This document shows positions 1 to 64,000 of a DNA stretch of 64,000 nt, in pieces. This DNA comes from Prorocentrum cordatum (taxonomy: Eukaryota). Positions within the stretch are counted from its first letter, which is position 1. The number at the start of each line of letters is the position of its first letter. The stretch spans positions 1-64,000 of the forward strand of contig CAUYUJ010000279.1 in NCBI GenBank assembly GCA_963575745.1, given 5' to 3'. The position numbers and the translations under genes are program-made. Under the pieces are notes generated by a model. The model was not told the DNA's origin. It ran no database searches and was given only the letters and a program-made list of their open reading frames with translations.

Positions 1-31
<31 letters not shown>

Positions 32-98
32 GACTAAGACTACGACTACGACTACGACTACGACTACGACTACGACTACGACTACGACTACGACTACG

Positions 99-162
<64 letters not shown>

Positions 163-163
163 T

Positions 164-201
<38 letters not shown>

Positions 202-210
202 CTACTCCTA
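1..210. repeat. (CTA)n/(CTACGA)n microsatellite
   Basis: Directly visible trinucleotide and hexanucleotide repeats. Confidence 0.97.
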
Positions 211-521
211 TCCTTATTCCTTATTAGAATATACTCCTACTCCCCCCTCAGGCCGGCAGATAGCGGGCGCATCCGGGTGGTCCCATCCTAACCTGGAAAA
301 AACAATACAAAATCAATATTTTTCTTATTTTTTCCTCTCGACATGGACGTCCTGTCGTCCACGGCGATAATCCATTGCAAAAAATACCACAAAGAGCACA
401 CGCGCGCGTTCATGTCAGAATCCTACCGAACACCGTGTGTTTGCAAGCATTTCAACATTATGCTAACGGAGTTCCCCACATAAATAGATTAACGGTTTCG
501 TGGGACCCATTTTCTTGATGT

Positions 522-1939
522 CCTCCTCGCGACGCAGGAGGGGTGGGAGGGGCACGAAACCATGTAAATAGTATGGTATTCCGATACCCTCCTCGCTCAG
601 GCGGGGCCTCCCTGGAGGGGTGGGAGGGGCACGAAACCATGTAAATAGTATGGTATTCCGATACCCTCCTCGCTCAGGCGGGGCCTCCCTGGAGGGGTGG
701 GAGGGGCACGAAACCATGTAAATAGTATGGTATTCCGATACCCTCCTCGCTCAGGCGGGGCCTCCCTGGAGGGGTGGGAGGGGCACGAAACCATGTAAAT
801 AGTATGGTATTCCGATACCCTCCTCGCTCAGGCGGGGCCTCCCTGGAGGGGTGGGAGGGGCACGAAACCATGTAAATAGTATGGTATTCCGATACCCTCC
901 TCGCTCAGGCGGGGCCTCCCTGGAGGGGTGGGAGGGGCACGAAACCATGTAAATAGTATGGTATTCCGATACCCTCCTCGCTCAGGCGGGGCCTCCCTGG
1001 AGGGGTGGGAGGGGCACGAAACCATGTAAATAGTATGGTATTCCGATACCCTCCTCGCTCAGGCGGGGCCTCCCTGGAGGGGTGGGAGGGGCACGAAACC
1101 ATGTAAATAGTATGGTTTTCCGATACCCTCCTCGCTCAGGCGGGGCCTCCCTGGAGGGGTGGGAGGGGCACGAAACCATGTAAATAGTATGGTTTTCCGA
1201 TACCTTCCTCGCTCAGGCGGGGCCTCCCTGGAGGGGTGGGAGGGGCACGAAACCAGATAAATAGTATGGTATTCCGATACCCTCCTCGCTCAGGCGGGGC
1301 CTCCCTGGAGGGGTGGGAGGGGCACGAAACCATGTAAATAGTATTGGTATTCCGATACCCTCCTCGCTCAGGCGGGGCCTCCCTGGAGGGGTGGGAGGGG
1401 CACGAAACCATGTAAATAGTATGGTATTCCGATACCCTCCTCGCTCAGGCGGGGCCTCCCTGGAGGGGTGGGAGGGGCACGAAACCATGTAAATAGTATG
1501 GTATTCCGATACCCTCCTCGCTCAGGCGGGGCCTCCCTGGAGGGGTGGGAGGGGCACGAAACCATGTAAATAGTATGGTTTCCGATACCCTCCTCGCTCA
1601 GGCGGGGCCTCCCTGGAGGGGTGGGAGGGGCACGAAACCATGTAAATAGTATGGTATTCCGATACCCTCCTCGCTCAGGCGGGGCCTCCCTGGAGGGGTG
1701 GGAGGGGCACGAAACCATGTAAATAGTATGGTATTCCGATACCCTCCTCGCTCAGGCGGGGCCTCCCTGGAGGGGTGGGAGGGGCACGAAACCATGTAAA
1801 TAGTATGGTATTCCGATACCCTCCTCGCTCAGGCGGGGCCTCCCTGGAGGGGTGGGAGGGGCACGAAACCATGTACATAGTATGGTATTCCGATACCCTC
1901 CTCGCTCAGGCGGGGCCTCCCTGGAGGGGTGGGAGGGGC
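522..1939. repeat. 77-bp minisatellite, ~18 near-identical copies
   Basis: Unit GGGTGGGAGGGGCACGAAACCATGTAAATAGTATGGTATTCCGATACCCTCCTCGCTCAGGCGGGGCCTCCCTGGAG. ORF starts recur every 77 bp. Confidence 0.97.
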
Positions 1940-1943
1940 AGTG

Positions 1944-2080
1944 ATATGGTATGGTATGCTATGGTACGCCATGGTATGGTATGGTACGGTATGGTACGTA
2001 TGGTGTGGTATGGTATGGTATGGTATGATATGGTATGGTATGTGTGGTAGGAACTATGGTATGGTATGGTGTGTGTGGTA
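1944..2080. repeat. (TATGG)n degenerate microsatellite
   Basis: Directly visible. Confidence 0.9.
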
Positions 2081-5000
2081 GGAATAATATTGTGCTGTAT
2101 GGAAGATGGAGCGGGAGGTGGGTGGGAAGGAGAGGGTGCTCTGGGAAAACAAGAACCCCACTCAGGATGTGGGGAATAAAAACATCAAAAACCCAATGTT
2201 TTTTTTTACAAAAAATTGTACAAATTTCCCGCCCGGGCTCTCTTGCTGAAATCATAGGAAAACCATAGGAATCTTAAGAATTCGGTCGAATCCAGCGATT
2301 TCACGTCATCGCGCGGTGCACTCGCGATGCTCTGTCATGCACCCAGGCCGCGAATCCTGTGCAAAAAATACCACAAGAGCACACTCGCGCGTTCATGTCA
2401 GAATCCTACCGAAACCCGTGTGTTTGCAAGCATTTCAACATAAAAACATCAAAAACCCAATGCTTTTTCACAAAAATGTTTTGGGGTGTCCTGTCAGACC
2501 GTCGGGTTTCCTCCGGCCACCTCTGGCTTCCTGCGGTGTACCGGGCCATTCTCGACTCGTCTGGCAATGCGTGCGCGGCATTCAACACGCGCTCGCCAGT
2601 TCCCGTCGGCAACCGCCATCGCGGCCGCATCAGCTGTACCAAACCGGCTGGCCGGTGTGACTTCGGCCCCCAGTTGTGCCAGCTTTGCTTCTTATGTTGT
2701 GGGAGGGCGGGTGGGACTGGGCATGCCATGCTTGACTCGCTCGAGCTGGCTAGCTTGACTCCTACTCCTATCCTTATTCCTTATTAGAATATACTCCTAC
2801 TCCCCCCTCAGGCCGGCAGATAGGGGCCGCATCCGGGTGGTCCCATCCTAACCTGTAAAAAACAATACAAAATCAACATTTTCTTATTTTTTCCTCTCGA
2901 CATGGACGTCCTGTCGTCCACGGCGATAATCCATTGCAAAAAATACCACACAGAGCACACGCGCGCGTTCATGTCAGAATCCTACCGAACACCGTGTGTT
3001 TGCAAGCATTTCAACATAAAAACATCAAAAACCCAATGCTTTTTCACAAAAATTGTACAAATTTCCCGCCCGGGCTCTCTTGCTGAAATCATAGGAAAAC
3101 CATAGGAATCTTAAGAATTCGGTCAAATCCAGCGATTTCACGTCATCGCGCGGTGCACTCGCGATGCTCTGTCATGCACCCAGGCCGCGAATCCTGTGCA
3201 AAAATACCACAAAGAGCACACTCGCGCGTTCATGTCAGAATCCTACCGAACACCGTGTGTTTGCAAGCATTTCAACATAAAAACATCAAAAACCCAATGC
3301 TTTTTCACAAAAATGCTTTGGGGTGTCCTGTCAGACCGTCGGGCTTCCTCCGGCCACCTCTGGCTTCCTGCGGTGTACCGGGCCATTCTCGACTCGTCTG
3401 GCAATGCGTGCGCGGCATTCAACACGCGCTCGCCAGTTCCCGTCGGCAACCGCCATCGCGGCCGCATCAGCTGTACCAAACCGGCTGGCCGGTGTGACTT
3501 CGGCCCCCAGTTGTGCCAGCTTTGCTTCTTATGTTGTGGGAGGGCGGGTGGGACTGGGCATGCCATGCTTGACTCGCTCGAGCTGGCTAGCTTGACTCCT
3601 ACTCCTACTCCTACTCCTACTCCTACTCCTATCCTTATTCCTTATTAGAATATACTCCTACTCCCCCCTCAGGCCGGCCATTAGGGGCCGCATCCGGGGG
3701 GTCCCATCCTAACCTGTAAAAAACAATACAAAATCAATATTTTTCTTATTTTTTCCTCTCGACATGGACGTCCTGTCGTCCACGGCGATAATCCATTGCA
3801 AAAAATACCACAAAGAGCACACGCGCGCGTTCATGTCAGAATCCTACCGAACACCGTGTGTTTGCAAGCATTTCAACATAAAAACATCAAAAACCCAATG
3901 CTTTTTCACAAAAATTGTACAAATTTCCCGCCCGGGCTCTCTTGCTGAAATCATAGGAAAACCATAGGAATCTTAAGAATTCTGTCAAATCCAGCGATTT
4001 CACGTCATCGCGCGGTGCACTCGCGATGCTCTGTCATGCACCCAGGCCGCGAATCCTGTGCAAAAAATACCACAAAGAGCACACTCGCGCGTTCATGTCA
4101 GAATCCTACCGAACACCGTGTGTTTGCAAGCATTTCAACATAAAAACATCAAAAACCCAATGCTTTTTCACAAAAATGCTTTGGGGTGTCCTGTCAGACC
4201 GTCGGGCTTCCTCCGGCCACCTCTGGCTTCCTGCGGTGTACCGGGCCATTCTCGACTCGTCTGGCAATGCGTGCGCGGCATTCAACACGCGCTCGCCAGT
4301 TCCCGTCGGCAACCGCCATCGCGGCCGCATCAGCTGTACCAAACCGGCTGGCCGGTGTGACTTCGGCCCCCAGTTGTGCCAGCTTTGCTTCTTATGTTGT
4401 GGGAGGGCGGGTGGGACTGGGCATGCCATGCTTGACTCGCTCGAGCTGGCTAGCTTGACTCCTATCCTTATTCCTTATTAGAATATACTCCTACTCCCCC
4501 CTCAGGCCGGCAGATAGGGGCCGCATCCGGGTGGTCCCATCCTAACCTGTAAAAAACAATACAAAATCAATATGTTTCTTATTTTTTCCTCTCGACATGG
4601 ACGTCCTGTCGTCCACGGCGATAATCCATTACAAAAAATACCACAAAGAGCACACGCGCGCGTTCATGTCAGAATCCTACCGAACACCGTGTGTTTGCAA
4701 GCATTTCAACATAAAAACATCAAAAACCCAATGCTTTTTTCACAAAAATTCTACAAATTTCCTGCCCGGGCTCTCTTGCCGAAATCATAGGAAAACCATT
4801 GGAATCTTAAGAATTCTGTCAAATCCAGCGATTTCACGTCATCGCGCGGTGCACTCGCGATGCTCTGTCATGCACCCAGGCCGCGAATCCTGTGCAAAAA
4901 ATACCACGCGGGCGACATGCGCGCGCGTCGCCGCGAGCGCATGCTCAAATCCTTCTAGAGTCGTCGCCGTCATTGGCACCGTCGCATGGACGTCCTGTCG

Positions 5001-5106
5001 TCCACGTCTCAAAATGCATGGCAGGAATGAGACGCGGCGCACACCCCGCGCCCGCCCATCCAATCCGTCCCATTCTAATCTGCAAAAGACAATACACAGT
5101 TTTTGT

Positions 5107-5159
<53 letters not shown>

Positions 5160-5240
5160 ATAATAACTTCTAACTACTACTAATAATAATACTAGTACTA
5201 ATAGTACTGCAAGTACTTGTCATAGCACTACTTTTTCTGT

Positions 5241-5336
<96 letters not shown>

Positions 5337-5430
5337 CACTACCACTACCACTACCACTACCACTACCACTACCACTACCACTACCACTACCACTACCACT
5401 ACCAACACCCACTACCACTGGTACTACTAC
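5107..5430. repeat. (CTA)n/(CTACCA)n microsatellite
   Basis: Directly visible. Confidence 0.95.
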
Positions 5431-5459
5431 TCCTGCCTCTTGGGGCCTCCTGGGCCCCC

Positions 5460-7470
5460 TTGGGGTGTCCTGTCAGACCGTCGGGCTTCCTCCGGCCACC
5501 TCTGGCTTCCTGCGGTGTACCGGGCCATTCTCGACTCGTCTGGCAATGCGTGCGCGGCATTCAACACGCGCTCGCCAGTTCCCGTCGGCAACCGCCATCG
5601 CGGCCGCATCAGCTGTACCAAACCGGCTGGCCGGTGTGACTTCGGCCCCCAGTTGTGCCAGCTTTGCTTCTTATGTTGTGGGAGGGCGGGTGGGACTGGG
5701 CATGCCATGCTTGACTCGCTCGAGCTGGCTAGCTTGACTCCTACTCCTTACTCCTATCCTTATTCCTTATTAGAATATACTCCTACTCCCCCCTCAGGCC
5801 GGCCATTAGGGGCCGCATCCGGGTGGTCCCATCCTAACCTGTAAAAAACAATACAAAATCAACATTTTTCTTATTTTTTCCTCTCGACATGGACGTCCTG
5901 TCGTCCACGGCGATAATCCATTGCAAAAAATACCAACAAAGAGCACACGCGCGCGTTCATGTCAGAATCCTACCGAACACCTGTGTTTGCAAGCATTTCA
6001 ACATAAAAACATAAAAAACCCAATGCTTTTTCACAAAAATTCTACAAATTTCCTGCCCGGGCTCTCTTGCTGAAATCATAGGAGAACCATAGGAATCTTA
6101 AGAATTCGGTCAAATCCAGCGATTTCACGTCATCGCGCGGTGCACTCGCGATGCTCTGTCATGCACCCAGGCCGCGAATCCTGTGCAAAAAATACAACAA
6201 AGAGCACACTCGCGCGTTCATGTCAGAATCCTACCGAACACCGTGTGTTTGCAAGCATTTCAACATAAAAACATCAAAAACCCAATGCTTTTTCACAAAA
6301 ATGCTTTGGGGTGTCCTGTCAGACCGTCGGGCTTCCTCCGGCCACCTCTGGCTTCCTGCGGTGTACCGGGCCATTCTCGACTCGTCTGGCAATGCGTGCG
6401 CGGCATTCAACACGCGCTCGCCAGTTCCCGTCGGCAACCGCCATCGCGGCCGCATCAGCTGTACCAAACCGGCTGGCCGGTGTGACTTCGGCCCCCAGTT
6501 GTGCCAGCTTTGCTTCTTATGTTGTGGGAGGGCGGGTGGGACTGGGCATGCCATGCTTGACTCGCTCGAGCTGGCTAGCTTGACTCCTACTCCTACTCCT
6601 ACTCTATCCTTATTCCTTATTAGAATATACTCCTACTCCCCCCTCAGGCCGGCAGATAGGGGCCGCATCCGGGTGGTCCCATCCTAACCTGTAAAAAAAC
6701 AATACAAAATCAACATTTTTCTTATTTTTTCCTCTCGACATGGACGTCCTGTCGTCCACGGCGATAATCCATTGCAAAACATACCACAAAGAGCACACGC
6801 GCGCGTTCATGTCAGAATCCTACCGAACACCGCGTGTTTGCAAGCATTTCAACATAAAAACATCAAAAACCCAATGCTTTTTCACAAAAAAATGTACAAA
6901 TTTCCCGCCCGGGCTCTCTTGCTGAAATCATAGGAAAACCATAGGAATCTTAAGAATTCTGTCAAATCCAGCGATTTCACGTCATCGCGCGGTGCACTCG
7001 CGATGCTCTGTCATGCACCCAGGCCGCGAATCCTGTGCAAAAAATACCACAAAGAGCACACTCGCGCGTTCATGTCAGAATCCTACCGAACACCGTGTGT
7101 TTGCAAGCATTTCAACATAAAAACATCAAAAACCCAATGCTTTTTCACAAAAATGCTTTGGGGTGTCCTGTCAGACCGTCGGGCTTCCTCCGGCCACCTC
7201 TGGCTTCCTGCGGTGTACCGGGCCATTCTCGACTCGTCTGGCAATGCGTGCGCGGCATTCAACACGCGCTCGCCAGTTCCCGTCGGCAACCGCCATCGCG
7301 GCCGCATCAGCTGTACCAAACCGGCTGGCCGGTGTGACTTCGGCCCCCAGTTGTGCCAGCTTTGCTTCTTATGTTGTGGGAGGGCGGGTGGGACTGGGCA
7401 TGCCATGCTTGACTCGCTCGAGCTGGCTAGCTTGACCCTTACTCCTACTCCTACTCCTACTCCCACTCCT
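5460..7470. repeat. Tandem array II of the same ~845-bp unit (partial unit plus 2 units)
   Basis: Unit starts at 5757 and 6608. Sequence matches array I. Confidence 0.95.
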
Positions 7471-8149
7471 TCCTCCTTTCTCCTCCCTCCTTCCTCCTTC
7501 CTTTCTCCGACCTTCCCCCCTCCCCCCTCCCTCCTTGGATTTCTCCCCCTGGCGGTCCTCGTCGGAGCACACCAGCGCGTAGAGCGTCCGCCTGCCGTGC
7601 AGCCGCGCCCCCGGCGGGGCGATGCGCACGGGGGTGACCCTGTAGTAGCCGAGGCGGTCGTCCCCGACGCGCTCGGGCGGCAGGTCCTGCGGTGCCACGG
7701 GCGGGCGGCCTGCCCCTCGTCGTGCCCTGCTCGACGTGCTCCCCCCTCCTCCTCGGAGGACGAGGAAGAGGACGAGGAGGACGAGGAGGACGAGGAGGAG
7801 GAGGACGAGGAAGGAGGACGAGGGAGAAACACGAGGACGAGAAGGAGGAGGGGGACAAGGAGGAGGACGAGGAGGAAGAGGAGCACGAGGAGGAGGGCGA
7901 CGGCAAGGACGAGGGCGAGGACTGAGTCCTCGCCCTCGTCCTCGCCCTCGTCTTCCCCATCGTGTTCTACCTCGTGCTCCTCTACCCGGCGCGCCAGCTC
8001 CTCCGCGCGCTCCCGCTCCGCCTCGGCCTGCTCTCCCCTCCCCTGTCTCCCCCCACCCTGCGGGGCCCCCCATGGGCCCCTCTCGCGCCTTGCTCCTCAT
8101 GCGCTTCGCCCGCTCGTTCCCCCCATTGTGTTTCCTGCAAGACGCGTTG

Positions 8150-8912
8150 AGCAATCTACGTGGGGCAACGCATGCGGTGCAATCTGTGCTGGACAATCCA
8201 TGTGGTGCAAGCAATGTGTGTGGGGGGGGGCAATCTATGTGGTGCAGTGTATGTGGTGCAATATACGCAATGTGGTGCACTATATGTGGTGCAATATGTG
8301 TGGTGCAACCTATGTCGAGCAATTTACGCCGTGCAATATGCAGCGTGGTGCGATGTATGTGGCGCAGTATGTGTGGTGCAGCCGATGTGGAACAATATAT
8401 GTGATGCAATCTATGTGGTGCAATATGCGTTGTGCTCTCTACATAATGCAATATATGCTGTGCAACCTCCTTGATTCAATATACTTGGTGCAAGTGACGT
8501 GGTGCAATATGTGTGGTACAATGTATGTGGTGCAATCTAAATGGAGCAGTGTAGGTGGTGCAACCTACGTGTTGCAATCTAAGTTGTGCAGCACATCTTG
8601 TGCAATATGGGTCGAGAATTCTATGTGATGCAATCTACGTGGTACAATCTACCATGCCAATCTATACTGTACTGTCCAAGCTGTGCAAAATGCGTGGAGC
8701 AATCTAGGTGGTACGGTCGATGCGGCACAATATGTTTGGTGCAATCTATGTTGCGCGTTACGTGAGGAGCAATACTTGTGTTGCAATATAAGTGGTGCAA
8801 CTTATGTGGTACAACCTGCGTGGTGCAATCTATGTTGTGCAACGCATGCATGTGGTGCGATACATGTGTTGCAGCCTGCGTGGTGCAATAGCTGTGGTGC
8901 AATCTGTATGTG
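8150..8912. repeat. Degenerate ~12-bp satellite (TATGTGGTGCAA)n
   Basis: Recurrent TGTGGTGCAATCTA / ATATG motifs. Confidence 0.85.
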
Positions 8913-9099
8913 CCTGGCGACGAGGCGGCGAAGGGGCGGCGACGGCGACGACATGGCCGCCGGACCAACACGCAGGCCCAGTCGACTGGCGGCGACGAGG
9001 CGGCGACGGGGTGGCAACGGCGACGACACCGCCGCTGGACCAACACGCATGCCCAGTTCCTCAGAGAACAGATTAGAACTCCTAAAAGTCCAAGCACTG

Positions 9100-9661
9100 T
9101 TTGGGGAACAACTCCCGCCTGTGCGGGCCAGGCGTCTTGCCTTATACTTCCTGGCCATCTATACTTCTGAAAAGCTTGAAATGTGCAAAAACTTTGATGA
9201 TGGAGGGCGGCCCATTTCAAAAAGTGCGTTCTCGCCTTCACGCACCGCGCACTTGTTTTTCAAGGTTGAACAGCTTCAGAAATGGAGGGTGGGTCCGCCG
9301 CGCACAGTCTGTTGAACGTTTGCAGCAGTTTCCAGGATCCCGATTGCTGAAGTCGCAAAAATGGTGCGCTGGCAAGATTTAGGATGACCAGGCCGCAAAC
9401 GCAACCTTAATTCGCGAAGTCCTTGGACCGGCGTTCTGGCACGATCCAGGATCGTCGTCAGCACGCAGCAGTCATCTTGATTCGCGGCGCTGAGGTACCA
9501 GGAATGGTGGTTTGTTGCACGGCTGAAAACTATCAGACGATTGTTTTTACATGTGGCACTTCCTGCAATGACAATTAACTTCAATACGGACTCTCGCAGA
9601 AGAGACGTGCAGTGGGAGCTTATTGCAACATCGTCAATGCATTGTGGGCTTACACTGTCCC
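9100..9661 (+). mobile_element. Copy of a (CCT)n-associated dispersed element, diverged
   Basis: Homologous to 21121-21899 (GTTCTGGCACGATCCAGGATCGTC...CAACATCGT...TTACACTGTCC). Followed by (CCT)n. Confidence 0.7.
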
Positions 9662-10229
9662 TCTTCTCCTCCTCCTCCTCCTCCTCCTCCTCCTCCTCCT
9701 TCACCTCCTCCACATCCTCCTCTTTCTCCTCCTCCTCCTCCTCCTCCTCCTCCTCCTCCTCCTCCTCCTCTCCAACACAGATGTCCGCCATCCTCCTCCT
9801 CCTCCTCCTCTTTCTCCTCCTCCTCTCTCCTCCTCCTCTCCTCCTCCTCCTCCTCCTCCTCCTCCTCCTCATTCCTCCCCCTTGCTCCTCAACCCCCTCT
9901 CCTCCACCTTCCTCCTCCTCCCCCCTCCTCCTCCTCCTCCCCCTCCGCGTTTCTGTTTCTTGCGGGCCCCCCTGCGCCCACGGGCCGAGAGGCCGTCCCC
10001 GACCCGGTCGGGCAGGGAGATCCTCCACCACGGTGGCGGCGTCCCGCTGCTTCGCGCGCGTGCGGTCGCACCGCGCGCCCGCGCCGCCGAAGCGCCGAGG
10101 GCCGCGCCTGCGAAGGCGGGGAGGGGGGATGGGGGAGGAAGACAACGACGGCCAGGTCCAGACCCGTCGGGTCATCCGGAGGAGGAGGGCGAACGTTCAT
10201 TCACTGTCCCTGGGGGCGCGGCTGAGGTG

Positions 10230-11469
10230 GAGTTCCGCGGTGCGGATTGCTGTAGATGAACTCCCACTACTGAAGAATACTTATTGCTGATTCCTCCAGT
10301 GCGCACTCTGTTGTTTAATTGAAGTGCCCCTCCCGGCGCTCGCACCCTATTTTTATCAGGGGAAGTTTTCCTCCTCAAACTGTGTTGTTGGCCCCCGGGT
10401 TACAACAACAACGGTTCCCGCCTTTGATTTTCTTACATTTTAGCCAGAACCCCCGCTCCCGCCTGAGACTTCCTCGCATTTGTTTCAAGAACCGCGCTCT
10501 CGCTTGGGACTTCCTTGCAAGTTATTCAGGAATTGGAGCCGCGCTCTCGCTGGAGACTCGCTTGCAATGTTCTCAAGAATGGCGCCCTTGCGAGGGAATT
10601 GCATGCAATTTGCTCAAGCGCCGCGCTCCCGACACTCAGGCACCCAGGAGTCGCGCTCACGCTCAGGACTCCCTCACAGATTACTTGGACATCGGGATGT
10701 CGCCGCCCTTCGTGGCTTCGTTGCAGCCCTTCGTGGCCCCCTCGCATCCCTTCGTGGCCCCGTTGCAGCCCTTCGCGCCCCCCCCGCTGCCCTTCGTGAC
10801 CCCGTTGCAGCCCTTCGTGCCCCCCCCGCTGCCCTTCGTGGCCCCGTTGCATCCCCTCGTGGCCCTTCGTGGCCCCGTTGCAGCCCTTCGTGGCCCCCTC
10901 CCTGCCTGTCGTGGCCCCGTTGCAGCCCTTCGTGGCCCCCTCGATGCCCTTCGTGGCCCCGTTGCGCCCTTTCGTGGCCCCCTCGCTGCCTATCGTGGCC
11001 CCCCCGCTGCCCCTTGTGGCCCCGCTTTGCAGCCCTTCGCGGCCCCGTTGCAACCCCTCGTGGCCCCCTCGCTGCCCTTCGTGGCCCCGTTGCAGCCCTT
11101 CGTGGCCCCCTCGCTGCCCTTCGTGGCCCCGTTGCTGCCCTGCGTGGCCCCGTCCTTGCCCTCCGCGGCCAAATCTACGCATGCCCTTCGTGGCCCCCGC
11201 TCGTTCGCGCCCGTCGTGGCCCCATGTGCACGCCCTTCGTGGCCCCGCCGTCGCCCTGTGTGGCCCCCTCGCTGTCCTACGCGGCCCAGTTGCTACCCTC
11301 AGTGGCCCCGTCGTTGCTTTCTGTGGCCCCGCATTATCCGCCCTTCGTGTCCCCCGCTCGTTCGCGCTCTTCGTGTCCCGTTGTCGCCCTTCGCGGCCTA
11401 CTTCGTGCCCTTCGTGGCCCTGCTGTCGTTCTCTCTCTCGCTGTCGCTTTCGCTCGTCGTCGTCGTCGT

Positions 11470-11531
<62 letters not shown>

Positions 11532-11805
11532 GCATCGTCGTCGTGGTCGGTCCCCTGTCCGTCCTTCTTGGGGTCGGGTTGCAGCCGATCAGCGCTGCCG
11601 CTGTCCAGGCCGACGGTCCGCGGCCGCCCCGCCGCTTGCCGGGGCTCGGCCTGCAGGGAAGAAAGGTATAACCCCTAAAAAAAGGGGTACGATCGACGAC
11701 GAAGAGGGCGGGCATCAAAGATTTGGGAAATACGCGTTAACGGGCACTCGACCAGATAAGAGCGAACAGTCTCAAAATGATTGTTGATGTTGTTGTTGAT
11801 GTTGC

Positions 11806-11841
<36 letters not shown>

Positions 11842-13810
11842 GGGTGTTCTTGTTGTTGCTGGTGCTGTTGCTGTTGTTGTCGTTGTCGTTGTGGTTGTCA
11901 TTGTTGGTGTTGTTGTTGATGTTGATGTTGTAGTTGTTGTCGTGGTTGGTTGTTGTTGCTGCTGCTGCTGTTGTTGGTGGTGTTGGTGTTGGTGTTGTTG
12001 CTGCTGTTGTTGTTCAATTTTCATGCTAAGCGAACAATCACTGTTGACAGGAATCCCGTTCTCATTGTGGATTCCCCCACGATTTGTTTGGGAATCCCGC
12101 TATCGCTTGAAACCTCGTTGGGATTCATGTCGGCTTGATGCTTCGGCGACCCGCCCGCTCGATCCGGCCGGCTGGGCCCGCCTGCCCGACCTGCCCGTTC
12201 GGGTCCGTCCGCCCGTCCCGCCCGCCTGGTTGTGCCGCTTGCGCTCCGCCCGGCTCTCCCGCAGATCCCTCTCGTGCTCCATCCATCTCTCACCCCCCTT
12301 CTCTCTTCCCTCCTCCCTGCCTTCCCCTGTTTCAGGGGCTGCGCCAACTTCACGCGGCAGGCAGGGAAGATCTGCCCCAAAGGGGGGTACGATCGACGAC
12401 GAGAAGGGTGGGTATCGAAGGTTTGGGATCACGGGAGCAGATAAGAGCGAACACTCTTAAAATGATTGTTGTTGTTGCTGATGTTGCTGTTGTTGAACTC
12501 TCACGTCTACAAAAATATGATTGTTGATCCCCTCCCTTCGGGAACTATTGCGCTTTCCATGTGAATTGCTTCTCCTGGGGCTCGCACCCGGTGTTTTCCA
12601 AGCGAAAGTGAAGGGCCACCAAACTGTGTTGCTGGGCCCCGGTTTACAACAACAGCGGCTCCCGCCTGATACTTCCTCTCAAAGTACCTCACAATGTATT
12701 CCAAAATCGCGCTGTCGCGCGGGCTTTCCTCACAATTTATAAGAATCGCGCTCTGGCGTAGGATTTCTTTACAACTTATTCGAACGCCGCGCCCTCCACA
12801 CTCAGGAATCACGCTGTCGCTGTTGATTCCCTCATGATTTATTTGTAAATCGCGCTATCGCTCGAGACTTCCCCACGATTCATGCAGGACGCACGCTTCA
12901 GGAACCCGCCTGCCCCTTGTCCCTTCTTTCCATCCGTCCTCTCTTCCCGGCACGATCGAAGACGAAGAGAGCGGGTATCAAGGGTTTGAGATATACGTGT
13001 TGAGTGGCACGCGAGCAGATACGAGCGAACAGTCGGAAACGGATTGTTGTTGTTGATGCTGTTATTGTTATTGTCGTTTTTGACGAATTCTTCTTCCATC
13101 GAAAAATTACAATTGATCCCCCTCCGTTTCTTGAATTCAAGTGTTTCTCCCGCGACTCGCACCCTGTTTTTGATCAGAGGAAATTCGGTCACACCAAACT
13201 GGGTTGTGGGGTTCTGGTTTGCAGCAACAGCGGCTCCCGCATGATACTTGCTCGCGAAGTATTCCAAAATCGGGCTCTCGCGCGGGATCTGCTCACAGTG
13301 TATGCAGGAATCGCGCTCCCGCGTGGAAGTTTCTCCCAATTCATTCAGACGCCGCGCCCTCGACACTCAGGAATCGCGCTCTCGCTTTGGTCTTTCTCAC
13401 GATTTACTTGGGAATCGCGCTATCGCTCGAGACTTCTTCGCGATGCATGCAAGACGCACGCTTCAGCATCCTGGCCGGCTTGGCCCGTCTTCCGGACCCG
13501 CCCGATAGGGTTTGCCCGCCCGATCTGCCCGTCTGGTTCTGCCACGTGCTTTCTGCTCCTAGCCCTCCTCCTGCTAATTTCTCTCGTGTTCCATCCTTCT
13601 CCCTACCCCTTCCATCCGTCCTCTCTTCACCTGTTTTAGGGGCTGCGCTAAATGCACGCGGCAGGCACAGAAGATGTACCCCGAACGCGGTACGGTCCAA
13701 GACCAAGCAGGCGGGTACCGAGGATTTGGGATATACGTGATGAATGGCACGCGGCCAGATAGGAACGATCAGTCTTAAGATGATAACTGTTGTTGCTGTT
13801 GTTGTGCCCC
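10230..13810 (+). repeat. Diverged ~600-750-bp tandem units, each ending in ...AGATAAGAGCGAACAGTCT..AAATGATT(GTT)n (4 copies)
   Basis: Terminal block GTACGATCGACGACGAAGAGGGCGGG...GAGCGAACA at ~11685, ~12385, ~12950 and ~13690. AATCGCGCTCTCGC-rich bodies. Confidence 0.75.
10705..11420. repeat. Degenerate 20-22-bp minisatellite (GCCCTTCGTGGCCCCGTTGCA / ...CCCCTCGCT)
   Basis: Directly visible; accounts for the PFVAP-repeat ORFs. Confidence 0.9.
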
Positions 13811-15748
13811 GCCTCTCTATCTTTCCACAAGTGCCCGAAGGTATGCGGAGGCAGGGCCAAGAGTTGAGGTCAAGCAAACCGAACCATCAAATATTGTACA
13901 TACACAGACGCAAACATGTTCATTATGCATATTGCTGCTTAGCTCTCTGTCTCTCTTTTGTTATTCTCTCTCTCTCTCTCTATGTCTCTCGGTGTTGTGT
14001 GTTTGTCCTCTCTCTCTCTCTCTTCCTCCCTCCCTCCCTCCATCCCTCTCTCTCTCTCTTTCTTTCGCTCTCTCTTTTTCCTTCTCACCTTCTCCCATCC
14101 CAGAATACGCATCAATTCAAACATCAGCATTCGCTGCCGTGCCGCTGTGCACACCGCCGTAAAATTGACAGGCGACCTCCACCCACGCATCTAGCAGTAA
14201 CCAGCTTCGAGGAAAAGGCGCACGGCCCTCCAGCAAAAGCAAGATCTGGGAAAGGACCGCCCTGCATGTGCGCATCTGCTATGACACTCAAGCCCAGGAA
14301 CGATCCTCCATCCCCGAACCTGCTGTCGCTGCTGCATCCCGTGTGCACCACAGCGCTACGCACGGAGGCTTCAAGCACGAACCAGGATTTGAAAAAAAAG
14401 GTTGCCTGCACCAGTGTACACCCCATCCTGCATGTTGATAGCAATTGAAGCTAAGAAACTGGACGTCACTCGAAGCGCGTTATTCAACTTACACAGTGAT
14501 GCAGATCCAGATCTACGAAATTCCGGCGAACATATGCAGCGCAGAGTAAACACCCAGGGTTCAGCCCAGATTCCAAATTTTATTTAACGAAATCTGGAGT
14601 CCATGAAAGTTGCTGCTTTTCCTTGGATTCGTGATGGGTGCAAATGTCGGAGCCGTAGTATTGAATGGCTGTAGCACGCGGTGAAATCCAAGGCGATGGC
14701 AGTATGTTGGGGAAGGGAGCCGCCCTCGCTTGCGTGAAGCTGCTGGGTACTGCAGCCCTTGATATTAAGAGCAGACCGTTCGCGAAATAATGGGAGCGAT
14801 AGATTCAGGAGAGCCCATAATCGAATCGATAAGTCGGATCGGCGATCGACATGGATTCGACCAGCGGGAATGGGAAGCCAAGTCGGGAGGAGTCGAATCG
14901 ACGGAAGTCGGCAGGCTAGTAAAGCCTCCATTGACATCGGATTCCGCGACAAACTTCGAAGACGAACGCATCGAAATCGAACCGCGCCGGATCGGAGGAG
15001 TCGAGATGACCGCTGCAAACTGGGGAAATAAAAAAGGACGCGCGCACCTCTCGCGCCTTTTGGGCCCCCCAGGGGGCCTTTTAGTTCGTCGCCCCACGCA
15101 TCGCACCTCCATTACTCAACGCCCGAGCAGAAGGCCTCGGGTGGGGCTCTTCGGCGAGAGCTCCATGTTTAGCACACCCCGGCCCCCCGTCCGCGCAACC
15201 TTTGGCAGCATTTGCGCCGCTTGCGCGCTGCGCAAGGGAAGGAGCCTTGAAACAACGCCGCGCTCCATCCGAGCGCCCACTGGAACACCCCATCGTTCTG
15301 ATCAGAAGCGTTGGAGAAACATCCAACACAACGCTTGCAGGCGAATCGATGGAACTGCCCCGCCGACCCGCCCGGCGATGCGACGAGGATGAAGTGCGCC
15401 AAGGACATGAGATGAAATGGGAGCAAGATGAGAATGAAGAGTTTGTTTGTTTTTGTTTCTCACCGCAGCGCGAACGCTCAGCCACCGTCGAACTTCACGT
15501 CAGCGGGTCAGGCATGCATGCAGAAAAGCAAAGACAAGCGAAGAAGAGCGGCAGAGGGCACTCCGCATTAAGAGTTCGTTGTCCCTGGTGGCGCGTGCAC
15601 CCATCGGACCACCTCGATTCGGGCGAATCGCCCTCGAGCTCGAGCCCGAACCAACATCACTCCCCACTGGGCGACAGGCCCAACCCGATCACAGCAGCAA
15701 GGTGGAAGCACAAACAGGGGACACGACCCACAACAACCAGGGCACTAC

Positions 15749-15779
<31 letters not shown>

Positions 15780-17364
15780 AAAAAAGAGAGAGAGAGAGAG
15801 AGAGAGGCATGGGCACCCAGATGCCTCGAACAACGTCGGGAACCTGGCGCGGGGAGACCAGGCGACAGCAAACAAATGCCGCAGGGCGCCGCAGGGGCCT
15901 CGAACTTCGTCGGGAGCCTGGCGCGGGAAGGGAAAGCCCAGAGGTCCTCGGGAGCTGAGCGCTCTAGGCACCACATGCCGCTTGCAAGCATGTGTGCTGA
16001 TTACTAGCTGCGCGGGGCAGATGGCCAGCCAAAAGCCACGCTCTACTCCCCCTACGGAGGGACCGACCGCTGACGTAAAGACAGGAGCAAGTGGAGGAGG
16101 AGGAGGAGGAGGAGGAGGAGGAGGAGGAGGAGGAGGAGGAGGAAGAGGAGGAGCAGGAGGAAGAGGAGAAGGATGGGGGATGAGGAGGGTAGGGGAAAAG
16201 GGGCTGAGGGGGCGAGGGGGGGGAGGGATAAAGGAGGAGAGGGAGCTGAGGGGAAGGATAGCAGTGCAGGGGAAGGGAGGAACGGGCTGAGGAGGAGGGG
16301 GAGGAGGAGGAGGGAGGAGGAGGAGGACAAAGAGGAGGAGAGGAGGAGGAGGAGGAGGAGGAGGAGGAGGAGGAGCAGGAGGAGGAGGAGGGACAAACAG
16401 GAGGAGGACGAGAGAGAGGAACGAGGGCGGAGGAGACCCCCCCCCGCTAGTCCGCGCGGCGGCGGCCCCGGCCGGCGCCGCGCCGCCCAGGCCCGCCCAG
16501 CGCGCCCCGCGCAGCCCCGCTGCCCGGCCGCCGGGGGCGGCCGCCTGCGCCGAGGCCCGCCCGCGGCCCTGCCGCGGGCGCGGCGGGCGCGGGCGCGCCC
16601 GCGGGGGCCGCGGGCCCGCGCGGCCGCCGGCGCGCATGGCGGCCGCGGCCCGGCCCAGGGCCCGGCCGGCCGTGGCCCGCGGGCGGCTCCAGGCCCCGCG
16701 CGCGGGCGGGGGCCGCGGGCGCGGCGGCCGGGCCGCGGGGCGGCTGCCGCGGCGCGGGCGGCACGCGGAGGGGTGGGGGCAGGGGGCGAGGGGGGAAGGG
16801 ACGGGGGCTCCCCCCCCCTCCCTTCCTCCCCCCTCCTCCTGACCTCCTCCGACCTCCTGACCTCCCTTCTCCCCCCTCCTCCTGACCTCCTGTCCTCCTG
16901 ACCTCCCTTCCTCCCCCCTTCCTACCCCTCCCTTCCTCCCCCCTCCTCCACCCTCCTTCGTCCACTCCTCCTGAACTCCGAGGTCAAGAGGAGGTCTGGG
17001 GTCTGGGGGGAAGGGGCGATGATGCAGGGCGGAGGCGGGGGAGGAAAGGGAGGAGAACGGGGAGGGGGACGGAAGCGGGGAAGGGGCTGACAGACAGGCG
17101 GCGGCGACACTGACGATCTCGACAGCGACAACGCCGTCCATGGCCTTGGCGGCCGCTACGGCGGCAACAGGGAAACAAACGGCAACGACGATGGTTATGA
17201 AGACGACGCCGGCGCCGACTGGTACCAAAGCACCGTAGACGACGACGAAAGGCCATATGGATGATGATCGAGGCGAACACACATATACACAAAGGCGCAG
17301 GGAGAGAAAGAGAGAATTACAAATAAAGAAAACAGAGAAATGCATAGAGAGAGAGAGACAGAGA

Positions 17365-17437
17365 TCGACAGGCAGACAGACAGACGGACAGACACAGACA
17401 GACAGACGGACGGACAGACAGACAGACAGACAGACAC

Positions 17438-17479
<42 letters not shown>

Positions 17480-17620
17480 TGACAGACAGACAGACAGGCA
17501 GCAGGAACACATAAACAGACAGACAGACAGACAGACTGACAGACAGACAGACAGGCAGCAGGAACACATAAACAGACAGCTGGACCGACAGACAGACGCA
17601 CACACAGGCAGACACACACT
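17365..17620. repeat. (GACA)n microsatellite
   Basis: Directly visible. Confidence 0.95.
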
Positions 17621-17940
17621 CCCTGGGCAAATCGGTGGGTTGAATACCTACACAAGACAAACAGCAAGCTCTTATCAGGTGAGGCTGGAAGCTGTGGCCA
17701 TTCAAATTGCCAGAAACACGCAACCTGGCATTAACCGTGCGGCAAACGCACGGACATATATGAATACAAACAGACTGAGACTGACAAAGCGAGGAAGAGG
17801 GATAGAGAGATCTACATGTATATATACGTATATATGTATGAGTCTTTAGATGTATATGTATATATATACATCTAGAGAGAGAGAGAGAAGAAAGAGAGAA
17901 AGAGAGAGAGAGAGAGAGAAAAAAAAAAAAAAAAAAACGC

Positions 17941-17981
<41 letters not shown>

Positions 17982-19231
17982 AGAGGGAGAGAGAGAGACA
18001 GAGACAGAAGACAACCCCGCGATGAACTGGGACACTCCATCTGCTGATCGGTCATACTGTCCCCCCTCCTCTTCCTTTTCCTTACCCCTCTCTTCCCCCT
18101 CCTCGCTTTCTTCTTCTTCTTCCTCCTCCTCCTCATCCCCGATCATCAGCTGGTCGGTTAGATTGCCCCCCCCATCCTTATCCATTCTTACCCCTCCCTT
18201 AGCCTCCTCCTCGCGTACCTCCTCCTCCTGCTCCTCACTCCCTGGTCATCCTCCGTCTCCTCCCGGAGCACGCCGTCATGGCCCTGACTGGCGTGCCCCT
18301 CTGCGGCTGCTTCCCAAGAACATGAGACCTACACCAGCCAAAACACACAGAACATCCAAGGATACCCTCCAGGGTGCACAAGAGCATCCGACAAACACGA
18401 AAATCACTAGGGTACCCTCCCAGAACCGACCTGGATCGTATACCGCGGTCTGACTCTAGTCGTTCAGTTACCTAACGGTATCATAATATTCCTCGTCGCC
18501 CCGCAGGGCTCCGCAGCGAGTCCAGCTCCGGCGCGCAGTCGCGCGGCGGCGTTCGCGCACAGCTGTCGCGCGCGCATCGCGCCCGCGCGCGGCGGCAGCG
18601 TTCGCGCGCCGACGCACGGCGTCCACCCAGAGAGAGGGGAGCCCTCCTCCTCCTCCTCCTCCTCCTCCTCCTCCTCCTCCTCCTCCTCCTCCTCCTCTGT
18701 CCTCCTCCTCCTCCTCTGTCCTCTGTTCTCCTCCTCCTCCTCCTCCTCCTCCTCCTCCTCCTCCTCCTCCTCCTCTGAGGGTGGCAGGCTGAAGGAAGAG
18801 ATCTGGCAGAGCGGCCGCGCCGCTCGTCACAGGGCAGCTCGCAGATCGCGAGAGCTCGCTCGGCAGCTGTGAAGAGTTCGGCGCGAGGACCGTGAGCGGC
18901 TGGGGCTGCTCGGCACTCCCTATGTTTCTGTGGCTGCCACGGCAATGGACACCCTAACAGTCCTATCCTTGAATTTTACAATGTGTGTCAACTACCGGAA
19001 CAATGTGCTAAACATGCTTTAAGAATGTTTGTTTTCTATACTTATGTGTTTCAAACATGTTTAACACATGTTTTAGACACCTGGAAATGATTTGGCAGCA
19101 TGCTTCCTCTCCATTGATCGTCCTCCACAACTATAGTATTGGCCTCGCCGGGGCTGAGGTGGCCAGGGCCATAGCGACTGGCCTGGCTTCGTGCCGGCCG
19201 GCCGCATCTTCGTTGCGAAGCTCCTCATCTT

Positions 19232-19349
19232 TCAGAGCCCCGAATCATCAGGGGTAACTCGGGTCAGGGCTAACTCGGGTTCGTTTTTTCGGGAATCCGA
19301 ACCCGAGTTACCCCGGACCCGAGTTACCCCGGATAACTCGGGCGCCCAA
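19232..19349 (-). mobile_element. 118-bp MITE with 5-bp TSD (ATCTT); monomer of the 49699-50610 array
   Basis: ATCTT at 19227-19231 and 19350-19354. Internal GGTAACTCGGG motifs in inverted arrangement. Confidence 0.85.
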
Positions 19350-20972
19350 ATCTTCGTGCTCCCCTCCCCCCTCCCCCCCCATCCATCTTCCTCCCTCCTC
19401 CTCTGTCCCCCCCCGGCGTCCTGCCATGATGTGCGATGCGCTGTTCTGTTCTGCGCCGCTGTGCGATGCCATGCTTGGCGTGGCAATGCTCCGTGGCGCA
19501 ATGATTCACTACGCAATGCCACGCCATGCTCTGACATTACACGCTCTGCCGTGCTCTTCTACGCCATGCCATGCTGTGCTCTACGATGCATCGCGCACCC
19601 TCTCGCGATGATTGCCCTGCTCGAAATCCGAAGGTGCGAATAGAAGAGAGATCTACGCCATGGTAAGGCATGGGAGGAAGGGGTAGGACGTCAGATATGA
19701 GGCGAGCGCACCCAGCTTGTCCGTCCCCCCTCCTCCTCCTCCTCCTCCTCCTCCTCCTCCTCCTCCTCCTCCTCCTCCTCCTCCTCCTCCTCCTCCTCCT
19801 CCTCCTCCTCCTCCTCCTCCTCCTCCTCCTCCCTCCTCCTCCGCGCGCGGCGCCGCCCGCGCCGGGGCGCGGCCAGGAAGGGGGGGGGCGGAACGCGCGC
19901 GCGCGCGGCCAGCTGCGGGTGGGCACGCCGCGGTCGCGGCTTGCGGGCGGGCGGGTGGGGGAGGAGAGGAGGGGAGGGAAGAGAAGGGGGCTGAGGAGGA
20001 GAAGAGGAGGGGAGGGGAGACGAGGGAGGCAGGGAACGGGAGAAGAGGAGGGGAGGGAAGGGAAGAGGAGGGGAGTGGGTGAGCCAAGTGCGGTCGTGCC
20101 TCATCTCATCTGACATCTGGCCCCTCCCCTCCCATCCCTTCCCGTTGAGCGGCCTTTCTCTCCTTCCGCGGACGCGTGCCATGGCCGACGCGCCGCTCCA
20201 GCCAAAAGACCATATGGGGCTATGCGCAGTGGCGGGGAGGGAAGAGGAGGGGGGCGGGAAGGAAAACGGGCTTAGGGGGAGGCGGGCGGGCGGGCGGGCG
20301 GGAGGCGGGGAGGGGCGGGCGGGCGGGAGGAGGGGGGGTGAAGAGGACGCGCGGGCGGGCGGGAGGAGGGGCGGGAGGAGGAGGAGGGGGCTGAAGGGGA
20401 GGCGGGCGGCGGGAGGGAGGGGAGAGGCGGGGGGCGGGCGGGCGGGCGGGCGGGGGGGAAGAGGCGGGCGGGGGGCAGGAGGAGGGGAGGGAAGAGGTGG
20501 CCGAGGGGGAGGCGGGCGGGTGGGTGGGCGGGAGGAGGGAAGGTCCGGGCGGGCGGGAGGAGGGGGGGAGGACGCGCGGGCGGGCGGGAGGAGCGGCGGG
20601 AAGAGGATGGGGCTGAGGGGAAGGCGGGCGGGCGGGCGAGAGGAGGGGAGGTGCGAGCGGGCGGGAGGAGGGAGGGGGGAAGAGGACGAGCGGGCGGGCG
20701 GGCGGGAGGAGGGGCAGGCGGAAGGAGGGGCGGGAAGAGGAGGGGGCCGAGGGAGCTGGGGGAAACACCGGGGGAGAGGTGCGCCCCTCCCTCCCCCCGT
20801 CGCCCCTCCCGAGCCCATATTCCTCCTTCTCGTCCTCGTTCTCCTCCTCCTCATCCTCCTTCCTCCCCTCCTCCTCCTCCTCCTCCTCCTCCTTCTCCTC
20901 TTCCGTTTTCTTCTTCTTCTTATTATTATTCTTCTTCTTCTTATTATTATTCTTCTTCTTCTTCTTCTTATT

Positions 20973-21003
<31 letters not shown>

Positions 21004-21033
21004 TTAACATTATTAACATTATTATTATTATTC

Positions 21034-21074
<41 letters not shown>

Positions 21075-21120
21075 TCTATTATCATTATTAGTATTCCTCC
21101 TCCTCCTCCTCCTCCTCCTC

Positions 21121-21899
21121 CAACCCTTTCCTTATACCAACAAACTTCTCCCTATCGCACCCCGAGGCCAGTCCAAAGGGCGGGCCGGACGTTTCGCCGG
21201 AGACTTCCTCACCATGTATGACCCTCAGGATTCGAAGCTGGCTGCAGCTTCTCAGACGGGGGGCGGGTGGTTTTAAACATGTGGCTCTGGCCTCAGCGCC
21301 GCGCACACTCGTCTGCAAAGACTTGCAAGAACTTCACGGATTGAGAACGGGAGGTTTTCAAAATGCGGCTCTCGCCTTAGCGCCGCGCGCATTCGTTTGA
21401 GCTTCACGGTTTGAAGGCGGGTGGTGTTCGAAATGTGGGTCTCGCATTAGCGCCGCGCGCATTCGTTTTAACCATTTACAAGAACTTCACGGATTTAGAG
21501 CGGGTCGTTTTGAGAATGTGGCTCTCGCCTCAGCGCCACGCACATTCGTTGCACAAAATGCAAGCCTTTCACGGATTCCCAGGGTCAACGTGCTAGACAT
21601 GGTGTTTTGAAAAGACTCAGGATTGTGAGGGCGCAACAGTTACGTTGATTCGCGGTGTTGAAGTCCCAGGAGTGGTGTTCTGGCACGGTTCAGGATCGTC
21701 AAGACGCAACAGTCTGTTGATACGTGGCGTTGGAGCCACGGGAATGGTGATTTGGCGCGCTTCAGGGTCTTCAAACGGTTCTCCCTCAACGAGGCAGTTC
21801 CCCCAGTGGAACTGAACCTTTGCAGGGGCCTATGAAGAGGGAGCTTGGAGGGAGGCTTTAAAACAACATCGTAGAGGAGTCTTGGGTTTCCACTGGTCC
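21121..21899 (+). mobile_element. ~780-bp dispersed non-coding element flanked on both sides by (CCT)n, with internal ~75-bp subrepeats
   Basis: Full-length homology to 44562-45360 (reverse strand). Ends ...GGGTTTCCACTGGTC(CTC)n. Confidence 0.8.
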
Positions 21900-22799
21900 T
21901 CCTCCTCCTCCCTCCCTCCCCTTCCCTCTCCCTGAGGGAAACGGAGGAGGGGACTGAAAAGGACGACGGGCAGGGGCGAGGGAGGCACGTCGGGATGAGG
22001 CCAAGATGGCAGGAGGAGGCCCCCAGACTGGAGGGCCCAAGGCTCGAGAGCTCTTGCTCGTGTGTGTGTGTGTGTGTGTGTGTGCGTGTGGGGGGGACGT
22101 GCTTCTGCCTCTTCTCGGGGGCGCCCAAGAAGGGGGGGGCCATCAAGTCCGGGGGGAGATATCACGATATGGGCCGGGCCCTACTCCTCAGCTCCCCCTC
22201 GTGGACGCCCCCGGCGTTCCTGGGCCTCCTCGGCATCGCGGCCGGATCCGTCTCGGAGTTCTGGCCGCCGGCGCTCCCGGGGGATGGGGCCAGGTGGTCG
22301 ACGCGTGGCCCCAGCCCGAAGGTTTTTTTTGTTGCCCGTGCGACACCTGCATCCGCCCACGCGCGCGTCCAGCCACGTGGTCGACGTCGGCATGTTAAGA
22401 GCGCGACGACTTCTGCTGTCCCTCGACTCGCCCTGGAGCGTCCCCGGCTTGCTCCAGACCTTCCTGAAGATCTCTCGACGTCTTTCTCCACGTCGGCCCC
22501 GCCGCCGCGGGCCGCGGCGCTCCCGGAGCGAAGAGAGCGGGGGGGAGGGCAAGGAGGGATCGTGGTGGATGGCGGCTCTGCTGCGGCGGGGGCGGGTCAG
22601 GTCCTTGACGCTGCGCTTGCTCTGGATCGCTGCTCCGCTCCATCCGGCTTCTCTCGCCTGTCCCCCCGTTCTTTGTCGGCACTGCTGCCGCAGCTCGCGC
22701 TGCTTCCCTCTTGCCCTCGTCCCCTCGGGAACTGTGTTGCGCCTGCTCCTGTGAAACATTGAGCTGGGGGACGTAGCAGCTTCGAGCTAGTGTTTGGCC

Positions 22800-23511
22800 A
22801 ACGTCAAAAGGGGAAGGGGATCGAATCAACTCGGCAGGAGGGAACGTTTAGAGCCGCAGCGCCGTCTGAGGCCCTGAGGATGGGGGCTATGGCCCATAGT
22901 ACGTGGGGTCCTGTCGAGCACCAGCGTCGAGGTGAGCGAGTGGGATCCAGCTCTGGGCCTGGTACAGCGACCGTAAGCACGCCGAGCAAAACCCCACTCG
23001 TTATCAGAAACACCATGCACTTCACAACAATAGTAGTAGCCTGGTAGGGGGGCGGTGATGAACTGCTTCCTGGAGTGCCTACCGAGAACCTGTCGTATCT
23101 TTTGCAGCCGTCAGGTCTTAGTCTTAAGCGTGAGCATCCGAACTTTGTGAACCTTGGAACGCCGAGGAGCCCGCCTGGGCCGTCCAGAGGTGTGGTCAAT
23201 CCCAAGGTTGGCTGCAGAAGAAACAACGCGCTTGCCAACTGAAACTCTCAGCGTCTTGCGGAGAGCAGCTGCAACTTGTGGCCTTCTCGTGTAAAATACT
23301 GCCGCCAATGTGATGTAAGATCGCGTGTTGCAGGACGATGTCGCTGCCGACAAATCGTGAACAACTTCAGAAGAGGTGCCAATAGTCGAGAGTCCGTAAT
23401 CGTCGATGTGCACATCGGGCGAAACCGCTTCCGAGATGATAGCCGAGTCGAGCGGACCGATGATGAAAATCCAACGTCGCGAACGGGCAATCAACAATTA
23501 TCCCAATGCGA
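22800..23511 (-). pseudogene. LINE reverse transcriptase, C-terminal part (decayed)
   Basis: Frames give GIIVDCPFAT (GIxAGC-like), DVHIDDYGL (catalytic xxDD) and AANLGIDHTSGRPRR. Frameshifted. Confidence 0.75.
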
Positions 23512-24072
23512 CCCTACCTAGGAGATGGAGCCCCTAGGAAAGCGGCAGTAGTAGTATCAGTAAAGCTAAGCTAAAGCTAAGCTAATGCTAAGATAAAGCT
23601 AAAATAAGTATAAGCTCAAGCTAAGCTAAAGCTAAGCGAAAGCTAAGCTAACGCTAAGCTAAATTTAAGCTAAAGCTAAGCTAAAGCTAAGCTAAAGCTA
23701 AGCTAAAGCTAAGCTAACGCTAAGCTAAAACTAAAGTAAAGCTGAGGTACAGCTAAACTAATGATAAGCTACAGCTAAGCTAAATCTAAGCTGATGCTAA
23801 GCTAAAGCTAAGCTAAATCTAAGCTGAAGCTAAGCAAAAGCTAAGCTGAAGCTAAGCTAAATCTAAGCTAAAGCTAAGCTAACTCTAAGCTAAAGCTAAG
23901 CTAAAACTAAGCTAAAGCTGAGCTAAAGCTAAAGCTAAAGCTAAAGCTAAAGCTCCCAGGGGACTGGGGGAACCGCGGGGCGGATACTGGGGGAACCGCC
24001 CGGGGCGGGTAGCACTGCCCGGCTCTTTACGCACAGAGGGAAAGGACCCTTCTAGGCAGAGCCTAGGTAGGG
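23512..24072. mobile_element. Element with 11-bp TIR CCCTACCTAGG carrying an (AAGCT/AAAGCT)n satellite, lying between two RT fragments
   Basis: CCCTACCTAGG at 23512-23522 and CCTAGGTAGGG at 24062-24072. Satellite at 23561-23953. Confidence 0.7.
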
Positions 24073-24560
24073 AACTATACCCTTGAGAACAATGTGCGGT
24101 CCCTTGACTATTTGGCCAATCGTAATGAACCGTGCATTCCTGTACATAGCGACGGCCAGGTGAGCAATCGTCGCGTTGAAACCGTGCTCGGCGCAGCGGT
24201 GCAGGAGGAGGTCGAGGCTGATCACCTCGAAACACTTGAACAAGTCCCAGAGCAACATGGCAGAACCCTTACCCTCTTGCACGGCGACCTCCCCCGCACG
24301 GACTGGCACCACGCCACGTCAGAGGAAGAGGAGACCTTCCCTGCTGCAAAGTAGGATCGTCTGTTCGAATCCTCCCAGCTTGTCGCGTAGCTCCTCCTCC
24401 CCTTGCCCAGTAGTCGATAGATGGGAGAAAAGAGACCGATGACCGTGACACGTGCTTGCACTGGAATCAGGCTGCTAGACTCCATCGCAATGTAGATCGT
24501 GGACAGCAGGTCGAGCGAGGCATCTGATAAAGACGCGAAGCGGCGCATATGGAAGTCGCC
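24073..24560 (-). pseudogene. LINE reverse transcriptase, N-terminal/core part (decayed)
   Basis: IGLFSPIYRL...SYFAAGK...DVAW, LLWDLFKCFEVIS (DLxKxFD-like), LAVAMYRNARFI and KGIV. Frameshift between the two ORFs. Confidence 0.8.
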
Positions 24561-24744
24561 GACCGACGTAGCCGTGCGAGCCGAGCACTTGCGACTGCAA
24601 GCTCGCAGCTCGTCGGGAGAGAGCCGAGGCAGAGGAGGGAAAGGCTGGAAACCTTCAGATTGTGGTTGATGTTCTGAGCCAACTCACCACACATCAGAGT
24701 ATTGCCGAGCTTGAGGAGGAGGATGAGGAAGAGGAGGAGGAGAC

Positions 24745-24828
<84 letters not shown>

Positions 24829-25345
24829 GGAGGAGGAGGAGGAGGAGGAGGAGGAGGAGGAGGAGGAGGACGGAGAGAAGATATGGCGGTGAGGACGAGA
24901 ACGAGGCCGCTCTGTTTCTCCACGCCGCAGCGCTCCCCCACGGACTGCAGCGGCCCGGGTGTATGCCACCATCAGGGTGCGACAGGGCGATGCAGCGGAC
25001 CGGCAGCAGGATCAGTCACTCGCAGCCAAGTGATGTGAAGGAGGACAGGGGGAAGGAGAACGACAAGAAGGGCTGCAGATGAGGATGGGCAAGAATGGGG
25101 AAGAGGATCGCAATCAAAAGGAGAAAGTGCCGAGGAGGTTCGGGGGTAGGTCCTCCTCCTCCTGTTGGGCACGCCCTCGAAGCCTCTTAGCCTCAACATC
25201 CTCATCCTCAGGTTTGGGTCCCCCTTCACTGCCTCCTGGCTGATTCTGAGCTTCGGCTGCTGAAGAGGAATGGCTCTTGCCATGAACGATCTGTTTGCGC
25301 TGGTCCAGCGGGCGCTTCTCGGAAGATGCCATTGTTTTGCAACTA

Positions 25346-25521
25346 CAGTCGGGGCGTTGACCTAATGAACCCTAAATAAGGAAGGAGGCCCCGTTTCTGC
25401 ACATGTTAAACTTCGATTTCCCGTCGAAAACCGAAGGCGCTCTCATACACACTGCAAAACAACTAAGGAACACTGAGCCCATCCCCAAACGAAAAGGGTT
25501 CCTTCTTCAGCGCCCCGACTG
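25346..25521. mobile_element. Tc1/mariner-type MITE, 176 bp, TA TSD
   Basis: TA|CAGTCGGGGCG ... CGCCCCGACTG|TA. Sister copies at 45825 and 61324. Confidence 0.9.
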
Positions 25522-25813
25522 TACGTCCTTGACCTCCCGGGGTCCCTTTGCCCATGCACCACGAGGCCCGCGAGGAGCGCCGCCACCACCGCCGCCAACA
25601 GTAGCAGCCTGAACTGACTGCGCCCGCACTGTGGGCAGCCCCGCCTGGGCCCACTGGGGCTCGGGGAGAACACCAGGCTCATCGGCACGAGCTGCCCCGC
25701 ACCTTGTGCTCTCCACGAGCACACTCGAAAACGGAATGATCCTCCTGCGTGGGCATTCCAAAGAAGGACGGGGCAAGATTGGCCCGCGGCAGCACGTGGC
25801 CGCTCTGAAGCGG

Positions 25814-25991
25814 CCAGGTGCTGCTGCGTTGTGAACACATCACGGCGGAAGCTTTTTCGCTACGTTCGGCGGCCCTTGCCGGGCCCCGGGAGCGTCCAAA
25901 AACGATTCCGCATGAAAACCTGGTCCAGGGGAAGGGGTCCAGGCATCTGGGGGTGGACGTTGTGAGAAAATCACGACGTCGGGGGTCTGGG
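25814..25991 (-). mobile_element. CCCAG-family MITE copy, diverged
   Basis: Family core ...AAAACGATTCCGCATGAAAACCTGGTCCAGGGGAAGGGGTCCA... ending TCTGGG. Confidence 0.65.
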
Positions 25992-26156
25992 ACTCAGGCT
26001 GTGTCTTTGCAAGACTCTGACGAGAGCTTGCTGCGAATGGGCTCCTGCTATCTACGTCGGCGCTGGCTCTCCGAGCGAGCGCCTCCACCCCAGAAACAGT
26101 GCTGAGGAATTTGCTGGCTGGTCTACTCTGAGATAGAGTGGCTCGTATTCACCCTC

Positions 26157-26341
26157 CCCAGACATCCAGCTGCTCCAGCTTTTTTGATGCGTGGGCCCCG
26201 GAGGTCTGGACCACTTCCCCAGGGCCGGCTGTTCGTCCTGACTCGATTTGGGGCCGGTCCCGCGGCCCGGCGAGGGCCTCCAGAGGCCGAAAACAGCCAA
26301 AGACCGCCCGCTCCAGTTTTTTGGAGCGTCGGATCTCTGGG
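26157..26341 (+). mobile_element. CCCAG-family MITE (185 bp)
   Basis: CCCAGA...TCTGGG termini flanked by CTC/CTC. Confidence 0.8.
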
Positions 26342-26362
26342 CTCTTGTTCTGGGGGGAAAGA

Positions 26363-26515
26363 TAGGGGGGGACTGGCATGTATGAATCTGCGATACATCG
26401 CCGATAGATCGGCGATAGGCCACCGTTAGCGAATTCCCAAGTTCCTGGACGGGGTGGGGCGATCGGGCCCCTGTCGGCGATCAGTGGGCGATTGGGGATC
26501 GATGCATCCCCCCTA
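26363..26515. mobile_element. Possible MITE, TA-GGGGGG...CCCCCC-TA
   Basis: Short TIR and internal GATCG-rich motifs. Single copy seen. Confidence 0.4.
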
Positions 26516-26551
26516 TGCCTATCTCCCCCTTTCCATCCCCCCGGTATTCAC

Positions 26552-26715
26552 TAGGGCTCCCAACTTCGCGCTTCGCGCTGCGCGAAGCGCGAATAACTTC
26601 GCGCTCTCGCGCCGCCCTCCCAAAGGGAGAATAGGAGGACGAGGAGGAGGGGGAGAAGGAACGAGGACCGCGAAGCGCGAAGCGCGAATAACTTCGCGCC
26701 CTCGAGGGAGCCCTT
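26552..26715. mobile_element. hAT-like MITE, 8-bp TSD GTATTCAC
   Basis: GTATTCAC|TAGGGCTCCC ... GGGAGCCCTT|GTATTCAC. Subterminal CTTCGCG/CGCGAAG motifs. Confidence 0.9.
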
Positions 26716-27332
26716 GTATTCACGGCCTAACATGCACATTGGCACATTGGCACATTGGCGCGAGGCGGCGCGCGCGAGCGCACACATCGGCTCGCGCCGC
26801 CGAGCATGCACGGAGGCGGGGAGGAGCGTCGGGGGCAGCGGGGGCGGCGAGCGACAAGAGGGAGGAGAAGAGGATAACGATTAGCAGCAGAAGGACCCCT
26901 AACCCTCTGGGAGGGGACCGAAGCTAGGAGAGCCAAACACATTAGGGACAGGGAGCTGTTTTTCTGCTGACATATCAGAACAAGCCACCCAGATCAATCA
27001 TCCGAATGCCAAGGCGGGGACCTGAGTGAGGCCACGTCTTCACTGCGGGATCTGGGCTGGGAATTCTTTGGCCCTCGAGGCGAGAAGGGGCGGGGCCGGG
27101 AGGCACCAGGCCCAGACGTGCTCGCGTCGCAGACAACCACCAAGAAACAGGACGGGAGGTTTTTTTTCCCCCCCCCGCAACGAAATCGCTTGAAGGTTCG
27201 AGTCGATCGCTCCGCCACTCTTGAAATCCGCTGCCCCTCTAGAGGGCGATCCTCCCGGACGCAAGCCGACAGCAGTGCAATGAAGAGGGCAAAAACTTGC
27301 AGTAGCCCCGGGCTCGGGTAATCGGGAAAGGA

Positions 27333-27515
27333 CCCAGACATCCGACGTCTCGATTTTTTCGAGACACGGGCCCCCAACCTCCCGACCACTTCCCCGGGAC
27401 CGGTTTTTCATCCCGAGTCGTTTTTTGACGGTCCCGAGGCCCGGCGAGGGCCTCCAGAGGCCGAAAACGATGAAAAACTGTTGTCTCGATTTTTTCGAGA
27501 CGCCCGAGGTCTGGG
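27333..27515 (+). mobile_element. CCCAG-family MITE (183 bp), nearly identical to 31487-31669
   Basis: CCCAGAC...GTCTGGG termini. Internal GTCTCGATTTTTTCGAGAC hairpin occurs twice. Confidence 0.85.
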
Positions 27516-28929
27516 GACGAGGACGAGGAGGACGAGGACGAGGAGGAAACAGGGCGGGAGGCTTCTCTTTCGCCGCTTCTGCCCGCCCCCGCAGGGGGGG
27601 GGGCCCTCGCCGGACCTCCCCCGGGGGGCCCTCGCCGCCGCGGCGCGAGGGGCGAGAGGCCCCGCCCCCGGGGAGAGGCCAAGGGACACTTGCGGAGGCC
27701 GTGCGCCCCGAGAGGCGCGCGCCGTGACGGGCAGTGTGTCTGGCTGTGCGCTGGAGGAGGAGGAGGAGGAGGAGGAGGAGGAGGAGGAGGAGGAGGAGGA
27801 GGTGGAGGAGGAGGAGGAGGAGGTGGCCCCCCGGGGGGGGCCTCGCCGGACCTCCCCATGGGGGGCCGTCCGAGAACGGCGCGGGGTGAGAGGCCCGGTC
27901 CCGGGGGAGAGGGGCGGGACGTGCGGGGCCGCCGTGCGGCTGGGCAGAGGAGCGTCCCTCGAGAGCATGCGGCCCTCCGCCAGCCAAAGCGAGGAGCGTT
28001 CGGGGGCGTGCTCTCCCCCAGGATGCACAGGGACAGTTCTCCAGCAAGCACGAAGAGCGTCAGCAAGGTACCCTCCCCGAGCCGACCTCGACCTTCAGAT
28101 GCCTCAGTCGGGCCGTAATGGAAAGAACAGGGCGTCGCACAGGTCTGGGGGGAAGCAGGGGCCATGGGCAGAGATGCCGAAGGACGGGGGAGGGATGGGA
28201 TCGGTTTTCCCATGCCCGTGTCGTTTTGGGGGGATGGGGGCAGCAGCGGCCAGCAACCTGGGAGGGAGGGCGGAAGAATGGAGGGCGCGGAGGACGGAGG
28301 AGGTAGGAGGAAGGATGTGCGCGGAAGGAGCGCGGAGAGACGAATCGGGGGGTAGTAGCGGGAGGGGGGAGAAGGGGGAAGGACGGAGGAAGAGGGGAAG
28401 AAGAGGAAGCGGAGGGGAAAAGGCAGACAGGGAAGGGAAGAGGCGAAGGACGAGGAGGAAGATGAAGAGGGAAGAGAAACTGGGAACTGTGCGCGAGGAG
28501 GGGAAGGATGGAGGAGGAGGAGGGGGAGGGGGAGGAGGAGGAGGAGGAGGAGGAGGAGGAGGAGGAAGAGGAGGAGCCCTAGAGCCCCACAGTCCTATAA
28601 CCCTAAAAAGATTATGATTGAGGTTTTTTCTTCCGTGCCATTTACAAGGAAAAGGAATGCAGGAGGACGCGGACGAGGAGGAGTAGCCGATGCGCGCGCC
28701 CCACGGCAGGCGTCGGCACCAAGCGCCGGGGCCGCGGCGAGGCTCTTGTATTGGAAAATGTTTGCAAGGTCCGCCAGGCCCCGGGGGCGCAGTCTACACC
28801 CTCATCGTTCCAGCCCCAGCTAATCTCCCACCTTACCTCCCCGATACCATCGCCTCCATCCGCAGCCGTCTGCCCCGATCCCTGCTCTACCCTCGGGAAA
28901 ATCCTCATCCTCCTCCTCCTCCTCCTCCT

Positions 28930-28943
28930 CCTCATCGTCATCG

Positions 28944-28982
<39 letters not shown>

Positions 28983-28983
28983 A

Positions 28984-29034
<51 letters not shown>

Positions 29035-29528
29035 TACGATCATCATCACAATCTCCATCACCATCACCATCACCATCACCCTCAACCTCACCCTCACCAC
29101 CATCATCATCACCACCACCACCATCATCACCAGCATCATCATCATACTCATCCTCGCCGTTATCATCATAGTATTCATCAGAGCCACCACAATCACCATC
29201 ATCACCATCATCATCGTCTTCAACAGCATGATCACAATCATCATGAACACCATGATCAACATCACCATCGTAATCATCATCCTCAGAAGCAGCCACATCA
29301 TCACAGGCATCATCATCACCACCATCAAAACGCATCAAAACCAACAACATCATCATCAACATAAGCATCATCATCGTTACCATCATCGTCATCATAATCA
29401 ACATCCTCATCATGATCACCATCACCATCACCATCGTCATCAACATCATCACCATCATCATCACCATCGTCACCAGAATCAGCATCAGCATCATCATCAT
29501 TATCATCATCGTGAGCATCATCACCAAC

Positions 29529-29606
<78 letters not shown>

Positions 29607-30175
29607 TATGACCATCATCATCACCATCATCACCATCAACAGGAACATCATCAGCATCGGCATCAAAATGTTAATGTTCATCGTCTCCATCAGCAGCATC
29701 ATACTCAGAATCCTCAAGACCATCATAACCACTTTCATCATCAACATCCTTAACATAAGCATTATCGTCACCATCATCAGCACCACACTCACCATCAATA
29801 ACAACAACATGAACAACACCATTACCATCATCACCACCACAACCATCATCATCATCACCACACCAGCACAGTCAGCATCAGCATCAAGAACATCATCATT
29901 ATCAAAACGCATCATCACCAGCATCACAATCAGCATCATCATTATCAACACCATCACCATCACAGACAGCATCAGCACCATCATGATCCGCAACATCATC
30001 ATGATCACCACCTCCATCACCATTACCATCATCATCAGCATCATCATCATGATCATCATCATTATCATCATGATCATCATCATCACCATTCGCATCAGTG
30101 AATAAGCATTATCATCATCATCACCATCACAATCAGAACCAACATCCCTATCGAAACGTAAAAACATCAGCATCG

Positions 30176-30224
<49 letters not shown>

Positions 30225-30707
30225 GGTCGTCGTCATCATCAGCAGCATCACCATCACAATCAGCATCATCAGCATCATCATTATTATGATCACCATCACC
30301 ATTACCATCACAATCACCATCATAATCAGCATCACCATCAGAACCATCTGCATCACCACAATCAGCATCATCATCACCATCACAACGCAGCATCACCAGC
30401 ATCAGAATCAGCATCATAATCAGCATCATCATCGCGATCATCATCATCATCATCACCATCATCATCACCTTCATATTCATCTCCATCATCATCATCATCA
30501 TCATAATCTTTATCATGCTCATCATCAGCATCCTCGTCATCATCACGGTCACCATGACCATCACAATCAGCATCAGCATCATCCGCATCAGCATTATCAG
30601 CATCATGATTACCATCACCACCACAATCACCATCACCATCATCCTCGTCCTCTTTGTCATTATCAGCATCATCCGCATCAATCATCATCATCATCATCAT
30701 CATCATG

Positions 30708-30778
<71 letters not shown>

Positions 30779-30867
30779 TATCATGGTCTCCTCCTCCTCC
30801 TCCTCTGCCTCCTCCTCCTCCTCCCCCCCTGCTCCTCCTCCTCCTCCTCCTCATCATGATCATGATG

Positions 30868-30945
<78 letters not shown>
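28930..30945. repeat. ~2-kb degenerate (CAT)n microsatellite
   Basis: Directly visible; source of the poly-H/I/M/D ORFs. Confidence 0.97.
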
Positions 30946-31035
30946 GGTTTCAGCCTCCCCTCCTCCTCCTCCTCCTCCTCCTCCTCCTCCTCCTCCTCCA
31001 TCTCCTCCGTCTTCCCGCTTCCCTCGGGAACCTTC

Positions 31036-31223
31036 CCCAGAGACCCGATGTCGTGGTTTCTCGGTACGGAGCCCCCAGAAGTATCGACCCACTCCCCAGG
31101 ACCGGTTTTTCCTCCCGAGCCGTTCTCTGACGGGCCCCGGGGCCAGGCGAGGGCCCCTCAGGGGCCGAAGATGGCGAAAGACCTGCTGTCCCGAATTCCA
31201 ATTGCGACGCGATCCTGTCCGGG
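31036..31223 (+). mobile_element. CCCAG-family MITE, diverged
   Basis: Homologous core CCCCAGGACCGGTTTTTC..CCCGAG..GACGG..GGCCGAA. Confidence 0.7.
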
Positions 31224-31486
31224 CTGCCCTCACGGCGATCCCTCTCGGGAGCGGCCAAGAGGGGGGTGTCCAAGAGAGGGGGGGGGGGGGGGCGCAAATC
31301 ATGGCCGGCGACATGTGCGCGGCCCTTGGGGGGGGGGGGGGGCGGCCAGGGACGCAATGAAATACGAAGAGGCGCCCTGAAATCTGGGGAAACATCGTGG
31401 CCCCCGCCACGATATCCACCCCCCCCTTATCACCCCCCTCTTTGCCCCCCGTCATCACCCCCCTCTTTGCCGCCCCCGACCCTCTC

Positions 31487-31669
31487 CCCAGACATCCGAC
31501 GTCTCGATTTTTTCGAGACACGGGCCCCCAACCTCCCGACCACTTCCCCGGGACCGGTTTTTCATCCCGAGTCGTTGTTTGACGGTCCCGAGGCCCGGCG
31601 AGGGCCTCCAGAGGCCGAAAACGACGAAAAACCCTTGTCTCGATTTTTTCGAGACGCCCGAGGTCTGGG
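31487..31669 (+). mobile_element. CCCAG-family MITE (183 bp)
   Basis: CTC|CCCAGA...TCTGGG|CTC. Confidence 0.85.
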
Positions 31670-33179
31670 CTCCTCACCACATCCTCCATCGCCGGGACGC
31701 GGGCGGCTCCTCTGTCAGGGGGGGCCTCCCAGGCGGATCCAGGCGGGCGGGGGCCGGAGGCCATTTGCAGAGTCCGGCCCCGCTGGAGCGGCGTCAGGGC
31801 GCCCGAGAAAGGCATGGGGCAGCGGGAGCCGCCGGGGCAGTGAGGCTCGCGGCCCAGTGCGAGGGGGCGAGAGGGGTGGGGCGGGGGCCGAGGGGGGAGG
31901 AGGAGGAGGAGGAGGAGGAGGAGGAGGAGGAGGAGGAGGAGGAGGAGGAGGAGGAGGAGGAGGAGGAGGAGAGGAGGAGGAGGAGGAGGAGGAGGGATAG
32001 AAACAGGCAGGTGGGGGGAGGGAGAGGGGGGCGACAGCGAGGGAGGGGGAGGGGAGGAGGGATGCGGAATGAGGCGGAGAAGGGGGGGGGGGTGGAAGGG
32101 AGAAAGGGGGGATGGGGGGCAGCAGTGAGGAGAGGTGAAGTGGAGGAATATGAGGGGAACGATGGTGGCAAGGACGAGAAAGAGAAGGCGCCAGGCATGG
32201 GGGATGAGGAGGGGAAAAGGAGGAAACTGATCACGAGGGAGGAGCGATGCGCACTTATGGGGAACGGACGCGTAGGAGGGAGATTGGACAAGGCGATTGG
32301 ACGCACTGGCGAGAAGGAGAAGGGTCAGAAGGAGCATGCGAAGGAGCATGCGGGGGATGAGGAGGGTGGAAACGGGATGCAAATGGGAGGGTGAGGGACA
32401 TTTAGGCTGAGGCTGATGGGGGAAGGAGGGAGGAGGGGAGAGGGTGAGAGGGGAAGGGAGGGAGGACGACGGGGATCGAGGGAGCCAATGGGAGAGATGG
32501 AGTGGGGGAGAAGGGAGAGGAAGGAGGAGGGGGAACAAGGCGGAGGAGGCATGCGTGAAGACGTCGCACAGCAAACAGGGATGAGGAGCATGAGGCGGTG
32601 TGCACGTCACCTAGGCAAGCTTGTCAGCCGCAGGGCCGAGCACCGACGTCAAGAGCACTGAAGAGAGGATGCCTGCTCCCGAAGACACCTCCGAACCAAC
32701 TTCCGGGCGGCACGGAGTCCCTCTTGAACTGTGGATCGAACTTCGGATTGCGATGCGCAATCTAGCCAGCATCGAGGTGTTAACGCGACAGGGTTGACTA
32801 AGGATTGCCACTCGAAGGACAGGCGAACGCACGAACAATATCTGACGATACAAAGGGAGGAGGAAGGGAGAAACGGAGGGGAGGCAGCAACGCGGGAGAA
32901 GGAGGGGGAGGAGGACGACGTCGAAGACAAACAAAGAAACTGAAGGAGAAAGAGGGAGGAGGAGAAAGAGTATGCTGATGAGGAGGGGGATGAGCATGAG
33001 CATGAGGAGGAGGAGGAGGAGGAGGAGGAGGAGGAGGAGGTGATTGAGTAGGAGGAGCATGATCAGAAAGAGCAGCCGAAAATCTCAGGTATTGTTCCTA
33101 CCCAACCCGCCATCTCACCTCGGGGCCAGCGTTAGATGAGTCTTGTTGGAAACTCATTCAAACATAAACCGTTTCGATT

Positions 33180-34030
33180 CAGAGGCTTCTAGTAGCCTTT
33201 AGCTGCCTTGCGTCTAATATCATCGACCTTTAGTGGCCTTCAGTCGCCTTTTAGCAACATTTTGTGACGTTTAGCGGCCTTTCGCAGCCTTCAGTGGCCT
33301 CCTGGGGCCTCTACGAAAGTGCAGAGAAGTGCATTCTGCATGTTCCAGTGAGCTTCCAAACAGACACACTTAAATCGGCGGCACCCTGCACCCTGCCAGC
33401 CCACCTCGGGGCCAGCAGTACCCTGCTTCTTCGCTACTGACAGCTGCTGCATTCGGCGCTGAATCTGGTAAACCATGCAGGCCTTCGGCGGGGGCGCTAA
33501 AACAGCGTCTCGAATCGTTGCTGTCGCGAGGGAGAGGAGGCTCGAAAGAGGAAATGGGAAATCCATCATTACGGGCTTCGTGGTAAATCTGCCAGATAGA
33601 AGCTAGCTCTGCTCTTCGCTCGCGAGAAAGGCCTGTCACCCCCAAGCGCGCCAGAGCATCGGCAAGCAGCACGCGGCGTTGAGAAACGCTCAATCCCCAC
33701 TGCAGCCACAAAGGTGGACGAACGCATCCTCGAAGTGCGCCAATGAAAATATTGGATGTCAGGGAGCCTTGCGGCAGCTCGGGACCAGCATCTGGGAAAA
33801 CGTGCTGCTCGAAGCTGGGCTCGCAGCGGATCGGCTCGCAGCCAAAAGCAGAGGTCCACCTCGGACCTCCTTCGGGCAAGATCCCCCACCTGGTCGTTCA
33901 CGCCGAGGCCCATGCCCGAAGACAAAACCATCCTCAAGAGTGAGGACACGGCGAATGGGTGCGCTACGAAGCACTCCGGGTCCACAGCCCCCGACTCTGC
34001 TTGCGCATCTGGGAGCCACTCCAAGACCCG
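33180..34030 (-). pseudogene. Possible decayed LINE 3' region (RNase H-like remnant plus 11-bp-period tail)
   Basis: EWLP...GVNDQVGDLAR resembles the RNase H WxPxH...GNExADxLA motif. The tail is similar to 56740-56950. Confidence 0.3.
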
Positions 34031-34061
34031 ACTCTGGAAAAATCATCTCCACGTCATTGTC

Positions 34062-34416
34062 CCCAGGCATCCGGCTGCTCACTGTTTCCGATGCGTGGGC
34101 CCCCGAGTAGGGCGACGAAATCTATACATATCCACTGCTCCCTGGCCAGGCCCATCCTGAACCCAGCAGCGGTGTATACGCCACGACCTCCTGGCTTGGC
34201 CAGGAGGGCGTGTACACAGCTCCTGGGTTCAGGATGGGCCTGGCCAGGGAGCAGCGGATATGTATAGATTCCGCTGCCCGACCGAGGTCTGGCCCTCCTG
34301 CCCCCAGGGGCCGGCCAGTCGTCCAGAACCGTCCTGTGGACGGCCCCGAGGCCCCGCGAGGGCTCCCAGAGGCCGACCTGCCCGCTCCCAGTTGTCTGGA
34401 GCGTCGGATCGCTGGG
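34062..34416 (+). mobile_element. CCCAG-family MITE interrupted by a nested foldback element
   Basis: Homologous to 26157-26341 once 34108-34286 is removed (~176 bp remain). Confidence 0.75.
34108..34281. mobile_element. 174-bp foldback MITE with ~70-bp TIRs and 5-bp TSD CCGAG
   Basis: CCGAG at 34103-34107 and 34282-34286. Arms TCTATACATATCC...GGCCAGGCCCATCCTGAACCCAG and its reverse complement. Confidence 0.85.
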
Positions 34417-34760
34417 TCGGCACAGCATCGGGAGGGGGAAACAACACACAGACATGATTCATTGTCGATCCCTCCGAACATATGGGAAAATATGGGAAGA
34501 GTGTGGGGGAAGACAGGAACCCAGAAAATACGGGGAAAAACGTGGGGCATCTTTTTACTTGTGTGCATTTTTGTTTGTGTGTGTCCTGGGGCCCCTTCAC
34601 AGAAGACCGCCTGGGCGGCACGACTCGCAGCCTGCCGCCCCTTCGCGGGGGGCAGGCCTCCGTGCGGCGCAGGCCGCGCGCCGCGCAGCGGCAGGAGGTG
34701 CCCGCGCCCGCACGGGGCTGGCGAGCGCTGCCGCCCGCAGGTGCTCCGCGCAGACGGGGC

Positions 34761-34962
34761 CCCAGCAGTTTAAACATAGAAATCGCGGCGGGAGGTGTTT
34801 CTATAGTTTCGGCCTTCGGGTCTATGTGTTCGGCCCTCGGGGGCCCCCCACCAGGCCTCGGGGCCGTCAAAGAACGACTCGGGATGAAGAACCGGTCTTG
34901 GGCAAGGGGTCCAGGCCTCTGGGGCCGACGCTGTGAAAGAATCACGATGTCTGGGGTCTGGG
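34761..34962 (-). mobile_element. CCCAG-family MITE copy
   Basis: CCCAG...TCTGGG termini with the family core on the reverse strand. Confidence 0.7.
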
Positions 34963-35149
34963 ACTCTCCCACTGGGGAGGCTCCGCTGGTGCTGGGCTGG
35001 GAGGGCCAGCCTAGACCCGCCATTGGGGGCAGCACGCAATCCAGCCATCAACTAACAGCATCGCGAAGACCGGCCCAAATCCGCCCACCATTCGGCGTGT
35101 GCGAGAGGCTTTGCCCTCGTCGTCGTCGTCGTCGTCGCCAGTCCCAAGG

Positions 35150-35750
35150 AAAATGAACCACAAGGAAAAGAAACGTCGTGAATCAGTAGATTCCCTGCCC
35201 TTCTTCCCCTCCCCACAGGACGGGCCGTGGGGGAGGTCCCGCCTCCAGGGCCGGCGGCTGCTCTAGCTGTGTGATGAAGGCCTTGCACGCGCCATCGGAT
35301 CGACTGCCACCGGCAGGGATGCTCAAACTCTTGAGCCACATCAGTCCACTTGCCACCTCAGTCCACTAGTTGGCACCACTGCTTCGCCTGGAAGGTGCAC
35401 ACCTGCGCCAAGATGCCGCCTCAGCTTGCAGCGTCTGCTTGGTGAGCGGAACGGGCTGGCCGACGTATGCGATGATGCTTGCCATCTGCGACGAGTAGAA
35501 CTGCAATTGTGCTGAGGCTGGTCCCGACGTAGCGCCCAGGTCCTTCCCGCGAATTTCCTGTCAACTTGCCACAGGGCTCCTTGCGGGTGTGAAGCAAACG
35601 GACTGTCGAGATGATCCGGCTGCAGATCTTGCCCCGTACGTGGCAAGACACCCGCTGCCAAAAGGTTCCTCCGTCCTCCAAGGCTGCCCTAGCCAGAAGC
35701 CAAGGTACTTCAGCCCATTTTTTTATTGGACTACGCCCAGGATGGGATAG
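35150..35750 (-). pseudogene. Possible LINE ORF2 post-RT remnant
   Basis: PIKKWAEVPW and EGPGRYVGTSL resemble motifs downstream of RT in these LINEs. Many stops and frameshifts. Confidence 0.3.
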
Positions 35751-37227
35751 ACCGTGAGGAGGAGGAGGAGGAGGAGGAGGAGGAGGAGGAGGAGGAGGAG
35801 GAGGAGGAGAGCAGGGGAGAGAAGGACAAGGAGGAGGAAGAAAGGAGGTGGAAAGAGGGTGGAGGACGGTAGGGAGAACGGGCCATCGGAAGGAGGATGG
35901 GAAGGAGCTTGCACTACTAATACGAATAAAAATCAGACGAATAAGACAAGAAATACTAATAATGACCGTAATAAGACAATTCATCATAATCATAATAATG
36001 ATCAGAAGAAGACGGGGCAGGATGGACAAGGAGGGAGAAGGAGGAAGACGAGAAGGAATGGAGCGGGCGAGGGGGAAGAAGAGGGAGGGATGTAGAGGGG
36101 CATGAAGTAGGGAGGGGGGCATCGGGGAGGCAGAGCGGCCACTGAAGGGGAGGAGGCCAGCACCACCCCTGCGATTCTGGCTACCCCGCCCGCCGATCGG
36201 CGGCCCAACACAGCTGACCGAGGCGTTCGGGCCTCGCTGCGGGCGCTGAGGCAGGAGAAAAAGGGAAGCAAGGCAGAGGCGCGCTCTGTATGGCGCCTTC
36301 CGACAGTACAGTCTGCCGGGAAAGAAAAAGGCAAGCACGTGGCCACGCCTGCGGAGAGCGGACCCTCGGGGCGGCATCCAGCGAGCGCGCGAAAGCAGCG
36401 GTGAGAGGGTGATGCAGAACGGCCAGGGCGCCGCGCGGTAGGAGGAACGCGGGCGGCCCGGAGAGGGAAGGCGGGGCGGCCTTCTAAGATATGTGTTTGT
36501 TTTTCTCGTTGTGTTGTGCTGTTCTTGTTGCTCCGGGGGTTCTCCTACGATTTATGTATGCTGTCCTTGTTGTTCCTCTGGGCGGCGGCCAACGATGATG
36601 AACGATCCATAGCGAAGCCTGGAGGACAGCGAGGCTCTGCGGATATCCCCTGTGCCCTTCTACGAATGCAGCGGGCGTCCTGCGTGGGCCCGCGTGCGCC
36701 TGCGAGGGCCTCGTGACGGACGGGAGGGCTTCCGAGAAGACCCCCTGCAAGCTTAAAAGACCAGCCCCTGGCGCCTCTCCTTCGTCGCGCTGCCGACCAC
36801 GGCCCAGGAGAGCCCGCAGACCAACGCAATCAGCTAGGTAGTGCTCAGAGAGTACCGCCAGGACTGGACTGCACTGCGTAGCACATCCGCCTCCCCTTCT
36901 GCTGACTTAGTGACCTAAGCCAAATGCAAACATAATCCTGCCACTGCATTGAGCTCACCCCCTTCACCCCCCTCCTCTTCATGCTGCTGCTCCTACTCCT
37001 CCCAACCCTCCTTCTCCCTCTCCCTCTCCCTATCTCTGGTCCCCCTCCTCTCCCCTCCCTGGTGGTGCTGCTGCTGCGGTTCCTCCTCATGATCCTCCTC
37101 CTCGTCTTCCTTCTCTTCCCGCCCATTCGACTATTATCCTACTCTGCGTCTGCTGCTCATTCTCCTGCTGCTGATCCTGCTTTCTCCCACCGTATCCTGA
37201 TCCTCCCCCTTCCCACTTCCCCCTGCT

Positions 37228-37372
37228 AGTCGTCGTCGTCGTCGTCGTCGTAGTCTTCACCATCATCGCACCGATCCTCCTCCTCGTCATCATCAGCAGC
37301 ATCAGCAGCATCATCATCCTCATCCTCATCCTCATCATCATCGTCACCATCACCCTCGTCATCATAATCATT

Positions 37373-37431
<59 letters not shown>

Positions 37432-37990
37432 GATCATCATCATCAGCAGCATCATCACCAGCATCAGCATCATCACACCATCATCAGCATCATCATCAGC
37501 ATCATGACCATGATCATCAGCATCAACATCATTATACTAATCAGCATCATCAGCATCATCATTATCATCGTCGTCATAAATAGCAGCAGCTGCACCTGCA
37601 TCATAAGCATCATCAGCATCATCGTCATCGTCGTCATCAGAACCAACGACACCACCACCACCCTCATCATCACCATCATCAAACTCATCCTCATCACCTC
37701 CAAGACTACCACTACCACCACCACCATCATCATCACCATCATCAGCATCATCATCATCATCATTCACAGTATCAACATCACGCCATCATCATCATCATCA
37801 TCATCATCAGCATCATCACCATCGTAACCTTCATCGTCATCGTCATCGGCATCGTCATCGTCATCACCATCAGCAGCAGCAACAACATCATCGCAAGGGA
37901 CATCACAATCATGATCGCCACCGCCATCGTCATCATCACCATCACCATCAACGTCACCGTCGTCGACGTCACCGTCGTCGTTGTCATCAT
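37228..37990. repeat. Degenerate (CAT)n/(CGT)n microsatellite
   Basis: Directly visible. Confidence 0.95.
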
Positions 37991-38628
37991 AACAGGCCGC
38001 CACCCGTGCCACGACCCGTGGTTCGAGCGCGCGCCACGACGCCGCCGGTGGTGTGGGCGAAGCGGCGAGGACAGCAAGCGACCACAATCAGATCGAGGAC
38101 ACGCCCTGGCGGACCACATCGAGGGCACACCCCGGGGGGATGTCCTGCGCATGCCGCAGGCCGTCAGTACACCGAAGCCGGCTTCGTGCCGGTCGCGGTC
38201 GACGTGGCGCCACAGTGCGGCCAACTCTACCACAACCGCAACCAACGTGTCCGTGTCGTTGTCGGCGGGCTCTCCTCCTCCTCCTCCTCCTCCGAGGCTC
38301 CCTCCCGGCAAAAATCCTTTTCGTCAACAGCTACAGCTGCGGCCCTCCGCTGTGCCGGGCCGCCCGCGAGCGCCGGCCCCTGCGAGGCGGGGGCAGATGC
38401 ACACGGCGAGGGCACTGGACAAGGAATTATTTTCTATTAGGCAGCACAGAGGACCACTTCGTGACAGATTCACCTGTTCGTAATAAGTACGTATACTACA
38501 CTCGAGAGCTCGTAAGGAGCCATGGGATGAGGAATCCCGGGTCTGTGAACTGGTGGAACTCCCAGCGTGGATCGGCCATTGCTGCCACCGCCGCCCTCAC
38601 CAGAGAAGGGACCCTGCAAGGCCTGAAG

Positions 38629-38827
38629 TAGGGGAACAAAAAGTGGCATAAACATAACAACTCGGAGGTCCGCGCGGATTTGTCGGATCGGCGCTGGACC
38701 CCCCTCCCTGGCGCGCGGAGCGCGCCAGGGGCGCCGCCGGAGGCGCCGCCGGGGGGCCCCAGCGCCGATCCGAGAAATCCGCGCGGACCTCCGAGATTTT
38801 ATGCTTATGCCACTTTTTGTTCTCCTA
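38629..38827. mobile_element. ~199-bp foldback MITE with ~65-bp TIRs, bounded by TA
   Basis: AACAAAAAGTGGCATAA...CTCGGAGGTCCGCGCGGATTT and its reverse complement. Relatives at ~40942-41142 and ~52650-52705. Confidence 0.85.
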
Positions 38828-38832
38828 TGGAG

Positions 38833-39060
38833 TCTCCTGGGCACGCTCCTCCACCAACGCCCCCGCCGCGCCCACCGCTAAGGGAACCGACGTCCGGGTG
38901 CTCCGGCGGGCAGCGGATCCCGTGCCCACTCTGGCCCCTGGGCCCACTCCTGGGCACGCTCCTCCACCAACGCCCCCGCCGCGCCCACCGCCAAGGGAAC
39001 CGACGCCCGGGCGCCCCAGCGGGCAGCGGCTCCGTGCCCCACTCTGGCCCCCCGGGCCCC
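38833..39060. repeat. Tandem duplication of ~114 bp
   Basis: CTCCTGGGCACGCTCCTCCACCAACGCCCCCGCCGCGCCCACCG at ~38834 and ~38947. Confidence 0.85.
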
Positions 39061-39144
39061 CGAATCTCCCCGTGCCCGCCGCCCGGGAGGCCCGCGAAGA
39101 CCGACCCCCCAGGCGAAGACCGACCCCCAGGCGGTGGCTACGGT

Positions 39145-39305
39145 TGAGTCGGGCCTGTCCCCCTACAGGGGGATCTCGGGCGTCAAACAAAACATGCCAA
39201 AAAAAATACCCCAAAATGCTCAAAAAAAGAGTCCAAGCATCGTCCCCAGACTATTTTTGGACTGCTTGTGAATGCTCCCCCAGTAGATGGACAGGCCCGA
39301 CGTCA
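39145..39305. mobile_element. MITE with TIR GTCGGGCCTGTCC and 8-9-bp TSD GGCTACGG(T/A) (Mutator- or hAT-like)
   Basis: TIRs at 39148-39160 and 39289-39301. Flanks at 39136-39144 and 39306-39314. Confidence 0.75.
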
Positions 39306-40595
39306 GGCTACGGACCAGCCGCCGCCTCGGAGTCTGCCGCCGCCGCCCCGGCTCCCGCCACGGCGGCGGCGCACGGCGGCTCTCGCGAGCCGCGGGCCGC
39401 CCTCTCGGAGGCTCCGCGCCAGCGCTTCCCTCGCCCTCGGCCTCGCCGCCTCGCCCGCGGTGCCCGGGCCGCCGCGCCGCGGGGCCGGGCGCCAACGCGC
39501 CGCAGGCCGCTCGAAGCCCCCCGACGGAGCCGCCGTGCAGCGCCGGCGGCGACGGCGGCCGCGGCGGCCCGGCAGGCCGCGGGCGTCGCCGCCTCCGCGC
39601 TGCTGGCCGCCCACCGGCTGGGCCGAGGCGCCAACGCGCCGCACAGATGGACCGACGACCGGGCCACGGGGCGTCCAGGAGGGCGGGGGCGCCCAGGAGA
39701 GAAGAACGAGAGAGAGGACAAATCATGTAAGAGGGACGGCAGAATGTAAGAGAACGACGGGTAGCTCTTTTTCTGTGGATGGAACGATGAAATGATCGCG
39801 CTAGGGATGAGGGACAGCCCAGGGTGTGAGATGGAACGATCGAGCGATCGTGGCCCAGGAAGGACAGCGCATAATGCAAAATGGCGAAGGATAACATAAT
39901 GCGTGGGGGACGATTAACAACACGAGTTCCGAATATTCGGTTTCCGCTTCGCTTCGGTTCCGTGTGGCCCGTCGGCCGGTCAGGCGCGCGCCCGAGGAGG
40001 TCGGGAGGGAACGATTAATAACTAGTTTCCTGGAGGCCCGTTTTTCTACCTATCATCCTGAGCGCCGCCGCGCGAACACGACCCATGGCAATTTCTTAAT
40101 CATCATCCTGCATTCGAGGGGCCAAGAACGCCTCTACTCCTCTGGCCTTGCGCCGGCTGTGAAAACACTGCGTCAACCTTCACTCCAGCGTTTGTGCTGT
40201 CCGCCTCGCGCTCTCGAAGTCCCAGCCCTATGCCAAGAAGGGGGCGCGCAAGTCATGGCCTGCGGCACGTGCGCGGCCCAGGGCGGGGGGCCGGGGACGC
40301 GTTGAAGTAAGAAGCGGCGCCGCGCAATCGGAGAAGACGCCATGGCCCCGGCCATGAGACCTTCTCCCTGATCATCACCCCGCTCGTGGCCGCCCCGAGC
40401 GTGGGCGGGCACCAACGCGTTCGGACAGCCGGCGGTCCGCGCCGTAACGAAGGGCACACAGATGCGACCAGGGGAGGAAGAGGGCAGCTGCGGAGGAGCC
40501 ACGCGGGAGGAGGCCTCAGGTGTAGAGAGAATATTCGCCAAGAGGAGTGCGCAGGCGGCCTCAGGCGCAGGAAACGGGCGCACTAGAAGGTGGTA

Positions 40596-40781
40596 CCCAG
40601 ACCCCCTCGCGCTGTGAAGAAATCGCGACGGGAAATCGTCCCTGCTTTCGGCATCCGGGGCCCTTCCCGGGCCCCGGGGCCGTCAAAAAACGACTCGGGA
40701 CGAAAAGCCGGTCTCGGGGAAGGGGTCCATACCACTGGGGGTCGACGCTGCGACGAAACAGCACGACGTCGGGGGCCTGGG
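40596..40781 (-). mobile_element. CCCAG-family MITE (186 bp)
   Basis: TA|CCCAG...CTGGG|TA, with the family core. Confidence 0.8.
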
Positions 40782-43700
40782 TAACTAGGAAGGCGGCGTG
40801 CCCGTCGACATGCTGGCCATGGGCAAGCACGCCCTCGCGCGCGTGGCCAAGGCTGCGCAGGCGCGCGGCAGGTGTGGCGCGAGATGGGCGCCAAAGCTGG
40901 CCTGGGCCATGTTGCTGGGGGTGGAGCTGTGCGCCTCGGCCTAGTAGAGCGAGAAGAACGGCAGGGCCATGAGCTCTCGGAGCTGCGTGCAGATTCCTTA
41001 GGTCGGCGCTGGAAGTCCATGCCTGGCGCGCGGAGCGCGCCTGCGGGGTAGCCGGAGGCGCCGCCAGGAGGGCTCCAGCGCCGATAGAAGGAATCCGCGC
41101 GGACCTCCGAAAGTTCATGGCCGCGCCACTTGTCCTTCCCCGGGGGCGGAGCTGTGCGCCTCGAGTCCGCAAGGGCCCCCCGCGGGCCAAGAGGGGCCCG
41201 AAGGCGACAGCTGTCTCGAGCAGCGCCCGCGGCGCCGCGATGGGTTCGCGGCGGCCCGTGGCCCTCCGCGCCCGCGCGGCGCCGCCGCTCTGTTTATCGG
41301 CGCGCTGCCCGCAAGGGCGCTCGGGCCCATGAAGGCCCCCGCGTTCGCGGCTGCGGAAGAAGAGCTCACCGAGCAAGACGAAGCCAGGACGAGGATAGCA
41401 TCGGGTGAGAATAGATCGAGAATCTCTGAGATCCGACGGCTCTGGAGGATTCGGGCGCCTCGGCCTTCTTACAGCGTTTCAGAACGCTCTGAGAGCGTTC
41501 CGGAACGGGTTGGCCCTCATCCTAGCCCGTCGGATTCTGCGCGCAGGTGGACGACGTTGGAGCTCACAACGTCCAGGTCGCGAAGGTACCGGCCCGCGCC
41601 TCCACGCGGATGGTCCGCGATAGGGTCGCCCCGGCCCGGCAGCGGCGCGGCGACCGGCGCGCCGACGCCGCGGCGAAGCTGGCGGTGGCCACGCACCCCA
41701 GCGCCGTGGAAATTCGGCCCGGGACGGAGGAGAACATTGCCGAGAGGGCGCGGGTGGCAGCCGGGTGGATCGGCACGCCGTGCCAGCTGGGATCCTCGAC
41801 GCCGCATGCGCCCGACGGCTGCGGCGCGCCTGGGGAGGGGCTGGCGCCCATCGGGTGCGCGGGGGCCTGGGTGCTGTAGTCTGGTCGTTGACGACGGCCA
41901 TGTCGCTGGGCTGCCCGGCGGCGGGCGCGTCGGCGACATCCACGGCGCGACTTTCGAGGTCGACGGCGGGGTGGTCTGGGCCTGCCGGCGTCGGGCGGCG
42001 TCGGGGCCTGGGCTGCCGCTGCATGGCGGCCGAGCGCTGGCTCGATCGTGGACGCCCAGAGGTAACGCGCCCACGCGTGGTAGTGATGGAGGTCCTACAG
42101 TGTGCAGTGCTGGTGCGACGTCGAAAGCAGCTGCCCCTTGCTCCTCCCCCCCATTGCGGGGCGGCGCGTGTCCTGGAAAATCCCACCCATGAGGATCGCG
42201 GAGGCGGATACCAGGACGGCCCGCAGGACGGCCCGCCGGGCGAGTCCAGCTTGACCTTCTTGTCCTCGAGCTTCTTGTCGTCGAGGCTCTTGTCCTCGGG
42301 TTTGCTGGTGTCCTCCATCGTCTTTTGCGCCGGCTCCGGCCACGTCGCCGAGGGCGCGGCCGCGAGGCCGCGCCAGCCCCGCCGAGGCGGAGAGCGTCGG
42401 GCCGCCAGGCCTGCGAGGGGGCCTCGGCCCCACGGAGGGCGGCGGGCGGCCGCCGGGGTGGCCCCAGCCGCGCAGTGCGTGCGAGCAGGGCGCGCCGAGG
42501 CCGAGGCTGTGCGGCCTCGCGCTCCGCCGCCCGAGGGCCGCGCAAGCAGCTGCTGAGGGGGCAGGCCCGCGATCGCAGGGCCTGGTGTCGAGGACTCCTC
42601 CTCCTCCTCCTCCTCCTCCTCCTCCTCCTCCTCCTCCTCCTCCTCCTCCTCCTCCTCCTCCTCCTCCTCAGTGAGCAGGTGAGCTCCCGCCCCTGGTGAG
42701 CTGGCGATGCTGCTTTGGCCAGTCACGGAGTTCGTTGCGAGTGCGGCCTGAAGGACAGCAGCGGTCGCCCTCGAGGGGGTCGTGGATCAGCGTCGTCACC
42801 ATCATCACCATCACTACCCCCATCTTCAGCACCGCCACCATCATCATCGTCACCAGCATCACCATCATAGCCATAATCATCACCATCACCATCAACATCA
42901 ACATCATCACCACCATCAACATCATTACCTATATCCTTACCGTCGGTGTGGTCATCAGCATCCAAACTATCATTCCTTCCACCATTATTCCTATGCCTTC
43001 TCCCCCATCTTCCCCTACGCCTACTCCCCCCACCTGATCCCTCATCCTTCTCCCTCTGCTGCTCTCTCTCCTCGGTTCTCTCTTTTCTACATTAGCAGGC
43101 CGCGAAAGATCGAATTGCCACCTGTACACCGTCCTTTGGCGCGCTATGTACATCTAATCAAGAAGGGGTTAACGGCAGGACCTCCTGGCCAGAGATACCC
43201 TCGCCACTACCACCAGGCCAATAATCGGTGCCGTCACCGACGTCCTTCTCACCCTCCTCCGCCTATTCCTTCTCGTCTTTCGTCGGTCTCCTCCTCGTCC
43301 TCGTCCTCCTCCTCCCCCCTGGTTCCTCGTGGGGGAGAAAGACGGGGATCGACTACGAGGACGAGGAAGGACCAGGAGGCGGGGCAAGGCGACACAACGA
43401 CAAGGAAGAGGAGAGAAACAGGAGTAGTGAAGGGACGAGGCGGGGGACGGGGCGGCAGGAGGGGAGCGCGGCAGAGGAGGAGGAAGAGGAGGAGGAAGAG
43501 GAGGAGGATGAGCGTAAGTACCAGTGAGTTCGACGCGTCATGGTTCCCAACACCGTGATGCATTCGGCCACATGTAGTCGGCGGCGAGCCCGGGGGGAAT
43601 GAGAAGGAGAAGGCCTTCTCAGCAGAGTTGGAAGTCCCCGTTCCTCTGAGAAGTGCTCGAAGCCTTCCCCGAAGACACAGAAAACTTCTCAGAAGGCGCG

Positions 43701-44561
43701 AGGGCTTCCGAGAAGCCCCGCCGCCTTCTGAGAAGGCTTCCTCCTTCCCACTCCCCCCCCTCGCTCGCAGCCGATGTATGGCCGTGCCGCATGCGGCGGA
43801 GGAAAGAGCACTGAGCAGTCGTTTGACATTCTAGCCTCGGCGACTTTCACCACTCCATCGGCTGTACAGCAGTACATGCAGAAGCTATATGTGGTGGCCG
43901 AGATCACGCTTGTTCGCGCGAGGCCGGAGGCAAAGTAGTGGGCGGGGGGGGGCGATGCGGAAACGAATGATGGGGCACGACGGGACAACGGCTCGAGAAC
44001 GACAGACGAGGTGACCAAGCCGGGGGGACGCTTTGCACAGTGGATGGTGTAGTCGGGGCGGGCACACCGGAAGATACACAGAAGCGAACACACCAGAGGC
44101 TCTCGAATCACGACCGCAGGCGACGCCCACGTGCATTGTCAGAGGCGGCTGCAGGAGAGGGCTCGCCCAAAGATGCCCTGCGCCTTCGGCTTGCGGCTGA
44201 GGAGCGTGACGTCCCGTGGGCCGTGGGGCGCCGTGGGCGGGGCGGGGCTGGGATGCCGAAGGCGAGACTTGCGACAAGGGCACGGCAGGCGCAAGCCGCC
44301 TAGAGCACTGCGCAGCCGACTGCCTCCGCGACCAGAAGGGCGCACGCCATGAGCCAGCACTCGAATCCGAAAGCCCGCACTGCCGCTGCGAGGTGGCCCC
44401 GCGGCTTCCCGATACAGGGGTCCTTGATGCACAACGCCATATCGTACGTCATGGTTGTGGCCAGACGAGAGGAGGAGGAGGAGGAGGAGGAGGAACAAGG
44501 AAGAGGAGGAAGAGGAGAAAGAGGAGGAGAAGGAAGATGAGTGAGAAGGAGGAGGAGGAGG

Positions 44562-45360
44562 ACCAGTGTAAACCCAAGAGCCATCAACGATGTTGGAATA
44601 AACCTTCCTTCCAAGCTCCCTCTGCACATGCCCCTACAAGTGTTCATTTCTACTGAGGGAACTGCCCAGCTGGAAGACAACCGTTTGAATACGCTGGAGC
44701 ATACCAAAACATTGTTTTCGGAACTCCAACGCCACGGATCAACCTGACTGTCGCGTCTTGACGATCCTCAATCGTGCCAGAACGCCATTCCAGCCACTTC
44801 AACACCGCAAAGCAATATAACTGTTGCGCCCTCATAACCCTAAATCCTTCCGGAACAAGATTTCTGGTACGCTGATCATAGGAATCCGTGACACCCTTTG
44901 CAACATTTAGAAACGAATGTGCGCGGCGCTAAAGCGAGAACCACATGTTGACAAAGAGCCGCCCTCAGTCCGTGAAACCATTGCAACTCTTACGACGAAT
45001 GCACGCGGCGCTAAGGCGAGAACCACATGTTGAAGAAAACGGTCCGACCTTCATCCGTGTAGCTATTGCAGTTCTTTAGACGAATGCACGCGGCGCTGAA
45101 GCAAAACACAGCTTTTGAAAACCAGCCGCCCTTCATCTGTAAAGCTCTTGCAAATGTTTTTTTACAATAAAAACGAATGCGCGCGGCGCCAAGGCGAGAG
45201 CCACAGTTTGAAAACCGCCCGCCCTCCGTCGGTGAAGCTGTTGCCAGTCTGAAACTTCAGGGTCACAAGCGGTGAGAACATCTCGAGCGAAACGCCCGGC
45301 CCGCCCAAAAAACTAGCATCGGGGTGCGACAGGGAAAAGTTATCTACAAGGAAAAGGAAT
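44562..45360 (-). mobile_element. Copy of the (CCT)n-associated dispersed element
   Basis: Reverse-strand homologue of 21121-21899, flanked by (GAG)n on both sides. Confidence 0.8.
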
Positions 45361-45824
45361 GCAAGAGGAGATGGGGGAGGAGGAGGAGGAGGAGGAGGAG
45401 GAGGAAGAGGAGGAGGAAAGGGTGGAGGAGGAGAGGAGGGAGGAGGATGCGGAGGAAAAGGAGGCGAGCAGGACGCGGAGGCGAGAGGGAGAGGAGGAGG
45501 GCAGGATAACGACGGGGAGGAAAAAAAGGAGGGGAGCAGGAGGAGAGGCGGAGGGAGGAGGATGAGGAGGAGGAGGAGGAGGAGGACGAAGAGGAGGAGG
45601 AGGAGGAGGGGGAGGAGGAGGACGAGGATGAGGAGGGGAGGAGGCAAGAGGGAGAGGAGGAGGGGATGAGGACGACGGGGAAGCGACGGAGGAGGTGGAG
45701 GAGGAGGGGAACCGGTGGCGCAGCAGCAGTCGAGCCGATAGCTGCGGCCGTTGGTGGGCAGAGATGCCGACCCCCCAGCTCGAACGACGCAGGGCCCCAG
45801 ACGGGTACTGCAGAGCATAAGATA

Positions 45825-46000
45825 CACTCGGGGCCTTGACCTAAGGAACCCTAAGTCAGGAACGAGGCCCCTTTTTCTCCATAAGTTAACCTTCGATCTC
45901 CCATCGAAAACATAAGGAAAGCCTGAGGCAAGCTGTGAAACACTTAAGGAACGCGGAGCCCCTCCCCAACGAAAGGGTTCTTTCTTCAGGGCCCCGACTG
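45825..46000. mobile_element. Tc1/mariner-type MITE, 176 bp, TA TSD
   Basis: TA|CACTCGGGGCC ... GGCCCCGACTG|TA. Confidence 0.88.
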
Positions 46001-46416
46001 TATGGAGCCTGACCACAGGCGGGGAATCAAGGAAGCGTGTCGACGCGCCCAGCGTCGGCGGCCCCGCGGCCCCGCACGCGACGACGAGGGCCCAAGACGG
46101 GGCACCGACAGGAGCGCGCCCCTTCCGCAACCCCACGGGGCTACGGACGGTGCACGCCCCACCCCCGCGGGGACGCCCCACCCCCGCGGGGCCGACGGCA
46201 AGCCAGGGCCCCAAAGGGGCCCAGGCGGGCCACGCAGCATTCCGAGGCGAACCCGGCAGCCAGGAACGTGCACCACGGGACCCGGAACGGCTTGTTCCGG
46301 GCCGCGTGAGCAATGTTCCGCAACCCATGGATGCCATAGGCGAGCAGCGTGGCTCGCCCCGCCTCACTACGGGGTCCAATCCAGCTGTTGCAGATGATGT
46401 TTATGCACTCGCGCCT

Positions 46417-46990
46417 CTCGTCCACATCGGGGTCGGACGCAGCACCAGCCTGCACCATGGCCACATTGGCCGAATTGTCGGCGCAGCCAGGGGTCTGGGG
46501 CACATGGTTCGGCACAGGGTCGACGATGCCTTCCAACTCCTTCAGCTTGCTCTGCGCCTTCCGTACCTTGTCAAAAATGGAGTTGGCGATGCCCTCCAGC
46601 TCCTTGTGCTTGCCCGCGAGTGCGACCACGTCAGCGGCCACGGGCAAGCGAATCCAATGCAGGGTGTCTTGCACCGCCTTCCAAGTGGTGTTCAAGTCGC
46701 TAGACTCAAACGTGTCCTGCAGCGTCAGGTCCTGCAGGGTATTGCGCATGTTGTAGCAGTAACTCTCCACTGCCTTCATCAAGATGGGGTTGACGATGCC
46801 TACAAGCTCGCGTCGCTTGCTCTGGCACTCCCCATCGTCGGAGAGATTGGGCTGGTCCATTCAGCAGAGGGTGTCCTGCACAGCCTTCTCGATATTCTCC
46901 TTGTCGCCGTTCTCGAACTGGTCCGTCATTTTCTCCGGTGTAGGGTGTGGCGGATGGCGAAGCAGCAGTGTACGAGGCCATACATCTTGT
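46417..46990 (-). pseudogene. HSP70: HSP70 C-terminal lid domain, tandemly repeated, with a frameshift and a stop codon
   Basis: GLVHCCFAIRHTL/EKMTDQFENGDKENIEKAVQDTLC*MD...RELVGIVNPILMK, then ESYCYNMRNTLQD...KAVQDTLHW...KELEGIANSI...KELEGIVDP...DPDVDE. Resembles the cytosolic HSP70 C-terminus. Confidence 0.8.
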
Positions 46991-47169
46991 CAGGCCTTGC
47001 CTCTTGGCCACCAGCCGAGGCGGCCTACTCGCCCGCCTTGGACTCGTCTGCAATCGAATCGGCTGGCGAAGCACGGCAAATATCGCCTTTCAACTTCAAC
47101 TAAGGCTTCTCAATGTTCGCGTCCGCGACCTCCTCGAAAGCAGCGCGAATGTCGTTCACGAGGGCTGTC

Positions 47170-47529
47170 TCAGGATGGGCTTCCGAGTTGCGGGCCTTGC
47201 TCAGCCTCCCCATCTTGCTGGCCAGAGCCTTGCCACGAGGTCCGAGCTCGCTCTTGGCCTTGGTAATGGTAGGCTCCCCCGCGAGACCCGCCTCCGAGCC
47301 AATCGTGCGTAAGACGTTCTCGAGGTCCACGAGAAACCTGCGTCGGAGCCGCATTGGGAACAGCACCATCTGCACATTGAGCGGCACCTTGGGCAACTCC
47401 ACGTGCCGCAGCAGCAACCGCTGTCGCCACCGCTTTGGCGCCCCCTGCGTCCACCAGCGCCGCCAAGGCAGCGCCAAGCGCCGCCTGCGCCACTGGCAAC
47501 TCAGGCAGACGAGCGAGGATGGCCTCCAT
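47170..47529 (-). pseudogene. Ala-rich N-terminal ORF of the SL-headed retrocopy, unknown function
   Basis: First ATG lies ~68 nt downstream of the relic SL (MEAILARLPELPVAQAALGAALAALV...). Confidence 0.4.
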
Positions 47530-47597
47530 CCTGGGCCCGCCTGCGATACAAAATGAGTATCAGAAAGCCGTATGTCCGAGCGTCCCGGGGGAAAGCC

Positions 47598-47619
47598 CTG
47601 AGCCAAAAATGGCTACGGA
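47598..47619 (-). other. Relic dinoflagellate spliced leader (TCCGTAGCCATTTTTGGCTCAG)
   Basis: Two single-base differences from DinoSL. Abuts (CCT)n upstream. Confidence 0.9.
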
Positions 47620-47774
47620 TGGAGGAGGAGGAGGAGGAGGAGGAGGAGGAGGAGGAGGAGAAGGAGGAGGAGGAGGAGGAGGAGGGGAAGGAGGAGGAGA
47701 AGGCATGAGTGTGAGGGACAGAGCAGATCGAGGGGAAGGAGGAAGAGGAGGAATATTAGAAGATGGAGGATGAA

Positions 47775-48262
47775 GACCAGTGTACACTCAAGGCGCATCC
47801 ACGATGTTACAATGAACCCTGCCTCCAACTTTACTCTTCATAAGCTTCTGCAAGAATGTCTCTGAACTGAGGGAAATGTCCCGGTGAAAGACAATCGTGT
47901 GAGAATCTACGCCATTCCTGGGATTTGACGTCCTGGCAATACTGAGCCGTACCAGAATACCTTTGCTGGGACTCGCATACCGCGAACCAGCGTGAATGCT
48001 GCGCCCTGGCGATCCTAGATCATGCCAGAACGCCACCCCTAGGACATCAACCCTGGGAAATCTTGAAACCGCTGGAGAGCCGCATTATAAAAAGGAACCG
48101 TTTTCCATCCTTGAATCTGTCGCAATCGTTGAAGACAAAGGTGCACGGAGCTAAGAAGAGATCCACATTTTGAAGCCAAGAAAACTGTTGCAAATTTCGG
48201 GCGGTCTCCCGTGAAACGCCCAGCCCGCCCTGCAGACATGCTCGGGGGCGCGACAGGGAGGC
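47775..48262 (-). mobile_element. Copy of the (CCT)n-associated dispersed element, internally shorter
   Basis: GACCAGTGTA...ACGATGTT...GATCCT..ATCATGCCAGAACGCC is homologous to the 44562 copy. Confidence 0.7.
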
Positions 48263-48382
48263 GGAGGAGGGCAACGAGGAGTAGGAGTAGGAGGAGGAAC
48301 AGTCGGGGAGACGTGAGACTCGGGTACAGGGGACGCGGGCTGGCATAACAAGAGCATTATGAAAAGGATGATACCCTGTCTG

Positions 48383-49066
48383 AAATCCCACCAGCCCTGT
48401 GGGCGTCTGTGGTTTAGAGCGTTTCCTCTTCCACCCCTCCTTCTTCCCCTTCGGGGAAGGGTTTACCCCTCCCCCTACCCCCTCCCCTGGACCTGGACGG
48501 GGGGTTCCGCGAGTCGTCGGAGCGTCCAAAACGGCCTCGGCGAGGAAGCCAAAATAATTGGTTGTACTAGGGTTTTGGCCCCATTTGGGCCTTCTGAGGG
48601 GGACGCTGTAATTAGTCCCCCTCCCTCCTGTGATCGATCTCGCCCAAGGTGGCCCAAAGATGGCCCCAAGGCTCCAAAGGGGGCCCCAAGAGGGCCCCAA
48701 GAGGTGGCCACGAAGCCCCAAGAGGCCCCCAGGATGCCCCCAAGAGGCTCCCAAGAGACCCCCAAGAGACCCCAAGAGACCCCCCAGAGGCACCCAAGAT
48801 GTTCCAAGAGGCATCGGCGAGAATACCAAATCATTGACTTTACGATGGTTTTAGCCACATGTTGGCCTCTTGGGGGGGGGGGCACTGATTAAGATGACTC
48901 CGAGAGCGCCTGGGAGAGCCCAAGATGACCTCCAAGATGGCTCCAGATATCCCAAGATGTCTCATAATGGTTTCCTCTGTGTGCTGCCCACTTCCCTGAT
49001 CGAGGCAATTCCTCTGGGTATCGTTTCTGGATGGGCTGGTGGGGATGCGCGAAGCGTCAAAAATTT
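48383..49066 (+). mobile_element. Helentron/HINE-like element with internal ~11-bp (CCCCAAGAGG) repeats
   Basis: Asymmetric inverted repeat CCCACCAGCCC (48387-48397, within a terminal hairpin)/GGGCTGGTGGG (49033-49043), followed by a small hairpin GCGCGAAGCGT. Confidence 0.6.
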
Positions 49067-49698
49067 GACGCGAGCCCCCCGCTGCAAGCATCCCACGAAA
49101 ACTGCGCCGTCAAAATCCAGGACGCGCTCGTCAGACCCGAGTCCCGGCGCAATTACTCGAGTCTTGACGCTTCCCCGAAACCAGCAGCAGCAGCAGCAGC
49201 AACAGCAGAAGCAGCAGCAGCAGCAGCAGCACGAGCAGCAGCAGGAAAGATGACACTGGCCTGGCAGTGCCCGCGAGGGTGTCCCCCCCGGACGCGGCCG
49301 AGCTCGCGCCGGCGCCGGCTGCCGCCGCCCTGGTGGCGCGCGGCGCGGCCTTCTTCCGGGCGGGCGGTGGATTACAAAACCATTCTCGCGCCCACGCGGC
49401 ATCCCTATCGACGGGGCTCCTCCTCGGCGGCGAGCGACCGGCCGTCGCTCGGACGTCCGCTCCCCTTGCACGTTTCGGTCTCGTGCGCGTGTTTACTTCG
49501 CTCGATGATGCAGGATGCTCCTCGATGGTGATCGCCGAAGAGATGCGCGCGTCCGAGCGATGCCAAGGCGAGGGGGGGGGGAAGTGCGAAGGAAAAGACC
49601 TTCTCATATCAGGTTCGGAAGTCCCTCGGCCCTCCGAGAGGTGTTCTATGAGCCCTCCCCGAAGACAGGGAAGACCTCTCAGGGGCCTTCCGAGAAGC

Positions 49699-50610
49699 TT
49701 GGGCGCCCGAGTTATCCGGGGTAACTCGGGTCCGGGGTAACTCGGGTTCGGAATCACGAAACAGGAACCCGAGTTAGCCCTGACCCGAGTTGCCCCTGAG
49801 GATTCGGGGCTCTGGACGCCCGAGTTAATATGGGGTAACTCGGGTCCGGGGTAACTCGGGTTCGGAGTCCCGAACAAGGAACCCGAGTTAGCCCTGACCC
49901 GAGTTACCCCTGATGATTCGGGGCTCTGGACGCCCGAATTATATCTGGGGTAGCTCGGGTCCGGGGTAACTCGGGCTCGGAATCACGAAACAGGAACCCG
50001 AGTTAGCCCTGACCCGAGTTACCCCTGATGATTCGGGGCTCTGGACGCCCGAATTATCTGGGGTAACTCGGGTCCGGGGTAACTCGGGTTCGGAATCCCG
50101 AAAAAGGCACCCGAGTTAGCCCTGACCCGAGTTACCCCTGATGATTCGGGGCTCTGGACGCCCGCATTATCGGGGGTAACTCGGGTCCGGGGGAACTCGG
50201 GCTCGGAATCCCGAAAAAGGAACCCGAGTTAGCCCTGACCCGAGTTGCCCCTGATGATTCGGGGCTCTGGACGCCCGAATTATCTGGGGTAACTCGGGTC
50301 CGGGGTAACTCGGGCTCGGAATCCCGAAAAAGGAACCCGAGTTAGCCCTGACCCGAGTTACCCCTGAGGATTCGGGGCTCTGAGAAGCCCGCATTATCTG
50401 GGGTAACTCGGGTCCGAGGTAACTCGGGCTCGGAATCCCGAAAAAGGAACCCGAGTTAGCCCTGACCCGAGTTGCCCCTGATGATTCGGGGCTCTGGAAG
50501 CCCGAATTATCTGGGGTAACTCGGGTCCGGGGTAACTCGGGCTCGGAATCCCGAACAAGGAACCCGAGTTAGCCCTGACCCGAGTTACCCCTGATGATTC
50601 GGGGCTCTGA
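49699..50610 (+). repeat. Tandem array of 8 x ~114-bp palindromic MITE units bounded by one 5-bp TSD GAAGC
   Basis: GAAGC at 49694-49698 and 50611-50615. Monomer at 19232-19349. Confidence 0.9.
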
Positions 50611-51078
50611 GAAGCCCTGCCGCAGGCGCGCCGCCGAGCGAGGAGGGCCTGGTCTTCGGGTCGCAGCTCGGATCTCCAGCGGCCGTCCGCGACGATCCGG
50701 CAACACCTCCGGAAGGAAGCGCGCAGCTGCCGGCAAGCGTCCCGAGGCCGGAGAACCGCCGAGAACCGACGAGCACGTCCGAAAACCTCGAACCTCGACC
50801 CCCCGAAGCTTCCCCTCTCTCGCTCGCCGCCGATCTGCACCTGCACCGCCCCTAGGCCCTAGCCAGCTAGTCGGCCTGCACGATCGAGGCGCCGCACTGC
50901 CTCCGCCAGCGTGGCGCCCGCGCGCGCGCCGATCCTCCCCCCCCTAGACCCTAGACCCACGACGTCATGATTTCTGTTCGTAGCGTCGACCCACCGGGCC
51001 TCGGCCACCTTTCTGCACGGGAAGTGGGGGAAGAGGTGGGAGAGATCCTCCTCCTCCTCCTCCTCCTCCTCCTCCTCC

Positions 51079-51109
<31 letters not shown>

Positions 51110-51721
51110 TCCTCCCCCTTCTCCTCCTCCGCCTCCTCCTCCTCCTCCTCCTCCTCCTCCTCCTCCTCCTCCTCCTCCTCCTCCTCCTCCTCCTCCTCCT
51201 CCTCCTCCTCCTCCTCCTCCTCCTCCTGCTACTCCTCCTCCTCCTCCTCCTCCTCCTCCTCCTCCTCCTCCTCCTCCTCCTCCTCCTCCTGCTGCTCCTC
51301 CTCCTCCTTCTGACGTTGCATATACTTGAGGCCATTTCCCCGGGACCGGCTTCTCATTCTGAGCCCATGGCTGACGGCCCCGAGGCCCGGTGTAAGAGCC
51401 GCTGGAGGCCGAAAATCGTGGAAAAGGCCCGCCGTGCTTGTTGTTCCGGGCTCGAGGGGGCCCGAGCTTCCTCCTCCAGGAGGCAGGCAGGCAAGACGCC
51501 GACGTGGGACCGCTGCCCGTGCCCTGAATGGGGGCACCAGCCTCCCTTCCCCTGTGAGGCCGGCTTCAAGAAGAGGGAAACGGCGAGCGAGCTCCCCCAC
51601 GGAGCCGCACGCCGAGCGCGCGCGGGCGGCCCCTGCAGCTTGCTCGGCTGCGAGGCCGGCCCAGCCCCGAGGAGCGGGCCCGGAACCCCGGGGGCCCTGC
51701 ACCGAGAACCCCCATCGGCTG

Positions 51722-51901
51722 CACGCAGGAGTGGCCCTGGGTAAGAGTGACCCTTGGTGCGCGGCTTTTGGGGGGCCGCGGGGGGGGGGGGGGGCAAACA
51801 CGCAAGCGCGCAAGACGCCGCTGCCGCCTCGCGTTCGGAGATCGAGGTGCCCCAGTGGGCCCGCGCCAGAGGTCACTCCGGCGAAGGGTCACTCTTGCGT
51901 G
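51722..51901. mobile_element. 180-bp MITE, CAC...GTG termini, 2-bp TSD TG (CMC/EnSpm-like)
   Basis: CACGCAGGAGTGGCCCT...GAGTGACCCT versus AGGTCACTCC...AGGGTCACTCTTGCGTG. Confidence 0.65.
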
Positions 51902-52721
51902 TGGTCGACCCCAGACAGCGGACGGCTGGGCCGGGCGATCGACGGCTCGGCTGGATTGGCCATCTGCTGGACCGACGGCTCGGCGCATCGACGGGCGGCC
52001 GGACGGCACATAGACGGATCGACGGGCGGCTGGACGACAGATCGGGGCCCCGACCAGCGGGGTGTGGGTCTCGTGAGGGCCGAGGTCCGCGCAAGGCCCC
52101 GACTCAGGGGGGGCACAAAGGTGGGGCAGGGGCACAAAGGTGGGGCAGGGGGCAGGGGTGGGGCTGGAGGAAGATCGCCCCACACGGCCCCTGGAAGAAA
52201 GAAACTTGAGCGGCGATCAAAAACGGGTCGTGCACGAGACGACACAGCGATCTTACGCGGTGGCTCACGCGGGCCGCCAGCACTGAGCGCTACTTTGGAG
52301 ACGAGGGCGCTTACGCACGACCCTGCGAGGGCAGCTTACGCGCCAATGTCGACGCAGACGACCTCGTTTTTCCAGGGTCGCTCACTTGGGCATCCAGCTG
52401 GGTCCGTCCCCTAGCCACACCTTGGGATAACACCCCCCTCTACGAACACTAGCATGGGGGAAACGGTCCTAGGCCCCAAGAGCTTCCCCCAGGACCACTT
52501 GTTCATCCTGAGTCGTTTTCTGATACTCAAGGGCCCGGCGAAGAGCCCCGAGAGCCCGAAAACGTCGAGAAAACCTCAGGACCCGTTTCCCTCAGGACTC
52601 GCCGTTCTCTATGGCGATGGGACTACGCCCTACGCCCCCTCTCCTATACTAGGAGAGCAAACAATGACATAAACATAAAAATTCGGAGGTCCGAGTTTTT
52701 CCCGAATCAGAGCTTGCCTCT

Positions 52722-53033
52722 GTAGCCCTATAGCCCTAGAGCCCTATAGCCCTATGGCCCAATAGCCCAATAGCCCTATAGCCCTATAGCAATATAGCCC
52801 TGTAGCACTATAGCCCCATAGCCCCATAGCCCTATAGCCCTATAGCCCTACAGCCCTATAGCCCAATAGCCCTATAGCCCTATAGCCCTGAAGACCTATA
52901 GCCCTATGGTGCTATAGCCCTATAGCCCTATAACCCTATAGCCCTACAGCCCCATAGCCCCATAGCCCGATTGCCCTATTGCCCTACAGCCCTATAGCCC
53001 TAGAGCCCTAGAGCCCTAGAGCCCTAGAGCCCC
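52722..53033. repeat. 8-bp satellite (TAGCCCTA)n
   Basis: Directly visible. Confidence 0.95.
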
Positions 53034-53503
53034 ATGGCCCCCCAGAAGATTCTGAGCAGGATTTCTCCCCGGGATCATTCTGCTCATGTCATTCTCCCTT
53101 CTCCTATCACCGATCACCGCCGACCGCCGATCAGACCTCCAACTTCTCGAGAGGAGGAGGAGGAGGAGGAGGAGGAGGAGGAGGAGGAGGAGGAGGAGGA
53201 GGAGGAGGAGGAGGAGGAGGAGGAGGAGGAGGAGGAGGAGAGGAGGAGGAGGGAGGAGGAGGAGGAGGAGGAGGAGGAGGAGGAGGAGGAGGAGCCCCCG
53301 ACCCATCCGCCGATCACCGCCGACCGCCGGACCCGACCGGACCTCCCGCGCCGCAATGGCATCGGGCCGCTGGAGGCGCGCAGCTCGGCAGGCCGTCGGA
53401 GCTGGAGAGAGAGAGAGGCACCCACGGGGCCGACGACAAAGACGACGACGACGACGACAAAGATGACGACGGCGACAAAGACGACGACAAAGACGACGAC
53501 AAA

Positions 53504-53544
<41 letters not shown>

Positions 53545-53880
53545 ATCGGACCGCCGGAGGCACGGGGCCTGGCAGGCGGCCGGAGCTCGAGAGGGGGAGG
53601 CCCAGGCCGGGCAGAGAGGCGCGCAGCGTTTCGCGCGGTCGCTCCGCAGGGGGCCCGCCCGCCGCGCGCGCGCGCCTGCTCGTCCGTGCCGCCGCGGCGC
53701 AGCGGGGAGAGGCAGGAGACGGGCGAGCCCACAGGTGGAGGAGGAGCGAGGGAGCGAGGGAGAGAGAGAGAGAGAGCGCGAGAGCGCGAGAGTGCTCGCT
53801 TGACGGTCTCGGGGCCCAGCGAGGGCCCCTGGGGCCGAACAGAAAGAGATCTATATATATACATATAGAGAGAGGGAGAG

Positions 53881-53927
<47 letters not shown>

Positions 53928-54209
53928 CACGAACCAACAAAAACAAACAAAGAAGGGAGAGATGTGCGGCCACCGCCCTCCTGATCAGCCTCGGTGCCGC
54001 TCCGTAACTCCCCTCCCTCACCCCCAGGGATGCCGCCTCGCGGCCTCGGCCCCAGGCGACCCCACCTCCGCGGGCTGCAAGCACCAAAGGACGAGGAGGA
54101 AACCTTGGTTATTCTTTCTGGCAGCTCCTCCTCCTCCTCCTCCTCCTCCTCCTCCCTCCTCCTCCTCCTCCTCCTCCTCCTCCTTCTCCTCCTCCTCCTC
54201 CTCCTCCTC

Positions 54210-54251
<42 letters not shown>

Positions 54252-54433
54252 CTCCTCCTCTCCTCCTCCCTCTCTGCCTCTCCTCCCTCTCCTCCTCCTC
54301 CTCCTCCTCCTCCTCTCCTCCTCCTCCTCCTCCTCCTCTCCTCCTCCTCCTCCTCCCTCCTCCTCCTTCTCCTACACCGCCGTCCTCCTGCCCATCGTAC
54401 GCAGCTCGACGGAGACCTGCCCTGGCAGACTCT

Positions 54434-56588
54434 GGCACGGCGCACGCGCAAGCGAGGTCAGGGTGTCATCGCCAGGCCGAAGCCTCCCCTCGGAGATTTT
54501 TGGGTGCCTCGCCTCGGTGTCTCCGTCGGCGCGCAGCGCGGCACGGCGCACGCGCAAGCGAGGCCAGGGTGGCATCGCCAGGCCGAAGCCTCCCCTCGGA
54601 GATTTTTGGGTGCCTCGCCTCGGTGTCTCCGTCGGCGCGCAGCGCGGCACGGCGCACGCGCAAGCGAGGTCAGGGTGGCATCGCTAGGCCGAAGCCTCCC
54701 CTCGGAGATTTTTGGGTGTATGTCATCGGTGTCTCCGTCCGGCCGCGCAGAGTGTGGCGCGGGGGCACGGCCGCACAGCGCAAGCTAGGTCAGGGTGGCA
54801 TGCCAAGGCCGAAGCCTCCCCTCGGAGATTGTTGGGTGCCTCGGCCTCGGTGTCTCCCGTCGGCGCGCAGCGCGGCACGGCGCGCGCGAAAGCGAGGTCA
54901 GGGTGGCATCGCTAGGCCGAAAGGCCTCCCCTCGGAGATTCCTTGTGTGCCTCGCCTCGGTGTCTCCGTCGGCGCGCAGCGCGGCACGGCGCGCGCGCAA
55001 GCGAGGTCAGGGTGGCATCACCAGGCCGAAGCCTCCCCTCGGAGATTTTTGGGCGCCTCGCCTCGGTGTCTCCGTCGGCGCGCAGCGCGGCACGGCGCGC
55101 GCGAAAGCGAGGTCAGGGTGGCATCGCTAGGCCGAAGCCTCCCCTCGGAGATCCTTGGGCGCCTCGCCTCGGTGTCTCCGTCGGCGCGCAGCGCGGCACG
55201 GCGCACGCGCAAGCGAGGTCAGGGTGGCATCGCTAGGCCGAAGCCTCCCCTCGGAGATTTTTGGGCGCCTCGCCTCGGCGTCTCCGTCGGCGCGCAGCGC
55301 GGCACGGCGCGCGCGCAAGCGAGGTCAGGGTGGCATCGCTAGGCCGAAGCCTCCCCTCGGAGATCCTCGGGCGCCTCGCCTCGGTGTCTCCGTCGGCGCG
55401 CAGCGCGGCGCGGCGCGCGCGCAAGCGAGGTCAGGGTGGCATCGCTCGGCCGAAGCCTCCCCTCGGAGATTTTTGGGCGCCTCGCCTCGGTGTCTCCGTC
55501 GGCGCGCAGCGCGGCACGGCGCGCGCGCAAGCGAGGTCAGGGCGGCATCGCCAGGCCGAAGCCTCCCCTCGAAGATTTTTGGGTGCCTCGCCTCGGTGTC
55601 TCCGTCGGCGCGCAGCGCGGCACGGCGCGCGCGCACGCGAGGTCAGGGTGGCATCGCTAGGCCGAAGCCTCCCCTCGGAGATCCTTGGGCGCCTCGCCTC
55701 GGTGTCTCCGTCGGCGCGCAGCGCGCACGGCGCCGCGCAAGCGAGTCCTGGTGGCAATCGCCATGCCGAAGAGCCTCCCCTTCGGAGATCCTTGGTGCCT
55801 CGCCTCGGTGTCTCCGTCGGAGCGCGCGCGGACGGCGCACTGCGCAATCGGAGGTCAGGGTGGCATCAGGGTGGCATCGCCAGGCCGAAGCCTCCCCTCG
55901 GAGATCTTTGGGTGCCTCGCCTCGGTGTCTCCGTCGGCGCGCAGCGCGGCACGGCGCACGCGAAAGCGAGGTCAGGGTGGCATCGCTAGGCCGAAGCCTC
56001 CCCTCAGAGATCCTTGGGTGCCTCACCTCGGTGTCTCCGTCGGCGCGCAGCGCGGCACGGCGCACGCGCAAGCGAAGTCAGGGTGGCATCGCTAGGCCGA
56101 AGCCTCCCCTCGGAGATTTTTGGGTGCCTTGCCTCGGTGTCTCCGTCGGCGCGCAGCGCGGCACGGCGCGCGCGCAAGCGAAGTCAGGGTGGCATCGCTA
56201 GGCCGAAGCCTCCCCTCGGAGATTTTTGGGTGCCTCGCCTCGGTGTCTCCGTCGGCGCGCAGCGCGGCACGGCGCACGCGCAAGCGAGGTCAGGGTGGCA
56301 TCGCCAGGCCGAAGCCTCCCCTCGGAGATCCTTGGGTGCCTCGCCTCGGTGTCTCCGTCGGAGCGCAGCGCGGCACGGCGCACGCGCAAGCGAGGTCAGG
56401 GTGGCATCGCCAGGCCGAAGCCTCCCCTCGGAGATCCCCGGGTGCCTCGCCTCGGTGTGTCCGTCGGCGCGCAGCGCGGCACGGCGCACGCGCAAGCGAG
56501 GTCAGGGTGGCATCACCAGGCCGAAGCCTCCCCTCGGAGATCCCCGGGTGCCTCGCCTCGGTGCCTCCGTGGGCGCGCAGCGCGGCGG
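54434..56588. repeat. 106-bp GC-rich satellite, ~20 copies
   Basis: Unit GGCACGGCGCACGCGCAAGCGAGGTCAGGGTGGCATCGCTAGGCCGAAGCCTCCCCTCGGAGAT...GGCGCGCAGCGC. ORFs recur every 106 bp. Confidence 0.97.
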
Positions 56589-57549
56589 CTGGGGCGGGGG
56601 CCCAGAGGGCGGCAAACCAGGCTGGGCCCTGGGGCTTCCCGGCTCGCCGCCCCTCCGCCGGCTCCGGGAGCGCTGCCGAGGGCGGCCGCGCGGGCGGCAC
56701 GTGCACCGTCACCCTCCTGCGCTGCCCGTGCCGGGCTGACATGTACTGCCTCGGTCTAGCAGCCTTTCGTGGCCTCTGGCGGCCTTTAGCGTATCATTAG
56801 CGGCCTCTAGTGGCCTTTCGTCGCCATCGGGGAGCCTCTCGCTGCCCTCAGCGGCCCTGAGCAGCACGGAGTTTTGCCTTCGGCGGCCCTGTGGTAGCCT
56901 CTGCAGAAGCGCAGGGAAGTGCACAGTGGATTTCTTTTTCCAGTGTCTGCCTATCTCCCCCTCCTGACCAGGAGTCAGGGGACTGGCGCATCATGGTCCG
57001 GGGACTGTGCGCGGACGAGGGGGACGCCTTTAAGCAGGAGGGGGCCGTAACCTCTGGGAGAACTCACAGCTCCGGCCGTGATGCAGACGGGAACTGTGGC
57101 TTAACGCGTCGAGGCGGCGGCCAAGGCGACACACGATGCCCTGCTTGCGGATAGCGTGTCGCTCCGCTCCGCGGGGCTGGGGGCCGTTGACGCTCGGGAG
57201 CTGCAGCGTTGATACCGTGTCGCGCCGAAGCGCAGTGGGTCAGAACCGGCGGCGCGATGCGCCAAGCCAAAGCTCCCGACCGTATCCGTGCTCACCCCTT
57301 TCACTGAACCTCCTCCCCCTCCCCCTCCTCCTCCTCCTCCTCCTCCTCCTCCTCCTCCTCCTCCTCCTCCTCCTCCTCCTCCTCCTCCTCCTCCTCCTCC
57401 CCTCGTCGGCGCCCCTGGGGCCGGCAGCGGCAGCGGCCGGAGCACGAGCGAGAGAGCAGGACTCGGCACCGGAGGGAGGGGAGGGGGAGGAGGGACCAGG
57501 TAGAAGGGCGAGGACGAGGACGCGAAGAGCAAGGAGGATAACTCATGGA

Positions 57550-57703
57550 CCCAGACCCCCTCGCGTCGTGACAAAAATTCCGACGTGAGGTTTGTCGCTA
57601 TTTTCGGCCTCTGGGGGCCGTCGCTGGGCCTCGGGACTGTCATACAACGGTTCAGGAAGGATGCAACACCGGCCCCTGGGGAAGGGGTCCACACCTCAGG
57701 GGG
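57550..57703 (-). mobile_element. CCCAG-family MITE, truncated, at the point where the LINE breaks off
   Basis: CCCAGACCCCCTCGCG start is shared with the 40596 copy. The other terminus is missing. Confidence 0.7.
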
Positions 57704-58308
57704 GCGGGACGAGCCCGATGGGCCTCGGGCCTCGGACCACGCGGACCTTCATGGGCAGGTCCTGGGCCTGCACCGTGGCCGCCACAGGGAGGTGCGGTGC
57801 CGCAGCGCCCTCCTCGAACACCTGCAGCTTGCCCAACCGCGGCGCCAGGTTGGCTGCGTACAGGAAGTATTCGATGGCGGAACACACGCCGACCCGCAGC
57901 CTGCAGGTAGCCGTGTCGGGCGCCGCCCACAGCCCTCGCGCGTCGTGGACCAGCTGCATGGGGGATGTCTTCGCCGACACGTTGAAGTCGCCGCCCACGA
58001 CCCAGAGCCAGGACAGGGCAGTCCAGGAAAGGAGGGCTGGTGACGACGACGTGGGTCCGCGCCAAGACCGCTACACCGCCAGAGGCGCCGTCGCTCCCGC
58101 GGGCGCCTGCGGCGGCTGCGGCCCACGCGCCCGCGTAGCCGTGGTTCAGCATGGTGCGCTGCAAGGTGGCCAGCCTGTCGTGGCCCCTGGCGTGGTGCTC
58201 CTGGACCAGCAGCACCACGGCGTCGGAGCGCTGGCGCAACCCCTCTACACACGGCGCCAAGGAACCACCCGCCGTGACACTCAAGGCAACGATGCTGCTT
58301 TTCTCCAT
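57696..58308 (-). pseudogene. LINE ORF2 N-terminus: APE/EEP endonuclease (frameshifted, apparently internally deleted, 3'-truncated)
   Basis: VLLVQEHH, SGGVAVLAR, GGDFN, AIEYFL and APHLPV correspond to the EEP motifs QE, GVA, GDFN, IDY and SDHxPV, in the expected order. Confidence 0.85.
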
Positions 58309-58654
58309 GGCCGGGAACCACGCGCTGAGGACCGGCAGCGCCGCAAGAAGGCTGGAAGCCGCCGCGGGCCAACGCGGTGCAGCGGGCTCGCACAGCCGCA
58401 TCGTCGCCCTCGTGCTCCAGTCCGACTTTCTGCAGGTGCTGCTGGAGCTGCTCGAGGAGCTCCTGGTGGGGCTGCCACGGCCTCGCATCCTCCGCGCCAG
58501 CAGCCGCTGCTGCCGACTGCTGGGCGGCGGCGACAGCAGGCGATGGGCCGCCGCCCGCGCTGCCGTCCGCGGACCCGTGCTCCTCGCCCTCGGCCGCTGG
58601 CCCAGCACACCCGCCATCCGCTTCTGTGCCTCTGCTGGGGCAGGCTGCTCGTCG

Positions 58655-59584
58655 TCAGGGTGCTCGGCCAACTGCGCCCGCATGATGGCCCCCAGCTCCC
58701 CGACCGCGATGCCCAAGCCCGCCGATGACGTCCGACGCCATGGCCTGGCCAGCCGCGCGGGGAGAAGGCACCTGCGGGGCCTGCTGCTGGAGCGCAGCCA
58801 GCTCCGCCTGCAGCGCCGCCTGTTGCGCGAGGAGCTCGGCGCGTGCCTGCTCCGTGCGCTGCACCTCCTCCTGCGCCCTCTGGAGCGCCTCCTTGGCCTT
58901 GCGCATCTCGCCGTCCGCCCTGTGCAGCCGCTCGGCGCACCGCTTGGCCTTGTTGGCGATGGCATGCGTCCTGGCGTGGAGCGGCTTGTTGGCGAACCGA
59001 TTGGCCTTCGCCTTCTCGAGCCGGGCGCGCAACTCGTAGCGCGGCGCCTCGGCCCAGTCCGCTGCCACGTCCCTGAGCGCATGGAGGCCAGCCTCGCGCT
59101 CCTTGACATCGGCGGCCAGGGCCGCGTCGTCCGCGCCGGCGGCGGTGCCGTCGTCGACCACCATGTCCTGGGCCGCCGCGAGCTGCGGGCCCACGCCGCC
59201 AGCGCCGCTGGCGACCTTGAGCTGCTTCTTGAGGTCCTGGAGCTCCCGCTGCGCCTGCGCCAGCTGCACCGCGAGCGGAGACCCTCCAGCCCATGGCGGG
59301 GCCTTGCCGCTCGCCGCCGCAGGCTGCCGCGCCGCCTTGCCAGGCGGGGGCAGTGGCACATTCGCCCCGAAGCACGTGTGCTTGGTCAGCCTGCACGCCT
59401 GGCACTCGAGCGCCGTCCCCCAGTTGACCACCGCACGCCCACGCTTGCTGACGCAGGTCTTGCAGGTCCAGTCCTGGCGCACGGCCCCTTTGGCGCGCGG
59501 TCCCCCGCCCGCCATCTGGTGGCCCTCGGGGGGGGCCGAGACGATGTGGAATCGGGCGGCAGCTCGCCCCTGTGGATGCTGCAA
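58655..59584 (-). CDS. LINE ORF1-like protein: RanBP2-like C4 zinc finger plus coiled coil; probable frameshift near the C-terminus
   Basis: WTCKTC-x9-N-x6-CQAC, followed by helical segments such as QLAQAQRELQDLKKQLK and KAKEALQRAQEEVQRTEQARAELLAQQAALQAELAALQQQ. Lies between the SL and the APE. Confidence 0.7.
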   Translation of the reverse strand: MQHPQGRAAARFHIVSAPPEGHQMAGGGPRAKGAVRQDWTCKTCVSKRGRAVVNWGTALECQACRLTKHTCFGANVPLPPPGKAARQPAAASGKAPPWAGGSPLAVQLAQAQRELQDLKKQLKVASGAGGVGPQLAAAQDMVVDDGTAAGADDAALAADVKEREAGLHALRDVAADWAEAPRYELRARLEKAKANRFANKPLHARTHAIANKAKRCAERLHRADGEMRKAKEALQRAQEEVQRTEQARAELLAQQAALQAELAALQQQAPQVPSPRAAGQAMASDVIGGLGHRGRGAGGHHAGAVGRAP

Positions 59585-59654
59585 TGCTGCAAGAACACGG
59601 ATACGCTGGATGGGAGCCTACGCCACTGAGGCAGTGATGGAAGCGCCATTTGGC

Positions 59655-59676
59655 CTTGAGCCAAAATGGCTACGGA
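59655..59676 (-). other. Exact dinoflagellate spliced leader TCCGTAGCCATTTTGGCTCAAG in genomic DNA
   Basis: 22/22 match to DinoSL. It is followed by GCC rather than an SL-gene GT intron, so it is a retro-copied relic. Confidence 0.97.
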
Positions 59677-60370
59677 GGAGGAGGGACGAGGACGAGGAGG
59701 AAATCAGGAAGAGGAGGAGAGCGGCGACGAGGAAGACAATGATGACGAGACCCCAGCGCGCAGGAGGACGTCCGGCGCGTAGGGTGCGGGCGTGTCACGT
59801 CAGCACCAGCACGGCGGTCGCCCGCACGTCGGCGGAGGAAGCCCCGACCTGTGGGGGGGCGGGGGGGGGGCAGGTAGCGCACGGGGGGGCAAAAGGGGGG
59901 GGGGGGCTAGATGAGAGGGGGGGGGAGGGGTCGGAATGCGGAGGTGGATGGGGGAAGGGGGGGGATGGGGGGGACGGGGGGGAGGGATGGGACTGCGGGG
60001 GGGAAGGAGGGCAGCGGGGGGGGGGTGGGGGGGCGCAAACCGGAGTGCCTCCTGACGGCAGATGCCGACCAGGAGGTTCTGTGGGCCAAGGGGCGGCAAG
60101 CCAGCTGGAGCGGATTGCTGCGGCAGGCCTTGCCAAACCCCGCGACTGGCCGCAGAAGTCCAGGCGGCCGTGACCGCTCAAGGGTGCGGCACAGGCGGGG
60201 CGACGACATGCGGCAGGGCGGAGGGGGCGGGGAGGAAAAGCCAAACGAGTGGCCTCCCTTCGGGGGGGGGGGCGGCATAGTTATGGGTGGGCTCACCCGT
60301 CCTAGGGCGCTTGCCCTGTTCGACACGTCTCCCGTGCGTGTTCTGATGGGCGAAGTTGCGATGGTTTTGT

Positions 60371-60480
<110 letters not shown>

Positions 60481-60580
60481 NNNNNNNNNNNNNNNNNNNN
60501 NNNNNNNNNNNNNNNNNNNNNNNNNNNNNNNNNNNNNNNNNNNNNNNNNNNNNNNNNNNNNNNNNNNNNNNNNNNNNNNN
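60481..60580. other. Assembly gap (100 N) between (GTT)n and (CCT)n
   Basis: Run of N. Confidence 1.
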
Positions 60581-60623
60581 CCTCCTCCTCCTCCTCCTCC
60601 TCCTCCTCCTCCTCCTCCTCCTC

Positions 60624-60998
60624 GGACCCTGCGCTCAGGGTCCGCCCGAGGGCGCGGGAGGCCCCGGGATCGACGGGGGGGCTGGACTCCAAGACACACG
60701 GTCGGCGGCCTCTCGCAGGCCAGCCGCGCGGCCTCGGAGCGCACCACCTCCTCCTCCTCCTACCTCATCCTCTCTTTCCCCCCTCCTCCTCCTCCTCCTC
60801 CTCCTCCTCCCCCTCCCCCATCCTCGTGTTCCTCCTCCTCCTCCTCCTCCTCCTCCTCCTCCTCCTCCTCCTCCTCCTAGGACCCTGCGCCAGGGTCCGC
60901 CGAGGGCGTGGGAGGCCCCTGTGTCGACAGGGGGGGTTGGACTCCCAAGACGCGGTCGGCGGCCTCTCGCAGGCCAGCCGCGCGGCCTCGGAGCGCAG
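60624..60998. repeat. Two ~120-bp direct copies separated by (CCT)n
   Basis: GGACCCTGCGC..CAGGGTCCGCCCGAGGGCG...GGCCTCGGAGCGCA at ~60624 and ~60880. Confidence 0.85.
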
Positions 60999-61323
60999 AA
61001 CCGAGAAGGAGGAGGAGGAGATGGAGTAGGAGTAGGAGTAGGAGTAGTAGTAGGAGAAGAAGGAGGATGAGGAGGAGGAAGAGGAGGAGGAGGAGGGAGG
61101 AGGAGGAGGAGGAGGGACGAGGAGGAGGAGGAGGAGGAGGAGGAGGAGGAGGAGGATCCCGAGGCCCCGAACCATCTGCTCACAGGCGACGCGCGCAGGG
61201 CGAAGGGAGACGGCTTCTCTCGCAGCTCCGCCCGCGAGGGGAGCCCCTCGAGAGACACCGCGCGGTGGACAGGGCGAGCCTGCCGCTCTGCCCGCGCCTC
61301 GATTGACAGAGCCTGCTGCTGTA

Positions 61324-61702
61324 CAGTCGGGGCGTTGACCTCAGGAACCCTAAATAAGGAACGAGGTCCCAGGCCCCCTCCAAGAGACCCCCAGGAAGCC
61401 CCAAGAGGCCCCCACGAGGCTTCCAAGCGGCCCCTAAGAGCTTCCCAAGAGGCCCACAAACTACCCCCAAGAGGCCTCCAAGAGCGCTCGTCGTCGTCGT
61501 CGTCGTCGTCGTCGCCATTCGGGGTCGGCGGCACCGGCCGTAAGGCCTTTGCAATAATAAGGAACGAGGCCCCTATTTTCCATAAGTTGCACTTCGATCT
61601 CGTACCGAAGGCCTGAGGAACATCTGAGGCAGGCTGCGAAGCAATCAAGGAACACGGAGCCCCTCCCCAACGAGAAGGGCTCCTTCTTCAGGGCCCCGAC
61701 TG
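61324..61702. mobile_element. Tc1/mariner-type MITE (176 bp) containing a 189-bp insertion with a 14-bp duplication
   Basis: TA|CAGTCGGGGC...GCCCCGACTG|TA. AATAAGGAACGAGG at 61353-61366 and 61556-61569. Confidence 0.88.
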
Positions 61703-61748
61703 TACCCCAGCGCTCGGGATCGGTGATCTGGATCCTGGAGTGAAAACA

Positions 61749-61952
61749 TGGCCCCCCAAAACTTGGCGACAAAAAATCAACCCGGGGGGGTTCCCGCTCC
61801 ACTCCTGACACGCCAACCCCGCTCCGACACGTCATCAAAAACGAAAGCCCCAAGACTTGGCCCCCCAAAACTTGGCGAACAAAATCAACCCTTGGGGTTT
61901 CCCGCCCAGCTTCCAACACGCCAACCCCGCTCCGACGCGTCATCAAAAAACG
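61749..61952. repeat. Tandem duplication of ~109 bp
   Basis: TGGCCCCCCAAAACTTGGCGA...ACACGCCAACCCCGCTCCGAC..GTCATCAAAAA occurs twice. Confidence 0.85.
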
Positions 61953-64000
61953 GCAGGGGGGGGGGGGGGGGGGGGCTGGGCGCCAACGGAGCCGGGGGCC
62001 GCCCTCCCGGTTCAGGGCAGCAGGGCTGTCCCAAATGGCGGCGTGTTTGGAAAGACCCCGGGGCCGGCTCGGGGTTCCAGGTGCTGCCTTCTCTGACCAC
62101 GTCGAGGGGGGAAGGGGGAGGAGGGGGGAGGAGGGCGTCAGGACCCCCTCCACCTCCTGGCCCCAGCTTCTCACACCTACTCACCCACCCTTTTTCCGTA
62201 TGGGCAACCCCCTCCCTGTAGCACCCATCGGCGCGTCGGCAAGGCGGGCCACCAAGCAGCATCCTGAAGCGTGGCATTTGCAACAGCGTCGAAGTGGAGG
62301 GGGCCATTTTCAAAATGGAGCCCTCGTCTGAGCACCGCGCACATTGGTCTTAGAAGCTTGAAGCAGTACCAAACATGGTGGGCTGCTCTGTTTCCAAGCG
62401 GAGCTCTCGGGAGGAGGAGGAGGAGGAGGAGGAGGAGGAGGAGGAGGAGGAGGAGGAGCAGGAGGAGGAGCAGGAGGAGGAGGAGGAGGAGGAGGACGAG
62501 GAGGGGGAGGAGGAGGACGCCTTGGCGCCGCTGGCATGCGCCGTGCGAAAAAAGTTGCAACAGCCTCAAGGGTGCAGGGCGGCTCCTTCTCCAAACGGGG
62601 TGATCGCCATAGTGCCGCGCGCGTTGCTCCTCCTCCTCCTCCTCCTCCTCCCTCCTCCTCCTCCTCCTCCTCCTCCTCCTCTCTGCTCCTCCTCCTCTCC
62701 AGCAGCTTGAGGGAGGGAAGACCGGTCGTTTGCAAAAGGGGGCGCTCAGCCTAGCGCCGCGCGCACTCGTCTTAAAACTGGACAGCTGTTGCACGGGATG
62801 TGGGCGGCTCCTTTTCAAAGTGGGGCGCTCGCTTGATACACAATGAAAACTGTAAGGAATCAGACATGTGACCAAAACGCAACACCTGCGCGGATGGAAC
62901 TCGGCTGCTCTGTGAACTTGGGAGTTTGCTTGACTGCTTTCGAATGTGAAAACCAGAGCCTGGAATGTATGGTACCTCTGCACGGATGCGGTGGCAACTT
63001 GTGAAACTGGGGCTCTCGCAAGAGAACCCCCGACGCCCATGACGTTGTGCACGTGTGCAGATGACACGTACACAGAGTGGGCGGTTCTTTTGTCTGAATG
63101 GGGATATCCCTAGAGACCCCGTTGCGGTGCACGGTTGTTTGGGCAGCTGCGCAAACGTCCGCAATACTCACTGAAAAAAACGTGCAGAGCGCTCTATGTC
63201 AACGCAGGCTCGTGCCCGAATTGCAGACCCATGTGGGGCTGGTATTTCAATAGGGCGCCTCTTGAAGTGGAGCGACAAGCTTGTAGGGACGTGTGCGGAG
63301 GGGACGTGGGAGGGGAGGGCATTTTGAGAGGAGAGGGTACATTGCAGCTTCTTGCAATAGTTTGGGTGGACTCTCCTCCTCCTCCTCCTCCTCCTCCTCC
63401 TCCTCCTCCTCCTCCTCCTCCTCCTCCTCCTCCTCCTCCTCTCCTTACTCCTCCTCCTCCTCCTCCTCCTCCTCCTCCTCCTCCTCCTCCTCCACCGCCC
63501 CTTCCTCCTCCACTTCCTCCGCCCCCCACCCTGCTCCTCCTTCCTCCTCCCTCCTCATTCCATCTCCCGCCTACCTCCTCCTCCTTCCCTCTGTCTCTCC
63601 TCGGTTTCTCGCTTTCTCGGTTTCTCGGTCAAGGTCCCACTCGTGCCAACGCAAACTAGAACAGAAAAGGAAGAACAAGGGCGCCCGGGTGGCGTGACGG
63701 GCGCGCCTCGAGGCTCAAGCTGTCCTGGCCCATTGTCGTGTCGAGTTGTTTCCCCCCCTCTCTCTCCTCACCCCCCGTCGTCACCGTCCTCCTCCTCCTC
63801 CTCCTCCTCCTCCTCCTCTCCTCCTCCTCTCCTCCTCCTCCTCCTCCTCCTCCTCCTCCTCCTCCTCCTCCTCCTCCTCCTCCTCCTCGGAGCCTCCAGC
63901 GCCACGCTGGAGCCTGCGGCTGGCTGCTCCCAAGCGCCGCGCTCCTCGCAGAAGCGGGTGCCCAGGGCGCGCGGGCCTGCGTGGGGAGTCGGCGGCGCTG

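What the first reader, a model, noticed from the sequence alone, without database searches (positions are those of the whole stretch)
57696..59676. LINE retrotransposon with an exact dinoflagellate spliced leader at its 5' end
Seen: a perfect 22-nt DinoSL, then ~70-140 nt of leader, then an ORF1-like protein (C4 zinc finger plus coiled coil), then APE endonuclease motifs in order, all on the minus strand. Known: DinoSL is added to mRNAs by trans-splicing, and SL relics in genomic DNA mark retrocopies. Inference: the LINE RNA was itself trans-spliced and reverse-transcribed to its very 5' end. Such an element may need no internal promoter: it could be cut out of read-through transcripts and reuse the terminal AG of its relic SL as the next acceptor. 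It is also a candidate source of the machinery behind dinoflagellate mRNA recycling. This differs from SLACS/NeSL elements, which insert into SL genes.
Basis: partly seen in the sequence, partly recalled or inferred. Interest (0 to 1): 0.85.

Follow-up and report, generated by a model that had tools for sequence, protein, structure and literature searches.

The report
Dead LINE fragment with spliced-leader relic
A broken, tail-less copy of a dinoflagellate jumping gene (a LINE) starts with the exact 22-letter tag that these algae splice onto their messenger RNAs, so it was copied back into DNA from a processed RNA; this is a tidy but expected case of a known process.

Summary
An exact 22-nt DinoSL lies at 59676-59655 (minus strand) and is the only one in the window. 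A 139-nt leader follows, then an ORF1 with a C4 zinc finger and coiled coil, then endonuclease (EEP/APE) remnants.

All close relatives are predicted Prorocentrum cordatum proteins of up to 2197 aa. They continue from the same ORF1 and EEP into an RT-like, CCHC and RNase-H-like region, so the family is LINE-like.

The window copy is dead. It has at least three frameshifts and lacks 51-59 aa of the EEP. All LINE homology stops at 57702, where an unrelated ~140-bp dispersed repeat begins. There is no RT anywhere in the window.

The SL relic is best explained by reverse transcription of a trans-spliced RNA up to its 5' end, as in known dinoflagellate retrocopies. It does not look like an SL-gene insertion of the SLACS/NeSL kind.

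No genome, paralogue DNA or RNA reads covering the junction were available.

Verdict: a new member of known kinds, of moderate interest.

The parts
59655..59676 (-). DinoSL relic, 22 of 22 nt (TCCGTAGCCATTTTGGCTCAAG)
   Evidence: unique in the window; 0 of 100 shuffles give a match.
59516..59654 (-). 139-nt leader (5' UTR) between the SL and the ORF1 ATG. Its first 10 nt (59654-59645, GCCAAATGGC) are complementary to SL positions 7-17. An upstream ATG lies at 59650.
   Evidence: The predicted hairpin covers SL nt 7-18 and leader nt 1-10. The longest exact reverse-complement match is 7 nt, reached by 0.8% of 20000 random 30-mers of the window.
58877..59515 (-). ORF1, intact-frame part: C4 zinc finger (59467-59390) and helical/coiled-coil region
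   Evidence: tblastn aligns P0011 aa 1-196 at 76.5% identity. Homologues P0001, P0003 and P0004 score E 1e-63 to 1e-98. Coiled-coil Pfam hits are weak.
58594..58719 (-). ORF1 middle piece, shifted to another frame (frameshift before and after it)
   Evidence: P0011 aa 248-289 aligns here in frame 0, whereas the flanking pieces are in frame 2.
58301..58483 (-). ORF1 C-terminal piece (the region UniRef labels SAP domain in relatives P0001 and P0003)
   Evidence: P0011 aa 340-400 aligns at 79% identity. The source names appear. Pfam gave no SAP hit at E<=0.01.
58003..58338 (-). ORF2 start and EEP/APE endonuclease N-terminal part (...VVLLVQEHH..., GGVAVLAR)
   Evidence: Pfam Exo_endo_phos E 0.0019, below cut-off. 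phmmer found 62 relatives at E<=1e-3; the best are P0009, P0010 and P0011 at 5e-32 to 8e-30.
57696..58004 (-). EEP C-terminal part in a third frame (GGDFNV, IEYFL, PHLPV), following a 51-59 aa deletion. LINE homology ends at 57702 and a TGA lies at 57698-57696.
   Evidence: P0011 406-501 then 553-618; P0009 361-466 then 524-624; P0010 9-85 then 143-243. Three-frame translation.
57562..57703 (.). ~140-bp dispersed repeat that abuts the truncated LINE. It shows no similarity to any family protein.
   Evidence: Six other copies in the window. 108 contigs of run X2 cover place 57620, against 2-5 contigs at LINE-internal places (table 3). tblastn of all 66 stored proteins against 57300-57720 gave only noise.
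59684..59698 (-). Upstream half of a candidate target-site duplication (TCCTCGTCCTCGTCC); weak
   Evidence: (family D6). The motif has 26 hits at about 12 places in the window, so chance is not excluded.
57506..57520 (-). Downstream half of the candidate target-site duplication (TCCTCGTCCTCGCCC); weak

Best explanation
This is a decayed, non-autonomous 5' fragment (about 1.97 kb, 59676-57702, minus strand) of a Prorocentrum LINE-like non-LTR retroelement. ORF1 of the family has a C4 zinc finger, a coiled coil and a SAP-like region. ORF2 has EEP/APE, an RT-like region, CCHC and an RNase-H-like region.

The DNA copy was made by reverse transcription of an RNA that had received the dinoflagellate spliced leader by trans-splicing. 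Synthesis ran to the capped 5' end, so the 22-nt SL became genomic (inferred, not shown).

The copy cannot move or encode anything by itself. It has at least three frameshifts, a 51-59 aa hole in the endonuclease and no RT. It ends where an unrelated 140-bp repeat begins.

Two histories fit about equally well. In the first, a long insertion was later truncated and mutated. In the second, an RNA transcribed through an already defective copy plus its flank was trans-spliced at an AG in front of ORF1 and retrocopied in trans, like any dinoflagellate retrogene.
For: - SL exact and unique in the window.
- Same strand as ORF1, with a plausible 139-nt leader before the ATG.
- The bases after the SL are GCCAA. 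The general dinoflagellate SL-RNA antisense probe printed in PMC3101222 (passages read) implies that the conserved intron starts GTACA. No T-run follows within 28-38 nt.
- All 8 ORF1 homologues are predicted P. cordatum proteins; 5 of the 8 are longer than 500 aa and run on into the EEP region.
- The best EEP relatives are P0009 (2197 aa), P0010 and P0011 (2036 aa).
- RT evidence in relatives: RVT_1 at E 0.081 at the expected place in P0009 and RNase_H at E 0.011 in 1 of 9 members. 27 of 30 Atlas feature hits for P0008 residues 640-1060 are RVT_1 clusters, best score 0.97. UniRef names P0009 'Reverse transcriptase domain-containing protein'. RT motifs are visible in order (my reading, motif knowledge recalled).
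- Lesions and truncation mapped.
- SL relics as marks of retrocopies are established (PMC12014239, PMC5585692, PMC6050394, passages read).
Against: - No second copy could be examined, so it is not shown that the 139-nt leader belongs to the LINE family rather than to the insertion site.
- No poly(A) or recognisable LINE 3' end is present. The candidate target-site duplication is a common low-complexity motif.
- RT identity of the family is not proven. Pfam RVT_1 is below cut-off (13.1 against 29.6 bits). PDB sequence searches found nothing relevant. The AlphaFold model was unusable (pLDDT 34.9).
- 3' truncation is atypical for LINE insertions, which are usually truncated at the 5' end.
- No contig listed spans the SL/leader junction, so the junction lacks read-level confirmation.
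Confidence: 0.72

Rival explanations
1. SL-dependent LINE life cycle. The family has no promoter of its own. Its 5' end is always set by SL trans-splicing out of read-through transcripts. Full-length copies all begin with an SL, whose terminal AG is the acceptor for the next round.
For: - One SL sits exactly at the start of the leader with no stacked relic. That is what traceless reuse of the terminal AG would give.
- A pyrimidine-rich stretch lies just upstream.
- The first 10 nt of the leader pair with the SL.
- The literature already proposes that SL relics let retrogenes survive without a promoter of their own (PMC5585692 and PMC6050394, passages read).
Against: - Only one copy was seen, and it is dead and lacks RT.
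- A single SL is equally expected from a first-time trans-splicing event.
- With the upstream pyrimidine tract, the first AG met is the one inside the SL (CCGTAG). Using it would create stacked relics, and none is present.
Confidence: 0.15
2. The SL is part of an SL-RNA gene or pseudogene. Either the LINE sits next to or inside it, or the junction is a chimera made when the reverse transcriptase switched from the LINE RNA to an SL RNA, like U6/L1 chimeras (recalled).
For: - SL-gene introns in Fugacium start with GU or GC, and here the next bases are GC (PMC6616646, passages read).
- The SL plus the next 38 nt fold into two hairpins (-20.1 kcal/mol), the shape described for dinoflagellate SL RNAs (PMC3101222, passages read).
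Against: - The conserved DinoSL-RNA intron start implied by the published antisense probe (CTCAAG/GTACA, PMC3101222) is absent.
- No T-tract terminator lies 28-38 nt downstream.
- No 5S rRNA or other RNA family was found anywhere in the window (Rfam: 0 hits).
- There is a single SL and no SL-gene array.
Confidence: 0.07
3. Chance neighbours: an older SL relic of some other retrocopy, with the LINE fragment landing or being recombined next to it.
For: - The region is a patchwork of repeats, with a satellite, microsatellites and the 140-bp repeat.
- The leader could not be shown to belong to the LINE family.
Against: - Only one SL lies in 64 kb. It is on the same strand as ORF1 and 139 nt in front of a complete ORF1 start that aligns from residue 1.
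Confidence: 0.06
4. Assembly chimera at the SL junction or at 57702.
For: - A 100-N gap lies at 60481-60580.
- No contig listed spans 59640-59680.
Against: - The gap is about 800 bp away from the SL.
- Public contigs match 59411-59561 and 59721-59850 with 0 differences, and 59711-59858 with 2 differences (table 8).
Confidence: 0.03

Closest known systems
DinoSL-relic retrocopies ('recycled cDNAs', retrogenes) of dinoflagellates: Slamovits & Keeling 2008 (recalled, and as cited in the papers read); Song et al. 2017 PMC5585692; PMC12014239
   Same: A genomic DinoSL lies directly in front of a transcribed unit on the same strand. It is explained by reverse transcription of a trans-spliced RNA. 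Song et al. report the GO class 'RNA-dependent DNA replication' enriched among relic-bearing genes, so RT-encoding units with relics were already in those sets.
   Different: Here the tagged unit is itself a LINE fragment rather than a host gene. It has a full 22-nt SL and no stacked truncated relic. It is non-coding debris rather than a surviving retrogene.
SymbioLINE / LINEs of Symbiodiniaceae (de Mendoza et al. 2018, PMC5890265, passages read)
   Same: A dinoflagellate LINE with ORF1 plus an ORF2 carrying Exo_endo_phos, RT and RNase H. That paper states the elements have no poly(A) tail, and none is seen here either.
   Different: ORF1 here has a C4 finger, coiled coil and SAP-like region, not a DNMT. 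The RT of the Prorocentrum family is too divergent for the Pfam cut-off. That paper does not mention a spliced leader (0 occurrences in its main text).
SL-gene-specific elements SLACS/CZAR/CRE (trypanosomatids) and NeSL-1 (C. elegans); recalled, not read here
   Same: A non-LTR element physically joined to spliced-leader sequence.
   Different: Those elements insert inside SL RNA genes and use a restriction-like endonuclease. Here the nuclease is EEP/APE-type, the SL is complete and ends exactly at its splice point, and no SL-gene intron or array flanks it.
L1Tc/ingi of trypanosomatids with Pr77 promoter and HDV-like ribozyme (PMC1874656, PMC3185411; search listing and abstracts only)
   Same: A LINE in an organism with polycistronic transcription and universal SL trans-splicing. 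It must define its own 5' end within read-through transcripts.
   Different: L1Tc does this with an internal promoter and a self-cleaving ribozyme and gives unspliced transcripts. The copy here bears the SL itself.

Membership tests
APE-type non-LTR retrotransposon (LINE) | EEP/APE endonuclease domain at the start of ORF2 | tested here: met
   The window piece is below the Pfam cut-off (18.4 against 24.5 bits). Its close relatives pass: P0007 27.7, P0008 25.3 and P0030 24.9 bits. In the window copy the domain is broken by a 51-59 aa deletion and a frameshift.
APE-type non-LTR retrotransposon (LINE) | Reverse transcriptase downstream of the endonuclease in the same ORF | tested here: inconclusive
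   Family: RVT_1 E 0.081, below cut-off, in 1 of 9 members. 27 of 30 Atlas feature hits are RVT_1 clusters. UniRef label for P0009. Motif order by inspection. PDB searches were empty and the model failed. Window copy: RT absent.
APE-type non-LTR retrotransposon (LINE) | Multiple dispersed copies, many of them truncated | tested here: met
   8 distinct P. cordatum ORF1 homologues, each on its own contig. 62 EEP relatives at E<=1e-3, many of them short fragments. Contigs of run X2 align at about 10% divergence (table 8).
APE-type non-LTR retrotransposon (LINE) | Target-site duplication and a defined 3' end | tested here: inconclusive
   A candidate 15-nt direct repeat was found, but the motif occurs 26 times in the window. 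No poly(A) or family 3' end is present.
DinoSL-relic retrocopy | Genomic DinoSL on the sense strand at the 5' end of the unit | tested here: met
   22 of 22 nt, 139 nt upstream of the ATG.
DinoSL-relic retrocopy | Not an SL RNA gene (no conserved intron, no terminator, no array) | tested here: met
   GCCAA follows the SL instead of the GTACA implied by the published probe (PMC3101222). There is no T-run, only one SL, and Rfam gives 0 hits. Fugacium SL-gene variants with a GC donor (PMC6616646) leave some doubt.
DinoSL-relic retrocopy | A parent locus without the SL, or transcripts with SL plus relic | not testable with these tools
   No genome is held and no RNA holder is listed.
SL-gene-targeting elements (SLACS/CZAR/NeSL) | Insertion inside an SL RNA gene, with SL-gene sequence on both sides | tested here: not met
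   Upstream of the SL is CT-rich low complexity. Downstream is the leader and ORF1. No second SL piece exists in the window.
SL-gene-targeting elements (SLACS/CZAR/NeSL) | Restriction-like endonuclease C-terminal to the RT (recalled definition) | tested here: not met
   The family has an N-terminal EEP domain.

The most novel reading that the evidence does not exclude
The whole Prorocentrum LINE family may live off SL trans-splicing. It would need no promoter. Its 5' end would be cut out of read-through transcripts by the SL machinery and copied back with the SL. The SL would be regenerated tracelessly by using the relic's terminal AG. The 10-nt anti-SL sequence at the start of the leader (59654-59645) would pair with the SL RNA exon and dock it at the acceptor. 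This LINE, rather than LTR elements, would then be the engine that writes SL-tagged retrogenes into dinoflagellate genomes.
Probability: 0.12. Interest if true: 0.75.

Novelty: new member of a known kind. Interest (0 to 1): 0.35.

Why it matters
The papers read here say it is still unknown which reverse transcriptase writes SL-tagged retrogenes into dinoflagellate genomes, and they lean towards Ty1/copia (PMC6050394, passages).

A LINE family whose own RNA is seen trans-spliced and copied to the cap would be a concrete candidate. It would also offer a test: compare the target sites and end structures of SL-tagged LINE copies with those of SL-tagged retrogenes.

One dead copy shows only that such RNAs are substrates. 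That is expected if all nuclear mRNAs receive the SL.

Tried and rejected
- Whole genome: none is held.
- Paralogue DNA, using the ORF1 alignment A1:
  - Metagenome contigs: 109 pattern matches, 0 confirmed.
  - Genome contigs: 18 matches, 0 confirmed.
  - Viral contigs: 1 weak zinc-finger match (L001, 37% over 35 aa), judged irrelevant.
- Sequencing runs: 4 small-share holders (0.05-0.08) and no RNA holder listed.
- Laying those 4 runs at 80% likeness: no listed contig spans the SL junction. One X2 contig joins 59572 to 59650, skipping 77 nt of the leader with a 20-nt side that would lie on SL sequence. The tool warns that such joints are often false, so I treat it only as a lead to a second SL-bearing copy.
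- Frame-0 peptide read through the SL (59700-59389), meant to catch 5'-open ORFs of paralogues or transcripts: 87 candidates, none at E<=0.01.
- RT confirmation:
  - PDB profile search with A3: 0 hits.
  - phmmer with the P0008 RT part: 1 irrelevant hit at E 1.2.
  - AlphaFold on A4: mean pLDDT 34.9, so no fold search was run.
  - PF00078 search via handle L001: no usable reference loci.
- ORF1 in the ESM Atlas: no usable hit.
- zf-RanBP for the finger: not found at E<=1.
- The 140-bp repeat as the LINE 3' tail: no similarity to family proteins, but their 3' UTRs are unknown, so this stays open.
- Target-site duplication: the motif is too common to count.
- Earlier notes of this scan: nothing on this genome or on look-alikes.
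- Literature searches: I found no explicit description of a LINE that begins with a DinoSL. Supplements were not opened.
Full report
**What is in the sequence**

On the minus strand, 59676-59655 reads TCCGTAGCCATTTTGGCTCAAG, the complete 22-nt dinoflagellate spliced leader. Its 21-nt core occurs once in the 64-kb window even with three mismatches allowed, and in none of 100 shuffles. The 15-nt relic core with up to two mismatches is also found only here.

The SL is followed by a 139-nt leader (59654-59516) and an ATG at 59515. Upstream of the SL lies CT-rich low-complexity DNA.

**ORF1**

From 59515 the frame encodes MAGGGPRAKGAVRQDWTCKTCVSKRGRAVVNWGTALECQACRL... This contains a four-cysteine finger (59467-59390), followed by helical, coiled-coil-like sequence.

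Pfam gives only weak coiled-coil family hits (APG6_N, E 2.5e-4, below cut-off) and no zf-RanBP hit at E<=1. The finger is therefore an inspection result, and its RanBP2-like spacing is recalled knowledge.

**Relatives**

The 5.8-billion-protein search with ORF1 returned 3 near-length and 5 longer homologues (E 1e-38 to 1e-98). All are named as predicted Prorocentrum cordatum proteins. The longer ones carry the same N-terminus followed by an EEP region and a long C-terminal part.

The exhaustive HMMER search with the 112-aa EEP piece (58338-58003) gave 62 proteins at E<=1e-3. The best were P0009 (2197 aa, 5e-32), P0010 (4.5e-31) and P0011 (2036 aa, 8e-30).

Pfam Exo_endo_phos passes its cut-off in P0007, P0008 and P0030. 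In the window piece it reaches 18.4 bits against a cut-off of 24.5.

**Is the family a LINE?**

Downstream of the EEP the relatives show, in order:
- ...RLPKPSGGCR.IAL...
- ...LLDAWKFFETV...
- ...QG.LAGC.HA...
- ...ALVDDV...
- ...GII.QP.KSGYV...
- a C-x2-C...H-x4-C motif
- ...TDGS...AER...

I read these as RT motifs, a CCHC knuckle and RNase H; the motif knowledge is recalled.

Tool support is moderate:
- RVT_1 at E 0.081 (13.1 bits, cut-off 29.6) at residues 903-1003 of P0009, and RNase_H at E 0.011 in 1 of 9 members.
- 27 of 30 ESM-Atlas feature hits for P0008 residues 640-1060 are RVT_1-bearing clusters, best score 0.97.
- UniRef calls P0009 a 'Reverse transcriptase domain-containing protein'.

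On the other side, PDB sequence searches were empty. The AlphaFold model from the shallow family alignment was useless (pLDDT 34.9), so no fold search was made.

I take the family to be an APE-type non-LTR element with RNase H. This is the same domain order as the SymbioLINEs of Symbiodiniaceae (PMC5890265, passages read), but with a different ORF1.

**State of the window copy**

tblastn of eight family proteins against the window finds only this copy. Against P0011 the pieces lie as follows:

| P0011 residues | Window coordinates | Frame |
|---|---|---|
| 1-196 | 59515-58877 | 2 |
| 248-289 | 58719-58594 | 0 |
| 340-400 | 58483-58301 | 2 |
| 406-501 | 58284-57997 | 0 |
| 553-618 | 58004-57807 | 1 |

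That is four frame changes. One of them may be the natural ORF1/ORF2 boundary.

Between the two EEP pieces, 51-59 residues of every relative have no counterpart, although the pieces touch in the DNA. All homology ends at 57702 (P0009 residue 624), followed by TGA. The relatives continue for 1400-1600 more residues. No RT-like sequence exists anywhere in the window.

From about 57703 down to 57562 lies a ~140-bp repeat with six other copies in the window. Many contigs of run X2 cover it: 108 at place 57620, against 2-5 at LINE-internal places (table 3). It shows no similarity to the family proteins. Whether it is the family's 3' UTR or SINE partner, or an unrelated repeat, could not be decided.

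A 15-nt direct repeat, TCCTCGTCCTCGYCC, brackets the unit formed by the SL, the LINE fragment and the repeat (59684-59698 and 57506-57520). The motif occurs 26 times in the window, so I do not count it as a target-site duplication.

**How the SL got there**

The SL ends exactly at its splice point and is joined to GCCAAATGG. The general dinoflagellate SL-RNA antisense probe printed in PMC3101222 (TGTACCTTGAGCCAAAATG) implies a conserved intron start of GTACA, which is absent here. That paper also describes termination in T-tracts, and there is none within 28-38 nt. The window has one SL, no array and no Rfam hit.

The standard explanation therefore applies: an RNA was trans-spliced and reverse-transcribed to its 5' end (PMC12014239, PMC5585692 and PMC6050394, passages read).

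Some doubt remains. Fugacium SL genes can have GC donors (PMC6616646), and the SL plus the next 38 nt fold into two hairpins.

The element is not SLACS/NeSL-like. It has an EEP nuclease rather than a restriction-like one, and there is no SL-gene remainder.

**What cannot be said**

Neither could be had:
- No genome is held.
- ORF1-based scans of three collections found no relative apart from one irrelevant weak hit.
- Only four small-share sequencing runs were offered, with no RNA holder listed, and no listed contig spans the junction.
- A peptide read through the SL found nothing.

A single SL without stacked relics fits both first-time trans-splicing and traceless reuse of the terminal AG.

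The copy is 3'-truncated and riddled with lesions while its SL is perfect. This fits an RNA from an already defective copy plus flank being retrocopied in trans as well as it fits later decay. At the roughly 10% divergence seen for X2 contigs (table 8), a 22-mer stays intact about one time in ten (0.9^22, my arithmetic), so the perfect SL proves nothing.

**Comparison with the literature**

My five literature searches found no paper that describes a LINE beginning with a DinoSL. De Mendoza et al. do not mention the SL (0 occurrences in the main text).

Song et al. 2017 report 'RNA-dependent DNA replication' enriched among relic-bearing genes. They and Song et al. 2018 already propose that the relic supplies promoter function. 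RT-encoding units with relics, and the promoter-independence idea, are therefore implicit in print.

The trypanosomatid L1Tc solves the same 5'-end problem with a promoter plus a ribozyme (abstracts only).

**Verdict**

The copy itself is genomic debris, and the novel mechanism is untested. I rate it a new member of known kinds, interest about 0.35. The genome-wide census described under next steps would quickly raise or sink the bolder reading.

Noticed in passing
window 59645-59670 (minus): SL positions 7-18 and the first 10 nt of the leader (GCCAAATGGC) form an 11-bp hairpin with one bulge, and the splice junction sits next to the loop. The longest exact reverse-complement match is 7 nt, reached by 0.8% of random 30-mers of the window. 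It could be an inverted SL scrap or an SL-RNA docking site.
   Followed up: partly
window 57562-57703; also 25826-25953, 26196-26305, 27384-27467, 31538-31669, 34276-34376, 40595-40744: A ~140-bp hairpin-rich repeat family, partly tandem around 25.8-27.5 kb. Many contigs of run X2 cover it. Rfam finds nothing.
   Followed up: partly
window 57114-57341: A second stretch covered by many contigs of run X2 (up to 78 contigs at one place, table 3). It lies beyond a (GAG)n microsatellite at about 57300-57420.
   Followed up: no
window 54434-56586: A 106-bp satellite of 20 copies with 90% matches. It produces many spurious long ORFs on both strands.
   Followed up: no
window 59386-59650 (minus): An upstream ATG lies 5 nt after the SL, out of frame with ORF1. 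It opens an 87-aa reading frame that overlaps the ORF1 start.
   Followed up: no
window 59572/59650: One contig of run X2 joins these two places, skipping 77 nt of the leader while keeping about 20 nt that would lie on SL sequence (table 5). It may be a second SL-bearing copy with a shorter leader, but the tool warns that such joints are unreliable.
   Followed up: no
window 15660-18245 (minus) and 37584-38480 (plus): An 862-aa open frame without any Pfam hit, and a weak Anoctamin-like hit (E 7.7e-4, below cut-off). Of the 66 long ORFs scanned, 2 gave a sub-cut-off hit (this Anoctamin hit and a YxzE-like hit at 7086-8096 minus, E 7.3e-4) and the other 64 had no Pfam family.
   Followed up: no
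window 60481-60580: A 100-N assembly gap, directly preceded by a (TTG)n run at 60371-60480.
   Followed up: no
proteins P0026 and P0056: Predicted proteins that fuse a LINE-type EEP piece to host-type domains: HATPase_c in P0026 and DEAD helicase in P0056. These are probably gene models that swallowed LINE fragments.
   Followed up: no
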